From contig JAJYLD010000005.1 of assembly GCA_021788015.1 (NCBI GenBank), positions 349-64,348 on the forward strand: a DNA stretch of 64,000 nt. The letters are read 5' to 3'. Below the pieces are notes generated by a model that was not told where the DNA came from, did no database searches, and saw only the letters and a list, made by a program, of their open reading frames with translations. Source of the DNA: a bacterium. GTDB taxonomy: Bacteria > Patescibacteriota > Patescibacteriia > Patescibacteriales > JAKAJF01. The position numbers and the translations under genes were made by a program. Within the stretch, counting starts at the first letter, position 1. Every line of letters begins with the position of its first letter. This document shows, in pieces, positions 1-64,000 of this stretch.

Positions 1-14
1 GCGACGTTGTTTAT

Positions 15-1169
15 TTGTTTCAAGGCCATCCCGGAACAGGAAAAACGACTTTGGCCAAACTGATGATAAGAAAGTTGATTCAGGAAAAAAAAGTCGATCC
101 CAAAAATATTTTTTATTATTCTTGCGCCAACATCGATTCTTATGAGGGCGTAAATGAGTTGATAAAAATTTTTATCAATTGGCGCAAACCGCTACGAAAA
201 AATCGCCTTTATATTCTCATCGATGAAATTTCTTTAATTAAAAACTGGCATCATGGCGTCGGGTGCCTTAAGCGCGCCGGAAAATTAAAAAACGCGACTT
301 TATTTTTGTTCGGCTCGATTTCGGAGAAAAGTATAAAGGCGGATTATTTTTTAAAAACTCTGGACTTTCCCGATTTTATCGATTTGATCAATCCGAAGCT
401 TTTGAAAGACGGCGTTAAAATAAGCAGACTCGATTATTATCTTGACATTTACTTTTTAACCGGAGGTTTTTTTGAAAACATAAACAATTACAAAGAAGAT
501 GGCCATATCGGCAGAAAAAATTACGAAGAATTTTTATGCCGGATTAATTCGGCCGTAACCAAATCGGGGCGTAACGCCATCTTGCTTCGGCAGATTTTGG
601 AGCAGGTTATTTTAAATTTGGGCGAGCCGGTCGGCTATCAAACGATCGCCAAAAAAACAAAAGCGAAATCGCATCTCACCATCGCTGAATATCTCGGATT
701 TTTGGAATCCATGTTTTACATCAAAACCATTTACCAAGAAGACAAAAATAAAGCGACCCAAAAAGCGAAAAAAATTTATTTTCCCGATCCGTTTCTTTTC
801 TGGCTTTTCTATTCTTACATCTACGGCGCCGTCGACCCTTGGCAATTCGGTCTGGAAAAATTGCGTGAACAAAGCATTTTTTCCGCCTTGATTAATAACA
901 TAATTTTTAGTCATCTCGACAAGAACGGTTTCGAAGTTTCTTACTGGCGTGACAGTTTGAAAAACTCGGAAATCGATTTCATCGCCAAAAAAAATAAAAA
1001 AATAACGCCTATTTTGGTGCGTTATCAAGGAATCGCAGAAAAGGATTTTAAAATTTTCGAGCAGGCGGGACTTAAAAACGGAATCATTATCAGTAAAAAC
1101 GAATCAAGCGAGCAAGGAAAAATTAAAGTTATTCCGTTGTTAAAATTTTTAATTTCCGGTTCCTCTTAA
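15..1169 (+). CDS. AAA+ ATPase with DUF4143-like C-terminal region; 5' end probably outside the window
   Basis: ORF is open to the window edge. P-loop GHPGTGKTT at residues 4-12. Length and layout resemble the common ATPase+DUF4143 family (recalled). Confidence 0.6.
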   Translation: MFQGHPGTGKTTLAKLMIRKLIQEKKVDPKNIFYYSCANIDSYEGVNELIKIFINWRKPLRKNRLYILIDEISLIKNWHHGVGCLKRAGKLKNATLFLFGSISEKSIKADYFLKTLDFPDFIDLINPKLLKDGVKISRLDYYLDIYFLTGGFFENINNYKEDGHIGRKNYEEFLCRINSAVTKSGRNAILLRQILEQVILNLGEPVGYQTIAKKTKAKSHLTIAEYLGFLESMFYIKTIYQEDKNKATQKAKKIYFPDPFLFWLFYSYIYGAVDPWQFGLEKLREQSIFSALINNIIFSHLDKNGFEVSYWRDSLKNSEIDFIAKKNKKITPILVRYQGIAEKDFKIFEQAGLKNGIIISKNESSEQGKIKVIPLLKFLISGSS

Positions 1170-1603
1170 AAAAATTTTTTGATTCCCATTAATTCATTGG
1201 ACTTCTTTAATTTTTTTAAACTTTCTTCTATATATTTAAGGATTTTTTTCTCCGTTTTGATATTTTTAAATTTAATCCATTTAAACTCGGTATGATCATT
1301 ATGATTCAGTTTGATTTTACCGCCGGAATAAATCCCTAGAAAAATCATCCGGACGAAACGCGTCTTCTTTTTTAAATCAAGATCGCAGGTAAAATTTATT
1401 AAGTGAAGCGATTGAAGTTTTAGGCCCGTTTCTTCAAAAATTTCTCGTAAAGCGGCTTTCTCCTGATTCTCGTTTTCTTTTGCCGCGCCGCCGGGGACAT
1501 CCCAAAAGCCGGGATAGATTTTTTCCGTATCCGCCCTTTTTATAATCAAAAATTCTCGATTCCGGTCGAATATAATTGTATGCGCTATCAGTTTTGTTTT
1601 CAT
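1166..1603 (-). CDS. NUDIX hydrolase
   Basis: Nudix box GAAKENENQEKAALREIFEETGL fits GX5EX7REUXEEXGU. The 4-nt overlap with the next gene suggests an operon. Confidence 0.85.
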   Translation of the reverse strand: MKTKLIAHTIIFDRNREFLIIKRADTEKIYPGFWDVPGGAAKENENQEKAALREIFEETGLKLQSLHLINFTCDLDLKKKTRFVRMIFLGIYSGGKIKLNHNDHTEFKWIKFKNIKTEKKILKYIEESLKKLKKSNELMGIKKFF

Positions 1604-2361
1604 TAATATTTTTTTAAAATCTCGGAAAGATTTTTAAACCGTTTTGTCGCTTTTATTTCTTCTTCAAAAAATTTTTTCTTTTTCCAAAAAACGCGGTATG
1701 CTTTGGCCTCTTTTTTCGCGGCGACGATTCTAAATTTTTCATCAACGACCTCAAGGGCGGCGGAATTGTCCAAGGCGATCGCGACGCTCGTCGCTTTTTT
1801 CATCATTTCTTTGAGCGATTTTTTTCTGCCTTTTTCCGTATGATAATGGGGGCAGTTTAAAGCGTCGATGAAACCGAGACCGCCGACTTTGATCAATTTG
1901 AATTCGGTTTTTTTATTTGCGAACTTGCGCGAATCGCTATTGCCATATTTGAACCAGCAGATCGAACCCGCGCTCAGGCCCGATAAAACGATTCCTTTTT
2001 TTAAAGCCGTTTTTAAAATTTTGTCGACACCGGTTTTTCGCCAGGCGTTCATCATTTTTAAAGTGTTTCCGCCACCGACGTAAATTATGTCCGCTCCGAA
2101 AATTTTCTTTTTTATTTCCGCTTGCACGGGTTTTTCGCGAATAAGATAAAGGACATCGATCTCGCAGCCGAGCCGTTTTCCAAAATGTTTTTTAACGGTT
2201 TCGACATAACCTTCGGAATCGGAGCTGGCCGTCGGAATAAAAAGCAGCTTGGGATTTTTCTTCCCGCTCAACTTGATGATTTCTTTATCGATTTTTGTTG
2301 TTTCGACAGGAAAGCCCGGTCGGCCGATTTCACCTCCGCCGATAGCGATGATTTTAGGCAT
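1603..2361 (-). CDS. Peptidase S51 / dipeptidase E-like (cyanophycinase family)
   Basis: N-terminal IIAIGGGEIG, GGGNT and LSGLSAGS (nucleophile Ser context) are typical of S51 peptidases. Confidence 0.65.
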   Translation of the reverse strand: MPKIIAIGGGEIGRPGFPVETTKIDKEIIKLSGKKNPKLLFIPTASSDSEGYVETVKKHFGKRLGCEIDVLYLIREKPVQAEIKKKIFGADIIYVGGGNTLKMMNAWRKTGVDKILKTALKKGIVLSGLSAGSICWFKYGNSDSRKFANKKTEFKLIKVGGLGFIDALNCPHYHTEKGRKKSLKEMMKKATSVAIALDNSAALEVVDEKFRIVAAKKEAKAYRVFWKKKKFFEEEIKATKRFKNLSEILKKY

Positions 2362-2584
2362 GGTTTAAGTTTAACATTTTTCAAGGGAAAGCTCTAGAAA
2401 TTTGGCGAAAACCAAGTAACTTGAGAGAAATATTAAGGAAATTATGCGAATATTGACAAAACTCCTAAAATTAGCTATTATAAAAGTGTTATTTAGAATA
2501 ACACTTTTTTGTTCTAATAACATTTTTGAACATTGAAAAACACTCCGCCTCGGCGGGGTAAAAATATAAATACGGAGGAAATCG

Positions 2585-2881
2585 ATGGAAAAAAAGTTTG
2601 GTTTTATAAGTTTTCTTGGATTGTCATGCAACCGATTGCCCTCCTTTTCTGGATTTTGGGGAAGAGGGTCTGTGGTCGGAATATTCGGTGAAGGCGGAAT
2701 TCATCGCGAGGGCCAGGTCATACCGGTTTTCGCTGTCCTGGCCAAGCGTTACAACGTTCCCGTACTGCCGGTAAAAATTGAGCCGGGCAGAATTATTTTC
2801 GGCAAGCCGGTCTTTATTAAAAAGGTTGGGGATTGGGAAGTGCAGGCAAAGAATGTAATGAATATAATATACGATTTATAA
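2585..2881 (+). pseudogene. C-terminal fragment of a lysophospholipid (PlsC-like) acyltransferase; truncated gene or remnant
   Basis: IFGEGGIHREGQV...VPVLPVKIE resembles the FPEGTR...P(I/V)VPV part of LPLAT enzymes. The N-terminal HX4D half is absent. Confidence 0.35.
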
Positions 2882-2897
2882 AGGGGGAATCGGAATA

Positions 2898-4004
2898 ATG
2901 AAAAGAAAGTTTGTTTTTTTAATTCATCCCCGGACCATCGATGATTTTTATCGCAGGCTCGGGAATATGCTTGGGTTAAGAGAAGCTGCGGGGATGAAAT
3001 TCTTACCGTATTTATTTCCAAAGCCCGTGGCAAAATGGGTCTTAAAGCGCTTAAGGGGTAGGGCGGGTTTTACCATCTGCTCCCATTTTCGGGCGGGTGA
3101 AGAAGTTGAAGGCTATATTATCGCAATTCTTTTAACCGGAGATCAGATGATTAATCTCCCCCACGCTTTCGTGAGAGATAGGATAATTGATGCGATCATC
3201 TATGCCCGAGATGTACTTGGGGTCGAGAGAGTGGGGTTGGGCGCCTATACTGCGCCTATGACTTTAGGCGGGTATGAAGTTTTCAGGGATAAACGATTTC
3301 ATTTTAACAAATCGAAAAAATCTTGCCGCATAACACACGGAGATTCCCTGACTTCGGTCGCCGCCGTAGAGGCTCTTAAAAAGGGCCTTACTTTAAAGGG
3401 TCGAATCTTTGGGGACAGCATTGTCGGGATTGTCGGAGCCTACGGCGTGGTGGGCAGGGCCGCTGCCATTCTTACTTCTGAGCTGGGTCCGAAGAAACTT
3501 ATTCTTACCGGGCCTAATGTCAGAAAGCTTCAGGAAGTAAGAAATGAAATCGCCAAGACTTTTCAAGGCGAGATACTCACTTCCCAGGATAATTCCACTG
3601 TTTCCGAAGCGGACGCTTTAATCCTGGCCACTTCCGCTCCCACTGACATCATTTCAGCTTCGATGCTCAAAGAGAACGCGGTGGTAGTGGACATGTCTCA
3701 GCCCGTGAATATGAGCAAGAGTGTTTGCGAGCAAAGACTAGATGTACTTCGGATAGACGGCGGATTTATGCACGTCCCCGGGGTTAATCTTGGTTTCGAA
3801 ATGGGTCCTCCGGCAGAAACAACCTTCGCCTGCCTGACCGAGACTATGGTATCTACTATAGTAGGCGATCAGGACAACCATATCGGCCAGGTGGATGTCA
3901 ATTTCGCAAAAAGAATTTTTACCGAGGGGCAGGAAAGGGGATTTGTTTTAGCCCCTTTAACCAACTTCTCGGAGTCCATTGAGAAAGGAGGGAAAAAATT
4001 ATAG
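2898..4004 (+). CDS. Acyl-ACP reductase (AAR)-like / shikimate-DH-like NAD(P)-binding oxidoreductase
   Basis: FLIHP N-terminus, GxxGxxG-like IVGAYGVVGRA and FACLTETMV (compare FACFAEAML of cyanobacterial AAR). Similarity judged from memory. GGGG SD-like run upstream. Confidence 0.5.
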   Translation: MKRKFVFLIHPRTIDDFYRRLGNMLGLREAAGMKFLPYLFPKPVAKWVLKRLRGRAGFTICSHFRAGEEVEGYIIAILLTGDQMINLPHAFVRDRIIDAIIYARDVLGVERVGLGAYTAPMTLGGYEVFRDKRFHFNKSKKSCRITHGDSLTSVAAVEALKKGLTLKGRIFGDSIVGIVGAYGVVGRAAAILTSELGPKKLILTGPNVRKLQEVRNEIAKTFQGEILTSQDNSTVSEADALILATSAPTDIISASMLKENAVVVDMSQPVNMSKSVCEQRLDVLRIDGGFMHVPGVNLGFEMGPPAETTFACLTETMVSTIVGDQDNHIGQVDVNFAKRIFTEGQERGFVLAPLTNFSESIEKGGKKL

Positions 4005-4063
4005 GGGAGATTTTTATCTCCCCTCTTTTTTTATGGTATAATAAAACTGAAAAAGATAAATTT

Positions 4064-6217
4064 ATGTATATAGTCATTCTTCCTTTATTAAGCGGAATTT
4101 TGGTTTTATATTTGGGCTTTTTTATTTTTTTAAAAAATAAAAGATCAAAACTTAATTTGATTTTTTTATTTTTTTCTTTTGCAACGTTTATTTGGTTTTT
4201 CGGCACCTTCATGATGTTTTTAAGCAAGGACAGTGAGAGGGCTTTATTTTGGGACAAATTTGTTTATATCGGCGTAATTTTTATACCCGTGCTGGTTTAC
4301 GATTTTGGAATGATTTTTATAAATCAGGAGCCCAAAAAGAGAAAAATAATATTTTACGGATATTTTTTTTCAACATTTTTTTTGATTTTGGATTTGTTCT
4401 CCCCATTTTTTATAAACGGTACTTTTAAATATGAATGGGGGTTTCATTCCAGGGCACAACTTTTTCATCACTTTTTTTTATTTTATTTCATTCTTTATCT
4501 GTTTTTGCTTTTTTACGAGCTTTACGTGGCATATAAAAGCAGCATCGGTTTAATAAAGGAACAACTTAAATATCTTTTTGTTGCTCTTCTGTTTTTAACA
4601 ACAGGTTCAATAGCTTTTTTGCCGGCTTACGGGATGGATGTTTATCCTTTCGCGTACATTTCCGGAGTTATTTTTACGGTCATCATGACCTACGCCATCG
4701 TCCGCCACCAGCTTATGGACATAAAATTGGTCATGCGGCGCTCTTCGGTTTATTTGTTCTCTCTCGTTTCCATCATTCTTCCCGCTTACGGCCTTGAAGT
4801 GGCCCTGGGCATCCTCGGTTTTAACAATTCAATTTTGATCGACTCTTCTATTTTAATCGGCAGCATCGCTCTTTTTCCGGTCATGAAAGATTATTATTAC
4901 CGGCTCGCGAATAAATATTTTTTCTCGTCTCTTTACGACACGAAAAAGATCATCTCCGATTTAAGCAATGAGTTGCGCCAAACTCTTTTCGCCTCAAAAA
5001 TTTACGATTTCATTTCCAGCGTTTTAATGAACGCTTTTCACGTCAAAGCGCTGGCGATTTTAACTTATGACAAAAAAAGCGGAAATTACAATCTTAAACA
5101 TGCAATCGGCTTTGACTTCGGCAAAGAAAAATTTATCGTCGAAAACAAGGATATCCAGGAAAAATATTTCAGCGAAAACAAAACCATTATTGTCGAAGAA
5201 TTGAAAATGGAAGCGCGCGAAGAATATAAAGATTTTATAAACAAACTTTTGCATTTAAAAATCGAAGTGTTGACCCCGCTTAATTTAAAAAACGAAACTG
5301 TTGGTGTTATCGTTCTCGGACCGAAAGAATCGGGAGACATGTTCAATGAAGAAGATTTTGAAGTGCTGAGAATCGTCGGAGCCCAAGCCGCCATGGCCCT
5401 GGAAAACGCCTTGCTTTACGAAAAAACGAGAAGATTCAACGTTAAATTGAGAAAGGAAGTGGAAATGGCGACGGCGGACTTAAGAGAGGCGAACGAAAGG
5501 CTGAAAAAGCTGGACGAAGCAAAGAGCGATTTTATTTCCATAGCTTCGCACCAATTGCGCACCCCCTTGACGGCGATCAAGGGTTATATTTCCATGATGC
5601 TCGAGGGTGATTTCGGACCCTTGACCGAAAAAGAAAAACAGGTCTTGGAATTGGTTTTTCGTTCGGCGGAAAGGCTTATCAATTTAGTTGAAGATTTGCT
5701 GAATTTATCCCGCATCGAATCGGGAAGAATGCAATTTGTTTTTTCCGAAATCGATCTTAAAAATATGGTAACGGCGGCGGTAAATCGCATGAAGAACGCG
5801 ACCGAGGCGAAGGGATTGGAATTGGATTTCGAATCTCCTTCCGATTTGCCGAAAGTAAAAATGGACGAAGAGAAAATAAAACAAATTATTTTAAATTTTA
5901 TAGACAACGCAATCAAACACACGGATAGGGGCAAAATTTCAGTCGGCTTGAAAAAGAATGTCGACGGAATCGAATTTTCCGTAGCCGACACGGGAGCGGG
6001 GATAGACCGGAAAGCGTTGCCCGATTTATTCAAAAGGTTCACTCGCAGACCGGGAATTCTTGTCGCCGAAGGGATGGGCCTCAGCCTATATTTGGCCAAA
6101 GAAATTCTAAAGGCTCACCGCGGCCGCGTCTGGGCGGAAAGCGAGGGCGAGGGCAAGGGTAGCGTCTTTCATTTTTTATTGCCTATAGATTTGGAATCAA
6201 ATAAAAAATCTGGATAG
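4064..6217 (+). CDS. Sensor histidine kinase (multi-TM N-terminus, GAF-like, HisKA, HATPase_c)
   Basis: H-box SIASHQLRTPLTAIKGY, N-box NFIDNAIKHT, G-boxes DTGAGI and GMGLSL. About 7 hydrophobic N-terminal segments. Confidence 0.9.
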   Translation: MYIVILPLLSGILVLYLGFFIFLKNKRSKLNLIFLFFSFATFIWFFGTFMMFLSKDSERALFWDKFVYIGVIFIPVLVYDFGMIFINQEPKKRKIIFYGYFFSTFFLILDLFSPFFINGTFKYEWGFHSRAQLFHHFFLFYFILYLFLLFYELYVAYKSSIGLIKEQLKYLFVALLFLTTGSIAFLPAYGMDVYPFAYISGVIFTVIMTYAIVRHQLMDIKLVMRRSSVYLFSLVSIILPAYGLEVALGILGFNNSILIDSSILIGSIALFPVMKDYYYRLANKYFFSSLYDTKKIISDLSNELRQTLFASKIYDFISSVLMNAFHVKALAILTYDKKSGNYNLKHAIGFDFGKEKFIVENKDIQEKYFSENKTIIVEELKMEAREEYKDFINKLLHLKIEVLTPLNLKNETVGVIVLGPKESGDMFNEEDFEVLRIVGAQAAMALENALLYEKTRRFNVKLRKEVEMATADLREANERLKKLDEAKSDFISIASHQLRTPLTAIKGYISMMLEGDFGPLTEKEKQVLELVFRSAERLINLVEDLLNLSRIESGRMQFVFSEIDLKNMVTAAVNRMKNATEAKGLELDFESPSDLPKVKMDEEKIKQIILNFIDNAIKHTDRGKISVGLKKNVDGIEFSVADTGAGIDRKALPDLFKRFTRRPGILVAEGMGLSLYLAKEILKAHRGRVWAESEGEGKGSVFHFLLPIDLESNKKSG

Positions 6218-6307
6218 AAGAGGCAATCTCAAAAATCAAAATTCATATTACACGCAATGTTTATAATTTAATGATTTTTATTGTTCGGTTTATGTTTATC
6301 TAAATTT

Positions 6308-8494
6308 ATGACTTTTTTCGCATTTTCAGCTTTAGTTAACGCTTTGATCAGCTTTTTTCTGGGCTCTTTAGTTTACGCGAGAGGCAAAAATTTCCTGAAT
6401 AAAAGTTTTAGCCAGCTTAACTTTGTTATAGCTTTTTGGAGTTTTGGCTATGTTCTTTGGCAGCTTAGCACTTCACAATATCTCGCTTTGGCTTTATTAA
6501 AGGCCATGATGATTTTTGGTCTCTTGGTCGCGCCCTTTGATTATCTTTTTACCATTTATTTTCTTGGAATCGAGAAAAAGCAAAAAATTTCGATTTATTT
6601 TACATATATCGCTTCCGCGCTGTTTGCTCTAATCGATATTTTCAGTAACGGAATCGTAAACGGAGTGGATAAAAAAATGGAATTTAAATTTTGGCCGAAT
6701 GCCGGCCCGTTGCTTTCAGTCTATTTGGTAATTTTCGCTTTTTGGCTTTTGAATTCTCTGTATTTTTTAATCAGAGAATACAAAAGGACGAAAAGCGGAA
6801 TCAAAAAAGAGCAGCTGAGATATATTTTAATCGGCAGTCTTTTGGGATACGCCGGAGGATCAACCAATTTTTTCCTTTGGTATAATATTCAAATTCCCCC
6901 ATATGGGAATATTTTTATTTCCCTTCTAATCATGATGATGTTTTACGCCGTTTTTACCCATCACATCATTGACATAAAAGTGGCTGCGCGTCGGTATTCG
7001 GTTTATCTTTTTTCTTTGCTCACGATCATTCTGCCGGCCTTGATCGTTAAAATATTTTTAAGCTCTCATTTTCAGAATTCGACTGTTTTAAATATCACCA
7101 TACTCATACTCGGCGTTTCTTTTTTTCCCGCGGTCAAAGATTTCTTCTATAAATTATCCAACAAGTATTTCTTTTCTTCTCTTTACAACCCGAAACAGGT
7201 TATCGCCGAACTTGGAGAAAATTTGAACATGTTTTTGGAAGCCGATAAAATTTATTATTTTATTTCCGACTTGATAATGAATTCTTTTCATTCCAAAGCA
7301 ATCGCTGTTTTGCTTTATGATAACGACAAAGAAACTTATTTTCATATAAAGTATAACAACGGTTTCGATCCGGATAATTTAATAAAAATAAACATTGAAA
7401 AAAATATTAAAAATGAATTTTTAGAAAATAAGATTATTTATTTTGAAGAATTGAGACATAACCATTACGCGGAATTTAAAGAATTTATTCGAAGCGTGAC
7501 TGATCTGGAAATGGCGGCTTTCGTGCCCATAAATTTAAAGAACAAAAGATTGGGCCTGATCGTGCTCGGGCCGAAAGAATCCGGAGATATTTATAACGAA
7601 GACGACGCCGACGTTTTGAAAATTATGAGCTCTCAAACCTCGATAGCTCTTGAAAATGCGTTTCTGTACGAAGAAACGGAAATGTTTAACGTCAAATTAA
7701 AAAAAGAGATAGATATGGCGGTGGCCGATTTAAAGAAAGCCAACGCGAAATTAAAAGAACTTGATGAAGCGAAGAGTGAATTCATTTCCATCGCCTCACA
7801 TCAATTGCGCACGCCTTTGACGGCGATAAAGGGCTATGTTTCAATGATGCTCGAAGGCGATTTTGGCAGGCTGGAACAGAAAAAAGAGGAATCTTTAAAG
7901 AAAGTGTTCGATTCGAATCAGAGATTAATCGGATTGATTGAAGATCTTTTGGACGTCTCTCGCATTGAGTCGGGGAAAATGGAATACAATTTTAAAGAAG
8001 CGCGACTTAACGGCATGGTTTTAAGCGTCATAGACGAGCTTGCAAATTATGCAAAAAATAAAAATTTGAATTTAGAATTTGAAAAACCGAACGAAGGATT
8101 GCCGGAAATAAGAATGGACGAAGAAAAAATCAGGCTGGTGATTATGAATCTGATTGATAATGCCATTAAGTATACGCAAAAAGGATTCGTGCGAGTCAGT
8201 TTAAAAGTAAATAACCCACCCTCCCTTACTAAAGGGGGCACAGTTGAGTTTTGCGTCAGTGATTCAGGGATGGGAGTAAGACCGGAAGATTTACCTAATC
8301 TTTTTCAAAAGTTTACCCGCGGCACCGGTACGTCTCTCGTTCATACCGAAGGCACGGGGCTCGGGCTTTATGTCGCTCGTCAAATGATCGAGGCTCATCA
8401 CGGTCATATTTGGGCGGAAAGCGACGGGGAAGGGAAGGGATCAAGGTTTTGTTTCAGTTTACCAATTAAATATACGGTAAAAGTGCAAAAATAA
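6308..8494 (+). CDS. Sensor histidine kinase, tandem paralog of 4064-6217
   Basis: Same architecture and near-identical H-box SIASHQLRTPLTAIKGY. ATG 6308 preferred over the TTG at 6281. Confidence 0.9.
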   Translation: MTFFAFSALVNALISFFLGSLVYARGKNFLNKSFSQLNFVIAFWSFGYVLWQLSTSQYLALALLKAMMIFGLLVAPFDYLFTIYFLGIEKKQKISIYFTYIASALFALIDIFSNGIVNGVDKKMEFKFWPNAGPLLSVYLVIFAFWLLNSLYFLIREYKRTKSGIKKEQLRYILIGSLLGYAGGSTNFFLWYNIQIPPYGNIFISLLIMMMFYAVFTHHIIDIKVAARRYSVYLFSLLTIILPALIVKIFLSSHFQNSTVLNITILILGVSFFPAVKDFFYKLSNKYFFSSLYNPKQVIAELGENLNMFLEADKIYYFISDLIMNSFHSKAIAVLLYDNDKETYFHIKYNNGFDPDNLIKINIEKNIKNEFLENKIIYFEELRHNHYAEFKEFIRSVTDLEMAAFVPINLKNKRLGLIVLGPKESGDIYNEDDADVLKIMSSQTSIALENAFLYEETEMFNVKLKKEIDMAVADLKKANAKLKELDEAKSEFISIASHQLRTPLTAIKGYVSMMLEGDFGRLEQKKEESLKKVFDSNQRLIGLIEDLLDVSRIESGKMEYNFKEARLNGMVLSVIDELANYAKNKNLNLEFEKPNEGLPEIRMDEEKIRLVIMNLIDNAIKYTQKGFVRVSLKVNNPPSLTKGGTVEFCVSDSGMGVRPEDLPNLFQKFTRGTGTSLVHTEGTGLGLYVARQMIEAHHGHIWAESDGEGKGSRFCFSLPIKYTVKVQK
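8213..8240 (+). repeat. GC-rich palindromic unit (family D) in frame in the kinase HATPase domain
   Basis: aacccaccctcccttactaaagggggcac encodes NPPSLTKGG. This segment is absent from the aligned position of the paralog at 4064-6217 (LKKNVDGIEF versus LKVNNPPSLTKGGTVEF). Confidence 0.6.
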
Positions 8495-8562
8495 ATGTTT
8501 AAATTTTCGATTTTTAAATAAACATAATTTTATAATTTTCAATAAAAAGTTTGGAAATTACA

Positions 8563-9042
8563 TCATTGAAAATTGTTTAAAAATTTAAAATTAGAAATTA
8601 AAAATTATAACTTGTAATTGCATTTGACCAATTTTCAAAGACGCATTATAATAATTTAGTAATACATTTATTTTAAAATTTATGATTAAAGTGGACAAAG
8701 ATTTATGCATCGGCTGCGGAACATGCGCGGCTTTGTGCCCGGATACTTTTCAAATCGGAGCCGACGGGAAATCCGAAGCTGTAAATCAAAACAATATGGA
8801 TTGCGCGAAGAAAGCGGCGGAAAGTTGCCCGGTACAGGCGATAAGCGCGGAGTAAAAAATAACGTGTTGAATAAAAACGGCCCGAAAGGGTTGTTTTTTA
8901 ATGGAGGAGATGGTAAAATAAAATTTCCAAATGAAATTTCTAGTTTTAAATTTTTAATTTTTAAACAATTTTCAATGAATCAATTTTTAAAATTTAAAAT
9001 TAAGATATTATTTAAAAATTATAAAATTAGAAATTAAAAATT
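8563..9042. repeat. Repeat bracket around the ferredoxin gene: 23-bp perfect inverted repeat plus 20-bp direct repeat
   Basis: IR is TCATTGAAAATTGTTTAAAAATT at 8563-8585, with its exact reverse complement at 8956-8978. DR is AAAATTAGAAATTAAAAATT at 8587-8606 and 9023-9042. Confidence 0.8.
8682..8855 (+). CDS. Small [4Fe-4S]/[3Fe-4S] ferredoxin (57 aa; below the ORF-track cutoff)
   Basis: MIKVDKDLCIGCGTCAALCP...CPVQAI carries the CxxCxxCxxxCP motif plus a distal CP. Confidence 0.8.
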   Translation: MIKVDKDLCIGCGTCAALCPDTFQIGADGKSEAVNQNNMDCAKKAAESCPVQAISAE

Positions 9043-9050
9043 TTTATATT

Positions 9051-10565
9051 ATGACTCTTGATGATTTAAAAAAATTAAACATCCCCGTTACTTCCGGTTC
9101 CTACCAATTCTATGATCAGGATGGAAAACTGTTATATGTCGGCAAGGCGGCCAATTTGAAAAACCGCGTTTTTTCATATTGGTCTAAAGGCGCGACGCAT
9201 ACGCCGGCGAAGTATTCCATGCTTAAAAAAATAGAAAAGATAAAATGGATCGAGACGGAAAGTGAAATCGAAGCCTTGCTTCTCGAATCCAATTTGATCA
9301 AAAAACATCAGCCGCCTTATAACGTCGCCATGCGCGATGATAAAAGATATTTGTACATAAAAATTTCTACCGAAGACGAGATTCCCGGGATTTTTGTGAC
9401 GCGAAAAATAGACAAGAGCGGAAAATATTTCGGGCCGTTCGTAAGCGCTTTGGCCGTTCGGGAAACACTTAAAGCCATCCGTAAACTTTGGCCGTATTGC
9501 AACATGCGCAAGACGCAAAAAAAGGCTTGCCTTTATTACCAAATAAATCTTTGTCTCGGAGTTTGCAAGGGGTTGATTTCGAAAAAAGAATACATGGACA
9601 GAGTGATTAAGCCGATAATTTTATTTCTTGAAGGGAAGAAAAGAAAAATAATAAAAAATTATGAAGCGAGAATCAAAAATTTAGAATCAAGAATTGGGAA
9701 TCAGGAATTATGGCTTGAGAAAAATAAAAAAGATAATTCAAAATTTCCGCCCAAGACGGATCAGTCCCAAGCTGACATGATTTATGATTCTAAAAAATTG
9801 GAAAATATGCAATCGGAATTGACGCGTTTAAAATTTCAACTTTCAAATATTCATCGCGTGCTTGAACACGCCAAAATTTTGGGTCTCGGCGAAAAATACG
9901 TAAATGATACGGTGGAATTGGCAAAACTTCTGGGTTTAAAGAGGGTGCCGGAAAGAATTGAGGGTTACGACATTGCCAATATTTTCGGTCGAGAAGCGGT
10001 TGGCTCAATGGTGGTTTTTCGGAATGGTGAACCGGACAAAAATGAATATCGAAAATTCAAAATCAAAATGGGCCAAGGAAAGGCGAATGATGTCGGCATG
10101 CTGAAAGAAATTTTGGAAAGAAGATTTAAACATACCTCATCCCCAACCCTTCTCCGCCCCTCCCCAACCCCTCTCCTAATTAGGAGAGGGATAAAGGGTG
10201 AGGCAGAGGAGAGGTGGCCCCTTCCCGATTTGATTATTATTGATGGCGGCAAAGGGCAATTGAATGCCGCTCTTTCCGTTTTTAAAAAAACAAAATTGGA
10301 TATTCCGGTGCTCGCCGTTTCCAAAGGTTCAGCCCGTGAAATCCCTTGGCTCAGGCCAAGGGAAGCGAAGCCTATTTCACGGGCCAGGGGACTAAGGTCG
10401 GCGATCGCTCCGGACAAATTATTTTTTCCAGGCGAGAAAAAACCGCTCGAATTGCCGCTCGCTTCGCCGGCTCTGCATCTTGTCAAAAGAGTGCGCGACG
10501 AGGCGCATCGCTTCGCTATCACTTATCATCGGAAGTTAAGAAGTAAAAATAGATTGTTGAATTAA
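9051..10565 (+). CDS. uvrC: Excinuclease ABC subunit C
   Basis: GIY-YIG N-terminus (YQFYD...LLYVGKAANLKNRV), DGGKGQLN, and a C-terminal RDEAHRFAITYHR motif. Confidence 0.9.
   Translation: MTLDDLKKLNIPVTSGSYQFYDQDGKLLYVGKAANLKNRVFSYWSKGATHTPAKYSMLKKIEKIKWIETESEIEALLLESNLIKKHQPPYNVAMRDDKRYLYIKISTEDEIPGIFVTRKIDKSGKYFGPFVSALAVRETLKAIRKLWPYCNMRKTQKKACLYYQINLCLGVCKGLISKKEYMDRVIKPIILFLEGKKRKIIKNYEARIKNLESRIGNQELWLEKNKKDNSKFPPKTDQSQADMIYDSKKLENMQSELTRLKFQLSNIHRVLEHAKILGLGEKYVNDTVELAKLLGLKRVPERIEGYDIANIFGREAVGSMVVFRNGEPDKNEYRKFKIKMGQGKANDVGMLKEILERRFKHTSSPTLLRPSPTPLLIRRGIKGEAEERWPLPDLIIIDGGKGQLNAALSVFKKTKLDIPVLAVSKGSAREIPWLRPREAKPISRARGLRSAIAPDKLFFPGEKKPLELPLASPALHLVKRVRDEAHRFAITYHRKLRSKNRLLN
10135..10217 (+). 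repeat. GC-rich palindromic unit (family C) in frame in uvrC
   Basis: cctcatccccaaccc...cccctctcctaattaggagaggg...gaggtgg encodes SSPTLLRPSPTPLLIRRGIKGEAEERW, just before the conserved PDLIIIDGGKGQ. Confidence 0.65.
10332..10384 (+). repeat. Second nested palindrome in frame in uvrC
   Basis: GCCCGTGAAAT CCCTTGGC tcag GCCAAGGG ...ATTTCACGGGC. It encodes AREIPWLRPREAKPISRA between VSKG and LFFPGE. Confidence 0.55.
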
Positions 10566-10623
10566 TCCCCGAGTCAAGGTATGATAAAAATAGGAAAATA
10601 AATATAACTTTTGGAGGTTTGCC

Positions 10624-10848
10624 GTGGCCATTAGTTTAAACAGAAGGATAGGTACGCTGAAGGGTTTTTGGGAAAAGGAAAAAGGAAAAGAAGGGAAAGG
10701 ATTTTTAAAAACGGTTTTGTCCATTCCGTGGGAAGTCGCGGACAGTCTTTCTGAAGATGAGTTACGGCTTGTGAAAATTATTTTTTTTCTCCCGCTTTTT
10801 TTGGTAACTTTGTTCTTTCATTTTATAGCCCCGCTTATTAATTTTTAG
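10624..10848 (+). CDS. Small protein with C-terminal TM segment (hypothetical)
   Basis: GGAGG SD then a GTG start. Hydrophobic tail IIFFLPLFLVTLFFHF. A stem-loop with T-run (CCCGC...GCGGGTTTTT) overlaps the stop. Confidence 0.3.
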   Translation: MAISLNRRIGTLKGFWEKEKGKEGKGFLKTVLSIPWEVADSLSEDELRLVKIIFFLPLFLVTLFFHFIAPLINF

Positions 10849-10866
10849 GCGGGTTTTTAATTGCTC

Positions 10867-10904
10867 TTGACATTTATTTTTTTTGTGATATTGTATTAAT
10901 ACAA
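10867..10904 (+). promoter_or_regulatory. Promoter-like TTGACA-16-TATTGT overlapping a 14-bp perfect palindrome TTGTATTAATACAA (candidate operator)
   Basis: -35 at 10867-72, -10 at 10889-94, palindrome at 10891-10904. It lies 20 nt upstream of the TrpR/YerC-like gene. Confidence 0.45.
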
Positions 10905-10924
10905 TAATACAGAAATCAAAATCT

Positions 10925-11230
10925 ATGAATAATAATAAACTGGAAAGTTTATACAAAGCCTTTTTATCCTTAAAATCGGTTTCGGAACTTAGGGCCTTTT
11001 CTCGCGATCTTTGCACGCTCGAAGAACTTAAGGAAATGGCGGAGCGATGGGAAATCGCGAGATTGCTGAACAAAGGCATGACTTATCGCGAAGTCGCGAA
11101 AAAGTTAAATGTTTCGACGACTACGGTGGCCCGGGTCGCTTTTTGGCTGAATAACGGCGAGGGGGGATACAAAATCGCTTTGCGAAAATCAGCCCGCCAT
11201 CACACATCTTCTTTTGAGAAGAGGTTGTGA
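10925..11230 (+). CDS. TrpR-related YerC/YecD-family DNA-binding protein
   Basis: LCTLEELKEMAERWEIARLL..GMTYREVAKKLNVSTTTVARV...NNGEGGY matches the B. subtilis YerC pattern as recalled. Confidence 0.75.
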   Translation: MNNNKLESLYKAFLSLKSVSELRAFSRDLCTLEELKEMAERWEIARLLNKGMTYREVAKKLNVSTTTVARVAFWLNNGEGGYKIALRKSARHHTSSFEKRL

Positions 11231-11325
11231 CGGTATTTGTGTTAAAAATATTTTTACGACTCCTTCTCGAAAAAGAAGGGGTTTTGTTTTACGAAACCAT
11301 TGTTCCTTGTAAAGGAGAAAAAGAC

Positions 11326-11739
11326 ATGAAAAAAGAAAAAAGATTGCTCGAAGAGGGGACGGAGTTGCGGATCGATCTTGGCAAGATAAAAAATATTCAA
11401 CACGAGGTCGTTCCGGCCGCGGTCCAGGATTGGCGAAGCAAAGAAGTGCTCATGATCGGATACATGAACGAGGCGGCGCTTAGAAAAAACTTGTCTGAAA
11501 AAATTCTGACTTTCTTTTCGACTTCGAGAAACAAGCCTTGGACAAAGGGGGCGACTTCCGGCAGCATGTTTCATGTTCACGAAATAAGAACAAACTGCGA
11601 ACAGAATTCTCTCCTTATAATAGCGGAAGCGACTGTTCCGGAAAAAGGAATTTGCCACACGAAAGCAAAAGGTCAATTCCGCCGGACCTGTTTTTATAGG
11701 AGGATTGATTTTAAAACGGGGAAGCTGGAAAAAATTTAA
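11326..11739 (+). CDS. hisI: Phosphoribosyl-AMP cyclohydrolase
   Basis: AAVQD...VLMIGYMNEAAL, SRNKPWTKGATSG, CEQNSLLI and CHT..RTCFYR motifs. AAAGGAG SD before ATG 11326. Confidence 0.75.
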   Translation: MKKEKRLLEEGTELRIDLGKIKNIQHEVVPAAVQDWRSKEVLMIGYMNEAALRKNLSEKILTFFSTSRNKPWTKGATSGSMFHVHEIRTNCEQNSLLIIAEATVPEKGICHTKAKGQFRRTCFYRRIDFKTGKLEKI

Positions 11740-11744
11740 GTATA

Positions 11745-11775
11745 AAGCCGAACGAATGACATTCGGCTTATTTTT
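11745..11775 (+). terminator. Intrinsic terminator after hisI
   Basis: AAGCCGAA cgaatgaca TTCGGCTT followed by a T-run. Confidence 0.75.
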
Positions 11776-11777
11776 AT

Positions 11778-11811
11778 ACCTCACCTCAGCCCTCTCCTAG
11801 ACAGGAGAGGG
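11778..11811. repeat. Family C palindromic unit, intergenic copy
   Basis: acctcacctcagCCCTCTCCTagacAGGAGAGGG. Confidence 0.7.
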
Positions 11812-11822
11812 TTTATTCTTAT

Positions 11823-11851
11823 TTGACATAAATTTCCAATTTTGGTTAAAT
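11823..11851 (+). promoter_or_regulatory. Promoter-like TTGACA-17-TTAAAT upstream of leuCD
   Basis: -35 at 11823-28, -10 at 11846-51. Confidence 0.45.
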
Positions 11852-11979
11852 AAAAAAATTCGGACTTTAAAAGGTCTGAAATTTTGGCCTTTGAAAATAT
11901 AAAATTCATCAGAAAAGAAAAAGGAGGAAAAACGAGAGCAGATTTTTTGAGAGTAAAAAATTTGGAAAAGGAGATGAAG

Positions 11980-14058
11980 ATGGCAGGAAAAACAGCTTTT
12001 CAGAAGATTATCGACGCGCATTGTGTAAAGGTTCTTCCGGCGGACGGAAGAATGGTTCTCAAGCCCGACCGGGTTTGGGGGCATGAGATTACCCCTCCGA
12101 TCGGCATCCTCGACGCGAAAGAGAAAGGGATCGATGTTGTCTTTAATCCAAACAAGATAAAGATGATGATCGATCATGTTAATCCCCCGAAAGATACGGA
12201 TTCAGCCGTACAAAGGAAGATTTGTTATGACTGGTCCGGAGAACATGGAACAGAATTTCTCGATACGGGACGAGGAGGGGTTTGCCACGTTGTTATACCG
12301 GAAAACGGATGGATACTGCCCGGCGAGATCGGTATCATGCCTGACAGCCATACTTGCACGCATGGCGCGTTTTGCGCTTTCACGGCAGGTATAGGTACGA
12401 CAGAGTTCGAAAATGCGTATATCACCGGACTCTGGGTCTGCCCGCCTCAAAAAGTCATTCGCGTCAACTTTACAGGCAAGTTGCCTGCGAACGTTTTCGC
12501 GAAAGATCTTATCCTGGCGCTGATCTCATATATCGGGGTCAGGGGCGCGACCAATGCCGTACTTGAATTTGGCGGCCCGGTTATTGAAGCCATGAGCATG
12601 GAAGCAAGGATGACGATGACTAACATGGCCGTCGAGGCAGGGGCAACCTCAGGGATGATGATGGTCGACAAGAAGACCGTTGCATATCTCAGAGAGGTTT
12701 TAAAAAACTTCTATAATGAGGATGCCCGCGATGACCAGATACTCGCCGACCTCGAAAGATGGAACAGCGACCCGGACGCCGAGTACGGCCAGGTGATTAA
12801 TATAAACGCGACCAACATGGTCCCGATGATCACTTATGGGCACTCTCCTGCCGAGGTTATCAGTACAAAAGGTTTCAACCCCGTCTATAAAACTTACGAA
12901 GGATCGATATTGGTCGGCACGGAGAAGGAGATTATAGAAACAAATATTTTTTCCCTGGAAGAGAAGAAGGTGGATCAGGTGTATATCGGCTCTTGCACGA
13001 ACGGCAGGATCGAAGACTTACGGATCGCGGCCGGCATTTTCGCCGAGACCAAAGGCAGAGTGGCGGATAGCCTCCGCTGCATTGTCGTTCCGGGCAGCCA
13101 GCGCGTTTACAACCAGGCGCTCGATGAAGGGCTTCTAAAAATTTTCGCGGAAGCGGATTGCTTTGTGGCCGGGCCTACCTGCGGCGCTTGTTTAGGCATG
13201 TCCTGCGGAGTGCTCGCTCCCGGAGAAGTCTGCGTTTCGACCACGAACCGTAACTTTCCCGGACGTATGGGCAAGGGCGGAATGGTTCATTTAGCTTCGC
13301 CGGCAACCGCTACTCTAACCGCAATCAAGGGCGCAGTCGTCGAACCGGATCTGGAGCTTTGCGCTTCCGTTCTTAAAAAATACGTGCATCCGTTTCCGTC
13401 GGCAGCGGCGCATCCGACCGGCTGGACCGATCACGAAGTTCCGGTTATCGACTATGCCAAGCTTGCGGCTAAAGTAGCGGAGATGGCGTCGTCATCGATG
13501 GATTTTTCCGGAGAGGTATTTTGTCTTCCGGTAGATAATGTTGACACCGACCAAATCATTCCGGCTCGGTGGTTAAACAAAGTCGAAAAAAAATTTTTCG
13601 GCGAGCATTTACTTGAGGACGCGCCGATTTCTCCGGAGGACAGGCCCAAACTTCAGCGGGTGCGGATACTGGTGGGCGGCGAAAATTTCGGTTGCGGATC
13701 TTCGCGGGAAATGGCGCCTATGGCCTTCGAAGCGGCCGAGATCAGATGCATAATCGCGCCGAGCTTTGCCCGCATCTTCGAGAACAACATGTTCGCGAGG
13801 GGATTGCTCTGTATTACGCTACCGAAAGCTGATACCGATGAGTTGATGAGAAAAAGACCTGATAGTTTGGGAGTTGATCTCAATGGAGATGGAAATAAAG
13901 GATATGTATGTTGGGCAGAAAACGCAGCAGGAATCTGCGTGTCTCAGGTATATGAATTCAACATTTCCGATTACCAGAAAGAGCTCATCCGCAAAGGCGG
14001 CAGTACGGGCGTAATGCTCGAGCTCGCGGCCGAGCTGCAGAAGGAAGGCAAACTGTAA
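11980..14058 (+). CDS. leuCD: Fused 3-isopropylmalate/citramalate dehydratase large+small subunit (aconitase family LeuC-LeuD fusion)
   Basis: N-terminal part has DSHTCTHGA and GSCTNGRIEDL. C-terminal part has DNVDTDQIIPA and GENFGCGSSRE (LeuD swivel). AAGGAG sits 6 nt before ATG 11980; ATG 11974 is also possible. Confidence 0.8.
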   Translation: MAGKTAFQKIIDAHCVKVLPADGRMVLKPDRVWGHEITPPIGILDAKEKGIDVVFNPNKIKMMIDHVNPPKDTDSAVQRKICYDWSGEHGTEFLDTGRGGVCHVVIPENGWILPGEIGIMPDSHTCTHGAFCAFTAGIGTTEFENAYITGLWVCPPQKVIRVNFTGKLPANVFAKDLILALISYIGVRGATNAVLEFGGPVIEAMSMEARMTMTNMAVEAGATSGMMMVDKKTVAYLREVLKNFYNEDARDDQILADLERWNSDPDAEYGQVININATNMVPMITYGHSPAEVISTKGFNPVYKTYEGSILVGTEKEIIETNIFSLEEKKVDQVYIGSCTNGRIEDLRIAAGIFAETKGRVADSLRCIVVPGSQRVYNQALDEGLLKIFAEADCFVAGPTCGACLGMSCGVLAPGEVCVSTTNRNFPGRMGKGGMVHLASPATATLTAIKGAVVEPDLELCASVLKKYVHPFPSAAAHPTGWTDHEVPVIDYAKLAAKVAEMASSSMDFSGEVFCLPVDNVDTDQIIPARWLNKVEKKFFGEHLLEDAPISPEDRPKLQRVRILVGGENFGCGSSREMAPMAFEAAEIRCIIAPSFARIFENNMFARGLLCITLPKADTDELMRKRPDSLGVDLNGDGNKGYVCWAENAAGICVSQVYEFNISDYQKELIRKGGSTGVMLELAAELQKEGKL

Positions 14059-14114
14059 AAATCACAAAAGGCCGTTTCGAGAGAGGCGGTCCAAAAAAAC
14101 ATGGAGGGCAGAGA

Positions 14115-15197
14115 ATGAACATTGCCGTGATCGAAGGAGACGGGACAGGACCGGAAGTCATAGCGGAAGCAAAAAAAGTAATGGAAGCTGCTTGTGAATC
14201 CAGTTCGGAAGGCAGGCTGGAATTTTTCCATTACGATCTGGGTGGAGCGAGGTATCTTAAAACCGGCGAGCTTTTGCCGGAAAGTGTTTTGCAGGAACTG
14301 AAAGAGTATGACGCCATTCTTCTCGGCGCAATCGGGCATCCGGACGTAAAGCCGGGTATTCTCGAAAAAGGTATACTGCTCGCAATCCGGTTTGGATTGG
14401 ACCAGTACATAAACCTGCGGCCGGTCAAGTTATACCCCGGCGTATATTGCCCGCTTAAAGACAAGGGGCCGGACGACATTGATTTCATAATCATCCGCGA
14501 GAACACGGGTGGCATCTATACGGGCCATGGCGGCGTAACGCATAAAGGTGAACCCGATGAAGTCGCCACTCAGGAAATGATTTATACGCGTCCCATGGTG
14601 GACCGCTGTCTTGAGTTTGCCTTCAGCCTGAAAGAGGACCGTAATAAAGAGAACCCCGCATGTTCTCAGAAACCCCTGCATCTCGTGCACAAGACAAATG
14701 TCCTGACCAACTGTGGTGACCTCTGGAATAGGGCGTTTGAAACCATGGGGGCAGACCTTTACCCTTCGGTCTGGCGCGTCTACGCCCATGTGGACGCGAC
14801 CACGATGTGGATGATAAAAAACCCGGAATGGTTCGACGTGATCGTGACCGAGAATCTTTTTGGAGACATCATTACCGATCTCGGCGCTATGATCCAGGGC
14901 GGCATGGGAATCGCCGCCGGTGGAAATATTAACCCGGGAGGCATTTCGATGTTCGAACCGATCGGGGGATCGGCGCCTAAGTATGCTGGCCAGAACATTA
15001 TTAATCCTTTGGCCGCCATTTGTGCTGGCGCGATGCTGCTCAGATATTCCGGCGCGGAGGTTGATACCGAAGCGGCCGATCGCATCGAGGCCGCAGTGAA
15101 AAAAGCGCTCGGCGAAGGCTATATAAGAAGCCTTGCCGCCGGGCAGATGGGAATGTCGACTTCCGAGGTTGGCGATCTCGTTTCCAAGTTCGTTTAA
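14115..15197 (+). CDS. leuB: 3-isopropylmalate dehydrogenase family (LeuB-like beta-decarboxylating dehydrogenase)
   Basis: IAVIEGDGTGPEV, NLRPVK, IIRENTGGIYTG, NLFGDIITDLGA and GSAP motifs. Confidence 0.8.
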   Translation: MNIAVIEGDGTGPEVIAEAKKVMEAACESSSEGRLEFFHYDLGGARYLKTGELLPESVLQELKEYDAILLGAIGHPDVKPGILEKGILLAIRFGLDQYINLRPVKLYPGVYCPLKDKGPDDIDFIIIRENTGGIYTGHGGVTHKGEPDEVATQEMIYTRPMVDRCLEFAFSLKEDRNKENPACSQKPLHLVHKTNVLTNCGDLWNRAFETMGADLYPSVWRVYAHVDATTMWMIKNPEWFDVIVTENLFGDIITDLGAMIQGGMGIAAGGNINPGGISMFEPIGGSAPKYAGQNIINPLAAICAGAMLLRYSGAEVDTEAADRIEAAVKKALGEGYIRSLAAGQMGMSTSEVGDLVSKFV

Positions 15198-15206
15198 AGA
15201 ACAACA

Positions 15207-15240
15207 AAGCCGAACGGTTTATCCGTCCGGCTTATTTTTT
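15207..15240 (+). terminator. Intrinsic terminator after leuB
   Basis: AAGCCGAACGG tttat CCGTCCGGCTT plus T-run. It begins AAAGCCGAACG, as does the hisI terminator. Confidence 0.75.
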
Positions 15241-15303
15241 TATCCAAAATTACTAGCGCGTACTTCAAAACATCATAAAAAGTACATAAGACGAAGATAA
15301 ATA

Positions 15304-15452
15304 AACGCTTCGCTAGGAGTTACTTTCTTGTAACCAAGAAAGTAACCAAAGAAGTTTCGGGGGCTCCAATTCGCTATCACATTGATTTATCTTTAAACTC
15401 TCTTGCTCTGACGCTCAATTTCGCCCCCAAACCCCATTGGTGTTTTGAATAC
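15304..15452. repeat. Family B repeat, copy 1 (about 150 nt)
   Basis: The first ~80 nt (aacgcttcgctaggagttactttcttgtaaccaagaaagtaacc...gggggctccaattcgc) are identical to 34465-34544. The remainder is similar but diverged. Confidence 0.8.
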
Positions 15453-15514
15453 GAAATATTTTTTTACGATCTATACCTGTCTGCTGGCAGTAGGCTGGAT
15501 TAGAGAGGAAATTT

Positions 15515-17386
15515 TTAAACGATGCTTTCATGTAGTTTCGCTTTGATTGTTTTCGGAGTGATGTTATGTTCTTTATTATAATCTTCCTGAATTTTTCGGC
15601 GTCGTTTCGTTTCATTGATAGCATAGCGCATGGCCGGCGTTATCATGTCCGCGTACATGATTACGTGTCCCTCGACATGGCGGGCGGCGCGACCCATTGT
15701 CTGAATAAGTGAAGTTTCATTACGTAAAAATCCGGACATGTCCGCGTCCAAAATGGCAACGAGTGAAACCTCCGGCAAATCGAGCCCTTCGCGCAGAAGA
15801 TTGACGCCGATCAAAACGTCGTATTTGCCTTCGCGCAGATCGCGGAGAATGTCGACGCGCAATAATGTTTCCACTTCGCTATGGAGATATTGCACTTTAA
15901 TATTCTGCTCGTTCAAAAAATCGGAAATTTCTTCGGCCATTCTTTTGGTCAAGGTCGTGACTAACACTCTTTGCTTTTTCGCGACGCGCAAATTTATTTC
16001 TTTAATCAAGTCCCGGATCTGATTCTGCGATGGCCTGATTTCGATTTCCGGATCGAGAAGTCCGGTCGGGCGAATGAGCTGCTCGACTACTTGCTTTGAA
16101 TTTCTAATTTCGTAATCCGACGGCGTGGCACTTACGTAAACAATCTGGTTTATTTTATCATTAAACTCTTCGAAATTGAGCGGGCGGTTGTCTTTTGCCG
16201 AGGGTAGGCGGAAACCGAAATCAACCAAAGTTTGTTTGCGCGATTGGTCGCCCGCGTACATGCCGCGAACTTGCGGAACGGTGACGTGCGATTCGTCGAT
16301 AAAGGTGATAAAATCTCCGGGCCCGCCTCGCGTCGACGAGCCTCTGCGAGTCGAGGCGGGAAAAAAATCAAGCAAGGTCGCGGGCGGAGAGCCGGCCGGC
16401 CGGCCAGAGAGATGGCGGGAATAGTTTTCAATGCCGTTGCAATACCCGACCTCTTCAATCATTTCCAAATCGTAATTCGTTTTTCTTTCAAGTCTTTCCG
16501 CTTCGACGATTTTATTTTGTTTTCTTAATTCATTCAGTCTGTCGCGCAATTCCTCTCGAATGGTTTTAAAAGCTTTTTTCATTCTCGCTTCCGGAGTCAT
16601 GTAGTGCTTTGCCGGGAGAATGGTAATGTCTTTGAGTTTATGAGCATGACCTTCTACGCCCCCCTTAATAAATGGGGGTAGGGGGGATTTATTCGAGGCG
16701 CCCGGATTAATCGAGTTAATATAAATTTTTTCAATATAATCTCCAAACATATTTATCCTGACAATGGCTTCGCCCGTCGCGAGATGAATATCGATATTTT
16801 CGCCGCGCACCATGAATGTGCCGCGCCTGAATTCGATTTCGTCGCGCGTATATTGGATTTTGACCAATTCTTTCAATAAGTCGTTACGTTTTATTTTTTG
16901 GCCGACTTGGTAATGTTTGCCCATGGCTTCGTAATCTTCCTTTTCGCCCAAGCCGTAGATACAGGAAACGCTGGCCACGATTAAAACGTCTTTGCGGTTG
17001 ATCAACGACTGGGTGGCGGCGTGACGGAGGCGATCGATTTCTTCATTGATAGTCGCTTCCTTTTCGATGTAAGTATCGGTCTGCGGAACGTAGGCTTCCG
17101 GCTGGTAATAATCATAGTAAGAGACAAAATAATGGACCGCGTTTTCCGGAAAGAATTGCCGGAACTCGCCGTAGAGCTGGGCGGCGAGAGTTTTGTTATG
17201 TGAAATCACCAATGTCGGTTTTTGGATTTTCTCGATTGTCTTGGCCATGGTGAAAGTTTTCCCCGAACCGGTTACGCCGAGAAGAGTTTGATCGCGATAG
17301 CCTTTTTTAATTCCTTCCACCAGTTTTTTGATGGCACCAGGTTGATCCCCTGTTGGCTTAAATTTTGAATGGAGTTTGAAATTCAT
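15515..17386 (-). CDS. uvrB: Excinuclease ABC subunit B
   Basis: [10 protein letters not shown] Walker [14 protein letters not shown], helicase motifs and C-terminal tail. Confidence 0.95.
16657..16700 (-). repeat. Family D palindromic unit in frame in uvrB
   Basis: + strand reads cgccccccttaataaatgggggtaggggggatttattcgagg. On the coding strand it encodes [17 protein letters not shown], in a loop that is about 15 aa shorter in E. coli UvrB (recalled). Confidence 0.6.
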
Positions 17387-17481
17387 GATTTTATTGAGGC
17401 TGACTTGCCCCGTAGCGGAGCAAAGCGACTGCTACTGGGGTCTCCCGTGGGTTTAAATTTTGAGTGAAGTTTGAACGGCAT
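17383..17481 (-). other. 32-codon upstream ORF duplicating the first 14 codons of uvrB; its TGA overlaps the uvrB ATG
   Basis: [14 protein letters not shown]... versus uvr[15 protein letters not shown]. Seven synonymous third-position differences. The stop is part of ATGA at 17383-17386. Confidence 0.35.
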
Positions 17482-17532
17482 ATTTGAAATAGTTTAACAC
17501 AAATTTAAAAATAAAAAAAGTGACCATTTTGA

Positions 17533-17913
17533 TCACTTAGGATTTTCCAATTCCTTTAATGCTCTAATTAAACTCGGTATGCTTCTGAATTCTCTGTAAT
17601 TATCGGTCGGAGGCTTGTAACCATCCGGCCAAACACAAAACCATATCGGAGTATTATGCCGCTTGCCAAAGAATTTGTAGCCGAATTGTGCCAAACGGGG
17701 ATCGCAGACTATTACTGCCGGTTTGCCGTGTTCAGATTCATATGGATCATCAAATTTTTCCGAGTAGAAAACCTCGAAAAGATTTAAGACTAATACGGCA
17801 TGCCCGGCCTTTTCGAGTTCGTTTTCGAACCATTTATCTTGAGCGGTATCCACTTTTACCAGCAAGGGATCTTTTTGAAGAGCCCCTCCGTCTACTATTA
17901 AAAGAACGTTCAT
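17533..17913 (-). CDS. Hypothetical protein (126 aa)
   Basis: Clean ORF. GAGGAGG SD-like sequence upstream of ATG 17913. No family recognised. Confidence 0.55.
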   Translation of the reverse strand: MNVLLIVDGGALQKDPLLVKVDTAQDKWFENELEKAGHAVLVLNLFEVFYSEKFDDPYESEHGKPAVIVCDPRLAQFGYKFFGKRHNTPIWFCVWPDGYKPPTDNYREFRSIPSLIRALKELENPK

Positions 17914-18031
17914 TGATTCCTCCTCGGATAATTAGATTGTTTACATATTTACATACATTTAAAATAAGTTCAATATTGACTATTTCCTAAAATATGCTAA
18001 TTATATGGTAAATACATTTGAGGAGGGGCGA

Positions 18032-18535
18032 ATGAAAAAGACCTTAATCGGTTTCGGCATAGCTTTTTGCATAGTTATCGCGGCCAGCCTGTTTCTGGTC
18101 TGGCGGGGAGGAAAAGAGATTCGGGAACAGATAAAAATCGCGGATGCCCGGAAGCAAGTCTGGGTTAACGCGGCCGGACATGTGGCCGAAGAAATCGGTT
18201 CGCCCGAAGCGGACGAAGCATTTGAATTGATAAAAAGCGCGGTGGCTTGCGTGTATGTAAATGACAAGACATACTGCAAGAATAACGACAACAAATCCTT
18301 AGGCATTGTTTTTTTAAAGACCACCAAAAAATTGCGGTCGGGGAAGGCGATCGGGATCGATTTTAAAGAGAACATAATCCTTATTCCCCCCGGAAAATAC
18401 TCGGAAACGAGAAAGGGAGTGCTTCTTCTTAAAGCGGCGCAGAGCTTGCTTTCCGGACCCCGAGGTCAATCTTTACGTAATTATCCAAAGCAGAGCGAAT
18501 GCCCTGCTTTTTCCTTTTTTGTTGACATTTTCTAA
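18032..18535 (+). CDS. Hypothetical membrane-anchored protein
   Basis: GAGGAGGGG SD before ATG 18032. N-terminal TM/signal MKKTLIGFGIAFCIVIAASLF. Confidence 0.55.
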   Translation: MKKTLIGFGIAFCIVIAASLFLVWRGGKEIREQIKIADARKQVWVNAAGHVAEEIGSPEADEAFELIKSAVACVYVNDKTYCKNNDNKSLGIVFLKTTKKLRSGKAIGIDFKENIILIPPGKYSETRKGVLLLKAAQSLLSGPRGQSLRNYPKQSECPAFSFFVDIF

Positions 18536-18579
18536 AAAACAACAAATAATCTTTGCAAGCTCTTTTATGGGAGGAATCC

Positions 18580-18831
18580 ATGAATAAAAAAGACCTTCTT
18601 CTTGCGATTTTTTTCCAATCCGGCGGAGGACTTTGCGCGAATGGTTTTTATATATTGGCGGATCCTCAAAATATCCACGAAGTCGAACAGGCCGAACTGG
18701 CCATGAAGATTCTTTGGGAAAAGTTTCCCGAGGATATGAAGCAATTGTATAAAAATTTTCTTGAGTGTAAAGTGGATATTAAGGGACAAAAAATAAAAAC
18801 TTTCAAAATTTTCGGCAGGCGGTCAATATAA
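18580..18831 (+). CDS. Hypothetical protein (83 aa)
   Basis: GGGAGGA SD before ATG 18580. No family recognised. Confidence 0.45.
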   Translation: MNKKDLLLAIFFQSGGGLCANGFYILADPQNIHEVEQAELAMKILWEKFPEDMKQLYKNFLECKVDIKGQKIKTFKIFGRRSI

Positions 18832-18843
18832 CCGCTTTTTCTT

Positions 18844-18872
18844 TTGACAAAAAGAGCATTTTAGTGTAAATT
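18844..18872 (+). promoter_or_regulatory. Promoter-like TTGACA-17-TAAATT upstream of ileS
   Basis: -35 at 18844-49, -10 at 18867-72. Confidence 0.45.
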
Positions 18873-18895
18873 TAAAAGGAAATTATCTAAATTTT

Positions 18896-21800
18896 ATGAC
18901 CGAAAATAAAGAAAAAAATGCAAACCCGACCGGTCCTTTTCCGGCTATGGAAGAGGAAGTTTTAAATTTTTGGGAAAAGGGAAAAATTTTTGAAAAATCC
19001 GTTCTAAAAAACGCGCCGCGGGGCGATTATGTTTTTTACGACGGCCCGCCGTTCGCGACCGGCACCCCGCACTACGGCCATATTGTCGCAAGCACGATGA
19101 AAGACGCCGTGCCCCGCTACTGGACGATGCGCGGTTACCGCGTGGAAAGAAAATGGGGGTGGGATTGCCATGGTCTCCCGATTGAAAATATCGCCGAAAA
19201 AGAATTGGGCATAACCCGAAAAAAAGAAATCGAGGAAAAACTCGGAGTGGAAAAATTCAATGAAATCTGCCGTTCGAAAGTTTTGGGCTATGTTGAAGAT
19301 TGGAAAAAAATAATTAAGCGTTTGGGTAGATGGGCGGACATGGAAAACCCTTATAAAACCATGGACATTTCTTTTATGGAATCGGTTTGGTGGGTTTTTA
19401 AAGAACTTTGGGATAAGGGTTTGATTTATGAAGGCTATCGCTCAATGCATATCTGTCCCAGATGCGAAACGACGTTATCGCAGCAAGAAGTCGCCGAGGG
19501 TTATAAAATAATTAAGGACATTTCCGCGATCGCGAAGTTTAAATTGGAAGGAGAGCGTAAAACAATTTACATTCTCGCCTGGACAACAACGCCTTGGACA
19601 TTAATCGCCAACGTCGCTTTGGCAATCGGCGAGGATATTGATTATGTCGAAATCGAACACGAAAAGGGCAATTTAATTCTGGCGAAGGCGAAAATTAACG
19701 ATGTCATCGATGGCGAATACAAAATTTTACGAGAATTCAAAGGCAAAGAATTAATTGGTAGAAAATATAAACCATTATTTCCTTATTATACAAAACAGAG
19801 AGACTCAGTTCCTTTGAAAGGAGCCGAGTTTCCGAATCTTGAAAACGGATGGAAAATTTATCCTGCCGATTTTGTAACTACGGAAGAAGGAACGGGAGTC
19901 GTTCATATTGCTCCGGCTTTCGGCGAAGACGATATGAACTTGGGCAAAAAATTCAACTTGCCTTTTGTTCAGCATGTCGGCATGGACGGACGGATTAAAG
20001 AAGAAGCGAAAGGATTCGCCGGCATGGACGTGAAACATATTGAAAACCATCAAAAAACGGATATTGAAATCATAAAATATTTAGCGCATCATCAATCATT
20101 GTTTGCCAAGGGCAAATATGAGCATAGTTATCCGCATTGCTGGCGTTGCGAAACCCCGCTTTTGAATTATGCGACTTCATCATGGTTTGTGAACGTGACG
20201 AAAATCAAGAAGCGAGCAATTGAGCTCGCGGAAAAAATAAATTGGTCGCCGACACATATCAAAGAAGGTCGTTTCGGTAATTGGCTCAAGGGCGCGCGCG
20301 ATTGGTCAATTTCAAGACAGAGATTTTGGGCAAGCGTGATACCAATTTGGAAGTGCGATCATTGCGGCGAAATGAAAGTTTTCGGGTCAGTAGCCGAATT
20401 GGAAAAAATAAGCGGAGAAAAAATTTCGGATTTGCATAAGCATGTCGTCGACAAAATAACTTTCAAGTGTGAAAAATGCGACGGCGAGATGAAGCGCGTT
20501 CCCGACGTTTTGGATACCTGGTTCGATTCCGGTTCGATGCCTTATGCGCAAATGCATTATCCTTTTGAGAACAAGAAAAGATTCGAGGAAAATTTTCCGG
20601 CCGAATTTATCGCCGAAGGTGTCGATCAAACGCGCGCTTGGTTTTATTATCTTCATGTTGTTTCGACAAGCGTCATGGACGCCGATGCTTATAAAAATGT
20701 CATCGTGAACGGCATTGTTTTGGCTGAAGACGGAAAAAAAATGTCAAAACGACTGCAAAATTATCCCGATCCCGCTTTAATGTTCGATAAATACGGAGCC
20801 GACTCCATGCGTTTTTATCTTTTGTCATCGCCGGTTATGTTTGCGGAAAATTTGAATTTTTCCGAAGAAGGTGTGAAAGAAATTTTGCGTAAGGACATTA
20901 TGATTCTTTGGAATGTCTATAAATTCTACGAAATGTTTGCCCTCATCCCCGACCAGGCCTCACCCCAACCCTCTCCTAGCCAGGAGAGGGAGAGTTTGGA
21001 GGCCGTTCCGGAAAATATTTTGGACAAATGGATTTTGGCGCGACTCGCCGAGCTCGAACGCGAAACGACGGCGAGCATGAACAATTACGATTTGCCTCGT
21101 GCAACCCGGCCGATTGAAAATTTTATCGATGATTTATCGACTTGGTATTTAAGAAGATCAAGGGAAAGATTTAAAACTGTAGAGACGCAAAATTCCGTGT
21201 CTCTACCGGCCGATAAACAAGCCGCACTCGCCACCTTAAAGTATGTTTTAACCGATCTCGCGCGAGCTATGGCGCCGTTCACACCTTTTATCGCCGAAAC
21301 TTTATGGCAGAAAGTCACGGGAAATAATTTTCAAGATGAAAACAAGAGTGTGCATCTCGAAAACTGGCCGGAAGCGGAAATCGAGGAGAACGAAGAAGAA
21401 AAAGAAATTTTGGAAAAAATGCGCCTGACTAGAAAAATCGTGGAATTGAGTTTGGCGAAACGCGACGAAGCCGGAATAAAAGTTCGACAACCGCTTCAAA
21501 AATTAAAAATTAAAAATTTAAAATTAAGAATTGAAGAGGAATATTTGAATTTAATCGAAGATGAAGTTAATGTGAAAGAAGTTGATTTTATAAAAGGCGA
21601 TAATGATATTCCTGTGGTTGAGATTGATACGAACATCACCGATGAATTGAAAGTTGAAGGCGTGAAGCGCGACCTGGTCCGTTTCATCAACGCTTTGCGC
21701 AAGGATGCGGGCATGACTATCCGGGATCGCGTCGAAGTTTTTTGGCAATCGGAAAGCGAGCTCGTGAAAAAAGTATTCGCCCAATTCGGAGAAGAAATTA

Positions 21801-21904
21801 TGCGAGACACCCTGAGCGATAAAATCGGCAAAGGCGAGGGCGGAGATTTTAAGAAAGAAGCGAAGATTGAAGGCGAGGCGGTGAAGTTGGGAATAAAGAA
21901 GTAA
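18896..21904 (+). CDS. ileS: Isoleucyl-tRNA synthetase (type 2-like)
   Basis: HYGH (HIGH) and KMSKRL (KMSKS) motifs, CP1 editing region, zinc-knuckle cysteines. Confidence 0.95.
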   Translation: MTENKEKNANPTGPFPAMEEEVLNFWEKGKIFEKSVLKNAPRGDYVFYDGPPFATGTPHYGHIVASTMKDAVPRYWTMRGYRVERKWGWDCHGLPIENIAEKELGITRKKEIEEKLGVEKFNEICRSKVLGYVEDWKKIIKRLGRWADMENPYKTMDISFMESVWWVFKELWDKGLIYEGYRSMHICPRCETTLSQQEVAEGYKIIKDISAIAKFKLEGERKTIYILAWTTTPWTLIANVALAIGEDIDYVEIEHEKGNLILAKAKINDVIDGEYKILREFKGKELIGRKYKPLFPYYTKQRDSVPLKGAEFPNLENGWKIYPADFVTTEEGTGVVHIAPAFGEDDMNLGKKFNLPFVQHVGMDGRIKEEAKGFAGMDVKHIENHQKTDIEIIKYLAHHQSLFAKGKYEHSYPHCWRCETPLLNYATSSWFVNVTKIKKRAIELAEKINWSPTHIKEGRFGNWLKGARDWSISRQRFWASVIPIWKCDHCGEMKVFGSVAELEKISGEKISDLHKHVVDKITFKCEKCDGEMKRVPDVLDTWFDSGSMPYAQMHYPFENKKRFEENFPAEFIAEGVDQTRAWFYYLHVVSTSVMDADAYKNVIVNGIVLAEDGKKMSKRLQNYPDPALMFDKYGADSMRFYLLSSPVMFAENLNFSEEGVKEILRKDIMILWNVYKFYEMFALIPDQASPQPSPSQERESLEAVPENILDKWILARLAELERETTASMNNYDLPRATRPIENFIDDLSTWYLRRSRERFKTVETQNSVSLPADKQAALATLKYVLTDLARAMAPFTPFIAETLWQKVTGNNFQDENKSVHLENWPEAEIEENEEEKEILEKMRLTRKIVELSLAKRDEAGIKVRQPLQKLKIKNLKLRIEEEYLNLIEDEVNVKEVDFIKGDNDIPVVEIDTNITDELKVEGVKRDLVRFINALRKDAGMTIRDRVEVFWQSESELVKKVFAQFGEEIMRDTLSDKIGKGEGGDFKKEAKIEGEAVKLGIKK
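20956..21005 (+). repeat. Family C palindromic unit in frame in ileS
   Basis: aGGCCTCaccccaaCCCTCTCCTagccAGGAGAGGGagagtttgGAGGCC encodes QASPQPSPSQERESLEA. It is preceded by cctcatccccgacc, as in the uvrC copy. Confidence 0.65.
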
Positions 21905-21940
21905 AACAGGAAACCAAGAAATAAAAATAAAAATTCAAAT

Positions 21941-22828
21941 ATGTTTGGAAAATTTGCAATTTTGTTCGCTTTTTTGGCCATGTTCTCTTGGGGCGTCGGT
22001 GACTTTTTAATTCAAAGGACGGTAAAAAAAATCGGCGAGTTTGAAACTTTGATTTGGATCAATCTGATTGGCGGTCTCGGGCTTCTGCCTTTTGTAATCG
22101 GGGATTTTTCGAAATTGCACTGGGGAAATGTTTGGCCTCTTATTTTACTCGGGGTCATTGATTTTTTTTACGGCATCACCCTTTTGAAAGCTTATGACAG
22201 GGGGAAATTGTCAGTGGTGGAAATTATTATGACCGTCGAACTCCCATTTACCGTTTTGTTGGGCATGTCTTTTTTTAAAGAAAAATTGACTTTGCCGCAG
22301 ACCCTTTTGATTTTATTGATTTTGTCGGGAATAATTTTTATTTCGAAAAGTCCGGCGACCTTGATGGACAAACTTGTAAAATTTTTTACGGGCAGAGCGC
22401 ATCGCCTGGAAAAAGGCGTTATTTTGGCGGTAATAGCGGCTTTTATAAGCGGTTTTTACAATTTTATGGTCGCTTTCAATGCAAGGGATATCTCGGCGGT
22501 AATGGCGATTTGGTTTCCGTGGACGATGAGTTTTTTATGCCTTTTCGTTTATGTTCTTTTCAAAAAAGGTTTTAAGACGTTTATAAATAAAAGTAAAAAA
22601 GAAAAAGGAATGATTTTGATAACAGGTTTAATTGATACTTTGGCCTGGATAAGTTTTTCCATAGCTTTGTCAAAAAATGAACTTTCGATTACTACGGCCA
22701 TAACCGAAAGTTATCCGGCGATCGCCATGTTTTTGGGGATAAAATATAATCGGGAAAAAATATCCGGTTCGCAATACTTTGGCGCGGTCGCGGCCTTGAT
22801 GGGAAGCGTAATCATCGGAATAATTTAG
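21941..22828 (+). CDS. EamA/DMT-family transporter
   Basis: About 10 TM segments in two EamA-like halves. Confidence 0.7.
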   Translation: MFGKFAILFAFLAMFSWGVGDFLIQRTVKKIGEFETLIWINLIGGLGLLPFVIGDFSKLHWGNVWPLILLGVIDFFYGITLLKAYDRGKLSVVEIIMTVELPFTVLLGMSFFKEKLTLPQTLLILLILSGIIFISKSPATLMDKLVKFFTGRAHRLEKGVILAVIAAFISGFYNFMVAFNARDISAVMAIWFPWTMSFLCLFVYVLFKKGFKTFINKSKKEKGMILITGLIDTLAWISFSIALSKNELSITTAITESYPAIAMFLGIKYNREKISGSQYFGAVAALMGSVIIGII

Positions 22829-22837
22829 ATTTCGGAT

Positions 22838-23434
22838 ATGAAAATAAATTCATTATACAAACTTTTAATTTCTTCTTACATTTTTTCGACTTTTTCCGAA
22901 GGAATCATTATGCCGATTTACGCGATCTTTGTGCAGAAAATCGGCGGGAATATTTTAGACGCCTCGGGAGCGATGGCGATCTTTTTCATAACCGAAGGCG
23001 TTTTTACGATTATCATTCATCGACCGAAATGGAGCAATTCGCATCGCGCGACTTTGCTTATCGGCGGCTGGGTAATTTGGCTATTGGGCATAATCGCTTA
23101 TCTTTTTATTTCGAACATGACCATGCTTTTCGTAACCCAGATTTTGACCGCTCTCGGAAACGCAATCGCCGATCCGGTTTTTTATCGGGAATTGTCCGAT
23201 CACACGGACAGGAAGAGCGAGGAATTCGAATGGGGGCTTTTTGACGGATCAAAAGTGATTTTGGACGGAATCGCCGCTCTACTCGGCGGCGTCATAGCGA
23301 GTTTGTACGGTTTTCGCCCTTTGATTTTTACCATGATCGGCGCGGCCACGATTTCGCTTTTGATAATTTTGTATTACATAAGGAAATTGAGAAAAATGGG
23401 TTTGGGAGAGAAAATGATTAATGCGTTTAATTGA
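22838..23434 (+). CDS. Integral membrane protein (about 6 TM, MFS-half-like)
   Basis: Hydrophobicity pattern only. Confidence 0.5.
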   Translation: MKINSLYKLLISSYIFSTFSEGIIMPIYAIFVQKIGGNILDASGAMAIFFITEGVFTIIIHRPKWSNSHRATLLIGGWVIWLLGIIAYLFISNMTMLFVTQILTALGNAIADPVFYRELSDHTDRKSEEFEWGLFDGSKVILDGIAALLGGVIASLYGFRPLIFTMIGAATISLLIILYYIRKLRKMGLGEKMINAFN

Positions 23435-23436
23435 TT

Positions 23437-23868
23437 ATGAAATTCAGATTGATAAAACAGAACGAAATTGGTTTGGCCGTAAATATTATCCAGGAAAACT
23501 ATTCGAAGAAATACAGGAAAGCGGCGTTTAAAGAAATGGAAGCGATGTTTAAAAATTATACGGCTCGGCCGAAATATATCGTCGCCGAAGAGAAAGGGGA
23601 AATAATCGGACTCGGCGGTTATATTCAGTCATGGATGGATTACAATATTTATCAAATTTTCTGGATAAATATAAAACCGGGATTTCAAAACAAAGGAATC
23701 GGCACAAAACTGATAGAAAGAATAATTCGGATATTAAAAAATAAAAAAGCCTCCATGATTTTATTGACCACTTCAAAACCGAGATTCTATTCGAAAAAAT
23801 TCAATTTTAAAACTTTGGCAAAGTTTAAAAATAAAAAATACGATTTGATGTGTTTAAAATTAAATTAA
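23437..23868 (+). CDS. GNAT-family N-acetyltransferase
   Basis: The acetyl-CoA motif is FQNKGIGTKLIERI. Confidence 0.75.
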   Translation: MKFRLIKQNEIGLAVNIIQENYSKKYRKAAFKEMEAMFKNYTARPKYIVAEEKGEIIGLGGYIQSWMDYNIYQIFWINIKPGFQNKGIGTKLIERIIRILKNKKASMILLTTSKPRFYSKKFNFKTLAKFKNKKYDLMCLKLN

Positions 23869-23869
23869 T

Positions 23870-24220
23870 ATGTCCATCCGAGACATCCGCGCGAATGATT
23901 TGCGCGAGTTGATAAAAAATAATAATGACAAAATTGAAATCATCGATGTGCGCGAGCCGGACGAATACGATATCATTCGCATCAAGGGATCGAAATTGAT
24001 TCCGATGAATAAGCTGCAAAATCGGCTACACGAAATCGATTGGTCGAAAGATGTCGTTTTCATCTGCCGCTCCGGATCGCGAAGCAAACTTATGGCTTAT
24101 AGGATCGGCGCGCAAGGAAAAGAAATAAAAAATTTAAGATACGGAATCTACGAATGTTATTCGGACGGAAAAGGCGAGAACCTGGAAGTGGACAAAAGCA
24201 TGATCGGGAGGTATTTTTAA
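23870..24220 (+). CDS. Rhodanese-domain sulfurtransferase
   Basis: Active-site loop CRSGSRS. IIDVREPDEY. Confidence 0.8.
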   Translation: MSIRDIRANDLRELIKNNNDKIEIIDVREPDEYDIIRIKGSKLIPMNKLQNRLHEIDWSKDVVFICRSGSRSKLMAYRIGAQGKEIKNLRYGIYECYSDGKGENLEVDKSMIGRYF

Positions 24221-24225
24221 GATTT

Positions 24226-24501
24226 ATGAAAATTACAAAAAAAGTGCAGGAAAAATATTTTAAAGCCATTCTTGAAGGCGAGAAAACATACGAAGTCCGT
24301 TTGGCGGATTTTGAATGCAAGCCGGGCGATGTTCTTGTTTTGCTTGAACAAAAAGACGGAACCCGGGAATTGACGGGAAGGAAAATGGAATGCGAAATTT
24401 CCATGGTTTTCAATACGAAAGATATGGAAAAATTTCACAGCAAAAATGAAATCGAAAAGTATGGATTATTGGTTATGGCCATAAAAAAGAAAGAAATATG
24501 A
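24226..24501 (+). CDS. ASCH/DUF3850-like PUA-fold protein
   Basis: KYFKAILEGEKTYEVRLADF...GD.L.L is typical of ASCH/DUF3850. The stop TGA lies in the ATGA at 24498-24501. Confidence 0.6.
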   Translation: MKITKKVQEKYFKAILEGEKTYEVRLADFECKPGDVLVLLEQKDGTRELTGRKMECEISMVFNTKDMEKFHSKNEIEKYGLLVMAIKKKEI

Positions 24502-24623
24502 ATCCCGTTAGAAGCCGCAATCGCTTTCGGCGGAGAATAAATAAAACGGAGTTTAAAAAATTGTAATTTACGCGGATGTGCAATCAAATATTCTTGATCG
24601 CGATCTGCTTCTAACGGGATGAA
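24498..24623 (+). repeat. Family A start-codon hairpin element, copy 1
   Basis: ATGAA+TCCCGTTAGAAGCCGCAATCGC ... GATCGCGATCTGCTTCTAACGGGATGAA. Perfect 14-bp IR at 24502-15/24607-20. The terminal AT is part of ATG 24619. Confidence 0.9.
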
Positions 24624-25155
24624 ACATATTTACATACCCGGTTTTCTCGATACGGCGAAATACAGAAAAATGATCCCGGGTTTAGAAATCTGGCTTGAAG
24701 ATATCGATCCAAAAGAAAAGATTGAAACCGAATATGTAGTCGGGCATAGCATGGGAGCCGATTTCGCCTTGATCAATTGGGACAAAAACAGAAATACAAA
24801 ATTGATTCTTTCCAATCCGATTTTGTTAAAAAGAAATTTTTTTGCATGGGTGGCGAGATGGGCGAAATATTTATTTACGGCGGAAGAAAAGTTTCCGATC
24901 GGCAGATGGCCGACTTTACTTCATCCTGTTCTTGCGATAAAAAGACTTTTTCAATTGATGAATCAAGATTTTGACAAAATTCTTTCCGAAGTTCCCAGAG
25001 GACATATAATTATCGTGAGAGGCAAAGAAGACAAATATTTATGCTGCGAAGAAACGGCCGAATTTATAAAAAATAAAGGCGTAAATTTGATTGAAGTAGA
25101 TGGAGCGAGCCATGATTGGGAAGACGTAAAAAATGAAGTTTTAAAGATTTTATGA
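24619..25155 (+). CDS. Alpha/beta hydrolase (serine hydrolase)
   Basis: GHSMG nucleophile elbow. C-terminal D...H (ASHDWE). Confidence 0.65.
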   Translation: MKHIYIPGFLDTAKYRKMIPGLEIWLEDIDPKEKIETEYVVGHSMGADFALINWDKNRNTKLILSNPILLKRNFFAWVARWAKYLFTAEEKFPIGRWPTLLHPVLAIKRLFQLMNQDFDKILSEVPRGHIIIVRGKEDKYLCCEETAEFIKNKGVNLIEVDGASHDWEDVKNEVLKIL

Positions 25156-25214
25156 ATCATATAGCCATACCGATAAAAATTTTAGATGAATCCGGATGGC
25201 TTGGCGATTGAATT

Positions 25215-25285
25215 GTTGGAGAATTAATTTAACAATTCCCCCATCCCTTTAATTCTCCAATCCCCTTAATAAAGGGGTGTATAAT
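25215..25285 (+). promoter_or_regulatory. Palindromic units (family D-like) followed by TGTATAAT, 5 nt before ATG 25291 (possible leaderless start)
   Basis: TTGGAGAATTAA...TTAATTCTCCAA (25215-26/25249-60) and CCCCTTaataAAGGGG. TATAAT at 25280-85. No SD. Confidence 0.4.
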
Positions 25286-25290
25286 AATGT

Positions 25291-26406
25291 ATGGCGAAGG
25301 CTTTAGTATTAATTTCAGGCGGGCTCGATTCGATGCTTGCGGCGCGAATTTTAATGGAACAAGGCGTCGAAGTTGTAGGCGTGAGTTTTAGAAGTTATTT
25401 TTTCGACACGGTCCGCGCGCGCAAAGCGGCGGAAGAGCTCGGGATAAAATTAATCGAAGTTGATTTTTCGGAAGAACATTTGCGGATGGTGAAAAATCCG
25501 GCACACGGATATGGAAAGAACATGAATCCCTGCATCGATTGCCACGGGATGATGTTAAAGAGGGCAGGGGAGTTTTTAAGAAACCCCCTTAATCCCCCTT
25601 TCGAAGGGGGACAAATTTGCCCTCCTTCAAAAGGAGAGTTGGGGGAGGTTTTCGATTTCATTGCGACCGGGGAAGTGCTCGGGCAAAGACCGATGTCGCA
25701 AAACAAAGAGGCTTTGAAAACGGTAGAAAAAATTTCCGAATTGGAAGGAAAATTGCTGCGTCCGCTTTCGGCAAAATTGCTCGCGGAAACGGAAGCGGAA
25801 AAGGACGGAAAAGTAACCCGAGGCGGGCTTTCGGCGATTAAAGGAAGAAAGCGCGACGAACAGATGGCACTCGCAGGAAAATTTGGCATTAAAGAATATC
25901 CAAGCCCGGCCGGCGGCTGTCTCTTGACCGATTCGGAATTCAGCCAGAGACTGATCAGGCTTTTCGATAACTGGTCGGAATGCGATGGTAATGACATCGA
26001 ACTGTTAAAGAATGGAAGAGTGTTTTGGCTCCGGACGCAGGCCAATGCGGAACAACCACCCCTATCCCCCCTTCACAAGGGGTGCAGCGATAAGGTTATG
26101 ATTGTAATGGGAAGAAATGAAAAAGAGTGCGAAAATTTAGAAAAACTGGCGCAAAAAAATGACATATTATTGGAACTGAAAGAAGAAACGGGACCGCTAA
26201 CTTTGATAAGAAGCAAGAATCAAGAATTAAGAATCATGAAAGAAATGGAATTGGAAATACCGAAAAATTTAAAATTGAGCGAGTTGAAATTGGGAGAAGA
26301 AAAATCGGAAGAAGAAATTTTAGAAATCGCCGAATTGTTGACCGGATATTACGCGTCGAAAGCGAGAGGGAAAAAAATGACAATAGAGTTAAGAATAGCG
26401 AATTAA
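25291..26406 (+). CDS. PP-loop ATP pyrophosphatase (MnmA/ThiI-like tRNA thiolation family)
   Basis: SGGLDS PP-loop, NPCIDCH, ATGEVLGQRPMSQ. Confidence 0.65.
   Translation: MAKALVLISGGLDSMLAARILMEQGVEVVGVSFRSYFFDTVRARKAAEELGIKLIEVDFSEEHLRMVKNPAHGYGKNMNPCIDCHGMMLKRAGEFLRNPLNPPFEGGQICPPSKGELGEVFDFIATGEVLGQRPMSQNKEALKTVEKISELEGKLLRPLSAKLLAETEAEKDGKVTRGGLSAIKGRKRDEQMALAGKFGIKEYPSPAGGCLLTDSEFSQRLIRLFDNWSECDGNDIELLKNGRVFWLRTQANAEQPPLSPLHKGCSDKVMIVMGRNEKECENLEKLAQKNDILLELKEETGPLTLIRSKNQELRIMKEMELEIPKNLKLSELKLGEEKSEEEILEIAELLTGYYASKARGKKMTIELRIAN
25581..25650 (+). repeat. Family D compound palindrome in frame in the PP-loop gene
   Basis: aaaCCCCCttaatCCCCCtttcgaaGGGGGacaaatttgCCCTCCttcaaaaGGAGAGttGGGGGagg encodes NPLNPPFEGGQICPPSKGELGEV. 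Confidence 0.65.
26056..26084 (+). repeat. Family D unit in frame in the PP-loop gene (second copy)
   Basis: ccacccctatCCCCCCTTcacAAGGGGtg encodes PPLSPLHKG. Confidence 0.55.
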
Positions 26407-26506
26407 GAAAATCAGATTTAAAGTCGCGGTTTTTAGCCCCTTGAAAATTATTTTGATTTTTTTTAATATTTAAATATACCGGCGCTCGAAAAAAGGAGGG
26501 AATACC

Positions 26507-26758
26507 ATGAAAGTTTTTTATTTCGTTGCCGTTTTGGTTTCAATCCAGTTCGGCGGATTCTTTCTGGTCGGCCTTTTCAATTTTGCGAGACTCGCAAAAG
26601 CCGAACGAAAAAACTGGCTCTCATTCCATTGTGATCGTTCGCAATGGTATTGGCGCATAGTTTTTCCCGTGACGGTCTGCGTTTACGGTTTCTTGTCGCT
26701 CTTATTTCGGTGCAATCCGGATAAAGAGTGCGAGCGGCCATCCGAGGATCAGACATGA
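26507..26758 (+). CDS. Small membrane protein (83 aa, hypothetical)
   Basis: AAAAGGAGGG SD 6 nt before the ATG. Two hydrophobic segments. Confidence 0.5.
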   Translation: MKVFYFVAVLVSIQFGGFFLVGLFNFARLAKAERKNWLSFHCDRSQWYWRIVFPVTVCVYGFLSLLFRCNPDKECERPSEDQT

Positions 26759-26808
26759 TCCTTTTTATTTTAAACCAAACAAGCATTTTGTTTCGTATTA
26801 TTAGGAAG

Positions 26809-26838
26809 TTGACTTTAAGGTGGAAAATCTTGTATACT
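26809..26838 (+). promoter_or_regulatory. Promoter-like TTGACT-18-TATACT upstream of lemA
   Basis: -35 at 26809-14, -10 at 26833-38. About 75-nt leader with two small hairpins. Confidence 0.45.
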
Positions 26839-26917
26839 TTATTAAAGCTTAGGGTGTTTGAGTAAAACTTAACCTAAAATAAAAACGGGAATTAACTCCC
26901 GATAAAATTAAAATAAT

Positions 26918-27472
26918 ATGGTAACAATCATCATCTTGGTCATAATTGCCGTTATAATCATCTGGCTTATCGCCATGTATAATGGCTTGGTCACATTAAA
27001 AAATCGAACCGACGAAGCCTGGTCGGATATCGACGTGCAACTGAAAAGAAGGCACGATCTGATTCCGAATTTGGTTGAAACCGTCAAGGGTTACGCGGCG
27101 CACGAAAAAGAAACATTCGAAAAGGTGGTTCAGGCTCGCAATGCGGCCATGAATGTTAATGGCAGCGCCGCGGACAGGGCGCAAGCGGAAAATGCCTTGT
27201 CTTCCGCTTTAAAATCGGTTTTCGCTTTGGCGGAAAATTATCCCGACCTGAAAGCGAGTCAAAACTTTTTGGAATTGCAAAGAGAATTGACCGACACCGA
27301 GGACAAGATTCAGGCGGCGCGCAGATTTTATAACGGCAATGTCCGCGATTTGAACATTAAAATCGAATCTTTCCCGACAAATATCATGGCCGATTCGCTC
27401 GGGTTTAAAAAGAGAGACTTTTTCGAACTGGCCGCGCCGGAAGAAAGAGAGAATGTCAAAGTCAGTTTTTAG
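26918..27472 (+). CDS. lemA: LemA family protein
   Basis: N-terminal TM, then YNGLV.L...W.DIDVQLKRRHDLIPNLV...RFYN. Confidence 0.9.
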   Translation: MVTIIILVIIAVIIIWLIAMYNGLVTLKNRTDEAWSDIDVQLKRRHDLIPNLVETVKGYAAHEKETFEKVVQARNAAMNVNGSAADRAQAENALSSALKSVFALAENYPDLKASQNFLELQRELTDTEDKIQAARRFYNGNVRDLNIKIESFPTNIMADSLGFKKRDFFELAAPEERENVKVSF

Positions 27473-27503
27473 ATTTATTAGGTTTTAGGCTGGAAATAAT
27501 CAT

Positions 27504-28427
27504 ATGGCATCACTATACACGAATATCGATTCAAATAAACGAAAAACCTGGGTTTTGATGTCCGGATTTTTCATCGCGATAATTTTAATCGGTTATGTCT
27601 TCAGTATAGCCCTGAACAACTCCGGCATTCTTTATTTCGCCGTTATTTTCAGTATCGTTTCTTCTTTTATCAGTTATTGGTATTCGGATAAAATAGTTTT
27701 GGCCATGAGCTCGGCGCAACCGGTCGATCCCGACTCCAATCGCGAGCTTTATCGTCTCGTCGAGAATTTGTGCATTACCGCCGGCTTGCCGGTTCCGAAA
27801 ATTTACGTTATTGACGATTCGTCTCCGAACGCGTTCGCGACCGGTCGCGATCCGAAGCACGCCGCCATCGCTCTTACCTCCGGCATTCTCGCCAAACTGA
27901 ATAAAACCGAACTGGAAGGCGTAATCGCCCACGAGCTTTCCCATGTCGGCAATCGCGATATTTTAATTTCCACTTTGGTGACGGTCATGGTCGGAGTGGT
28001 TGTGCTCCTCGCCGATTGGTTCTGGCGTTGGTCGTTTTTCGGAGGCTTCGGAAACAGAGACGACAAAGATGTCGATTCGCGCATAGCCGCCATTTTAACG
28101 ATTCTCGCCGTTATCCTCGCGATTCTTGCTCCGCTTTTCGCCTATCTGATGCAATTCGCCATTTCAAGAAAACGGGAATTCTTGGCCGACGCTGACGGGG
28201 CTTTACTTACCCGTTATCCCGAAGGCTTGATCGGCGCGCTTGAAAAAATATCTTCGGATCAAAAACCTTTGGAAACCGCCAATCGCGCCACCGCCCATCT
28301 TTATATCGCCTCTCCTTTCAAAGACGATACCGGCGAACCCAAAAAAATCAGTTTTTGGAGAAAATTGTTTTTGACCCATCCGCCGATCGAAGAAAGAATC
28401 GCCGCTCTAAGAGGAATGAAAATATAA
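27504..28427 (+). CDS. htpX: M48 zinc protease HtpX
   Basis: HELSHV zinc motif, 4 TM segments, EFLADADGA. Confidence 0.9.
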   Translation: MASLYTNIDSNKRKTWVLMSGFFIAIILIGYVFSIALNNSGILYFAVIFSIVSSFISYWYSDKIVLAMSSAQPVDPDSNRELYRLVENLCITAGLPVPKIYVIDDSSPNAFATGRDPKHAAIALTSGILAKLNKTELEGVIAHELSHVGNRDILISTLVTVMVGVVVLLADWFWRWSFFGGFGNRDDKDVDSRIAAILTILAVILAILAPLFAYLMQFAISRKREFLADADGALLTRYPEGLIGALEKISSDQKPLETANRATAHLYIASPFKDDTGEPKKISFWRKLFLTHPPIEERIAALRGMKI

Positions 28428-28445
28428 AAATTATAAAAAATAAAA

Positions 28446-29006
28446 ATGGAAAAACAAAATTACAAAAAAAATTTGATTCGCGATTCGGGCTTGGTTTTCA
28501 TAAGCATACTCGTTGCGATTATTATCGCCCAAACCGGAATTTTAAAAAATTTTTTATTTTCCATCAAGGATTATAAAGTCATAGGCAGTTTTGTCGCCGG
28601 CGCTTTTTGGGTTTCCGCTTTTACGGTCGCCCCGGCCGCCGTTGTTCTTCTTGAAATCGCCAAAACGAATTCGATTTATCTCGTCGCTTTTTTCGGCAGT
28701 CTCGGCGCTCTGTTCGGCGACTTGTTTATTTTTCATATCATTAAGGACGATCTTTCCATGGATTTGAAATACGTCATCAAAAATTCGCGGTTCAGAAAAC
28801 TGGCGATGCTTTTTAAAATAAAAGTAATCAAGTGGATTTTGTCCGGACTCGGCGCGCTGGTTATCGCTTCGCCTTTGCCGGACGATATCGGTTTGACTTT
28901 GATGGGCGTATCGCGAATAAGCATGTATTTGTTCGTTCCTCTTTCTTTCGGCTTAAATTTTTTGGGCATTTTGGCGACGAATTTTGTGGTTGGAAAATTA
29001 ATCTAG
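28446..29006 (+). CDS. Integral membrane protein (hypothetical)
   Basis: 5-6 hydrophobic segments. No family recognised. Confidence 0.5.
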   Translation: MEKQNYKKNLIRDSGLVFISILVAIIIAQTGILKNFLFSIKDYKVIGSFVAGAFWVSAFTVAPAAVVLLEIAKTNSIYLVAFFGSLGALFGDLFIFHIIKDDLSMDLKYVIKNSRFRKLAMLFKIKVIKWILSGLGALVIASPLPDDIGLTLMGVSRISMYLFVPLSFGLNFLGILATNFVVGKLI

Positions 29007-29081
29007 GGTGTAGCGTATAGCGTTTAGGGTTTAGTTTTATTATCTATACCCTATACGCTATGCCCTAAACCCTCAAAACAT

Positions 29082-30035
29082 ATGACAACAAAACAAATTT
29101 ACGAGTTGGCCGTGAAAATGGGCGTAAGGGCCGATTTGCGCGGTCCGGAAAAAGTTAAAAAATATTTGGAACGATCAAAAAGGAAATACGAAAAACTCGA
29201 TTCGGAATCTAAAAAAGAATTCGATAAAGAAAAAATGACGAATCCGTACAGCGATACGAGAATTCTTGTCGATTTTAACAAAAAACAAATCAAGAAAGTT
29301 TTGACCGGAATAGACATGGAAGGCGCCGAAGTTTTGCTCGGCGACAAGCTCGGAGCAGACTTGATCATTTCTCATCACCCGGAAGGAAAGGCCTTGGCCG
29401 ATCTGCACAGTGTCATGGATCTGCAGGCGGAAGTGCTGGCCGATTACGGCGTGCCGATCAATATCGCCGAATCGGTTTTACGACCGCGCATTTCCGAAGT
29501 GTCACGCGGCATTTCCCCGGTTAATCACAACCGCGCGATCGATATCGCCAAAGTTTTAAAAATAGATTTCATGTGCACGCATACCATCGCGGACAATCTC
29601 GGCGCCCGCTTCCTTTATGACATGATTAAAAAGAAAAAAAAGGAACTGGAAACGGTCGGCGACGTTTTAAACATGTTAAAATCCATTCCCGAATTCAAAG
29701 AAGCGGTAAGGTATAACGCCGGTCCGACTTTGTTTGTCGGCAGTCCGGATAATAGCGCAGGCAAAATCGTTGTTACCGAATTTACCGGCGGCACGAGCGG
29801 CTCAAAAGAAATCTATGAAAAAATGGCGAATGCCGGCATCGGCACGATTATCGGCATGCATATGGGAGAGGAACACAGGAAAGAAGCGGAGAAATATCAT
29901 ATTAATGTCGTTATCGCCGGGCACATGGCTTCCGATTCTTTGGGTATGAATTTGTTTTTGGATGAACTCGAAAAACAAAAAATCGAAGTCATTCCGGTTT
30001 CGGGATTAATCAGAGTGAAAAGATTTAAAAACTGA
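29082..30035 (+). CDS. NIF3-like dinuclear-metal-centre protein
   Basis: LIISHHP... and GMHMGEEH...AGHMASD are NIF3-type metal ligand motifs. Confidence 0.65.
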   Translation: MTTKQIYELAVKMGVRADLRGPEKVKKYLERSKRKYEKLDSESKKEFDKEKMTNPYSDTRILVDFNKKQIKKVLTGIDMEGAEVLLGDKLGADLIISHHPEGKALADLHSVMDLQAEVLADYGVPINIAESVLRPRISEVSRGISPVNHNRAIDIAKVLKIDFMCTHTIADNLGARFLYDMIKKKKKELETVGDVLNMLKSIPEFKEAVRYNAGPTLFVGSPDNSAGKIVVTEFTGGTSGSKEIYEKMANAGIGTIIGMHMGEEHRKEAEKYHINVVIAGHMASDSLGMNLFLDELEKQKIEVIPVSGLIRVKRFKN

Positions 30036-30089
30036 GGTATTTTGTTGAGATTTTTGGGATAATTGGGTCCCAATAATCACAATTATCCC

Positions 30090-30782
30090 ATGAACAATAC
30101 TTATATTATTTCTCTCGGCGGCTCTTTGGTTGCGCCTAAAGAAGGAAAAGGAAGAATCGATTGGAAATTTTTGAAAAATTTCAGAAATTTGATTTTGAAA
30201 CAGGTTAAAAGAGGAAAAAAGTTTTTTATCATTGTCGGCGGCGGCATGACAACGAGAAATTATATCGAAGCCGTTAAAAAAGTGGTGAAAATCTCCAACG
30301 AAGATTTGGATTGGCTGGGCATCCATTCTACGCGCTTGAACGCCCATCTTTTGCGAACCGTGCTTCGCGATGTCGCTCATCCGGAAATTATCAAAAATCC
30401 GACTTTTCGATTGATCAGCGACAAAAAGGTGATAGTCGCCGGCGGATGGAAACCGGGATTTTCGACCGATTACGGCGCTACCATGATTGCGCAGGAATAC
30501 GGGGTGAAAAAAGTGATCAATCTTTCCGATTTCGATCATGTTTGCGACAAAGATCCGCGGAAATACAAAGACGCGAAAAAATTCGACGAAATAAGCTGGA
30601 AAGATTTTCGAAAGTTGGTGGGATCGAAATGGATTCCCGGCATGAGCGCGCCCTTCGATCCGATCGCTTCGCAGAAAGGGGAACGGCTCGGCCTTGAAGT
30701 CGTAATCATGAACGGAAAGAATTTAAAAAATTTGGAGCGGTATCTCGAGACGGGGAAAATTAAGGGAACAAAAATTGTCTGA
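30090..30782 (+). CDS. pyrH: UMP kinase (archaeal-type)
   Basis: IISLGGSLV and IIVGGG in an amino-acid-kinase fold. Confidence 0.75.
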   Translation: MNNTYIISLGGSLVAPKEGKGRIDWKFLKNFRNLILKQVKRGKKFFIIVGGGMTTRNYIEAVKKVVKISNEDLDWLGIHSTRLNAHLLRTVLRDVAHPEIIKNPTFRLISDKKVIVAGGWKPGFSTDYGATMIAQEYGVKKVINLSDFDHVCDKDPRKYKDAKKFDEISWKDFRKLVGSKWIPGMSAPFDPIASQKGERLGLEVVIMNGKNLKNLERYLETGKIKGTKIV

Positions 30783-30888
30783 ACCACTGATTAATACTGA
30801 AAAAAGACTGATTACACTATAAACTTTTTAGAAATTCGAATCACAATTACGAAATTTAGTGAATAAAAAAATAACCGATGGTTTTTAA

Positions 30889-31092
30889 TCATCGGTTTTT
30901 TTTGTTTTTTTCTCGGGCATCTTTTGCCCATAAGTATCCCACCAGTCCCGCTAAGAACAGTCCAATGACCGCAAGGGGATATATCAGCCAAAGAACGTAA
31001 TTTTCGATTTGCGGATAATGGCGGAGGGCTATTTTCGCGATCAGCCCAATAATTATACATGCCAAAAGAACTTCAACTTCGATGTTTTTCAT
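30889..31092 (-). CDS. Small two-TM membrane protein
   Basis: 67 aa, two hydrophobic helices, basic tail. GGAGGATGAAACGG upstream (SD-like). Confidence 0.45.
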   Translation of the reverse strand: MKNIEVEVLLACIIIGLIAKIALRHYPQIENYVLWLIYPLAVIGLFLAGLVGYLWAKDAREKNKKNR

Positions 31093-31144
31093 TCCGTTTC
31101 ATCCTCCATAGATGATATTGTAATGAATTAAAATAAAAAGTCAA

Positions 31145-31227
31145 AACGCTTCGCTAGGAGTTGCTTTCTTCCGTTGCGTCAGAATCTCCTGGAAGGGATT
31201 CTGACGGAGGCCCGCGACGTGAATGTC
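31145..31227. repeat. Family B repeat, partial or variant copy
   Basis: Shares aacgcttcgctaggagtt(g)ctttctt, then carries a different hairpin: CGTCAGAATCtcctggaagGGATTCTGACG. Confidence 0.6.
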
Positions 31228-31324
31228 AAAAATTAATTAACCATTTTATAATCTTTTTATAAATTTTTTATTTCCTTCCGAGCTTCTCTGCTTATACTGA
31301 AATTATAAAAATTAAAATGAATTC

Positions 31325-33805
31325 ATGAAAAAAAATCTGAAAATACTTTTTTTGTTTGTTTCTCTTTTTATTTTAAATCACAGCGCGCGCGCAAGTTCGA
31401 CTTCGGTGGTGATCAATGAAATCGCCTGGATGGGAACGGAAGCGAGCGCGAGTGACGAATGGATGGAACTTTATAATAATAGTGCGGAGGAAGTTGATTT
31501 GACCGGATGGACACTGGCCAGTTCCGATGGGAATATAAAAATTACTTTGGCCGGCAAGGTGAGCGCGAACGGATATTTTTTACTTGAGCGGACGGACGAT
31601 AACGCGGTAAGCGATATTGCGGCCGACCAAATCTATACCGGCAGCCTTTCCAATTCGGGAACAAAACTGGAATTGGATGACGCTTCCGGAAACGTCATCG
31701 ATTTCGTCGATTGCGCAAGCGGCTGGTTCGCCGGCGATAACGAAACAAAAGCGAGCATGGAAAGAAAAGATTCGGCGCAAGCGGGGGATAAAGACAATTG
31801 GATTACGAATGACGGAATTACGATAAACGGAAAAGACGCGAAAGGAAATAATTTAAAAGCGACGCCAAAAAATAAAAACAGTGCGGGGGCTTTAAATGAA
31901 AATCAAGACGCATCGTCAACTGCAACCGGCACTTCGGAAAATATGGCCACAACCACGACTGCGGACACCAGCGGTTCCGCTTCTTCCGATGTGAGCACCG
32001 GTTCCGACAGTTATGATTACAGCAATGACATAAAAATTTGGGAACTTTTTCCCAACCCGAAAGGCAATGATCGCGATGGCGAATTTATCGAATTGTTTAA
32101 CAAGGGAAAACGCGAAGTCGATTTGACGGGCTGGGCGCTGGAAAACGAAAGAGGACAAAGATACGAGTTGGACAATAAAACCATAAAATCGGAAAAGTAT
32201 TTGGTAATTACGAGAAAGGAAAGTAATATGGCTCTAAATAATCATGAAGATGAAATTAAACTTTTTCAGCCTTTGCACAAAAAAGCATCCCAAGTCGTAA
32301 GTTATAAAGATGCCGACGAAGACGTAAGTTATGCGTTTGACACAAAGAAAAATGTCTGGACCTGGACGAAAAAACCGACGCCGGGCGCGGAGAATATAAT
32401 TAATCATCCGCCCGAAATAAGTATCGACACGCCCGCGGAAATTACGGCGAAAGAAGACGTAATTTTCGATGCCTCGGATACGATTGACCCGGATAACGAT
32501 CCGGTAACTTATGTTTGGGATTTTGGCGATGGTGTGAAAAGCGATTTGGAAACACCGGATCATATATATTTGAAACCGGGGATTTATAAACTGAAATTGA
32601 CCGCATCGGACGGCAAAGATGAGGGCGGAACAGAAATAGACATAAAAGTTGCGTCCGCACCCGAACCGGAATTAATCGACGAGAAGATCGAAACCGGAGA
32701 TATTGTTCTAAACGAAATTTTTCCCAATCCGGCGGGCAGCGACGAAAACAAAGAATGGATCGAAATTCTTAATCGCGGCGATTCCGAAATAAATTTGGGA
32801 AATTGGAAAATTGAAAACGGAGAAAAAAGAAAATATAATTATGTTTTTGAAAATTTAATTTTGAAACCCGGAGAATTTTATGTCTTAAACAGGGAAGCAA
32901 GCGGCCTGACTTTAAAAAATTCCGGCGATAACGTAAATCTGTATAATCCCTTGGGCGGTTTGAACGATCATGTCGGATATGCAGCCGCACCCGAAGCAGA
33001 ATCTTATGCAAGAAATAAAGATGGAACATGGACATGGACAAAAATTTTAACTCCGGGCAAAGAAAACGTTATTCAGGAAGCGGTGATAAAAACAAAAACA
33101 AGAACAGTCTCAACGAAAAAGAAAAAAACAAGCGAAAACCTGCAAATAGTGGAAGGAATCGTCGAAGTAAAACCCGGCATTTTCGGTTCGCAATATTTTT
33201 ATGTTGCCGGCGAAAGCGGAGGGACGCAGGTTTATAATTATAAAAAAGATTTTCCGAATCTGGCCGTCGGCGATTTAGTCTCGGTCGCGGGCGAAGAAAC
33301 GACCTACAATAAAGAACCGAGAATTAAAACGGCGAACGCGGCTGCGATAAAAGTTTTGGCGCATAATCAAAAAATCGAACCGCGGGTTTTAAGTTGCGAC
33401 GAATTGAATGAAGATTATTTGGGAAAAATGGTCACAGTCGCCGGAGAAATAACGGGTAAGAGCGGTTCCGAAGTTTATGTCGATGACGGCAAGAACGAGG
33501 CCTTGGTTTATATTAAAAAAGGCACGGGAATAAAAACGCAAATTTTTGAAAACGGGAAAAACGTTTCCGTAACCGGCATAGTCGCGAACGCGCAAAACGG
33601 CGTTCAGGTTTTGCCGCGTTCGATGGACGATATTAAATTCGCGGCCGGTAACGGCGAAGTTTTGGGAACCGCCATAGGGGGCAACGAATGGGCGCTGGCG
33701 CAGAGAGACAAGCAAAACGAGTTTATGAAATACATGCTTATTTTATCCGGCGGTGTAATTTTGATTTTGGGAGGGTGGATGGTGAAGTTAGGAAGTAGGA
33801 AGTAG
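31325..33805 (+). CDS. Secreted, C-terminally anchored protein with three lamin-tail (LTD) domains, a PKD domain and an OB-fold-like region
   Basis: Signal peptide. VVINEIAWMG / IWELFPNP / LNEIFPNP starts are typical of LTD. PKD-like YVWDFGDG. C-terminal TM LILSGGVILILGGWMV. Confidence 0.7.
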   Translation: MKKNLKILFLFVSLFILNHSARASSTSVVINEIAWMGTEASASDEWMELYNNSAEEVDLTGWTLASSDGNIKITLAGKVSANGYFLLERTDDNAVSDIAADQIYTGSLSNSGTKLELDDASGNVIDFVDCASGWFAGDNETKASMERKDSAQAGDKDNWITNDGITINGKDAKGNNLKATPKNKNSAGALNENQDASSTATGTSENMATTTTADTSGSASSDVSTGSDSYDYSNDIKIWELFPNPKGNDRDGEFIELFNKGKREVDLTGWALENERGQRYELDNKTIKSEKYLVITRKESNMALNNHEDEIKLFQPLHKKASQVVSYKDADEDVSYAFDTKKNVWTWTKKPTPGAENIINHPPEISIDTPAEITAKEDVIFDASDTIDPDNDPVTYVWDFGDGVKSDLETPDHIYLKPGIYKLKLTASDGKDEGGTEIDIKVASAPEPELIDEKIETGDIVLNEIFPNPAGSDENKEWIEILNRGDSEINLGNWKIENGEKRKYNYVFENLILKPGEFYVLNREASGLTLKNSGDNVNLYNPLGGLNDHVGYAAAPEAESYARNKDGTWTWTKILTPGKENVIQEAVIKTKTRTVSTKKKKTSENLQIVEGIVEVKPGIFGSQYFYVAGESGGTQVYNYKKDFPNLAVGDLVSVAGEETTYNKEPRIKTANAAAIKVLAHNQKIEPRVLSCDELNEDYLGKMVTVAGEITGKSGSEVYVDDGKNEALVYIKKGTGIKTQIFENGKNVSVTGIVANAQNGVQVLPRSMDDIKFAAGNGEVLGTAIGGNEWALAQRDKQNEFMKYMLILSGGVILILGGWMVKLGSRK

Positions 33806-33816
33806 GAGTTATTGCC

Positions 33817-33847
33817 GGCTCCATAGTCTCTTTAGAGCTATGGAGCC
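33817..33847 (+). repeat. REP-like hairpin upstream of the transposase
   Basis: GGCTCCATAG tctctttagag CTATGGAGCC. Confidence 0.8.
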
Positions 33848-33874
33848 ATAGTGCAAGATGTTTAATTAAAACAA

Positions 33875-34419
33875 ATGCCGACATTAAGAATAAACAAAGA
33901 AAATGAAAATTTGATTCATTTTTTAACTATAACGGTTATTGAATGGATCGATATATTTACCAAGCCGGAGTATTGCAAAATAATTACAGACAGTCTGAAA
34001 TTTTGCCGAGAAAATAAAGGGTTAATTTTATATGGATATGTAATTATGCCAAATCATATTCATCTGTTAGTTGGAGCAAGGGGAAGTTTTAATTTATCGC
34101 AAATTATCAGCGATTTTAAAAAACACACAACCAGAGAAATTTTGAAAACATTAAAAAAGATAACAGAAGGTATATTCTGAATCTAATTAAAAATAGCTTC
34201 GTCAGAAAAGAAAATTACAATGACCAAATTTGGCAGAGAGAAAATTATCCGGAAGTCATAACTAGTGAAAAGTTCTTCTTTGAAAAATTAAATTATATTC
34301 ATAATAATCCCGTTAAAAAAGAATTTGTAGAAAAACCGGAAGATTGGCTTTATTCATCAGCAAGAAATACAATTTTACACGGTAACAGCGTAATTGAAAT
34401 TGACGATTGGAGTGGATAA
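33875..34419 (+). mobile_element. RayT / IS200-like HUH (Y1) transposase in two frames joined at A_AAA_AAG (34153-34159)
   Basis: Frame 1 (33875-34180) has the HUH motif MPNHIHLLV. The -1 frame from 34159 reads DNRRYIL...IWQRENYPEVI...LNYIHNNPVKKEFV..PEDWLYSS up to TAA 34417-19. Confidence 0.75.
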
Positions 34420-34430
34420 GTCTGCATTTA

Positions 34431-34460
34431 GGCTCCACAGCCCTTCGGGACTATGGAGCC
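34431..34460 (+). repeat. REP-like hairpin downstream of the transposase
   Basis: GGCTCCACAG cccttcggga CTATGGAGCC. Same orientation as 33817-33847. Confidence 0.8.
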
Positions 34461-34464
34461 AGCC

Positions 34465-34611
34465 AACGCTTCGCTAGGAGTTACTTTCTTGTAACCAAGA
34501 AAGTAACCAAAGAAGTTTCGGGGGCTCCAATTCGCTATAACATTGATTAGAATTTTCGTCTCTCACCCTGGCGCTCAATTCCGCCCCCGAACCCTATTAG
34601 TGTTCTGAATA
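34465..34611. repeat. Family B repeat, copy 2
   Basis: The first ~80 nt are identical to 15304-15383. It directly abuts the right REP hairpin. Confidence 0.8.
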
Positions 34612-34749
34612 ATTTTAACAATTTAAAATTTCGCAATTTAACCAAATTTAAAAGGGAGTCAAAATGATTTCCCTTTTTTAAGTAGGAGAAGGGAGGAACA
34701 CGAAGTCCCTCCCCTTTGGAGTCATCCCCTTCCTTTCCGACTTTCTTTG

Positions 34750-35229
34750 TTAGACGCTGGCCCTGGCTGCTTTTGTGTCGGTTGTGAGCGCCATAATCGT
34801 CCCGGCACGCGCTACCGCATTGACCGTTCCGCCGGTGCCCAGGAGAGCCGTATATGCCGCGCCGTTGGTGCCGGCATTCGGGGTGGTCATCATAATAGCG
34901 AACATGGAGGTCCCACTAGGGGCGTACGCCATTGCCCTTGGTCCCGCCTTCAGAGAGGTAGAGGGAGCTACCGATATCGCCGCGTTTTCGGCCGCGTATA
35001 TGTCGTCGATCATCGGGGCCGTCGCGCCGCTGTTTTCCACTATCATTTCGCTTAAACTGGCCGTCATGCCGGGGCATGCGGGCATGTTGGCTTGATGTAC
35101 CAAGTTGAACACCGTGTTCGCCGGGGCCGCTGCCAAAGTCGGACCGGGTGGCGCGGTCGCGAACACGAAGGAGGCGAGACCGAGCACAAGAAGAACGGAC
35201 AGAATAGGAATTGCTACCCTTTTCATCAT
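34750..35229 (-). CDS. Secreted Ala/Gly/Thr/Met-rich protein in a strongly GC-rich patch (hypothetical)
   Basis: GGAGGG SD 5 nt before ATG 35229. Signal peptide MMKRVAIPILSVLLVLGLASFVFA. Composition is unlike the neighbouring genes. Confidence 0.6.
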   Translation of the reverse strand: MMKRVAIPILSVLLVLGLASFVFATAPPGPTLAAAPANTVFNLVHQANMPACPGMTASLSEMIVENSGATAPMIDDIYAAENAAISVAPSTSLKAGPRAMAYAPSGTSMFAIMMTTPNAGTNGAAYTALLGTGGTVNAVARAGTIMALTTDTKAARASV

Positions 35230-35294
35230 TTTGCCCTCCATTGAGTTATTTGCCGAACGTCTACCCTAACCGGCTGACCTTGCCCTTGGCGCAT
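35226..35294 (-). other. 22-codon upstream ORF coupled by ATGA to the GC-rich secreted-protein gene
   Basis: GAAAGGAGG SD, ATG 35294, MRQGQGQPVRVDVRQITQWRAK. The TGA overlaps the ATG at 35229. Confidence 0.35.
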
Positions 35295-35704
35295 ACCTCC
35301 TTTCTTTTCCGGTGTTGGATTATCTCAGTAATCCTCGACCGGTTTAACGAGCGCGGGAATTCCGCGCTTCTGGTTTATAAAGAACGTCTCAATGTCAATA
35401 ATTAAAATAATAAGGTAAATAAAAGATAGCGTCAAGAAATTTTATCCACAGTTAGAAAAAATAATATTGACTAAACTTTATGAATGTAAGATGATAAAAG
35501 AAAACTGGAAAGGCACGATCTTTAAAATACGTTTTTGTCGCGATTACGGGAGGTGGGAATGAGCCCAAAAGGGATTAAGGAAGCGGCCGAATTTTTCCCT
35601 TTGCTTTTTTTCATGATTTTTTTATTAAAGTTTCTTTTTAAAAAATGGCGGGCAAAGCCGCGGTACGGTTATCTCGCGGCGTTCAAAGACGCGCCTTGGG
35701 AGGC

Positions 35705-35842
35705 ATGGAACCTATGAGCATAATGGCGGAAGTCGCGGACGCAATAAACGCTATCGGGTATGAATATTTAATACCGGTTTTAGCGGTATTGCTTTTGGCC
35801 GTAATTTTCATTCAATGGCCAAGAACAAAAAAACGGCCTTAA
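35705..35842 (+). CDS. Small membrane protein (about 45 aa, hypothetical)
   Basis: GGGAGG SD. TM segment LIPVLAVLLLAVIFI. A clean terminator follows. ATG 35714 is also possible. Confidence 0.4.
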   Translation: MEPMSIMAEVADAINAIGYEYLIPVLAVLLLAVIFIQWPRTKKRP

Positions 35843-35876
35843 CCTGCTTTATACCTTCAAAGCAGGTCTTTTTTTT
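35842..35876 (+). terminator. Intrinsic terminator
   Basis: ACCTGCTTT ataccttc AAAGCAGGT plus T8. Confidence 0.8.
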
Positions 35877-35982
35877 GGGTTTGAGACATGGTATAATTTT
35901 AATTAGGAAGCAGGACATAGGATTGTAGGATGTAGTAATTTAAAATAAAAATTTTTAACCACAAACCTACATCCTAAATTAT

Positions 35983-38493
35983 ATGGCCAAACGAAAAAGA
36001 ATAAGAAGAGGCGACGGTAATCCTTTGGATTATATTTCTTTGCCTCGTATCGAGCTCGACCCTCAAATAAAAAGAGGTATTTTTATCGTTTTCATTTTAA
36101 CCGTCGGCGTCATTTCTCTTTTGAGTCTTTTTGACTCGGCCGGAGCGGTCGGCGTTTATCTTGCCAAAGGCTTGGCGTTTGTTTTCGGTTTGGGAAAATG
36201 GATTTTTCCGTTACTTCTTTTAAGTTTGGGCTATTCGCTTTACAAAGAAAAAAAACCGCGGAGCGCCGCTTACTTGGGAGTGTTCTTCTTTATTATTTCT
36301 TTTCAGGCCCTTTTGCATCTTTCTCTCGCTTTTAACATGGGCTATCCTTCCGATTCGCCGATTATGGGCGCGGAAATCGCCAACAACTGGAATCTAAGCG
36401 CGAGCTCCGGTTCGGGCGGGGGTTATCTCGGTTTTTATTTGGCTTCGACTTTCATAAATATTTTGGGCATTTGGGCGAGCTTTGCGGTAACGATCGCTTT
36501 ATTTTTAGTTTCCTTGATGCTCATGTTCAACACCACTCTTTCAAGATTAATCGGCCGAGAGAGTTGGTTTGCGAAAATAATTTATTTTATCAATTACATT
36601 TTTGCGAAAATTTTCCATAGCGAGAACGAAGAAGGCGATTACCAAGACGAACAAGGGCCCGAAGAAGCGCCGGAAGAAACCGAAGAGGGGGAAGAAGAGG
36701 AGGACGCAGGCGAAGGAATTGAATTCAGTTTGAAAAAAATAAAATCCGAACCGAGCAAACTTGCCAAAGAAATTAACAAGAAACAAAAAGCTGAAGAAGA
36801 AAAAAATTGGAAGCCGAGCAATGTCAAAATAGACATTCCTTTAGATTTACTTTCGGAGAAAGGCGGAAAGCCGACAAGCGGCGATATAAAAGCCAACATT
36901 GAAATCATAAAAAGAACTTTGGAAAATTTCGGCATACCGGTGGAAATGAGCGAGGTAAACGTAGGCCCCACCGTTACGCAATACACTTTCAAGCCGGCGG
37001 ACGGGGTAAAATTGTCTCGCATTACCACTTTAAACAACGATTTGGCTTTATCTTTGGCGGCGCATCCGATCAGAATCGAAGCTCCGATTCCGGGTAAATC
37101 ATTGGTCGGCATCGAAGTGCCGAACCAAACAAAGGCGATTGTAGGTTTGAAAGAAATTCTTTCCGACAAAGCTTTCTCGACCCGCAAAAGTAATCTTATG
37201 ATCGGGCTTGGGAAAGACGTGGGCGGTAAAGTTTGGCTTGACGACTTGGGGAAAATGCCGCATCTTCTCGTCGCCGGCGCGACCAATTCGGGGAAATCGG
37301 TTTGCCTTAATTCGATAATCGTCGGTTTGCTTTATCAGAACAATCCCGATGATTTGAAATTTATTTTGGTCGATCCGAAACGAGTCGAACTCCCGGTCTA
37401 TAACGGCATACCGCATCTTTTGACCCCGGTCATAACCGACGTGCCGAAAACCGTGAACGCTTTGAAATGGTGTTTGAACGAAATGGACCGTCGTTTCGAA
37501 CTTTTGGCCAAAGCGGGAAAGAGAAATATTCAGAGTTACAATCAAACTTTGAGAAAAGGCGAGCAAAAAATGCCGTATTTGATTTTCATAATCGATGAAT
37601 TGGCCGATTTGATGGTTGCGGCCGCCCGCGATGTCGAGCCGGGAATAATACGCCTCGCCCAGATGGCGCGCGCGGTCGGAATCCATTTGATTTTGGCGAC
37701 GCAAAGACCGAGCGTTGACGTTATCACCGGTCTTATCAAGGCGAATATGCCGGCGCGCATCGCCTTTTCCGTCGCTTCCGGAATCGACTCGCGCACAATC
37801 CTCGATTCACTCGGCGCGGAGAAGCTCTTGGGTCGGGGCGATATGCTTTTTTCGACGGCGGAATTACAAAAACCGAAAAGAATCCAGGGAGCCTTGATTG
37901 ATGACAATGAAATAAGACGCATAGTCAATTACATCAAAGAAAAATCCGAAGGCCCGAATTATGTCGAGGGCGTGACGGAAAGACAGAAAGTGAGCGGAAT
38001 CGGAGGAGTCGGCCTTGATGGAAATTTCGGCGACGAAGACGATTTGCTCGAGGAAGCGAAAGAAACGATCATCAATTCCGGCAAAGCCTCCGCTTCTTAT
38101 TTGCAGCGTCGATTAAGCATCGGTTACGCTCGCGCGGCGCGGCTGCTTGATCTGCTTGAAGAAGCCGGAGTTATCGGTCCGTCTAACGGCTCCAAGCCTC
38201 GTGATATTTTAATCACGAAAGAACAATATGAAAACATGATTTTCGGCGGAGGCATGAGCGGCGTCGCTTTGCACAACCGCGAAGAATCGACCCCTCCCGA
38301 TGAATATTTGGGCGGTTCCAAAGATGACGAAGGCGAAGAGGAGGATGAGGAAGAAATTAAGGAAACGGGAGAAGAACTCGGCGAAGAAGATGAAAAATTA
38401 AAAGAACTGGAAAGCGACGACATGCCGGTACATTCGGAAATAAAAAATGAAGACGATTTTGATGAAGACGACGGAAAATTTTTTTCAAGATAG
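35983..38493 (+). CDS. ftsK: DNA translocase FtsK
   Basis: N-terminal TMs, an acidic linker, GATNSGKS Walker A, a C-terminal gamma wHTH (ASYLQRRLSIGYARAARL) and an acidic tail. Confidence 0.95.
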   Translation: MAKRKRIRRGDGNPLDYISLPRIELDPQIKRGIFIVFILTVGVISLLSLFDSAGAVGVYLAKGLAFVFGLGKWIFPLLLLSLGYSLYKEKKPRSAAYLGVFFFIISFQALLHLSLAFNMGYPSDSPIMGAEIANNWNLSASSGSGGGYLGFYLASTFINILGIWASFAVTIALFLVSLMLMFNTTLSRLIGRESWFAKIIYFINYIFAKIFHSENEEGDYQDEQGPEEAPEETEEGEEEEDAGEGIEFSLKKIKSEPSKLAKEINKKQKAEEEKNWKPSNVKIDIPLDLLSEKGGKPTSGDIKANIEIIKRTLENFGIPVEMSEVNVGPTVTQYTFKPADGVKLSRITTLNNDLALSLAAHPIRIEAPIPGKSLVGIEVPNQTKAIVGLKEILSDKAFSTRKSNLMIGLGKDVGGKVWLDDLGKMPHLLVAGATNSGKSVCLNSIIVGLLYQNNPDDLKFILVDPKRVELPVYNGIPHLLTPVITDVPKTVNALKWCLNEMDRRFELLAKAGKRNIQSYNQTLRKGEQKMPYLIFIIDELADLMVAAARDVEPGIIRLAQMARAVGIHLILATQRPSVDVITGLIKANMPARIAFSVASGIDSRTILDSLGAEKLLGRGDMLFSTAELQKPKRIQGALIDDNEIRRIVNYIKEKSEGPNYVEGVTERQKVSGIGGVGLDGNFGDEDDLLEEAKETIINSGKASASYLQRRLSIGYARAARLLDLLEEAGVIGPSNGSKPRDILITKEQYENMIFGGGMSGVALHNREESTPPDEYLGGSKDDEGEEEDEEEIKETGEELGEEDEKLKELESDDMPVHSEIKNEDDFDEDDGKFFSR

Positions 38494-39198
38494 ATTTATA
38501 AATTAAAAAGACCCCATGCATATTTGAGTAGCTTTGTATTTTTTAAACTGTTTGGTTTTTTATCTTTTCTGAAAAATCTTTTTACCAATTATAAAAATTT
38601 CTCCGGTATCGATTTCGTCTCAAGACGCTTCGTTCGGGTCTCTCCGCGGAGGGTCGTTTTTTTAGACATCTGCCTGTCGGCAGGCGGGAAGAACCAAAAA
38701 GTCGCTCGCTTGAGAAAATTAAGGAATTTTTCGTTTTCGCTCGGGACGATTTCAAACTAGCTACACACAAACAGTGAAATCTTTTTTCTTCGCTTTCGGT
38801 AAAAAATTCCACTAAATTTTCTATGCTCGCATGGCTTGCATTTCTGGAAATTTTGCGTTAAAATAATAATAAATAAAGAGGCGAGAATTAGCGAAAAAAA
38901 ATAACTAATTTAAGCCTAAATAAGCCAGAACCCATCTCAAAAATAATCTCTAGCTCTTTTTCAGTCTTTTTCGGTTGCAAAATCCAAAAATCTCGTCGAA
39001 ATAGCTTAAATTATTACTCCTCAATTTTTGTATTTTTCCCTCGAAAAATCCTTGAAAAAGACTAAAAGCTATTTTCGAGACAGGTTTTAATAAAAATTGC
39101 TGATTATATGCATTTTTTATTTATTTTAGCGGGCAGTCCGGTCGACGAATAAAAAACCCATTAATCTACAAACAATAAAAAATATAACTTTAATTTTT

Positions 39199-39324
39199 AT
39201 GTATCCCGTTAGAAGCCGCGATCGCTTCGACAGGAAAAACATAAACAAGCAAAAAATCTAATTAATTATATTACACAGATCGAAATCAATATTCTTGATC
39301 GCGATCTGATTCTAATGGGATGTA
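39199..39324 (+). repeat. Family A start-codon hairpin element, copy 2
   Basis: ATGTA+TCCCGTTAGAAGCCGCGATCGC ... GATCGCGATCTGATTCTAATGGGATGTA. The terminal ATG is the start of 39320. Confidence 0.9.
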
Positions 39325-39964
39325 CATAACATGGTTGGGACAATCCTGCCTTAAACTTTCCGATAAAACCGGCTCCGATGCCGTAACTTTAATCACCGAT
39401 CCGTTTGACAAACAAATCGGCCTTCCGGTTCCGCATGTCGAAGCCGATATCGTAACCATAAGCCATGGTCATTTTGACCATAACAACAAAGACGCCGTGC
39501 GAGGCAACCCTTTTGTAATAGATGCGGCGGGCGAATACGACGTGAAGGGAGTGCAAATCGTTGGGATAGATTCCTATCACGATGACAAAGAAGGGAAAGA
39601 GCGGGGCAAAAATGTAATTTATCGCATAACCATGGACGATCTTTCCGTCGTTCATTTGGGCGATCTGGGTCACACGCTCGATGATAAGCAGCTTGAAAAA
39701 ATAAACGGCACGGATATTTTATTTATTCCTGTCGGCGGCGTGTATACCATCGACGCAAGAAGGGCGGTCGAAGTGATAGCGCAAATCGAACCGAGAATCG
39801 TCATGCCCATGCACTATAAAATCAAAGATTTGAAAGTAGAGCTCGATGGAGTCGATAAATTTATAAAAGAAATCGGGTTGACGCCGAAATATGAAGATAA
39901 ATTTAAAATTTCGAAAAAAGATTTGCCGCAGGAAGAGATGGAACTGGTGATACTAAACCTGTAA
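39320..39964 (+). CDS. Metallo-beta-lactamase-fold hydrolase (UPF0173-like)
   Basis: ITWLGQSC...SHGHFDHN...HLGDLGH. Confidence 0.75.
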   Translation: MYITWLGQSCLKLSDKTGSDAVTLITDPFDKQIGLPVPHVEADIVTISHGHFDHNNKDAVRGNPFVIDAAGEYDVKGVQIVGIDSYHDDKEGKERGKNVIYRITMDDLSVVHLGDLGHTLDDKQLEKINGTDILFIPVGGVYTIDARRAVEVIAQIEPRIVMPMHYKIKDLKVELDGVDKFIKEIGLTPKYEDKFKISKKDLPQEEMELVILNL

Positions 39965-39999
39965 TTTGTTAAAGTATAAATTATAAATATAAAAACCTT

Positions 40000-40106
40000 A
40001 TTAATCCCGTTAGATATCCTGATTATTCAAATGTAAATCGGTATGCCTGATGGGATCGTAAAAAAATTTTTATGTCAACAAAACAACAAATATCTAACGG
40101 GATGAA
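40000..40106 (+). repeat. Family A element, divergent short copy 3
   Basis: Perfect 14-bp IR ATCCCGTTAGATAT (40004-17) / ATATCTAACGGGAT (40090-103). The terminal ATG at 40102 starts a signal peptide. Confidence 0.8.
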
Positions 40107-41010
40107 AACAACAAAGATTTTTTTAAGCTTGATTTTTTGCCTTAGTCTGGCCGTGCCGGCGGGGTACATAAAAGCCGACGATTCGGCCGCTCAGACGGCG
40201 TCTTCGACCGCTTCAACCACGACCGAGATAACGATCGGAACCGACGCGTCGAGCACTTCCGTTACCGTCAACCAACAAGAAGAGAGTGAAGGAGTCGAAA
40301 GCGAATCAAAAAATGACAACGAAGAGGCCGAAACCGATACCGGGACCAGCACGGAAATAAGCACGAGCACAGAAGAAGGCGTAAACGAAGAAGCGAGTTC
40401 GACCGAAGATTTAAATTTGTCGGATTACGGAAATGTGGCGAAATTTTTAATTAACGGTCACGCGAATTTAATTTTGATCCAGATAAAGCAAAAAATAAAC
40501 GAAAAGAAAGAAAAAGAAGCGGAAGACAAATTCGCGAAAATTTTACAAACTAACGGAACGGCAAGCTCAACCTTGAAAGATGTCATTACGCAATTCATCA
40601 CTTACGGTTTTAACAATGACACGGAAAAATTGGGCGAAGGCGAAAGAGCGGCCGTAGTCAGTTCTTTCAAGGCGGCGTTCAACAGATTGCCGGAAACGCA
40701 AAACGATTTGACCGATCTCATTAAAATCGCCAACGGAAGATTCCCGTCCGAACACAGCGCGAGCTCCGAAAAAAGAGCGGAAGAAATTTTTACGGAAATT
40801 TATCGCCGCGCGCCCGACATGAGCAATCAGCATGACAAGGCGGCCATAGAAATCATGGCTTACGGATTAAGACAAACGGCCGGGCACAGGAATTTGGATA
40901 GCGAAAAAGCGGGTATAAATATATTCAAGAACATATTCAAACATTTACCGACATCAACGGAAGACTGGAATGCGATGCAAGCCATCACTTACTCCGGAGC
41001 GCAAAGATGA
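40102..41010 (+). CDS. Secreted protein: Ser/Thr/Glu-rich N-terminal region plus a conserved-looking C-terminal domain (hypothetical)
   Basis: MKTTKIFLSLIFCLSLAVPAG signal peptide starts at ATG 40102. The upstream ATG 40072 lies inside the repeat. Confidence 0.6.
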   Translation: MKTTKIFLSLIFCLSLAVPAGYIKADDSAAQTASSTASTTTEITIGTDASSTSVTVNQQEESEGVESESKNDNEEAETDTGTSTEISTSTEEGVNEEASSTEDLNLSDYGNVAKFLINGHANLILIQIKQKINEKKEKEAEDKFAKILQTNGTASSTLKDVITQFITYGFNNDTEKLGEGERAAVVSSFKAAFNRLPETQNDLTDLIKIANGRFPSEHSASSEKRAEEIFTEIYRRAPDMSNQHDKAAIEIMAYGLRQTAGHRNLDSEKAGINIFKNIFKHLPTSTEDWNAMQAITYSGAQR

Positions 41011-41070
41011 TTTTGTTTTTTCTTCGATTGCCCCTTTAAAAAAGGGGCAATCTGTAGAAAAAATAATAAT

Positions 41071-41475
41071 ATGAAAACAAAAAAAGAAAAACCGAAAAGA
41101 AACACGAAGGCCGAACGAAAACAGAAAACGAGCGCTTACGCCAAGATGGAAACGGAAAAAGAATTGCGTAGCAAAAAGATGATTATGTGGAGCGGCGTCA
41201 GTTTTTTTATGGTTTTCATCGCGATCGTTTGGATCGTGAACATGAAAAACATTTTTAAGAATAATTCATTGCTGTTTGCGGCAAAGCAAGAAAATGGTGT
41301 AAGTGCCGATGATTTTTCAAAAAATTTGACCAAGTCGTTTTCCGAATTGAGAGCGGGGCTGAACCAGCTGAAAAATTTACAAAACGAAAATCAGACAGCC
41401 TCGACCCAAACTCAGAATGCGACAGACGAAAAAATACAGGAATTAAAAAACAAACTGGAACAAAGTGCAAAATAA
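41071..41475 (+). CDS. Membrane-anchored coiled-coil protein (hypothetical)
   Basis: Basic N-terminus, one TM (WSGVSFFMVFIAIVWIV), Q/N-rich tail. Confidence 0.5.
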   Translation: MKTKKEKPKRNTKAERKQKTSAYAKMETEKELRSKKMIMWSGVSFFMVFIAIVWIVNMKNIFKNNSLLFAAKQENGVSADDFSKNLTKSFSELRAGLNQLKNLQNENQTASTQTQNATDEKIQELKNKLEQSAK

Positions 41476-41621
41476 TACAAAAATTAATTAAAAATGCAAA
41501 ATTACAATGCAAAATGTAAAACGCAAATGAATTTGAAAAACACATTAAACGATGCAGAGTAATTTGAATTTTTATTTGTCATTTTTAATTTTGATTTTTA
41601 CACTTTAATTTTTTTTATAAC

Positions 41622-44279
41622 ATGAAGAAGAATAATAAAAAAATGAAACCGCAGGCTAAAAAAGAACCGAAAAGGAATATCGTTAAGAAGGAGTCGTCAA
41701 AGAAAAAAATCGCCAAAGAAGAAACAGGAAAAGAAATTGAGACAATTAAAAAACAAGAACTCCAGGAAGAAATGATTCAGAATGAAGAGGGAATGATGGC
41801 GAAGAGTCAGCTTGTTAACGGGAAAACCGATACTCCTTTCGGCATGGTTTTGTCGCAGCCGATTATCGACGAGATGCGCAAATCATATTTGGATTACGCG
41901 ATGAGCGTAATAGTCGCGCGCGCTCTTCCCGACGTTCGCGACGGACTCAAGCCCGTTCACAGAAGAATACTTTACGCCATGTGGGATATCGGATTGAAGC
42001 CGACCGCCAAATTCAGAAAATCGGCGACCGTTGTCGGCGAAGTGTTGGGCAAATATCATCCGCACGGCGATACGGCGGTTTATGATTCCATGGTGCGCAT
42101 GGCGCAAGATTTTTCTATGCGTTACCCGTTGGTCAACGGCCAGGGAAACTTCGGTTCTATGGACGGCGACAACGCCGCCGCCATGCGTTACACGGAGGCG
42201 AAACTCGCCGCGATCGCCGAGGAAATGCTTTTTGACATTGACAAAAATACGGTCGATTTTATCCCGAATTTCGACGGTTCGCAAAAAGAACCGCGCGTGC
42301 TTCCGGCAAAACTGCCCAATCTTCTTTTGAACGGAACCATGGGTATCGCGGTTGGCATGGCGACGAATATTCCACCGCATAATTTGGGCGAACTGTCGGA
42401 AGCGATTATGCATTTAATCGATAATCCCGACGCAACAATCGAGGATTTGATGCGATTTGTCAAAGGTCCGGATTTTCCGACCGGCGGAATTATTTATAAC
42501 AATAAAGACATTCTTCAGGCTTACGCCACCGGCAAGGGCGGCATTGTTATGCGCGGACGAGCGGAAACGGTTGAAACGAAAAGCGGCAATATGCAGATTA
42601 TAGTTACGGAAATTCCGTTCCAGGTAAACAAAGCGGCTTTGGTCGAAAAAATCGCCGATCTTGTGAAGAACAAAAAGCTGGACGGAATCAAAGATCTCCG
42701 CGACGAATCGGATAAAGAAGGTGTGCGCATCGTCATCGAATTGAAAAAAGACGCCTATCCGAAAAAGATTTTAAACGGTTTGTACAAGCAGACGCAGCTT
42801 CAAGAAACTTTTCATGTCAACACGCTCGCTTTAATCGACGGCATCCAGCCGAAAGTTTTGACTTTAAAAATGGTTCTAGAAGAATTTATCAAACATCGCG
42901 AAGAAGTGGTCAGGCGCAGGACGCAATTCGATTTGGACAAAGCGAAGGACAGGGCTCATATTTTGGAAGGTTTGATGATCGCGTTGAATAATATCGACGC
43001 GGTCATAAAAACAATCAAGGCTTCGAAAGACAGAGATATGGCCAAAGAAAATTTGATGAAGAAGTTCAAATTGTCAGAACGTCAAGCCGTGGCAATTTTG
43101 GAAATGCGTCTTCAAAATCTCGCCAACCTCGAAAGATTAAAAATCGAAAACGAACTTAAGGAGAAACGGTCCTTGATCAAAGAATTGGAATCGATTTTAA
43201 AATCGTCGGCCAAGATTAAGGACATAATCAAAAATGAAACTAAGGCTTTGGCGGAAAAATTTTCGAGCCCGAGAAAAACGCAAATTATGGTCCATGGCAT
43301 AAAAGATTTTTCCATGGAAGATCTCGTGCCGAACGAAGAAGCCATGGTTCTGATGACTCGCGACGGCTATATCAAACGCATCGCTCCGGACACTTTTAAA
43401 GTGCAAAGTCGCGGCGGGAAAGGCGTTATCGGCTTGACCACAAAAGAAGAAGATACGGTCGAGTTCATGTTTACGACCGTAACTCACAGCGATATTTTGT
43501 TTTTTACAACCCGCGGTCGGGTCTTTCAACTCAAAGCCTACGAGATTCCGCAAGCGACCAGAACCGCAAAGGGTCAGGCGATTGTAAACTTTTTGCAACT
43601 GCCGCAAAACGAAAAAGTAACTTCGGTTTTGCCTTTGGACAAAATCAACAATAATAAATACCTTTTCTTCGCGACCGAAAAAGGTTTGGTGAAAAAAGTG
43701 GAAATCGGCGCTTTCGCGAATGTCCGCCGTTCCGGTTTGATCGCGATTAAAATAAAAGAAGACGATAAATTAATCTGGGCGAAACCGACTTCGGGAGAGG
43801 ATCATATCCTTCTGGTAACCGCCGGCGGCCAGGCGATCCGTTTTAAAGAAAAAGACGTTCGCGATATGGGGAGAAACGCGGCCGGAGTCAGGGGCATGCG
43901 TTTAAAAAAGGACGATGTTATCGTCGGCATGGGCGTGATTAAAACCGACAAAGAAAAATTAAAAAAATACCAAGTCCTTTGTGTTATGGAACAGGGTTTC
44001 GGCAAACGCACGACTTTGGGTTTGTATAAGGTTCAGGGCCGTGGCGGGTCCGGAGTGAAAACCGCGAAAGTGACCGCGAAAACCGGAAAAATAATCAACG
44101 CCTTCGTGGTCAATTCCGAAAGCATGACCGAAAAAGATTTGATCATTATTTCCGAAAAAGGCCAAGTCATAAGATTACCGTTCAAGTCCGTCAACGAGCT
44201 GGGGCGCGATACCCAGGGCGTGCGCTTGATGCGCTTTAAGGAAACGGGCGATAAAGTCGCCGGAGTGACTTGGGCATAA
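41622..44279 (+). CDS. gyrA: DNA gyrase subunit A with a roughly 60-aa Lys-rich N-terminal extension
   Basis: [32 protein letters not shown] (catalytic Tyr), C-terminal beta-pinwheel repeats. Confidence 0.95.
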
Positions 44280-44349
44280 AAATTTAAAAAATAAAAAATA
44301 AAATATAAAAAATAACCCCGCGTTTTACAGGGTTGTTTGGAGAAGTTGT

Positions 44350-44547
44350 TTACAGCTTGCCTTCCAGGCGTAAGCGAGAAAGAGTTTCTTTATAAGGTTC
44401 ATCGGGACGCGATGTCAGTTCTTCTTGGACAAATTCCAGGTCTGTCGAACTGGCGTTACCAAGGACTTCTCTTCGCCAATCTCCATCGCATCCATCCAAA
44501 CTGCTATTGCAAGTCAAAGCGTCAAAGATTTCTTTTCTTGATGACAT
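44350..44547 (-). CDS. Small acidic Cys-containing protein (65 aa, hypothetical)
   Basis: AGGAGGAGATATATG SD and start. Shares a hairpin with the gyrA 3' end. Confidence 0.5.
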   Translation of the reverse strand: MSSRKEIFDALTCNSSLDGCDGDWRREVLGNASSTDLEFVQEELTSRPDEPYKETLSRLRLEGKL

Positions 44548-44721
44548 ATATCTCCTCCTGTTTTTATTTTGTTTGTTTCAGGCCATATTAGCATTATTAA
44601 TAATGCGTGTCAATTCGGTGAAATGTTGAAATGATTTGCTTTAAATATTTTTTTCGGATAAAATAGATATAAATAATTTATAAAATAAAATATGCCAATT
44701 GAACAAAAAAAGTCCGTCGGG

Positions 44722-45711
44722 ATGAAAAAAATCGTATTTTTGGGCCTGGCTTCGGTTTTTCTTGTAACCGGCTGCAGTTTAAAATCAAACGCGAATGCCG
44801 TCAAAACAATTACTCCCGATGAAGCGAAAATAAAAGCGGAAAATTATATCAACGCCAACTTGATGACCGGCGGAAACAAGGTCGCGATCAAAGACATTGC
44901 GGAAGAAGAGGGACTATATAAAATTGATGTAGTTTTGCCGAATGGTCAATCAATAACTTCTTACTTAACCGAAGATGGAACAAAATTTTTCCCGCAAGCT
45001 TTGGATACGAATCAAAACCTGAATACGCAAAATAATAATGCCCAGAGCGACAATGCCGCGCCGCAACAGCAGTCGATCCCGAAAACTGATAGGCCTAATG
45101 TGGAATTATTCGTCATGGCCTATTGTCCTTACGGCACCCAAATGGAAAAGGGAATTTTGCCGGTCGTCGATGCTTTAAAAAACAAAATCAATTTTGAAAT
45201 TAAATTCTGCGATTATTCCATGCACGGAGAAGGAGAAATTAACGAAGAATTAAGACAGGTTTGTATAAAAAAAGACGCCCCGGACAAATACGAGACTTAT
45301 TTGAAATGTTTTTTGAAGGCGGGAGCGGACCAATCCGATCAGTGCTTAAAGACGGCCGGGATCGATAAAAATAAAATCGATTCATGCTCGGCTCAGGTCG
45401 ACAAACAATATCAGGTCAAAGCGAAATTCGCGGACAAGAGCCGATGGCCGAACGGGAGCTTCCCTCCTTTTGACGTTTATAAAGCCGATAATGAAAAGTA
45501 CGGAGTGCAAGGTTCGCCCACTTTGGTCATCAATGGCGTCCAGGCGAATACCAATCGCGATTCGGAAAGCTTGTTAAAAACGATTTGTTCGGCCTTTACA
45601 AAAGAACCGGCCGAATGTAAAACAACTTTACCAAGCGTCACCCCCTCTACGGGTTTCGGAGACGGCAATGCGACCGATTCGGGGTCGGGGGCCAATTGCG
45701 CGACCAATTAA
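44722..45711 (+). CDS. Lipoprotein with thioredoxin-fold-like domain
   Basis: Lipobox LVTGC after MKKIVFLGLASVF. CPYG motif in FVMAYCPYGTQ. ATG 44692 is also possible. Confidence 0.55.
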   Translation: MKKIVFLGLASVFLVTGCSLKSNANAVKTITPDEAKIKAENYINANLMTGGNKVAIKDIAEEEGLYKIDVVLPNGQSITSYLTEDGTKFFPQALDTNQNLNTQNNNAQSDNAAPQQQSIPKTDRPNVELFVMAYCPYGTQMEKGILPVVDALKNKINFEIKFCDYSMHGEGEINEELRQVCIKKDAPDKYETYLKCFLKAGADQSDQCLKTAGIDKNKIDSCSAQVDKQYQVKAKFADKSRWPNGSFPPFDVYKADNEKYGVQGSPTLVINGVQANTNRDSESLLKTICSAFTKEPAECKTTLPSVTPSTGFGDGNATDSGSGANCATN

Positions 45712-45713
45712 AC

Positions 45714-45955
45714 ACGAATCCCGTTAGGAGCAGCGATCGTTTTTTACGGGAGCGGACAAAAACATAGAATAAAAAACCATAATTTACGCAAATGCGCAAT
45801 TTAAGATTTTGATCGCGATCCCGATACCGCAAATCCTATCGGATTCGGCCACGGGACAAGTTCTGCCGCGCAAAACTTATTATTAACCACGTCTCGCCCC
45901 CGTAGTCACCGAATTTACGAGGTGCACTACAGGGGTCTGCTTTTAACGGAATGAA
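45714..45955 (+). repeat. Family A element, long copy 4, with an extra ~117-nt structured module (45821-45937)
   Basis: The 5' arm is aatcccgttaggagcagcgatcg. The module is ATCCCGATACC...CCCCGTAGTCACCgaatttacgaGGTGcACTACaGGGGTC. The 3' arm TGCTTTTAACGGAATGAA ends in ATG 45951. Confidence 0.85.
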
Positions 45956-46325
45956 TAAAAAATATAAAGTCCTTGTTGTCGAAGATGACGATCTCATCAG
46001 TTCGATGTACAAAATCAAATTTGAAAACGAAGGGTTCGAAGTAACCGTTGCCGGAAACGGCGCCGAGGGATTGGATAACGCCAAAAAGGGAGACTTTGAT
46101 TTAATTCTTCTGGATGTAATTTTGCCGCAATTGGACGGATTTTCGATTTTGTCGGAAATAAAAAAGGACAAAAAAGCGAAAGACATACCCGTAATCATGC
46201 TGACCAATCTCGGAACGGACGAAGATATTCAGAAGGGGAAAAATTTGGGAGCGATTGACTATATAATCAAATCGAGCTTTACGCCTTCGCAAGTGAGCGA
46301 GAAAATTAAGACTTACTTAAAGTAA
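45951..46325 (+). CDS. Receiver-only response regulator (CheY-like)
   Basis: VEDD, the phospho-acceptor D in LILLDVILP, and T/K motifs (MLTNLG, IIKS). Confidence 0.9.
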   Translation: MNKKYKVLVVEDDDLISSMYKIKFENEGFEVTVAGNGAEGLDNAKKGDFDLILLDVILPQLDGFSILSEIKKDKKAKDIPVIMLTNLGTDEDIQKGKNLGAIDYIIKSSFTPSQVSEKIKTYLK

Positions 46326-46437
46326 ATTAAAATACAAATATACTAATGGATGCGAATAATACGAATGAATACTAATTTTTGTTATTCGTGTTTATTTGTA
46401 TAATTAGTATGCATTCGTATATTAGTATCTTATTGTT

Positions 46438-47046
46438 ATGAAACAACATCAAAGCAAAGAAAGAACTTTGGTAATCATAAAACCGGACGGAATTCAGAGA
46501 TCTCTGATCGGAGAAATCATAAAACGCTACGAAAGAGTCGGCCTTAAATTGGTCGCCGCGAAAATGCTGGTTCCCACGCCCGAGCATATCGAGAAGCATT
46601 ATACTTTGGATCCGGAGTGGCGCAGAATCACCGGCGAGAAAACCATAAAAGGATATAAAGATAAGGGCTTGACTCCGCCCTCGGAAGATCCGTACGAAAT
46701 TACCGCAAAAATTTTGGAAAACGGAAAAAAATTCATGACCGCCGGTCCGGTTATCGCCATGGTTTGGCAAGGAGCGCACGCGGTTAAGATAGTAAGAAAA
46801 ATTACGGGGAGCACTGAACCGCTGACTTCGGACATGGGTACGATCAGAGGCGATTTTGTTTTAGATTCATACGAGATGAGCGATCAGGACGATCGCTTTG
46901 TCAGAAACCTCGTTCACGCTTCCGGGTCGGTAAACGAAGCGGAAATGGAAATAAAGCACTGGTTTAAAGACGAGGAAATTATCAATTACAATTTGGTTCA
47001 GGAAAAAATTCTTTACGATGTGAATTTGGATGGGATATTGGAATGA
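46438..47046 (+). CDS. ndk: Nucleoside diphosphate kinase (long form)
   Basis: ERTLVIIKPDG and NLVHASGS (active-site His). Confidence 0.85.
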   Translation: MKQHQSKERTLVIIKPDGIQRSLIGEIIKRYERVGLKLVAAKMLVPTPEHIEKHYTLDPEWRRITGEKTIKGYKDKGLTPPSEDPYEITAKILENGKKFMTAGPVIAMVWQGAHAVKIVRKITGSTEPLTSDMGTIRGDFVLDSYEMSDQDDRFVRNLVHASGSVNEAEMEIKHWFKDEEIINYNLVQEKILYDVNLDGILE

Positions 47047-47070
47047 TTTTAAAAGATTTAAAATTTATTT

Positions 47071-47102
47071 GTAGACACATGATTAATCATGTGTCTACTT
47101 TT
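47071..47102 (+). terminator. Terminator hairpin after ndk
   Basis: GTAGACACATGATTAATCATGTGTCTAC plus TTTT. The core ACATGATTAATCATGT recurs at 63710-63735. Confidence 0.75.
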
Positions 47103-47209
47103 ATGTGGAAAACTCTAAAATGGTTTTAAACCGCTCAAAAATTTAATCTTATTTTAAAGAAAAAAAATCATGTTGACTTTTGCCGGGATTTTAGCTAAAT
47201 TAAAAAAGT

Positions 47210-47329
47210 ATGATAAAAGCCGTAATGACAACTGAAAAAATGATTAAGAATATTATTGCTCTCTTCGTAGGCATTTTTGTCATTGCCCATGAAGTTTTGG
47301 CGGCCAGGAATCATATGATAACGGAATAA
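47210..47329 (+). CDS. 39-aa single-TM peptide (hypothetical, near-leaderless)
   Basis: TTGACT(47173)-17-TAAATT(47196), then ATG 8 nt later. IIALFVGIFVIA TM. Terminator GGCCGCCgaaaaatcaGCGGTCtttt follows. Confidence 0.4.
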   Translation: MIKAVMTTEKMIKNIIALFVGIFVIAHEVLAARNHMITE

Positions 47330-47450
47330 AAATAATTTACATAGATTCGAAAGGCCGCCGAAAAATCAGCGGTCTTTTAAATTGATCTTTACAATTTTTA
47401 TTCAGGCAAGGGCGGATTTATCGATATAAATTCTAAGAATTGGAGGATGT

Positions 47451-47615
47451 ATGGCCGAAAAGAGCGGAGACTCGAACGAAGTAGTTGACCCGGTTGATAT
47501 CGGGACAATGGAATTTTCAGAATTTGCCGGAGAAGAAGTGCTGAGAAATCTGGCAAAAAGTGCGGTCCGAGACCAAAAAAAAGATAGATACAAGGAGGGA
47601 ATCGGTGAGTATTGA
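47451..47615 (+). CDS. 54-aa acidic protein (hypothetical), first gene of a 3-gene cluster
   Basis: GGAGGA SD 4 nt before the ATG. Overlaps the next gene start by 11 nt. Confidence 0.5.
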   Translation: MAEKSGDSNEVVDPVDIGTMEFSEFAGEEVLRNLAKSAVRDQKKDRYKEGIGEY

Positions 47616-48210
47616 AACAATGGGCGACGGGACTAAAGCGGCTAGGCTTTCGGATTGGTCTGTAGCGGATGAAAAGCGGGAGCGTCGCCAAAAGCAGTGC
47701 GAAATCTTGCTGAACAGCATCAAGGAATTTGCTGTCCATTTAAAGGTTTTAAACAGTAACGGCGGTGACAAAAATTTAGCCTTGTATCGCGGAGCCGATC
47801 TGGTCTCGCGCATCATACCGATTCAGGTAATCGAGCTTAGAAGGTTCATGGATGACAATGTTGTAAATATGGTTGTGAAAACGATGTACAAGGAGCTGGC
47901 TCGCTCACTCGAAACCGCCTCCGTTTCTCTGTTTACGGAAACGGCTCAATTACTAATGGGCGAACCGGCAAGAAAAAAAGTTACCCTCGATCCGGGCAAA
48001 ATTTTCAGGAGCATTCGGCACGTCCGGAGTGCTCTAAAAACGGGGCATATCATCGCTGTCCGGAAACAGGAAAAAGGGTTCATTATAATAATGGGCCCCG
48101 TACACGAAGGCAAAAAAGACGAATTAATAAACGAATTGATAAAAAACCCAGAAACAAAAGAGTTCGTCTTGGTGCATAACGGAAAAAAACGAAAGCCGGC
48201 CGAGGTTTAG
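47605..48210 (+). CDS. Hypothetical protein (about 201 aa)
   Basis: AAGGAGGG SD 5 nt before GTG 47605. The C-terminal ~60 aa resemble the downstream 84-aa protein. Confidence 0.55.
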   Translation: MSIETMGDGTKAARLSDWSVADEKRERRQKQCEILLNSIKEFAVHLKVLNSNGGDKNLALYRGADLVSRIIPIQVIELRRFMDDNVVNMVVKTMYKELARSLETASVSLFTETAQLLMGEPARKKVTLDPGKIFRSIRHVRSALKTGHIIAVRKQEKGFIIIMGPVHEGKKDELINELIKNPETKEFVLVHNGKKRKPAEV

Positions 48211-48219
48211 GGGGAGTAA

Positions 48220-48474
48220 ATGCTACCGATAGGAAAGCCGATCGATCTGGACAATATCATGGGGATGCTTAGAAAGGGCCGAGCTGTTGTGGTTGCCAAA
48301 GTCTTCGAGAACGACTCTTCATGGTTCGAAGTTTGTTCCAAAGAGGTTACCACCCTTAAGGGCATAACTCAAGCTTTGGCTTCAGCCGGAAAGAAATATT
48401 CCGAGACCCAGATTTTCGTAATCGGGAACTACGGAAAAACAGAGAAGCGTAAGCCTGAAACGGAAAAGATTTAA
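48220..48474 (+). CDS. Hypothetical protein (84 aa), related to the C-terminus of 47605-48210
   Basis: GGGGGAG SD. Pattern L.KG..V.V.K......F.........L...L.......E..IFV..N.GK..KRKP is shared with the upstream protein. Confidence 0.5.
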   Translation: MLPIGKPIDLDNIMGMLRKGRAVVVAKVFENDSSWFEVCSKEVTTLKGITQALASAGKKYSETQIFVIGNYGKTEKRKPETEKI

Positions 48475-48521
48475 TCTTTTCCTCTTTTTTCAAATCACAA
48501 AATTATATATATAAATAAGAT

Positions 48522-48648
48522 ATGAATCCCGTTAGAAGCCGCGATCGCTTTTAGGGGGAGTCAAAAAACAAAAATAAAAAAATAAATAATTTTAAAATAT
48601 CATGCAGATCAAAAATTTTTGATCGCGATCTGCTTCTAACGGGATGAA
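48522..48648 (+). repeat. Family A start-codon hairpin element, copy 5
   Basis: ATGAA+TCCCGTTAGAAGCCGCGATCGC ... GATCGCGATCTGCTTCTAACGGGATGAA. The terminal ATG 48644 opens the Ile-rich leader ORF. Confidence 0.9.
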
Positions 48649-48721
48649 TTTATTTCAAAGCGCGAAAATTATTTCGATTATTGAGATCATCATTATTGAT
48701 GACCATTTTTGCGCGCTTTGA
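48644..48721 (+). promoter_or_regulatory. Ile-rich leader peptide ORF (25 codons, 8 Ile)
   Basis: MNLFQSAKIISIIEIIIIDDHFCAL. The stop lies inside the candidate antiterminator strand 48714-48726. Confidence 0.7.
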
Positions 48722-48747
48722 AGACGAAAACATAAAAATAAAAGGAG

Positions 48748-48775
48748 CCGTCTTCGAAGCGAGAAGACGGTTTTT
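48748..48775 (+). terminator. Attenuator terminator upstream of cimA
   Basis: CCGTCTTC gaagcga GAAGACGG plus TTTTT. The 5' arm can alternatively pair 13 bp with 48714-48726. Confidence 0.75.
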
Positions 48776-48824
48776 GTATGGATCTTTCAAAACAAAATCG
48801 TTAGAAGATAAAGGAGAACATGAG

Positions 48825-50396
48825 ATGACCGAAATTTATGACACGACTCTTAGGGACGGGGCGCAGACTGAAAATATTTCTTTTTCAGTCCGGGATAAAC
48901 TGAAAATCGCTTGGCGTCTTAAGGAATTCGGCATTCCTTTTGTCGAAGGCGGTTGGCCGAGCGCGAATCCGAAAGACACGGAATTTTTCCAAAAAGCGGT
49001 CGCAACGGATTTAAAAGATGTTTTAGTCGCGTTTGGGAGCACTTTTCATCCGAAGTCGAGAAACGCCGGCGACGACAAGGGGTTGAAAGCTTTGATTCTG
49101 AGTGGAGCGAAGGCGGTTGCAATTTTCGGAAAGACATGGGATTTTCACGTCAGCGACGCTTTGAGAATACCGCTTGAGGAAAATCTTAGAATCATTTTCG
49201 AGTCGGTGAAGTTTTTAAAAAGCCGGCTTGAAAAAGTTTTCTTCGACGCCGAGCATTTCTTCGATGGCTATAAAGCGAATCCGGGATATGCGCTGGAATG
49301 TCTCAAGGCCGCGGAACGGGCGGGAGCGGACACGATCATTCTTTGCGATACCAACGGCGGCGCCCTTCCGGCTGAAGTCGAATCCGTTTTTCGAGACATA
49401 AAGAGAGTCGGCGTTTCGGTCGCTTTGGGCATTCACGCCCATAACGACTGCGAGTTGGCGGTTGCCAATTCTTTGGCCGCGGTAAAAGCCGGCGCCATCC
49501 AGGTGCAAGGCACCATCAACGGTCTCGGAGAAAGGTGCGGTAACGCGAATCTCGTTTCGATAATCCCCACGCTTGAACTCAAACTCGGTGAAAAATGCCT
49601 GCCGCCCGAGAAATTGAACGAACTTCGCGAAACCTCCCTTTTTATAAGTGAAGTTGCCAATGTCGCGCATTCAAAAAGGCAAGCTTATGTCGGTGACAGC
49701 GCCTTTGCGCATAAGGCGGGAATGCATGTAAGCGCGGTGAATCGCAACCCCGAAACTTACGAGCATATTAATCCCGCTTCGGTCGGCAACAAGCGCAGAA
49801 TACTCGTCTCGGATTTATCCGGTAGAAGCAATATCTTGCGCAAGGCCGGAGAAATCGGGATGAAATTGGAGGAAAAATCTCCGCGCGTGCAAGCGATTCT
49901 CGATGAAATCAAGTCGCTGGAAAACCAGGGTTACGCGTTTGAGGCGGCGGACGCTTCTTTCGAGCTTTTGGTCAAAAAAGCGTTTGGCTTTTATCAACCT
50001 TTCTTCGAACTCGTCAGCTCCAGGATCGTTAATTCAAAGAACGGCGGACTTTCCCGGAATGAAGCGACAGTAATGCTTCGAGTCGGGGAGCGCGAGGAGC
50101 ATACCGCCGGAAAAGGAGACGGCCCTATCAATGCCGTTGACGAGGCGTTAAGAAAAGCTCTCGAACGTTATTACCCGATTCTCAAAAAGGTCAGACTCGT
50201 AGACTATAAAGTCACCGTGCTTTCCGAAATTGAAGGCACGTCGGCAAAGGTTCGAGTTTTGATAGAATCGGAAAGCGACGGAGAAAGATGGACCACAATC
50301 GGCGTTTCCACCGATGTCATCGAAGCGTCCCGCCAGGCCTTGATCGACGGAATAGAATATTTTCTTCTTAAAAAAGATGTGAAAGCCCTAATTTAA
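48825..50396 (+). CDS. cimA: Citramalate synthase-like (LeuA/CimA family with C-terminal regulatory domain)
   Basis: IYDTTLRDGAQTENISFSVRDKL.IA..L.EFG..FVEGGWPSANPKD.EFF matches the CimA-type N-terminus as recalled. AAGGAG 8 nt before ATG 48825. Confidence 0.65.
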   Translation: MTEIYDTTLRDGAQTENISFSVRDKLKIAWRLKEFGIPFVEGGWPSANPKDTEFFQKAVATDLKDVLVAFGSTFHPKSRNAGDDKGLKALILSGAKAVAIFGKTWDFHVSDALRIPLEENLRIIFESVKFLKSRLEKVFFDAEHFFDGYKANPGYALECLKAAERAGADTIILCDTNGGALPAEVESVFRDIKRVGVSVALGIHAHNDCELAVANSLAAVKAGAIQVQGTINGLGERCGNANLVSIIPTLELKLGEKCLPPEKLNELRETSLFISEVANVAHSKRQAYVGDSAFAHKAGMHVSAVNRNPETYEHINPASVGNKRRILVSDLSGRSNILRKAGEIGMKLEEKSPRVQAILDEIKSLENQGYAFEAADASFELLVKKAFGFYQPFFELVSSRIVNSKNGGLSRNEATVMLRVGEREEHTAGKGDGPINAVDEALRKALERYYPILKKVRLVDYKVTVLSEIEGTSAKVRVLIESESDGERWTTIGVSTDVIEASRQALIDGIEYFLLKKDVKALI

Positions 50397-50418
50397 TTAG
50401 GGCTTGTTTTTTTTCGCA
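50383..50418 (+). terminator. Terminator after cimA
   Basis: AAGCCCTAATT ta ATTAGGGCTT plus T-run. The stop codon lies inside the stem. Confidence 0.75.
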
Positions 50419-50440
50419 AGTATGATACAATGTGGTCATT

Positions 50441-50521
50441 ATGAGACAAGCCGCACAAAATTTACTACTCGCTTTGTTGCTTTTATCGCCTCGTCGGGTG
50501 GCTTGTTTTCATGCGTTTTAA
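50441..50521 (+). promoter_or_regulatory. Leu-rich leader peptide ORF (26 codons, 7 Leu)
   Basis: MRQAAQNLLLALLLLSPRRVACFHAF, using TTA CTA CTC .. TTG TTG CTT TTA. Confidence 0.65.
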
Positions 50522-50548
50522 GAAAATAGATAAAAATAAAACAGCAAG

Positions 50549-50570
50549 ACCGCCCCAAAAGGCGGTTTTT
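50549..50570 (+). terminator. Attenuator terminator upstream of leuA
   Basis: ACCGCC ccaaaa GGCGGT plus TTTT, 48 nt before ATG 50618. Confidence 0.65.
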
Positions 50571-50617
50571 AAATTGTATAGACCTTTTGAAATTTGAAAA
50601 TTGACAAGGAGGGCGCG

Positions 50618-52225
50618 ATGAATAATTTGATTTTGAACGACGTATCTTTGCGGGAGTCCGGTCAGGTCGAGGGAGGAATGATGAATCCCTCGGATCAAAT
50701 TCGGTATGTTCAGTATCTGCTCGAAGGAGGAATAAATCGAATAGAGATCGGTTTTCCGGGAAGTTCGGAAGAGCAGAAAAGGCAGTGCCAAAGAATAGCG
50801 GAACATGTTCACAAATGGGATGGTACAAAACCGAATCTTTCCGGATTGGCCAGGGCGCACAAAAATGACATCCTGGCGGTCAAAGAAGCGGGCTGCGATA
50901 TGTGCCATATTTACATTCCGGCAAGCGACGAGTTGATGTTGGCCCAATTTCACGCGGAGAAATACGGAACCACAAAAGACGAGAAGCGGAAGCGCATCAC
51001 CGAGACTGCAAAAGAGGCGATCGTTTTTGCCAAATCTCTCGGATTCGCCCATATCGAATATTCTCCGGAAGACGCGGCAAGGGCCGGCAAAGAATTTTTA
51101 AGCTTTCTAGTCCAAGAAGTCGTTGAAGTGGGAGCGGATATCGTAAACATTCCGGACACCACGGGGCTGCGTATCGGCTCGGAATTCGGCGACCTCATCG
51201 CCTATCTCTTCGCCAATGTGGCCGACATAAACAGATCCACGATTTCGGTCCATTGCCATAATGATAGCGATCACTCGACCCATAACGCTCTTCAAGCCGT
51301 TCTGGCGGGAGCAAGACAAGTCGAAGGAGCCTTTTACGGACTGGGAGAACGCAGTGGAATGACAAAATTCGAAGCCCTGCTGATGAACATAAACACAAGA
51401 AGAGATATTTTTAAAAACGTTGAAACAGATTTCGACAAAAGTGTTTGCGTTAAGATCGTCAATTTCGTGGGGCAAGTCTTGGGCATGCCGGTTCCCAGAC
51501 ATTGGGTTGTGGCGGGATCCCAGAATGGCATTGTCAGTTCTGGAACGCATCAGGCGATCGAAGCGCGGGCGGAAGAGCAGGGAAAGGAAAGTCCGTATTA
51601 CAGCTGGAACCCCGGTGAGTACGGGCACAAAGGGGTCGAAGTGGTCGTAACTCAATCTTCGGGTAAGGCCGGTTTGAAAAAAAGACTCGAAAAACTTGGC
51701 TATAATGTTTCCGATATTCAACTCGCAAAAATAAGCGAGCGAGTAAAACAAATTTCGGAAGCAAAATCCGGCACGGCTCTCAAAGATGTCGAGCTTACCG
51801 CCATCGTCCAAGAAGCGATAACGGAAATTCCTTTCCCCATTATGATTAAAAGATGCCAAACCACGGGTGGAAAAGGAACGATCCCGAGCGCGACGGTTGT
51901 TCTCGAAGCGGACAGTCGAATATTTACCGATATCGCCACCGGAGACGGACCTTTCGACGCCGTTATGAAGGCGGTGAAAAGCGCGATCGGAAAAGCGTAT
52001 CCGGAAGTTAAAGAAGCGCAAATTTCTCTTGTCCATTGGCACGCCTCTGCGTTAACTCCGGGCACTAATGCGGTAGCCGACGCTTACGCCCAGATCAAGG
52101 TTGTAAACGGAGGAGATCGAATTTTCTCCGGGAAAGGCGCCGATCCCGACACTATTCAGGCTTCGGCGCAAGCCTTCGCCAATTGTTTCAGTTGGTATCT
52201 GGCCTCCATCAATCAAGCGGATTAA
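50618..52225 (+). CDS. leuA: 2-isopropylmalate synthase-like (LeuA family)
   Basis: DVSLRESGQ (DRE-TIM), HCHNDSDH, C-terminal LeuA dimer/regulatory-like domain. AAGGAGGG SD. Confidence 0.6.
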   Translation: MNNLILNDVSLRESGQVEGGMMNPSDQIRYVQYLLEGGINRIEIGFPGSSEEQKRQCQRIAEHVHKWDGTKPNLSGLARAHKNDILAVKEAGCDMCHIYIPASDELMLAQFHAEKYGTTKDEKRKRITETAKEAIVFAKSLGFAHIEYSPEDAARAGKEFLSFLVQEVVEVGADIVNIPDTTGLRIGSEFGDLIAYLFANVADINRSTISVHCHNDSDHSTHNALQAVLAGARQVEGAFYGLGERSGMTKFEALLMNINTRRDIFKNVETDFDKSVCVKIVNFVGQVLGMPVPRHWVVAGSQNGIVSSGTHQAIEARAEEQGKESPYYSWNPGEYGHKGVEVVVTQSSGKAGLKKRLEKLGYNVSDIQLAKISERVKQISEAKSGTALKDVELTAIVQEAITEIPFPIMIKRCQTTGGKGTIPSATVVLEADSRIFTDIATGDGPFDAVMKAVKSAIGKAYPEVKEAQISLVHWHASALTPGTNAVADAYAQIKVVNGGDRIFSGKGADPDTIQASAQAFANCFSWYLASINQAD

Positions 52226-52240
52226 AAAATCCGCTTTTTC
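52217..52240 (+). terminator. Terminator after leuA
   Basis: GCGGATT aaaaa AATCCGC plus TTTTT. Confidence 0.75.
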
Positions 52241-52483
52241 TTTTTCATTTCAAAAACTTGCAATTTTGCATGCATATGCTATAATTATCCACATATGATA
52301 AGTAAAACAACGCAAAAAATTCATTTCTGGTTTAGATTTAGCTACTTCTTTAGCTCTGATCGGAGATCGGTTTTTTGTGGTGTTTTATATAGGTAGTAAA
52401 ACTCACAAGGGAAAACGAAACTGGCTCCGATCAAAAATCGGAGCCAGTTTTTAAATGTGATCATTTGAAAAAGGAGGGCAGTA

Positions 52484-52639
52484 ATGGACGAGGAGGTGCA
52501 AAATGACGACATTTTATCGGACAAAACAAAAAAAGGAGCGTATTTTTTCGTAAAAACAGCAGGGCTTGATATAAGGCCGGGAGATATGGGAAAAATCGAA
52601 GAAGGAGATAACGACGATGTCGAAAAAACAGGCAATTGA
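52484..52639 (+). CDS. 51-aa acidic protein (hypothetical; below the ORF-track cutoff)
   Basis: AAAAGGAGGG SD 5 nt before the ATG. Overlaps the next gene. Confidence 0.45.
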   Translation: MDEEVQNDDILSDKTKKGAYFFVKTAGLDIRPGDMGKIEEGDNDDVEKTGN

Positions 52640-52793
52640 TTCCAGGCCAAAAGAAGAAAGATTAATAGAAGAGTATACTGAGGCTATCGGGACTGACGCC
52701 AGCAAGGCGCAAGCTGCAAAAGAAGCTCTGAAAAAAGCGGGATTGGGCGACCTAGCGACTTTAATTGAAAATAAGGTTGCCGGCCAAGTTTAA
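52617..52793 (+). CDS. 58-aa protein (hypothetical; below the ORF-track cutoff)
   Basis: GAAGGAG SD. Followed by terminator GCCGTTAcaaatagTAACGGC plus T-run (52794-52821). Confidence 0.45.
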   Translation: MSKKQAIDSRPKEERLIEEYTEAIGTDASKAQAAKEALKKAGLGDLATLIENKVAGQV

Positions 52794-52828
52794 GCCGTTA
52801 CAAATAGTAACGGCTCTTTTTATCGCAG

Positions 52829-52880
52829 AACCTCACCCCAACTCCTCTCCTAGTTCAAGAGAGGGGCCTGACTTGAACAG
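52829..52880. repeat. Family C palindromic unit, intergenic variant
   Basis: aacctcaccccaactCCTCTCctagttcaaGAGAGGggcctgacttgaac. Confidence 0.6.
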
Positions 52881-52911
52881 TTTTTTAATATTTGTTAGAA
52901 TGTAAGCAGAT

Positions 52912-53115
52912 ATGAATCCCGTTAGAAGCCGCGATCGCTTCAACGGGAGTAAAAATTAAAATATAATATTCGCAGAGTGATCCCGATACCACCAATCCTA
53001 TCGGATTTGGCTATGGGACAAGTCCATTGCAAGTAATTTATTATTAATTACGCCTCGCCCCGTAGTCACCGAGTTTACGAGGTGCACTACCGGGGTCTGC
53101 TTCTAACGGGATGAA
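52912..53115 (+). repeat. Family A element, long copy 6, with the structured module (52982-53097)
   Basis: ATGAA+TCCCGTTAGAAGCCGCGATCGC; the module is homologous to 45821-45937; the 3' arm is TGCTTCTAACGGGATGAA. The terminal ATG 53111 opens a 26-codon ORF. Confidence 0.9.
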
Positions 53116-53191
53116 AAGATACTGTGCACAAATGAATAATAACAATAATAACTGGCTCAAGACCGGTTTCTTTTCATGTGTTAAAAAGTAA
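53111..53191 (+). promoter_or_regulatory. Candidate leader peptide with six consecutive Asn codons
   Basis: MKRYCAQMNNNNNNWLKTGFFSCVKK. GACCGGTT (53161-68) inside the ORF is the exact complement of the terminator 5' arm AACCGGTC (53214-21). Confidence 0.4.
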
Positions 53192-53213
53192 GTTAAAAAA
53201 TCACATAAAAAAG

Positions 53214-53242
53214 AACCGGTCGGGCAAAAGGCCGGTTTTTTT
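53214..53242 (+). terminator. Terminator-like hairpin between the Asn-run ORF and the 57-aa gene
   Basis: AACCGGTC gggcaaaa GGCCGGTT plus T7. Confidence 0.6.
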
Positions 53243-53302
53243 GTTTGATCTTTTGGAAAAAAGTTGGGAAATTTTATAAACCGTTTTTTAAAGGAGGGCG
53301 TC

Positions 53303-53476
53303 ATGACGGTAAGAACAGTTAAAGTCAGGGACGAGTTAACCGGACAGAAGGTAGTGGCCAGTATTGAAGAAGTGGGCGGAAGGAGACTTTTGGTTCTGCC
53401 CGGACTTAGGAAAGTGGAACAGCCATTTCCTCCGAAAGAGGAGCCAGCTAAACCGGAAGACGAGCCAAGCAACTAG
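53303..53476 (+). CDS. 57-aa protein (hypothetical)
   Basis: AAAGGAGGG SD 4 nt before the ATG. Terminator GGCAAGCaaaaacaGCTTGCC plus T-run at 53476-53506. Confidence 0.5.
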   Translation: MTVRTVKVRDELTGQKVVASIEEVGGRRLLVLPGLRKVEQPFPPKEEPAKPEDEPSN

Positions 53477-53517
53477 GCAAGCAAAAACAGCTTGCCTTTT
53501 TTATTTGCGGAGCACGA

Positions 53518-53546
53518 TTGCAATTTATGAAATAAAAATGTAAGAT
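53518..53546 (+). promoter_or_regulatory. Promoter-like TTGCAA-17-TAAGAT upstream of the tRNA locus
   Basis: -35 at 53518-23, -10 at 53541-46, about 35 nt before 53582. Confidence 0.4.
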
Positions 53547-53581
53547 ATGTCTAGATATTTTAATTTAAAATCGAATAATTT

Positions 53582-53762
53582 CGGAGTATAGTATAAGTGG
53601 CAGTACGCGCCCGCTTGCTCCGTTACTCAATTACCGGGGTGTAGTATAACGGTAGTACGCGAGCATGGGGTGCTTGTAGCCGGGGTTCAATTCCCCGCAC
53701 CCCGAAAGATGAGTAACGGGGTGAAGGCGGGGGTAGTTCCGGTTCGATTCCGGATACTCCGA
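53582..53762 (+). ncRNA. tRNA-shaped outer gene whose anticodon arm is replaced by a long helix carrying an embedded tRNA-Pro
   Basis: Acceptor CGGAGTA/TACTCCG plus A73. D arm GTAT-AAGTGGCA-GTAC. T arm TCCGG-TTCGATT-CCGGA. Helix CCGTTACTCA (53620-29)/TGAGTAACGG (53710-19) is extendable to about 15 bp and stacks on CCCGC/GCGGG. No 7-nt anticodon loop. Confidence 0.5.
53635..53705 (+). tRNA. tRNA-Pro (anticodon GGG), CCA not encoded
   Basis: Manual cloverleaf: CGGGGTG TA GTAT AACGGTA GTAC G CGAGC AT-GGG-GT GCTTG TAGC CGGGG TTCAATT CCCCG CACCCCG A. C1:G72, A73 and G37 fit Pro identity. Confidence 0.85.
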
Positions 53763-54129
53763 CAATTAGTATATGGTATTTTTATGTTTTAGAAAGTTTA
53801 AAAGGTAAAAATTTTTATAAAGGCTATTCTGATAATTTAAAAAGACATTTTTTCGATGTCCTTGAAAGAAAGGATAAAATGCTCTTCCCGGCGCGTACAT
53901 GCGTTATCTGGTCGCGAAAATGGATATAAAAACTTTCCTCGCCTTAAATGACAACCCCAGTTTAATTTTAGATAAAAATCTATTGATTGCTTTTCTGAAA
54001 TGGGAAAGTTTAAGAAATGGACTGAATCGCTGGCAAGGGGGGATAAAAATAGACTTCGGATAATTCAGGGGTTTTTATTTCGTTAAAAAGTGCTAAAATA
54101 AAAATAGGTTTTAAAACAAGGAGGGAAAT

Positions 54130-54366
54130 ATGGCTTGCGAAAATACAAATTGTCAGTACACTTCAATTTGTTCTCTAAGTCCGCAATGCCCAAAAGAAAC
54201 AACGGAAGATTTCAGAAAAAAAACGTCGACGGAAGTGGCGAATCAAGCGGGTTTGCCGGCCTATGCGCGTATTTCTTTATCAAGCCTTCTTGAGCGAGGA
54301 GACGTTTTGGAACAGTACATCAGGAAAAACGGCGGACCCGATTGCTATAAGTCGCCATACCATTAG
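54130..54366 (+). CDS. 78-aa Cys-rich protein (hypothetical)
   Basis: AAGGAGGG SD 4 nt before the ATG. Five Cys, four of them in the first 20 residues. Confidence 0.5.
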   Translation: MACENTNCQYTSICSLSPQCPKETTEDFRKKTSTEVANQAGLPAYARISLSSLLERGDVLEQYIRKNGGPDCYKSPYH

Positions 54367-54440
54367 AGCCGATAAAAGGCTCTTTTATTTTGGAATAAAA
54401 AAGAGACGCATTTTTTAGCGTCTCTTTTCGGATATTCGAT

Positions 54441-55277
54441 TTATTGCAGGAAATAACAGCTTACGAGCAAAGTTCCGTTCGGATTTCTTTCGACGCCCAC
54501 TCCGGCTTCGGCGAAAGAGGAAGAAAGAATAGCTTCTCTATGCGGAGCGCTGTTCATCCAGGCGGTGACAACGCCGTCCGCGGAAGTGAAGCCCGTAGCT
54601 ATGTTCTCGCCGATGCGCGAATAGGTAATTCCCAACTCGGTGGCGAAGTCATAGAAATTTTTTCCGGGACGATTGTGCGCGAAATAATGCAAAGCGAGCA
54701 TATCCAAGTCATGGTTTTCCCCGGCCTTTGCCAAAAGCGGATTGTATTTTAAGTCGGGCAAACCATTGGCTTCCCTTTGTTTATTCATTAAATTAAAAAT
54801 TTCCATTCCGATTGTTTGCGTATCGGTCCCGAGTTGAACAGTCGCCGTTGTCGTCGCGCCGGTCGTCGTGGTATCGGTCGGCGTCGATGTCGGTACGGGA
54901 GTCGACGCGGATGTTTGAGCTGACGGAGAAGCGGGAACCGGCGTTTGGATCAAGGGATTTAACGGGCCGGTCGGAGCGGGAGGAATTGTCGAGGTCGGCG
55001 TCTCCCGCGGGGTCGAAGTCGGAAACAAAAGATTTTTGTGAATTATTTTCGGAAACGAGAACGCGAGATCGCGATTTATGTATGTTTCTATTTTTTCCAT
55101 TATCCGCAGGGCGTCATTTGCGACCACCCCCGAATTTAAAAACGGTTTTGCCGAATTGTTTGTTTGCGCGCTATTGCCAAAAAACGAATTTGTTCCGCAG
55201 GCGAAAGCGGGTTTAAAAAAGAACAGAGAAAAAAGAGCCAAAGTTAAACCAAGAAAAAATTTTTTGTCTTTTCTCAT
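54441..55277 (-). CDS. Secreted CAP/SCP/PR-1 domain protein (YkwD-like) with Pro/Thr-rich linker
   Basis: Signal peptide. C-terminal CAP motifs: N..R...GL..L......L...A..H...M.......H and GENIA...W..S..HR..IL. Confidence 0.8.
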   Translation of the reverse strand: MRKDKKFFLGLTLALFSLFFFKPAFACGTNSFFGNSAQTNNSAKPFLNSGVVANDALRIMEKIETYINRDLAFSFPKIIHKNLLFPTSTPRETPTSTIPPAPTGPLNPLIQTPVPASPSAQTSASTPVPTSTPTDTTTTGATTTATVQLGTDTQTIGMEIFNLMNKQREANGLPDLKYNPLLAKAGENHDLDMLALHYFAHNRPGKNFYDFATELGITYSRIGENIATGFTSADGVVTAWMNSAPHREAILSSSFAEAGVGVERNPNGTLLVSCYFLQ

Positions 55278-55560
55278 AACTTTTCGATTTTAATTGTTAA
55301 ATTTTCCTCCGGTGCGGTTATTATATACAAACAAAAAAAAGCTGTCCATAAAAAATCGAATTTTTTCCAAGGTAAAAGGAAATAATTTCTTATTAATCTT
55401 TTTATTTTTAAAAAACCTTCTTGATTTATGAGTTTAAAAAATTTTTTAATCGAAAATTAGGCTTAACGCTTGGGGAAAAGTGATTTTTTGCGCCATTTTT
55501 ACGCATGGCGATTAAAAAATTCGCGAAGCGGACTAGTGTTTGTTGTGCTATAATTAAGCA

Positions 55561-56115
55561 ATGCGAAAGATAAAAATAAAAGATCGGGAAATTGAATATA
55601 AAATAAGGCGCAGTCGGCGAGCGAAAAATTTGAGAATCGCGGTTTACTCGGACGCAAGAGTGGTTGTAAGTTTGCCTTGGCGGATGAGCGAAAGTTTTGC
55701 GGAAAAATTTATTCGAGAAAAATCGTCTTGGATTTTGGATAAAATTTTCCATTTTAAAAAATTTGGCAAAACTTCTCTTTTGCGCACCGGCAGCCGTGAT
55801 GATTTTTTAAAAAATAAAAAAGCGGCCTCGGAGCTCGCTGAAGAAAGAGTCAAATTTTATAATCGCGTTTATGGTTTCAAATACGAAAAAATCGCGGTAA
55901 AAAATCAGACGACAAGATGGGGAAGCTGCTCAAAAAAGGGAAATTTGAATTTTAATTACAGGATTTTATTTTTGCCGAAGCCGCTCGCCGATTACCTTGT
56001 CGTTCATGAACTCTGCCATCTTAAGGAATTTAACCATTCGAAAAGATTCTGGGATTTGGTCGGGAAAACGATTCCGGAGTATAATAAGATCAGGAAAGAA
56101 TTAAAAGTTTTGTAA
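55561..56115 (+). CDS. YgjP/DUF45 (M48-like, SprT-like) metal-dependent hydrolase
   Basis: RWGSCS and HELCHLKEFNHSKRFW. Confidence 0.8.
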   Translation: MRKIKIKDREIEYKIRRSRRAKNLRIAVYSDARVVVSLPWRMSESFAEKFIREKSSWILDKIFHFKKFGKTSLLRTGSRDDFLKNKKAASELAEERVKFYNRVYGFKYEKIAVKNQTTRWGSCSKKGNLNFNYRILFLPKPLADYLVVHELCHLKEFNHSKRFWDLVGKTIPEYNKIRKELKVL

Positions 56116-56121
56116 GATTAT

Positions 56122-56679
56122 ATGGAAAAACGAGCATATATAATTCACGGCTGGGGCGGAAATCCGGAAAGCAATTGGTTTCCTTGGTTAAAAAAAGAAT
56201 TGGAAGCCAAGAACATTAAAACTGCCATTTTAGCTATGCCCGATTCCGATTTGCCAAAAATGAACGCATGGCTGTCGCGCATGCAAAAAGAAATTTTTAA
56301 TCCGGATGAAAATGTTTATCTCGTCGGGCACAGTCTCGGAGGCATCGCGATTTTGCGCTATCTTGAAGCCTTGCCCGAGGGTAAACAAATCGGCGGAGCA
56401 GTTTTGGCGGCGGGATTTTCCGAATCGATAGGGACAAAAGAAATTGACAATTTTTTCGACAAGCCGGTTGATTATGGAAAAATTAAAAAATCGGCGAAGA
56501 AAATTACGGCCATAAATTCTGATAACGATCCTTTTGTTCCGATCAAGCAAGGAGAAATTTTAAGAGACAGGCTTAATGCGAAACTGGTAATTTTAAAAAA
56601 CGCTTATCATATGAACTGGCGGAATAACTTTTTTAAAATGCCGGAAGTGCTGGATGAATTATTGGAGTTGATGAAATAA
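56122..56679 (+). CDS. YdeN/RBBP9-like serine hydrolase
   Basis: IIHGWGGNPESNWFPWL, GHSLGG, D...H (AYHMN). Confidence 0.75.
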   Translation: MEKRAYIIHGWGGNPESNWFPWLKKELEAKNIKTAILAMPDSDLPKMNAWLSRMQKEIFNPDENVYLVGHSLGGIAILRYLEALPEGKQIGGAVLAAGFSESIGTKEIDNFFDKPVDYGKIKKSAKKITAINSDNDPFVPIKQGEILRDRLNAKLVILKNAYHMNWRNNFFKMPEVLDELLELMK

Positions 56680-56728
56680 TTTGCTAATTTTTTCTGGATT
56701 TCCGCTTTCGCGGGGATGACATTTATTC

Positions 56729-57004
56729 ATGAAAAAACATCTTGAAATAAATTTTTACGGAAAGCTGAAGGGATTGGGAATTATGCAGTTCGCTTTTGAT
56801 AATGCGAGAAAATTAAATCTGTCCGGCTACGTGAAAAGGTTGCCGACGGGAACGATTCATGTTGAAATTGAAGGTGAAGAAGAAAATCTAAATGCGTTTT
56901 TAAAACTATGCCGAGAGCGCGAAGAGTGGAGAAATGAAAATGATTTTTTCTGGAGCGATAAGGTGGTCGGGATGGACAGATTTTTTATAAGGAAGTTTGG
57001 ATAG
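56729..57004 (+). CDS. Acylphosphatase-like protein
   Basis: Y G K L K G L G I...YVKRLPTGTIHVEIEGEEENLNAFL fits the acylphosphatase fold pattern. Confidence 0.6.
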   Translation: MKKHLEINFYGKLKGLGIMQFAFDNARKLNLSGYVKRLPTGTIHVEIEGEEENLNAFLKLCREREEWRNENDFFWSDKVVGMDRFFIRKFG

Positions 57005-57184
57005 AGATGCTCCGCAGGGCCCTGCGCGGGCGGCACCCTCTTTTTCTAAGAAAAAGAGGGATAAAAAGTCGCTCCCACTGAAAAATTGCTAAATTTTTCC
57101 GGCATGCCTAACAAAATTTCAAACTCACCCGCCCCCGGTGTACCGGGAGCGGGTTCAAACAGTGAAATTTTGTAACGGCATCTC
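57004..57184. ncRNA. Candidate structured RNA (multi-hairpin, GC-rich in an AT-rich spacer); class unknown
   Basis: Closing stem GAGATGC (57004-10)/GCATCTC (57178-84). Hairpins: CGCAGGGCCCTGCG; CCCTCTTTTTctaaGAAAAAGAGGG; GAAAAATTgctaAATTTTTC; ACAAAATTTCA...ACCCGCcCCCGGtgtaCCGGGaGCGGGT...TGAAATTTTGT. Confidence 0.4.
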
Positions 57185-57334
57185 GAAAAAATTTTTAACG
57201 CAATTTTCCAAAGGTCGCAGATTAATTATTTTTTAATCGGATTTAGGTGAATTTTTTAAAAAAGAATTGTGTCGTGGTTACTCTTTTTATTCTGCTATTC
57301 ATGTTACGCGTTGAGCGATATGCGTTATGTGTAT

Positions 57335-57363
57335 TTGAATTAATTCTCTATTTGTGCTATACT
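57335..57363 (+). promoter_or_regulatory. Promoter-like TTGAAT-17-TATACT
   Basis: -35 at 57335-40, -10 at 57358-63. ATG 57384 follows after about 20 nt with no SD. Confidence 0.5.
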
Positions 57364-57383
57364 TTTTGACTAGCGTAAATCAT

Positions 57384-57596
57384 ATGCCGCGAAGAAAGAA
57401 AAATATTCCACTTCCGAAAAAAGAAATTATCCATTCCTTCGATCCTTTGGATGAAATCGAAAGCGGCGAGCCGGAACTTCCGGAAAGGATGCATGAACTT
57501 GCGGAAAAACCTTCTTCTTGGCCGAAAAAAATTAGGGGGAGACCCAAGGAATCGTATCATCCCATGCGCGGCGGCAAAAGAAAACTTCATAGATGA
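57384..57596 (+). CDS. 70-aa basic protein (hypothetical)
   Basis: MPRRKKNIPLPKK... The stop lies in the ATGA at 57593-96. Confidence 0.45.
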   Translation: MPRRKKNIPLPKKEIIHSFDPLDEIESGEPELPERMHELAEKPSSWPKKIRGRPKESYHPMRGGKRKLHR

Positions 57597-57621
57597 CCCC
57601 ATGCCTCTTAACGGGGTATGA
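57593..57621 (+). repeat. Mini hairpin between duplicated ATGA (stop of 57384 gene / start of exonuclease gene)
   Basis: ATGA CCCC atgcctcttaac GGGG T ATGA. The 3' part cttaacggggtATGAA resembles the family A 3' arm cttctaacgggATGAA. Confidence 0.5.
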
Positions 57622-58127
57622 AAAAATTCAAACCATTTTCAAAGAACATAATTTTTTTTGATACGGAATTTTCCCTTCTTGATCCTTGCGACGGAGAAAT
57701 GCTGTCGATCGGCATGATAAAGCTAAAGGGAGACGAGCTCTACCTTGAACTCGAATATAAAGGAGCGGTAAGCGAATTCGCGAAGAAAAATGTTTTACCA
57801 AATTTAAACGGGAACAAAATAACGCACGATGAAGCGCGTTTTGAAATTCTAAAATTCGTGGGGAAACGGGAACCGCGGCTAATTTCTTATATTACCACCT
57901 TCGATCTCGCTTTGATGCGCAGATTGTTCAGCCGTGACGCTTGGCCGTTTTATTGGATTCCGGTTGATTTCAGTTCGGTGATGTTCGGCATGGGAATAAA
58001 TCCGGATGATTTCGACAGTCGCGAATTTTTGGACAGTTTGGGAATCAATTTGAGCGATTACCGGCGCCATCACGCCATGGACGACGCGAAACTTCTCCGA
58101 GACGTTTATTTAAAATTAAGCGAGTGA
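57618..58127 (+). CDS. DEDDh 3'-5' exonuclease (DnaQ-like)
   Basis: IFFDTEFS (Exo I) and HHAMDDAKLL (Exo III, H-x4-D). Confidence 0.7.
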   Translation: MKKFKPFSKNIIFFDTEFSLLDPCDGEMLSIGMIKLKGDELYLELEYKGAVSEFAKKNVLPNLNGNKITHDEARFEILKFVGKREPRLISYITTFDLALMRRLFSRDAWPFYWIPVDFSSVMFGMGINPDDFDSREFLDSLGINLSDYRRHHAMDDAKLLRDVYLKLSE

Positions 58128-58128
58128 T

Positions 58129-58401
58129 ATGATAATGCATCTTGATGTAAAAATTTACGGCAAAGTGCAGGGCGTGGGTTTCAGGTACGCCGCTTGGCAA
58201 AAAGCGGAAGAACTCGGAATTAACGGTGTTGCCAGAAATACTGATGACGGCGCGGTTTATATCGAAGCGGAAGGAGAAAAAAGCGATTTAAAAAAATTTT
58301 TGGATTGGTGCTATCACGGTCCGGACACGGCGGAAGTAAAAAAGGTGGGAGCGGACTTTAGTCGCGAACTCGCCAATTATAATGAATTCGGTTTGATTTG
58401 A
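58129..58401 (+). CDS. Acylphosphatase
   Basis: KIYGKVQGVGFRY...GV.G.ARN..DG.V.IEAEGE...L..F is the canonical acylphosphatase signature. Second paralog in the window. Confidence 0.8.
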   Translation: MIMHLDVKIYGKVQGVGFRYAAWQKAEELGINGVARNTDDGAVYIEAEGEKSDLKKFLDWCYHGPDTAEVKKVGADFSRELANYNEFGLI

Positions 58402-58472
58402 CATTTTGCTCGCGAATTGATAATCTTAAAAAAATTCTTCTTTTCAAAATAAAACTCTAAGGAGATCGGAAC

Positions 58473-58976
58473 ATGAGAAAGAACGAAGACGTTTTAGTCG
58501 ATTATTCGAAAATGGAAGTCCTTCCGAATTATAGGTGTCGCAAATGCGGCGCGACCGGCGTTAAACTTTGGCGCAAACCTCTTACTTCCTCTTCTCCGGA
58601 TCAGGATCTTTTTTGCGTAAAATGCGCCACACAAACACAGGGGCTTAATATGGGCAGTATAAAAGTCGACAGGGCAATCGCAAGCGCTTTGGGGCGCTAC
58701 GATATTATCGGCTTTTATGTTCCCGCGATACCGGGTGAGAATGGCGATTTCCAGAGTTGCATTTATGCCACGGAAGCCGGTATCATGTGGTGGCGGAACT
58801 TGTCGACTTTTCCGACGAAAGCCTTTAGCGCCCCCAAAGCCGCCAGACCGATTACGAAGACAACCTTCACGCCTCTTAAGAGAGGATGGTTTCAGTGCAA
58901 TCAAACCAAAAAAAGGATAAAAAGAGCTCAGATTAAAAGCTACGCCAGGCGGCGCGCAAACGGAGAAAATATTTAA
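58473..58976 (+). CDS. Hypothetical protein with N-terminal zinc-ribbon-like CxxC...CxxC
   Basis: AAGGAG SD. CRKCG...CVKCA. Confidence 0.5.
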   Translation: MRKNEDVLVDYSKMEVLPNYRCRKCGATGVKLWRKPLTSSSPDQDLFCVKCATQTQGLNMGSIKVDRAIASALGRYDIIGFYVPAIPGENGDFQSCIYATEAGIMWWRNLSTFPTKAFSAPKAARPITKTTFTPLKRGWFQCNQTKKRIKRAQIKSYARRRANGENI

Positions 58977-59073
58977 TAAAGACCATCTGCCAAGAAGGTC
59001 TTTTTATTTATAAAAGTAAAGACGCGCCATAACGCGTCTCCGCAAAATGTAGAGCTTTAAAAATAGCAACAAA

Positions 59074-59574
59074 TTACAACGTTTCTATTTCCGGACTGGT
59101 GTAGAGGCCGATCAATTCCGCTTTTTCGATAATATGTCTTTCCATCGCTTCTTCGAGCGCGTCTCGGTCCGCGTCTTCGGACAGGGTCAAAGTCGAATCG
59201 AGCGCATAGAGTTTGAAAATGTATCTATGCGTTCCGGTCGGAGGGCATGGCCCTTCGTAGCCGTTACTCCCGGAACTGTTTAAGCCTTCCACGGCTCCCG
59301 GCGGAATTTCGTTTTCGTTCAGTTCGGCAATCTCGGGCGTAATGTTCCAGATTGTCCAATGCACCCATGCCCCGCCCTGCGCGTCCGGATCTTCCATGAT
59401 CAAAGCGAGACTTTCCGCGTCGTCGGGCACATTGACAAAAGAAAGGGGCGGATTGACGTCTTCGCCGTCGCAGGAATATTTTGCCGGGATGATTTCGCGA
59501 TTTTTAAATTGTGAGCTGATAATGTCCATATATTTTTGAGCCTCTATTGTAGCAAATTTTTGTTTGTCGGTCAA
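59074..59574 (-). CDS. PEBP (YbhB/YbcL) family protein
   Basis: DPDAQGGAWVHW and GTHRYIFKLYALD. Confidence 0.85.
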   Translation of the reverse strand: MTDKQKFATIEAQKYMDIISSQFKNREIIPAKYSCDGEDVNPPLSFVNVPDDAESLALIMEDPDAQGGAWVHWTIWNITPEIAELNENEIPPGAVEGLNSSGSNGYEGPCPPTGTHRYIFKLYALDSTLTLSEDADRDALEEAMERHIIEKAELIGLYTSPEIETL

Positions 59575-59613
59575 TTGAAAAAAAGGATAAAATATGTTAA
59601 AATGGAATAAAAT

Positions 59614-59835
59614 TTAGTCCCAGGACTTCTTAATGGAACCTCGCCATCGGTTTTTTAAATTTTTTTCCATTATGTTTTTAAGTCCGGTGGGTTCGTTCCG
59701 AAGGTTTGTTTCGATAATTTCCGGATGCGCGGTCTTGACATGATTCATCATTCTTCCGAGAATTTCGTCTTCCGTGCCGCCGCCGGCCCGGAACGCGCAT
59801 TTAACAGGGTTTATGTCATCGCAACATAAATACAT
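59614..59835 (-). CDS. DUF1059 small protein
   Basis: C..I....C.F......E.E.L..M..HV...H pattern. Confidence 0.65.
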   Translation of the reverse strand: MYLCCDDINPVKCAFRAGGGTEDEILGRMMNHVKTAHPEIIETNLRNEPTGLKNIMEKNLKNRWRGSIKKSWD

Positions 59836-59914
59836 ATGTATAAGAAGAAAAAAACAGCTCTAAAAAAACATCGCAAAAAACGGGGTAAAAAAATTACTTC
59901 CGCAAGATATTAAA

Positions 59915-60100
59915 TTATTGTTGACTGATTTTTTTGCGCCATTTGTCTTTCATTTCATTCACATCCGTTCCCTGGACGATATCTTTGTGCGTAGCTTGAA
60001 CGTGTTGCGCCATTTTATTCAACACTTCTTCTTCGTTGTTGCCCGTCGCTTCGTAACCGCAATTGGCTTCCGGGTATATGTCCTTACATTTTAACGTCAT
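59915..60100 (-). CDS. DUF1059 small protein (paralog)
   Basis: MTLKCKDIYPEANCGYEATGNNEEEVLNKMAQHVQATH. Same pattern as 59614-59835. Confidence 0.65.
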   Translation of the reverse strand: MTLKCKDIYPEANCGYEATGNNEEEVLNKMAQHVQATHKDIVQGTDVNEMKDKWRKKISQQ

Positions 60101-60125
60101 AAGTTTAATTTAATTTTAATAATAA

Positions 60126-60221
60126 ATTAATTTACCATTGGGAGCATTCTTCCTTGCGATTCTTTTTTTGTCCCTGAGTTTGTTTCTTCGGTTTATTTTT
60201 GCTTCCTTTTCTTCTTGCCAT
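60126..60221 (-). CDS. 31-aa highly basic peptide (hypothetical)
   Basis: AAAGGAGGTGAGAAAAATG. MARRKGSKNKPKKQNSGTKKESQGRMLPMVN. Confidence 0.3.
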
Positions 60222-60350
60222 TTTTCTCACCTCCTTTCTTTATGGAGGGGTAGTATAGCACATTTCGAGTATTATGTAAATGGTAAACGTAAAAAAAGGA
60301 AAAAATTTCTAATTTCTAAATTTTTGTATTAGACATTTTATTTTCTGTTT

Positions 60351-60773
60351 ATGGCGAATAAACTCGATTTATTAAAACCGAGAGTAAAAAGATTGACCTT
60401 AAAACTGCTTGAAGAATGTAAATCAAACGGAATCGGCATCATTATAACGCAAACCTTAAGGACGACAGAGGAGCAGAATCGGCTATACGCTTCGGGTCGA
60501 ACGCGGCCGGGAAAAATCGTCACCAACGCCCGCGGCGGTTATTCTTTTCATAATTTTGGCGTGGCGTTCGATTTTTGTCCGGTCGTTCGCGGCGAGGCCG
60601 TTTGGAACGACTTGAAACTTTTTGAGAAAGTGGGTAAGATGGGAAAATCTTTGGGACTTGAATGGGGAGGGGATTGGAAGAGTTTCCCCGACCGGCCCCA
60701 TTTTCAATTCACGGCCGGATATTCGCTCGAAGATTTTCGAAAAAATAAAATCGATCAAAATAAATTTATATAG
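60351..60773 (+). CDS. M15-family peptidoglycan peptidase (CwlK/VanY-like, endolysin-like)
   Basis: RT.EEQ..LY..GRT.PG..VTNA..G.S.HNFG.A.D and EWGGDW..F.D.PHFQ. Confidence 0.8.
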   Translation: MANKLDLLKPRVKRLTLKLLEECKSNGIGIIITQTLRTTEEQNRLYASGRTRPGKIVTNARGGYSFHNFGVAFDFCPVVRGEAVWNDLKLFEKVGKMGKSLGLEWGGDWKSFPDRPHFQFTAGYSLEDFRKNKIDQNKFI

Positions 60774-60783
60774 AGGGAGCAAA

Positions 60784-61209
60784 TTGCGAGAGAATGGTTT
60801 TGATCTTTTAAAAGGGTTGAGCTTTAAAGGAGTAAGGGGAATCATGATAATTGGAACAGGCATGTCTAATCAACCGATAAGCATTTTGTGCGAGGATGGA
60901 AGAATGTCGATTCCTCTTGTTGTGCCAGCACCCAGGAGTGTGATCGGACCCGCGCCTCTTGTCCGTGTTCGTCTTAAAGAAATTCCCGAGCTCCTAACAT
61001 TGGATGAACATTTAGAATCGGAAAGGTTCAGACTGCGGATAACAGAGGAACATGAACGCGGATTAAGAGAAAAAATGAGAAAAGTTGTTAATGAAATATT
61101 ATCCTTCCAAAAATTATCCATGAAAGCCGAACGGAGGTCTTTTCGCCCGGAAAAGAGAAAAATAAAACCGATAAAGTGTTTCACCCGAAAGGTCAGCCGT
61201 AGATGCTGA
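60784..61209 (+). CDS. Hypothetical protein (about 141 aa from TTG 60784, or 121 aa from ATG 60844)
   Basis: GAGGGAG SD 4 nt before the TTG. Basic C-terminus. GC-richer by eye. Confidence 0.4.
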   Translation: MRENGFDLLKGLSFKGVRGIMIIGTGMSNQPISILCEDGRMSIPLVVPAPRSVIGPAPLVRVRLKEIPELLTLDEHLESERFRLRITEEHERGLREKMRKVVNEILSFQKLSMKAERRSFRPEKRKIKPIKCFTRKVSRRC

Positions 61210-61235
61210 CCCGTTTTTATGTTAAAATAAAAAAT

Positions 61236-62021
61236 ATGACCAGATTTTTAAAATTCGCTTTGGAAACATCGAAGCAGGCAGGTAACGTTTTATACAAATC
61301 ATTTCGTAAAGGCGATCCGGTCAAGCGCGGAACAAGCAAGGAAGTAAAAAGCGTTTACGACATCATCTCCGACGAAATCATAAAAAAGGCGATCGAAAAA
61401 AATTTTCCGACCCATTCTTATGTTACGGAAGAAACGGGCTGGGTAAAAAAAGATAAAAAATATTTATGGGTGATAGACCCGATGGACGGAACGAGTAATT
61501 TGGAAAACCATAATCCGTTTTTTTCCGTGAGCATCGCTTTGTGGGTCGACGGCAAACCGGCTTTGGGGGTAATTGAAGCGCCGGCTTTGGGCGAACGCTA
61601 TTACGCCATTTCCGGGAAGGGAGCTTATCGCATCGATCTGCTCCGTCATAAAAAAGTGAAAGCGAAAGTTTCCGAGAATAAAAACATAAGCAAATCGTTT
61701 TTCGTTTTTTGCGAGGGCGGAGAGAAGAAGAAAGAACGAACCAAGAAAATTTTTGACAGCATGTATCCGAAGATGAAAGAGTTTAGAAAGCTGGGTTCGG
61801 CCGCGCTCGAGCTGGCCTGGGTCGGAACGGGACGGGCGGAAGGATATGTTACGACCGGCATAAATTTTTGGGATATCGGCGCCGGGCTGATTTTTGTCAA
61901 AGAAGCGGGCGGAAAAATTTTGAAATTCAACGGCAAGCAGTACGATTTAAGCGAGTTCGAACCGCTCGGTAAATATGATTTGGCGGCGACGAATGGGAAA
62001 ATTAAGATGGGGAAACTATAG
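61236..62021 (+). CDS. suhB: Inositol monophosphatase family protein
   Basis: EETG, WVIDPMDGTSN, WDIGAG. Confidence 0.85.
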   Translation: MTRFLKFALETSKQAGNVLYKSFRKGDPVKRGTSKEVKSVYDIISDEIIKKAIEKNFPTHSYVTEETGWVKKDKKYLWVIDPMDGTSNLENHNPFFSVSIALWVDGKPALGVIEAPALGERYYAISGKGAYRIDLLRHKKVKAKVSENKNISKSFFVFCEGGEKKKERTKKIFDSMYPKMKEFRKLGSAALELAWVGTGRAEGYVTTGINFWDIGAGLIFVKEAGGKILKFNGKQYDLSEFEPLGKYDLAATNGKIKMGKL

Positions 62022-62602
62022 AATAGAAAAAGGTCAGCAAGATTGCTGGCCTTGTTTTTTTCCGTGCGGGTTTTTTTCTTTAGCGTTTCTTCGACCGAAT
62101 AAAATTTTATAAAGAACACTTCATCCCGAGATATGCAGACACCCTCAATGTCTTTGAGCGGTTCGGGATTTTTTAAAATGGCCTGTTTGTCAATCTCTTC
62201 TTTTGGCCTGATATATCGAAGCAAATGTTTTTCTTTCAACTCCTCGATGATTTTCTTCTCGGATTTTTTTAATTCCACTCTGTAAGGATTGAATCCCCAG
62301 CCGAATTCGCCGTTCATCAGATTGATTATTTTTTTTCCTTTTGTAAGCTCTTTGCGATTCAGAGTGGCGTATTTGAAAAGGGCGGCGAAAATTCCTTCGA
62401 CGTCGCGGTCCATGCGGTTTACGTCTTTGAGCATGTTCTTTTTTAAATCTTCGATTATATCCGCAACCGCTTTGTTAAAACTGGCGAGAAGTTCCGATTG
62501 TTCAAGCATTATTTGTTGCAATTGGGTCATTAAAGCATCTGCCTCGTTTATGTCTTCGGGAACGGAAAATTTAGTTTTTTTCAAAGACCTATTTTTTGGC
62601 AT
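61646..62602 (-). CDS. Mu Gam-like host-nuclease inhibitor. Only the first ~180 codons (62602 to about 62060) look genuine. The ORF then runs antisense into suhB with no stop.
   Basis: LTKGKK..NL..G...W...P..V.......II..L......RYIR.KEEIDKQAIL..P aligns by eye with Mu Gam (recalled). A bidirectional hairpin at 62033-62052 lies inside the ORF. Confidence 0.55.
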   Translation of the reverse strand: MPKNRSLKKTKFSVPEDINEADALMTQLQQIMLEQSELLASFNKAVADIIEDLKKNMLKDVNRMDRDVEGIFAALFKYATLNRKELTKGKKIINLMNGEFGWGFNPYRVELKKSEKKIIEELKEKHLLRYIRPKEEIDKQAILKNPEPLKDIEGVCISRDEVFFIKFYSVEETLKKKTRTEKNKASNLADLFLFYSFPILIFPFVAAKSYLPSGSNSLKSYCLPLNFKIFPPASLTKISPAPISQKFMPVVTYPSARPVPTQASSSAAEPSFLNSFIFGYMLSKIFLVRSFFFSPPSQKTKNDLLMFLFSETFAFTFL

Positions 62603-62732
62603 TGTCTCTGCCCTCCTTTTTTGATTTTTGGTGCGTATATTATGCGCCTTTTTTGTACAAAAATCAAGATTACGGTTTACAATTTTGCTTATTTTTGCTA
62701 TAATTCATGGCCTAAATAACATTTGTTAATTT

Positions 62733-63704
62733 ATGAAACTGCTTTTTGTCGGAGACGTTATGCTCGGGAGATTAGTGAACGAAGTTTTAAAAACGGAACC
62801 GCCGGAATATATTTTCGGAGACACTCTGCCGATTTTTAAAGATGCGGATTGGCGCGCCTGCAATTTAGAATGCGTTCTATCCGATAAAGGCGAGCCTTTT
62901 TCTCAAAAAGCTTTTCATTTTCGTTCGGACGCGAAAAATGTAAAATCGCTTGCAACGGCGGAAATTAATTTTATTTCTCTCGCGAACAATCATTCTTTAG
63001 ATTTTGGACACGAAGCCATGCTCGACATGATAAAAATTTTAAATAAAGTCCGTATCGATCATGCCGGAGCCGGAAGAAATTACCGCGAAGCTTTGAAGCC
63101 GGCGATTATGGAGCTGCCCAATAGAGAGAAAATCGGCGTTATCGCTTTTACCGACAATGAACCGGATTGGGAAGCGAAAGAATTTCAACCCGGAATTAGC
63201 TATCTGCCGGTTGATTTGGAAGACGAGCGCGCGGAAGAAATGTTCGATACGATTCGGGAAACAAAAAAGAAAGTTGACATTTTAGTCGTTTCGGCGCATT
63301 GGGGTCCGAATTGGGGAGATCGTCCGCCCGGTCATCATCTCCCTTTCGGACGGGGGTTGATCGAGGCCGGGGCCGATATTGTTTTCGGTCATTCTTCGCA
63401 CGTGTTTCGCGGCGTAGAAGTGTATAAAGGCAGGCCCATAATTTACGGAGCGGGAGATTTTATCGATGATTACGCGGTCGATCCGATCGCCCGCAACGAC
63501 CAGTCGTTTATTTATGTCGTCGAAATGGAAAAAAATATTATTAAGGATATGTTTTTGTACCCGGTTCTTATTCGCGATTTCCAGGCGCGCCTAGCCCGCG
63601 GCGAAGAAGCGAGAGAAACGGTTTTAAAAATGAAAACGCTTTGTTTGGAGTTCGGGGTTGTGATAAAATGGAATTTAAGAGAAAACAGATTGGAAATACA
63701 TTAA
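62733..63704 (+). CDS. CapA/PgsA-like metallophosphatase (PGA_cap family)
   Basis: LLFVGDVMLGR, NLE.V, LANNHSLDFG, SAHWGPNW. Confidence 0.8.
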   Translation: MKLLFVGDVMLGRLVNEVLKTEPPEYIFGDTLPIFKDADWRACNLECVLSDKGEPFSQKAFHFRSDAKNVKSLATAEINFISLANNHSLDFGHEAMLDMIKILNKVRIDHAGAGRNYREALKPAIMELPNREKIGVIAFTDNEPDWEAKEFQPGISYLPVDLEDERAEEMFDTIRETKKKVDILVVSAHWGPNWGDRPPGHHLPFGRGLIEAGADIVFGHSSHVFRGVEVYKGRPIIYGAGDFIDDYAVDPIARNDQSFIYVVEMEKNIIKDMFLYPVLIRDFQARLARGEEARETVLKMKTLCLEFGVVIKWNLRENRLEIH

Positions 63705-63744
63705 ATTCATAGGAACATGATTAATCATGTTCCTACTAAAAAAT

Positions 63745-64000
63745 ATGGAATTCAAAAAAGTTTTAGAAAAAAGACAAACAATCCGAAGATTCAAAAATAA
63801 AAATATTCCCGAAGAAACTATTCGAGAAATACTCGAGCTTGCCAATTTAGCGCCCTCGGCCGGCAATTTGCAAGCGTTCAAAATAATCATCATCAAAAAC
63901 GATGAAATTAAAAAAAGGATTCCCGAGTTTACGTTTTCCTCACAGGATTTTATCGCGGAAGCGCCGGTTGTTTTTATAATTTTTGCCGATCTCGGAGTAT
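63745..64000 (+). CDS. Nitroreductase family protein (3' end outside the window)
   Basis: KRQTIRRF......IPEE.I.EILELANLAPSAGNLQ. ORF is open to the window end. Confidence 0.7.
   Translation, partial: MEFKKVLEKRQTIRRFKNKNIPEETIREILELANLAPSAGNLQAFKIIIIKNDEIKKRIPEFTFSSQDFIAEAPVVFIIFADLGV

What the first reader, a model, noticed from the sequence alone, without database searches (positions are those of the whole stretch)
53582..53762. A complete tRNA-Pro(GGG) nested inside the anticodon arm of a second tRNA-shaped gene
53635-53705 folds by hand into a canonical tRNA-Pro with C1:G72, A73, G37 and anticodon GGG. It is flanked by CCGTTACTCA (53620-29) and TGAGTAACGG (53710-19), which are exact complements. 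That helix extends with G-U pairs to about 15 bp (53615-29/53710-24). Across a 2-nt bulge it stacks on CCCGC (53610-14)/GCGGG (53727-31). Outside that lie a normal D arm (GTAT-AAGTGGCA-GTAC, nearly identical to the inner tRNA), a normal T arm (TCCGG-TTCGATT-CCGGA) and a 7-bp acceptor stem CGGAGTA/TACTCCG plus A73, again with the Pro-like C1:G72. So the outer molecule has every tRNA part except an anticodon loop, which is replaced by a long helix capped by another tRNA. RNase P and RNase Z processing of the inner tRNA would leave two outer halves held together by about 22+7 bp. That geometry recalls split-tRNA systems, or a tRNA gene disrupted by a tRNA-carrying insert with 10-bp terminal inverted repeats. 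I could not derive a clean 7-nt anticodon loop by deleting the insert; possible anticodons after various excisions include GCU, GCA and UGA.
Basis: seen in the sequence. Interest (0 to 1): 0.75.

Follow-up and report, generated by a model that had tools for sequence, protein, structure and literature searches.

The report
tRNA-Pro gene nested inside tRNA-like gene
A working proline tRNA gene really does sit inside the anticodon arm of a second proline-tRNA-like gene that has no anticodon, in an uncultured Patescibacteria genome; it is most likely a recombination scar at a tRNA gene that mobile elements often target, not a new split-tRNA system.

Summary
ARAGORN and Rfam call only the inner tRNA-Pro(GGG) (53635-53705). 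The minimum-energy fold of 53582-53762 is exactly the nested structure (z = -5.7). Once the insert is deleted in silico, ARAGORN calls the outer frame 53582-53762 as a tRNA. No deletion gives a unique anticodon.

The host is a Patescibacteria (CPR) MAG, and two assemblies agree on the sequence. The nearest available relatives (leuA paralogue at most 61% identical) carry plain, uninterrupted tRNA-Pro(GGG) genes, so the nest is lineage-specific. The outer gene is a diverged tRNA-Pro(GGG)-family paralogue with five fully compensated stem pairs.

Other CPR contigs show independent mosaics of whole and partial tRNA-Pro(GGG) copies. One is a second nested case, and it lies next to a large serine recombinase. 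In 10 of 10 loci examined, that recombinase family abuts a tRNA-Pro gene.

Best reading (about 0.6): a resident tRNA-Pro gene was split in its anticodon loop by DNA carrying a replacement tRNA-Pro. The inner tRNA is made from the resident promoter and released by RNase P and RNase Z. The outer halves are a by-product. A selected "natural tRNA scaffold" is not excluded (about 0.2). Split-tRNA, intron and tmRNA readings fail their defining tests.

The parts
53475..53497 (+). Intrinsic-terminator-like hairpin plus T-run that closes the upstream small ORF, so the tRNA locus is a separate transcription unit
   Evidence: 8-bp stem, 5 GC pairs, tail TTTTTATTTG
53552..53592 (+). AT-rich promoter-like region just upstream of, and overlapping, the outer 5' end (consensus matches only). 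A TTGCAA-17-TAAGAT pair at 53518-53546 was seen by eye.
   Evidence: three 9/12 matches; sequence. The start site has not been determined.
53582..53614 (+). Outer tRNA-like 5' half: acceptor strand CGGAGTA (53582-88), U8 A9, D arm GTAT-AAGTGGCA-GTAC (53591-53606), G26, and the 5' strand of the anticodon-stem-like helix CGCCCGC (53608-14)
   Evidence: 82% identical to inner nt 1-27. The covariance-model match at 53582-53623 (13.5 bits) includes this half.
53615..53629 (+). Left arm of the connecting helix (TTGCTCCGTTACTCA). It contains TGCTCCG, which resembles the outer-type 3' acceptor strand TACTCCG.
53630..53634 (+). Leader of the inner tRNA (ATTAC); the minimum-energy fold pairs 53631-32 with 53707-08, the centroid leaves it unpaired. 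RNase P would cut at 53634/53635 (inferred).
53635..53705 (+). Inner canonical tRNA-Pro(GGG), 71 nt, no encoded CCA
53706..53709 (+). Trailer of the inner tRNA (AAGA); the minimum-energy fold pairs 53707-08 with 53631-32, the centroid leaves it unpaired. RNase Z-type cleavage would fall after A73 (inferred).
53710..53726 (+). Right arm of the connecting helix (TGAGTAACGGGGTGAAG) with a 2-nt bulge at 53723-24. It contains CGGGGTG, identical to the inner 5' acceptor strand.
   Evidence: (repeat D5)
53727..53762 (+). Outer tRNA-like 3' half: stem strand GCGGGGG (53727-33), variable loop TAGT (53734-37), T arm TCCGG-TTCGATT-CCGGA (53738-54), acceptor strand TACTCCG (53755-61), A73 (53762), no CCA
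   Evidence: The covariance-model match at 53717-53762 scores 27.4 bits, E = 1.7e-6. This is the only copy in the window.

Best explanation
The locus is a mosaic of tRNA-Pro-derived DNA produced by recombination. A resident tRNA-Pro(GGG)-family gene (the outer frame) was interrupted in its anticodon loop by a short segment bounded by inverted repeats. That segment carries a complete tRNA-Pro(GGG), the inner gene.

Shown:
- Both layers are real.
- They are paralogues of one family.
- They lie in one terminator-bounded intergenic unit with no separate promoter room for the inner gene.
- The outer gene cannot form an anticodon loop.

Inferred:
- The whole unit of about 181 nt or more is transcribed from the resident promoter.
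- RNase P cuts at 53634/53635 and an RNase Z-type activity cuts after 53705. The CCA-adding enzyme then finishes the inner tRNA, which is the only decoder.
- The outer 5' and 3' halves remain base-paired (about 22 + 7 bp) as a non-decoding by-product.
- The inverted-repeat arms are most simply the half-sites or ends of whatever inserted. The rest of that element has since been deleted, leaving only the indispensable replacement tRNA.

For: 1. Relatives lack the nest. The closest leuA-paralogue relative (61% identity, L015) has a plain tRNA-Pro(GGG)+CCA with a downstream terminator-like hairpin. L009 and L007 also have an un-nested copy downstream of the leuA paralogue.

2. The outer gene belongs to the tRNA-Pro(GGG) family. 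It has the unusual D arm GUAU/GUAC seen in the inner gene and in the seven aligned tRNA-Pro(GGG) genes, except L012. It also shares the 4-nt variable loop UAGN with most of them, together with C1:G72 and A73.

3. No anticodon can be recovered. ARAGORN assigns a different anticodon at every in-silico excision boundary.

4. There are independent mosaics at tRNA-Pro(GGG) in other CPR contigs.
- L013/L014: a 5' copy (nt 1-36 or 1-56, 100% identical to the inner tRNA), a structured spacer, an intact tRNA flanked by a 16-bp inverted repeat, then a decayed 3' copy (nt 40-71).
- L012: an intact tRNA plus a 3' fragment.
- L007: an intact tRNA plus a degenerate second copy.
- The junctions fall at different tRNA positions, as expected of separate events and not of one conserved RNA design.

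5. A large serine recombinase lies next to the L013/L014 nest. Its family has 5949 hits at E < 1e-40. In 10 of 10 loci examined it lies tail-to-tail against a tRNA-Pro gene; wherever the recombinase end is on the contig, its reading frame overlaps that gene. So tRNA-Pro genes are recombination hot spots in these bacteria.

6. The covariance model independently sees tRNA-Pro acceptor-strand-like pieces inside both helix arms, which marks the arms as tRNA-derived DNA.

7. There is a published precedent for an element that disrupts a host tRNA gene and carries a replacement: PMC10865867. A precedent for mobile elements disrupting tRNA genes is PMC3293823.
Against: - The window holds no recombinase, integrase or transposase. 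About 40 ORFs were scanned and tblastn with the recombinase was negative. There is no remnant of that element's 157-nt repeats.
- There is no target-site duplication, and no second copy of the arms exists in 64 kb.
- The outer gene shows no decay. Every stem pairs perfectly and the tertiary-contact nucleotides are intact (U8, A14, G18 G19, T-loop TTCGATT, A15:U48). A long-dead gene would not look like this.
- All three non-Watson-Crick pairs in the 20-bp helix are G-U and none is A-C. The sense strand folds 20 kcal/mol better than the antisense strand. This hints at selection on the RNA.
- No close relative exists that would show the uninterrupted ancestral gene.
Confidence: 0.6

Rival explanations
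1. Selected architecture, a natural 'tRNA scaffold'. The outer tRNA-like fold and the long helix are maintained because they help make the inner tRNA. The outer fold would give a nuclease-resistant precursor with tRNA-like ends trimmed by RNase P and RNase Z. The helix of about 22 bp could be an RNase III entry site or a folding clamp. The paired outer halves might have a role of their own, for example as a decoy for tRNA-binding enzymes.
For: - The outer stems are all perfect. Five pairs differ from the inner tRNA on both sides (acceptor pairs 4-69 and 7-66; T-stem pairs 49-65, 50-64 and 51-63) and none is broken.
- The helix has 3 G-U pairs and no A-C pair.
- The fold is strongly strand-specific and has a strong z-score.
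- An intact tRNA flanked by a helix inside tRNA-like halves recurs in L013/L014.
Against: - The architecture is not conserved in any relative available.
- In L013/L014 the outer 3' part is decaying, with T-stem and acceptor mismatches and an A-C mismatch in the helix.
- Junction positions differ between lineages.
- The compensated pairs could all date from when the outer gene was an ordinary tRNA.
Confidence: 0.2
2. Tandem origin. Three head-to-tail tRNA-Pro copies, of which the first lost nt ~34-65 and the third lost nt ~10-38. The nested fold is then only the most stable way these leftovers pair around the intact middle copy.
For: The covariance-model search splits the locus into exactly these units: 53582-53623 (acceptor 5' strand + D arm + TGCTCCG, 13.5 bits), 53635-53705 (98.3 bits) and 53717-53762 (CGGGGTG + variable loop + T arm + acceptor 3' strand, 27.4 bits). 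L007 and L012 show an intact copy followed by a partial copy in tandem.
Against: - It needs two precisely complementary internal deletions.
- The two 11-nt spacers are mutually complementary (TTACTCA/TGAGTAA), not direct repeats as a tandem array would give.
- The outer 5' strand pairs perfectly (7 Watson-Crick pairs) with the far 3' strand, better than with the near one.
Confidence: 0.1
3. True intron or split tRNA. The insert is removed at the RNA level (archaeal-type endonuclease plus RtcB, or ligation after RNase P/Z cuts) to give a functional outer tRNA.
For: In L014 the upstream partial copy ends exactly after G37, the canonical 37/38 intron position. Patescibacteria are rich in group I tRNA introns (PMC13011429).
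Against: - There is no bulge-helix-bulge motif, only a single 2-nt bulge.
- There is no group I or group II intron signal in Rfam, even at E <= 10, and the insert is only about 112 nt, of which 71 are the tRNA.
- No excision boundary gives a canonical 7-nt loop with U33 and a purine at 37 for one consistent anticodon.
- Ligating the RNase P/Z products would leave a 9-nt loop on a stem of about 22 bp.
Confidence: 0.03
4. Assembly artefact: a chimeric join of reads from two tRNA-Pro genes.
For: Metagenome assemblies can mis-join repeats. L013 and L014 differ by a 20-nt block inside a repeated segment.
Against: The sequence is identical in an NCBI MAG contig of 77 kb and in a separately assembled Logan contig. 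The outer and inner genes are only about 66-82% identical, too different to collapse. The junctions are unique sequence.
Confidence: 0.03

Closest known systems
tRNA-dependent lysogeny (Guerrero-Bustamante & Hatfull 2024, PMC10865867)
   Same: [quoted passage not shown] Here the disrupted outer gene and the intact inner gene are both tRNA-Pro(GGG)-type.
   Different: In that system the element is a whole prophage with a tyrosine integrase, and its tRNA lies elsewhere in the phage. Here only about 112 nt lie between the two halves, no integrase is present in the window, and the replacement tRNA sits directly inside the split gene and is co-transcribed with it.
Genomic islands at tRNA genes with leftover partial tRNA copies, and the tRNA-gene disruption model for Caldiarchaeum (Sugahara et al. 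2012, PMC3293823)
   Same: Partial tRNA copies flank an intact one. A recombinase gene is adjacent in the analogous CPR loci.
   Different: Classical integration leaves a 3' fragment kilobases away. Here a 5' part and a 3' part of one gene directly enclose the intact gene and fold with it into one RNA.
Engineered tRNA scaffolds for recombinant RNA (Ponchon & Dardel; cited from my own knowledge)
   Same: The topology is identical: a cargo RNA replaces the anticodon loop of a tRNA whose acceptor, D and T arms are kept.
   Different: The scaffold is man-made. Here the cargo is itself a tRNA and would be cut out by RNase P and RNase Z.
Archaeal split, tri-split and intron-containing tRNAs
   Same: The two halves of a tRNA body are held together by a long helix at the anticodon side.
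   Different: In archaea the halves are separate genes or are joined through bulge-helix-bulge splicing, and they yield a decoding tRNA. Here there is one transcript, no such motif and no anticodon.
Group I introns in Patescibacteria tRNA genes (PMC13011429)
   Same: Same phylum, and an insertion in the anticodon-loop region of a tRNA gene that standard tools miss.
   Different: There is no ribozyme core, the insert is far too short, and there is no Rfam intron hit.

Membership tests
Canonical bacterial tRNA-Pro (inner gene) | Cloverleaf with 7-nt anticodon loop, U33, anticodon NGG, G37, C1:G72, A73 | tested here: met
   ARAGORN; Rfam 58.6 bits against a threshold of 29; clade-specific model 98.3 bits
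Canonical tRNA (outer gene) | Acceptor, D and T arms with conserved tertiary-contact nucleotides | tested here: met
   Acceptor 7/7, D stem 4/4, T stem 5/5 pairs; G18 G19; T-loop TTCGATT. ARAGORN calls the frame in 407 of 504 in-silico excisions.
Canonical tRNA (outer gene) | 5-bp anticodon stem closed by a 7-nt loop carrying an anticodon | tested here: not met
   The loop is replaced by a helix of about 20 bp plus the inner tRNA. The anticodon call changes with every excision boundary.
Archaeal-type tRNA intron | Bulge-helix-bulge motif (two 3-nt bulges separated by 4 bp) at the exon-intron borders | tested here: not met
   There is a single 2-nt bulge (53723-24) and no second bulge.
Archaeal-type tRNA intron | Splicing endonuclease (EndA) and RtcB ligase encoded in the genome | not tested
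   Only 64-77 kb of the genome is available. None of the roughly 40 ORFs scanned is such an enzyme.
Group I / group II intron in tRNA | Ribozyme core detectable by covariance model; length of 200 nt or more | tested here: not met
   No intron family in Rfam at gathering threshold or at E <= 10. The insert is about 112 nt.
Split tRNA (Nanoarchaeum type) | Halves encoded as separate genes, each with its own promoter, joined in trans | tested here: not met
   Both halves lie 112 nt apart on one strand between one terminator-bounded promoter region and one T-rich end.
tmRNA / tRNA-like domain | G3:U70 alanine identity, tag reading frame, pseudoknots | tested here: not met
   The outer gene has G3:C70. 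ARAGORN finds no tmRNA, and the Rfam tmRNA matches score 9.5-20 bits against thresholds of 47-84.
Element-borne replacement tRNA at a disrupted tRNA gene (tRNA-dependent-lysogeny logic) | [quoted passage not shown] | tested here: met
   The outer gene is interrupted and has no anticodon. The inner gene is an intact tRNA-Pro(GGG) of the same family.
Element-borne replacement tRNA at a disrupted tRNA gene (tRNA-dependent-lysogeny logic) | Integrase and the rest of the element present between the attachment junctions | tested here: not met
   No recombinase in the window. One is present only in the analogous loci L013/L014.
Miniature inverted-repeat transposable element (MITE) | Terminal inverted repeats plus a target-site duplication plus multiple genomic copies | tested here: inconclusive
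   Inverted repeats are present. No direct repeat flanks them, and there is no other copy in 64 kb. The rest of the genome was not available.

The most novel reading that the evidence does not exclude
The unit [inverted repeat - tRNA-Pro(GGG) - inverted repeat] is a tiny non-autonomous cassette. It is moved in trans by a site-specific recombinase into the palindromic anticodon stem-loop of resident tRNA-Pro genes and carries its own replacement tRNA, so that insertion is harmless. Alternatively, or in addition, the resulting tRNA-in-tRNA transcript is a selected, self-scaffolded precursor. Either case would be a previously undescribed kind of tRNA gene organisation in bacteria.
Probability: 0.15. 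Interest if true: 0.8.

Novelty: new variant of a known kind. Interest (0 to 1): 0.45.

Why it matters
A complete tRNA lodged in the anticodon arm of an otherwise intact tRNA frame appears not to have been described. Full-text searches for 'nested tRNA' and similar phrases found nothing relevant.

If it is a scar, it is an unusually clean snapshot of how mobile DNA can split a tRNA gene while supplying a substitute. That bears on long-standing ideas about how split and intron-containing tRNAs arise. It also warns annotators that tRNA finders silently drop the outer layer.

If it is selected, it would be a natural counterpart of the engineered tRNA scaffold and a new kind of precursor for RNase P and RNase Z.

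The work also surfaced a very abundant recombinase element that targets tRNA-Pro and is bracketed by 157-nt inverted repeats.

Tried and rejected
- Exact 26-mer of the outer 5' half in genome contigs and viral contigs: no match. The species is not among the representative genomes.
- blastn of 8 kb around the locus against phage records: no match.
- Viral collection scans with an inner-tRNA pattern and with the recombinase protein: nothing.
- ARAGORN with intron options on the native sequence: only the inner tRNA is reported.
- Rfam at E <= 10 on 53400-53950: apart from the tRNA, only sub-threshold chance matches (mir-3960, mascRNA, SpF41, permuted tmRNA). No Y-RNA-like, intron or ribozyme family.
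- Search for recombinase remnants or its 157-nt repeats around the locus: none.
- Similarity of the inner trailer AAGATGAGTAA to the recombinase-element end CCAGATGAGACA of L019 (a shared 7-mer): suggestive at most, and not used as evidence.
- A 9-nt duplicate of the tRNA start 66 nt upstream in L021 (E = 0.24) and an inverted D-arm-like piece at 53885-53910: both at chance level.
- Reconstructing a recombination core dinucleotide, or the ancestral anticodon loop of the outer gene, from the junction sequences: no unique solution.
- A search for closer relatives through the leuA paralogue: the best non-self hit is 61% identical, so conservation of the outer layer could not be tested.

Full report
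**1. The observation**

ARAGORN finds one tRNA in the 64-kb window, tRNA-Pro(GGG) at 53635-53705. Rfam's tRNA model scores it 58.6 bits against a threshold of 29, and no other Rfam family reaches threshold anywhere in the window.

RNAfold of the 181 nt returns the nested structure as the minimum-energy fold: -86.5 kcal/mol, against -62.2 ± 4.3 for shuffles, z = -5.67. Listing the pairs gives:
- a 7-bp all-Watson-Crick outer acceptor stem (the minimum-energy fold adds an eighth pair, 53589-53754);
- a 4-bp D stem;
- a connecting helix of 20 pairs (53610-29 with 53710-31; 17 Watson-Crick and 3 G-U; 2-nt bulge at 53723-24), plus two further pairs beyond a G-G mismatch;
- single-stranded spacers ATTAC and AAGA in the centroid fold (the minimum-energy fold adds two pairs, 53631-32 with 53707-08);
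- the inner cloverleaf;
- the outer T arm TCCGG-TTCGATT-CCGGA (by sequence; the fold draws four of its five pairs).

The 10-mer CCGTTACTCA and its complement occur perfectly only here in the window.

ARAGORN, even with intron options, reports only the inner gene. I then removed the insert in silico at 504 combinations of boundaries. It called a tRNA with exactly the frame 53582-53762 in 407 of them, with an anticodon that changed with every boundary. So the outer acceptor, D and T frame is of tRNA quality, but there is no recoverable anticodon loop.

The locus is identical in an NCBI MAG contig (GCA_027328865.1, 77 kb) and in a separately assembled Logan contig. An assembler-specific artefact is therefore unlikely.

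**2. Context**

The window is a bacterial chromosome segment. It encodes GyrA, UvrB, UvrC, FtsK, IleRS, aconitase, isocitrate/isopropylmalate dehydrogenase, two LeuA-like genes and others.

The relatives found through the second LeuA paralogue are Patescibacteria (CPR) MAGs. The best non-self homologue in 5.8 billion proteins is only 61% identical, so no close relative is available.

The tRNA locus lies in an intergenic stretch. A terminator-like hairpin at 53475-97 closes the upstream small ORF, and AT-rich promoter-like matches lie just upstream of, and overlapping, the outer 5' end. The 5-nt spacer before the inner gene leaves no room for a separate promoter. Both layers are therefore most likely one transcript; this is an inference.

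None of the roughly 40 ORFs scanned is a recombinase, integrase or transposase.

**3. What the outer gene is**

It shares the unusual D arm GUAU...GUAC with the inner gene and with the collected tRNA-Pro(GGG) genes, except L012. It also shares the 4-nt variable loop UAGN with most of them, together with C1:G72 and A73. A tRNA-Pro(CGG) from a relative has a different D arm.

The outer gene is 82% identical to the inner gene over nt 1-27. By my count it is about 66% identical over the variable loop, T arm and 3' acceptor strand.

Five stem pairs differ from the inner gene on both sides and none is broken: acceptor pairs 4-69 and 7-66, and T-stem pairs 49-65, 50-64 and 51-63. The outer gene therefore evolved for some time as a structured tRNA. 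It is not a fresh copy of the inner one.

**4. Relatives and analogues**

Three relatives carry a plain tRNA-Pro(GGG) downstream of the leuA paralogue:
- L015, the closest, also encodes CCA and has a downstream terminator-like hairpin.
- L009 has a plain copy.
- L007 has a plain copy followed by a degenerate second copy with a hairpin inserted in its T-loop.

I scanned the metagenome collection for the inner tRNA's 3' end followed within 20-50 nt by a second T-loop. This returned three contigs.
- L012 has an intact gene followed 29 nt later by a decayed 3' fragment.
- L013 and L014 are the same locus and hold a second nested case. It consists of a 5' copy (nt 1-36 in L014, 1-56 in L013, 100% identical to the inner gene), two hairpins, a 16-bp inverted repeat enclosing an intact tRNA-Pro(GGG), and then a 3' copy (nt 40-71, 91% identical) with T-stem and acceptor mismatches.

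The helix arms in that nest are unrelated in sequence to those in the window, and the junctions sit at different tRNA positions. These look like separate events of one kind, not one conserved RNA.

**5. A recombinase that targets tRNA-Pro**

The ORF next to the L013 nest is a large serine recombinase, with Resolvase, Recombinase and zinc-ribbon domains. Its family is very large and well conserved: 5949 hits at E < 1e-40, and the 120 best listed clusters are at least 69% identical.

In all ten loci examined (L009, L013, L014, L018-L024) it lies tail-to-tail against a tRNA-Pro gene with anticodon GGG, CGG or UGG. Wherever the end of the recombinase gene is on the contig, its reading frame overlaps that tRNA gene. 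tRNA-Pro genes are thus habitual recombination sites in these and other bacteria.

The window itself has no trace of this recombinase or of its repeats. The link to the window is by analogy only.

**6. A second way to read the locus**

I built a covariance model from seven tRNA-Pro(GGG) genes. It finds three units in the window:
- the inner gene, 98.3 bits;
- 53717-53762, 27.4 bits: CGGGGTG in the right arm, then the variable loop, T arm and 3' acceptor strand;
- 53582-53623, 13.5 bits: 5' acceptor strand, D arm, then TGCTCCG in the left arm.

The helix arms therefore contain sequences that resemble tRNA-Pro acceptor strands.

This allows a tandem-of-three origin with two complementary internal deletions. 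That route is less economical than a single insertion. It also does not explain why the two 11-nt spacers are complementary (TTACTCA/TGAGTAA) when a tandem array would give direct repeats.

**7. Mechanism**

Best-supported reading: a resident tRNA-Pro gene was split in its anticodon loop by DNA bounded by inverted repeats that carried a replacement tRNA-Pro. The rest of that DNA, if there was any, has since been lost.

The following steps are inferred:
- The unit is transcribed from the resident promoter.
- RNase P and an RNase Z-type activity release the inner tRNA. No CCA is encoded, so the CCA-adding enzyme is required.
- The outer halves remain as a paired by-product that cannot decode.

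The logic has an experimental precedent in tRNA-dependent lysogeny (PMC10865867). The idea that mobile elements split tRNA genes was proposed for an archaeon (PMC3293823).

**8. What does not fit**

The outer gene is undamaged. All three non-canonical pairs in the long helix are G-U, never A-C. The sense strand folds about 20 kcal/mol better than the antisense strand.

Either the event is recent or the fold is under selection. I give the selected 'natural scaffold' reading about 0.2.

Intron, split-tRNA, tmRNA and MITE readings fail, or cannot be shown to meet, their defining features.

**9. Verdict**

The structure is real and unusual, and I found no description of it in the literature. It is most probably a new variant of a known process: recombination at tRNA genes with supply of a replacement tRNA.

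Interest is moderate. It would rise sharply if RNA data showed stable outer halves, or if a systematic scan found many such nests with covariation.

Noticed in passing
L019 5709-5864 / 7372-7527; also L020, L022, L023; L013/L014 downstream of the tRNA locus: The recombinase gene next to tRNA-Pro is bracketed by near-perfect inverted repeats of about 157 nt. The outer end of the tRNA-side repeat begins exactly at CGACCA, the end of tRNA-Pro plus CCA. The inner ends stop at a conserved GGCGGCGGTTCG. By the coordinates, the last ~50 codons of the recombinase lie inside the repeat, so the protein would be completed the same way in either orientation. L013 and L014, otherwise identical, diverge exactly at that inner end, as if they were the two inversion states of a ~1.5-kb segment.
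   Followed up: partly
Proteins P0050-P0169; loci L018-L024: This recombinase family is extremely abundant and conserved: 5949 hits at E < 1e-40, many on contigs of only 1.8-5 kb. The sources name Patescibacteria, Omnitrophota, Acidobacteria and Elusimicrobia. In L019 and L020 it sits beside restriction-modification and HTH genes. The predicted protein length varies (408-581 aa among the listed clusters), apparently because the ORF runs on, antisense, through the tRNA-Pro gene.
   Followed up: partly
L007 16073-16187: Directly after an intact tRNA-Pro(GGG) lies a degenerate second copy. It has an anticodon-arm-like hairpin whose loop reads CUGUGGG, a long extra arm, and a 19-nt hairpin inserted inside the T-loop (GGTTC-tccgccagaggcggacagg-AATTCC). 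A terminator follows.
   Followed up: partly
L013 7437-7456 vs L014 2530-2549: The two otherwise identical contigs differ by one 20-nt block inside the upstream partial tRNA copy. L013 continues the tRNA sequence up to the T-loop, while L014 has a hairpin GTTGAGGTCGAAGACCTCAA. This is either gene conversion between the nested copies or an assembly path difference.
   Followed up: no
window 53885-53910 (- strand): A short inverted match to the D-arm region of the tRNA-Pro genes (ATAACG...GTACGCGCC; a 9-nt exact match plus 13/16). It lies about 130 nt downstream of the nest, at the start of a 54-codon ORF. Statistically it is near chance level.
   Followed up: partly
window 11884-15197 and 48681-52225: This Patescibacteria contig encodes an aconitase-family protein, an isocitrate/isopropylmalate dehydrogenase and two adjacent LeuA-like (HMGL + LeuA_dimer) paralogues. 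That is more central and amino-acid metabolism than is usual for this reduced-genome phylum. The 12-16 kb stretch is also richer in G+C (49-52%) than the rest (about 36-48%).
   Followed up: no
window 4064-8494: Two adjacent paralogous histidine kinases, each with an N-terminal 7TM domain, a GAF domain, and HisKA and HATPase domains.
   Followed up: no
L021 1856-1864 vs 1776-1784 (- strand): The first 9 nt of the tRNA-Pro(GGG) gene (CGGGCTGTA) are repeated 72 nt upstream (start to start), next to the promoter-like region, with 63 nt (GC-rich near the tRNA) in between. It looks like a 9-bp target duplication around a small insert, but the match alone is not significant (E = 0.24).
   Followed up: no
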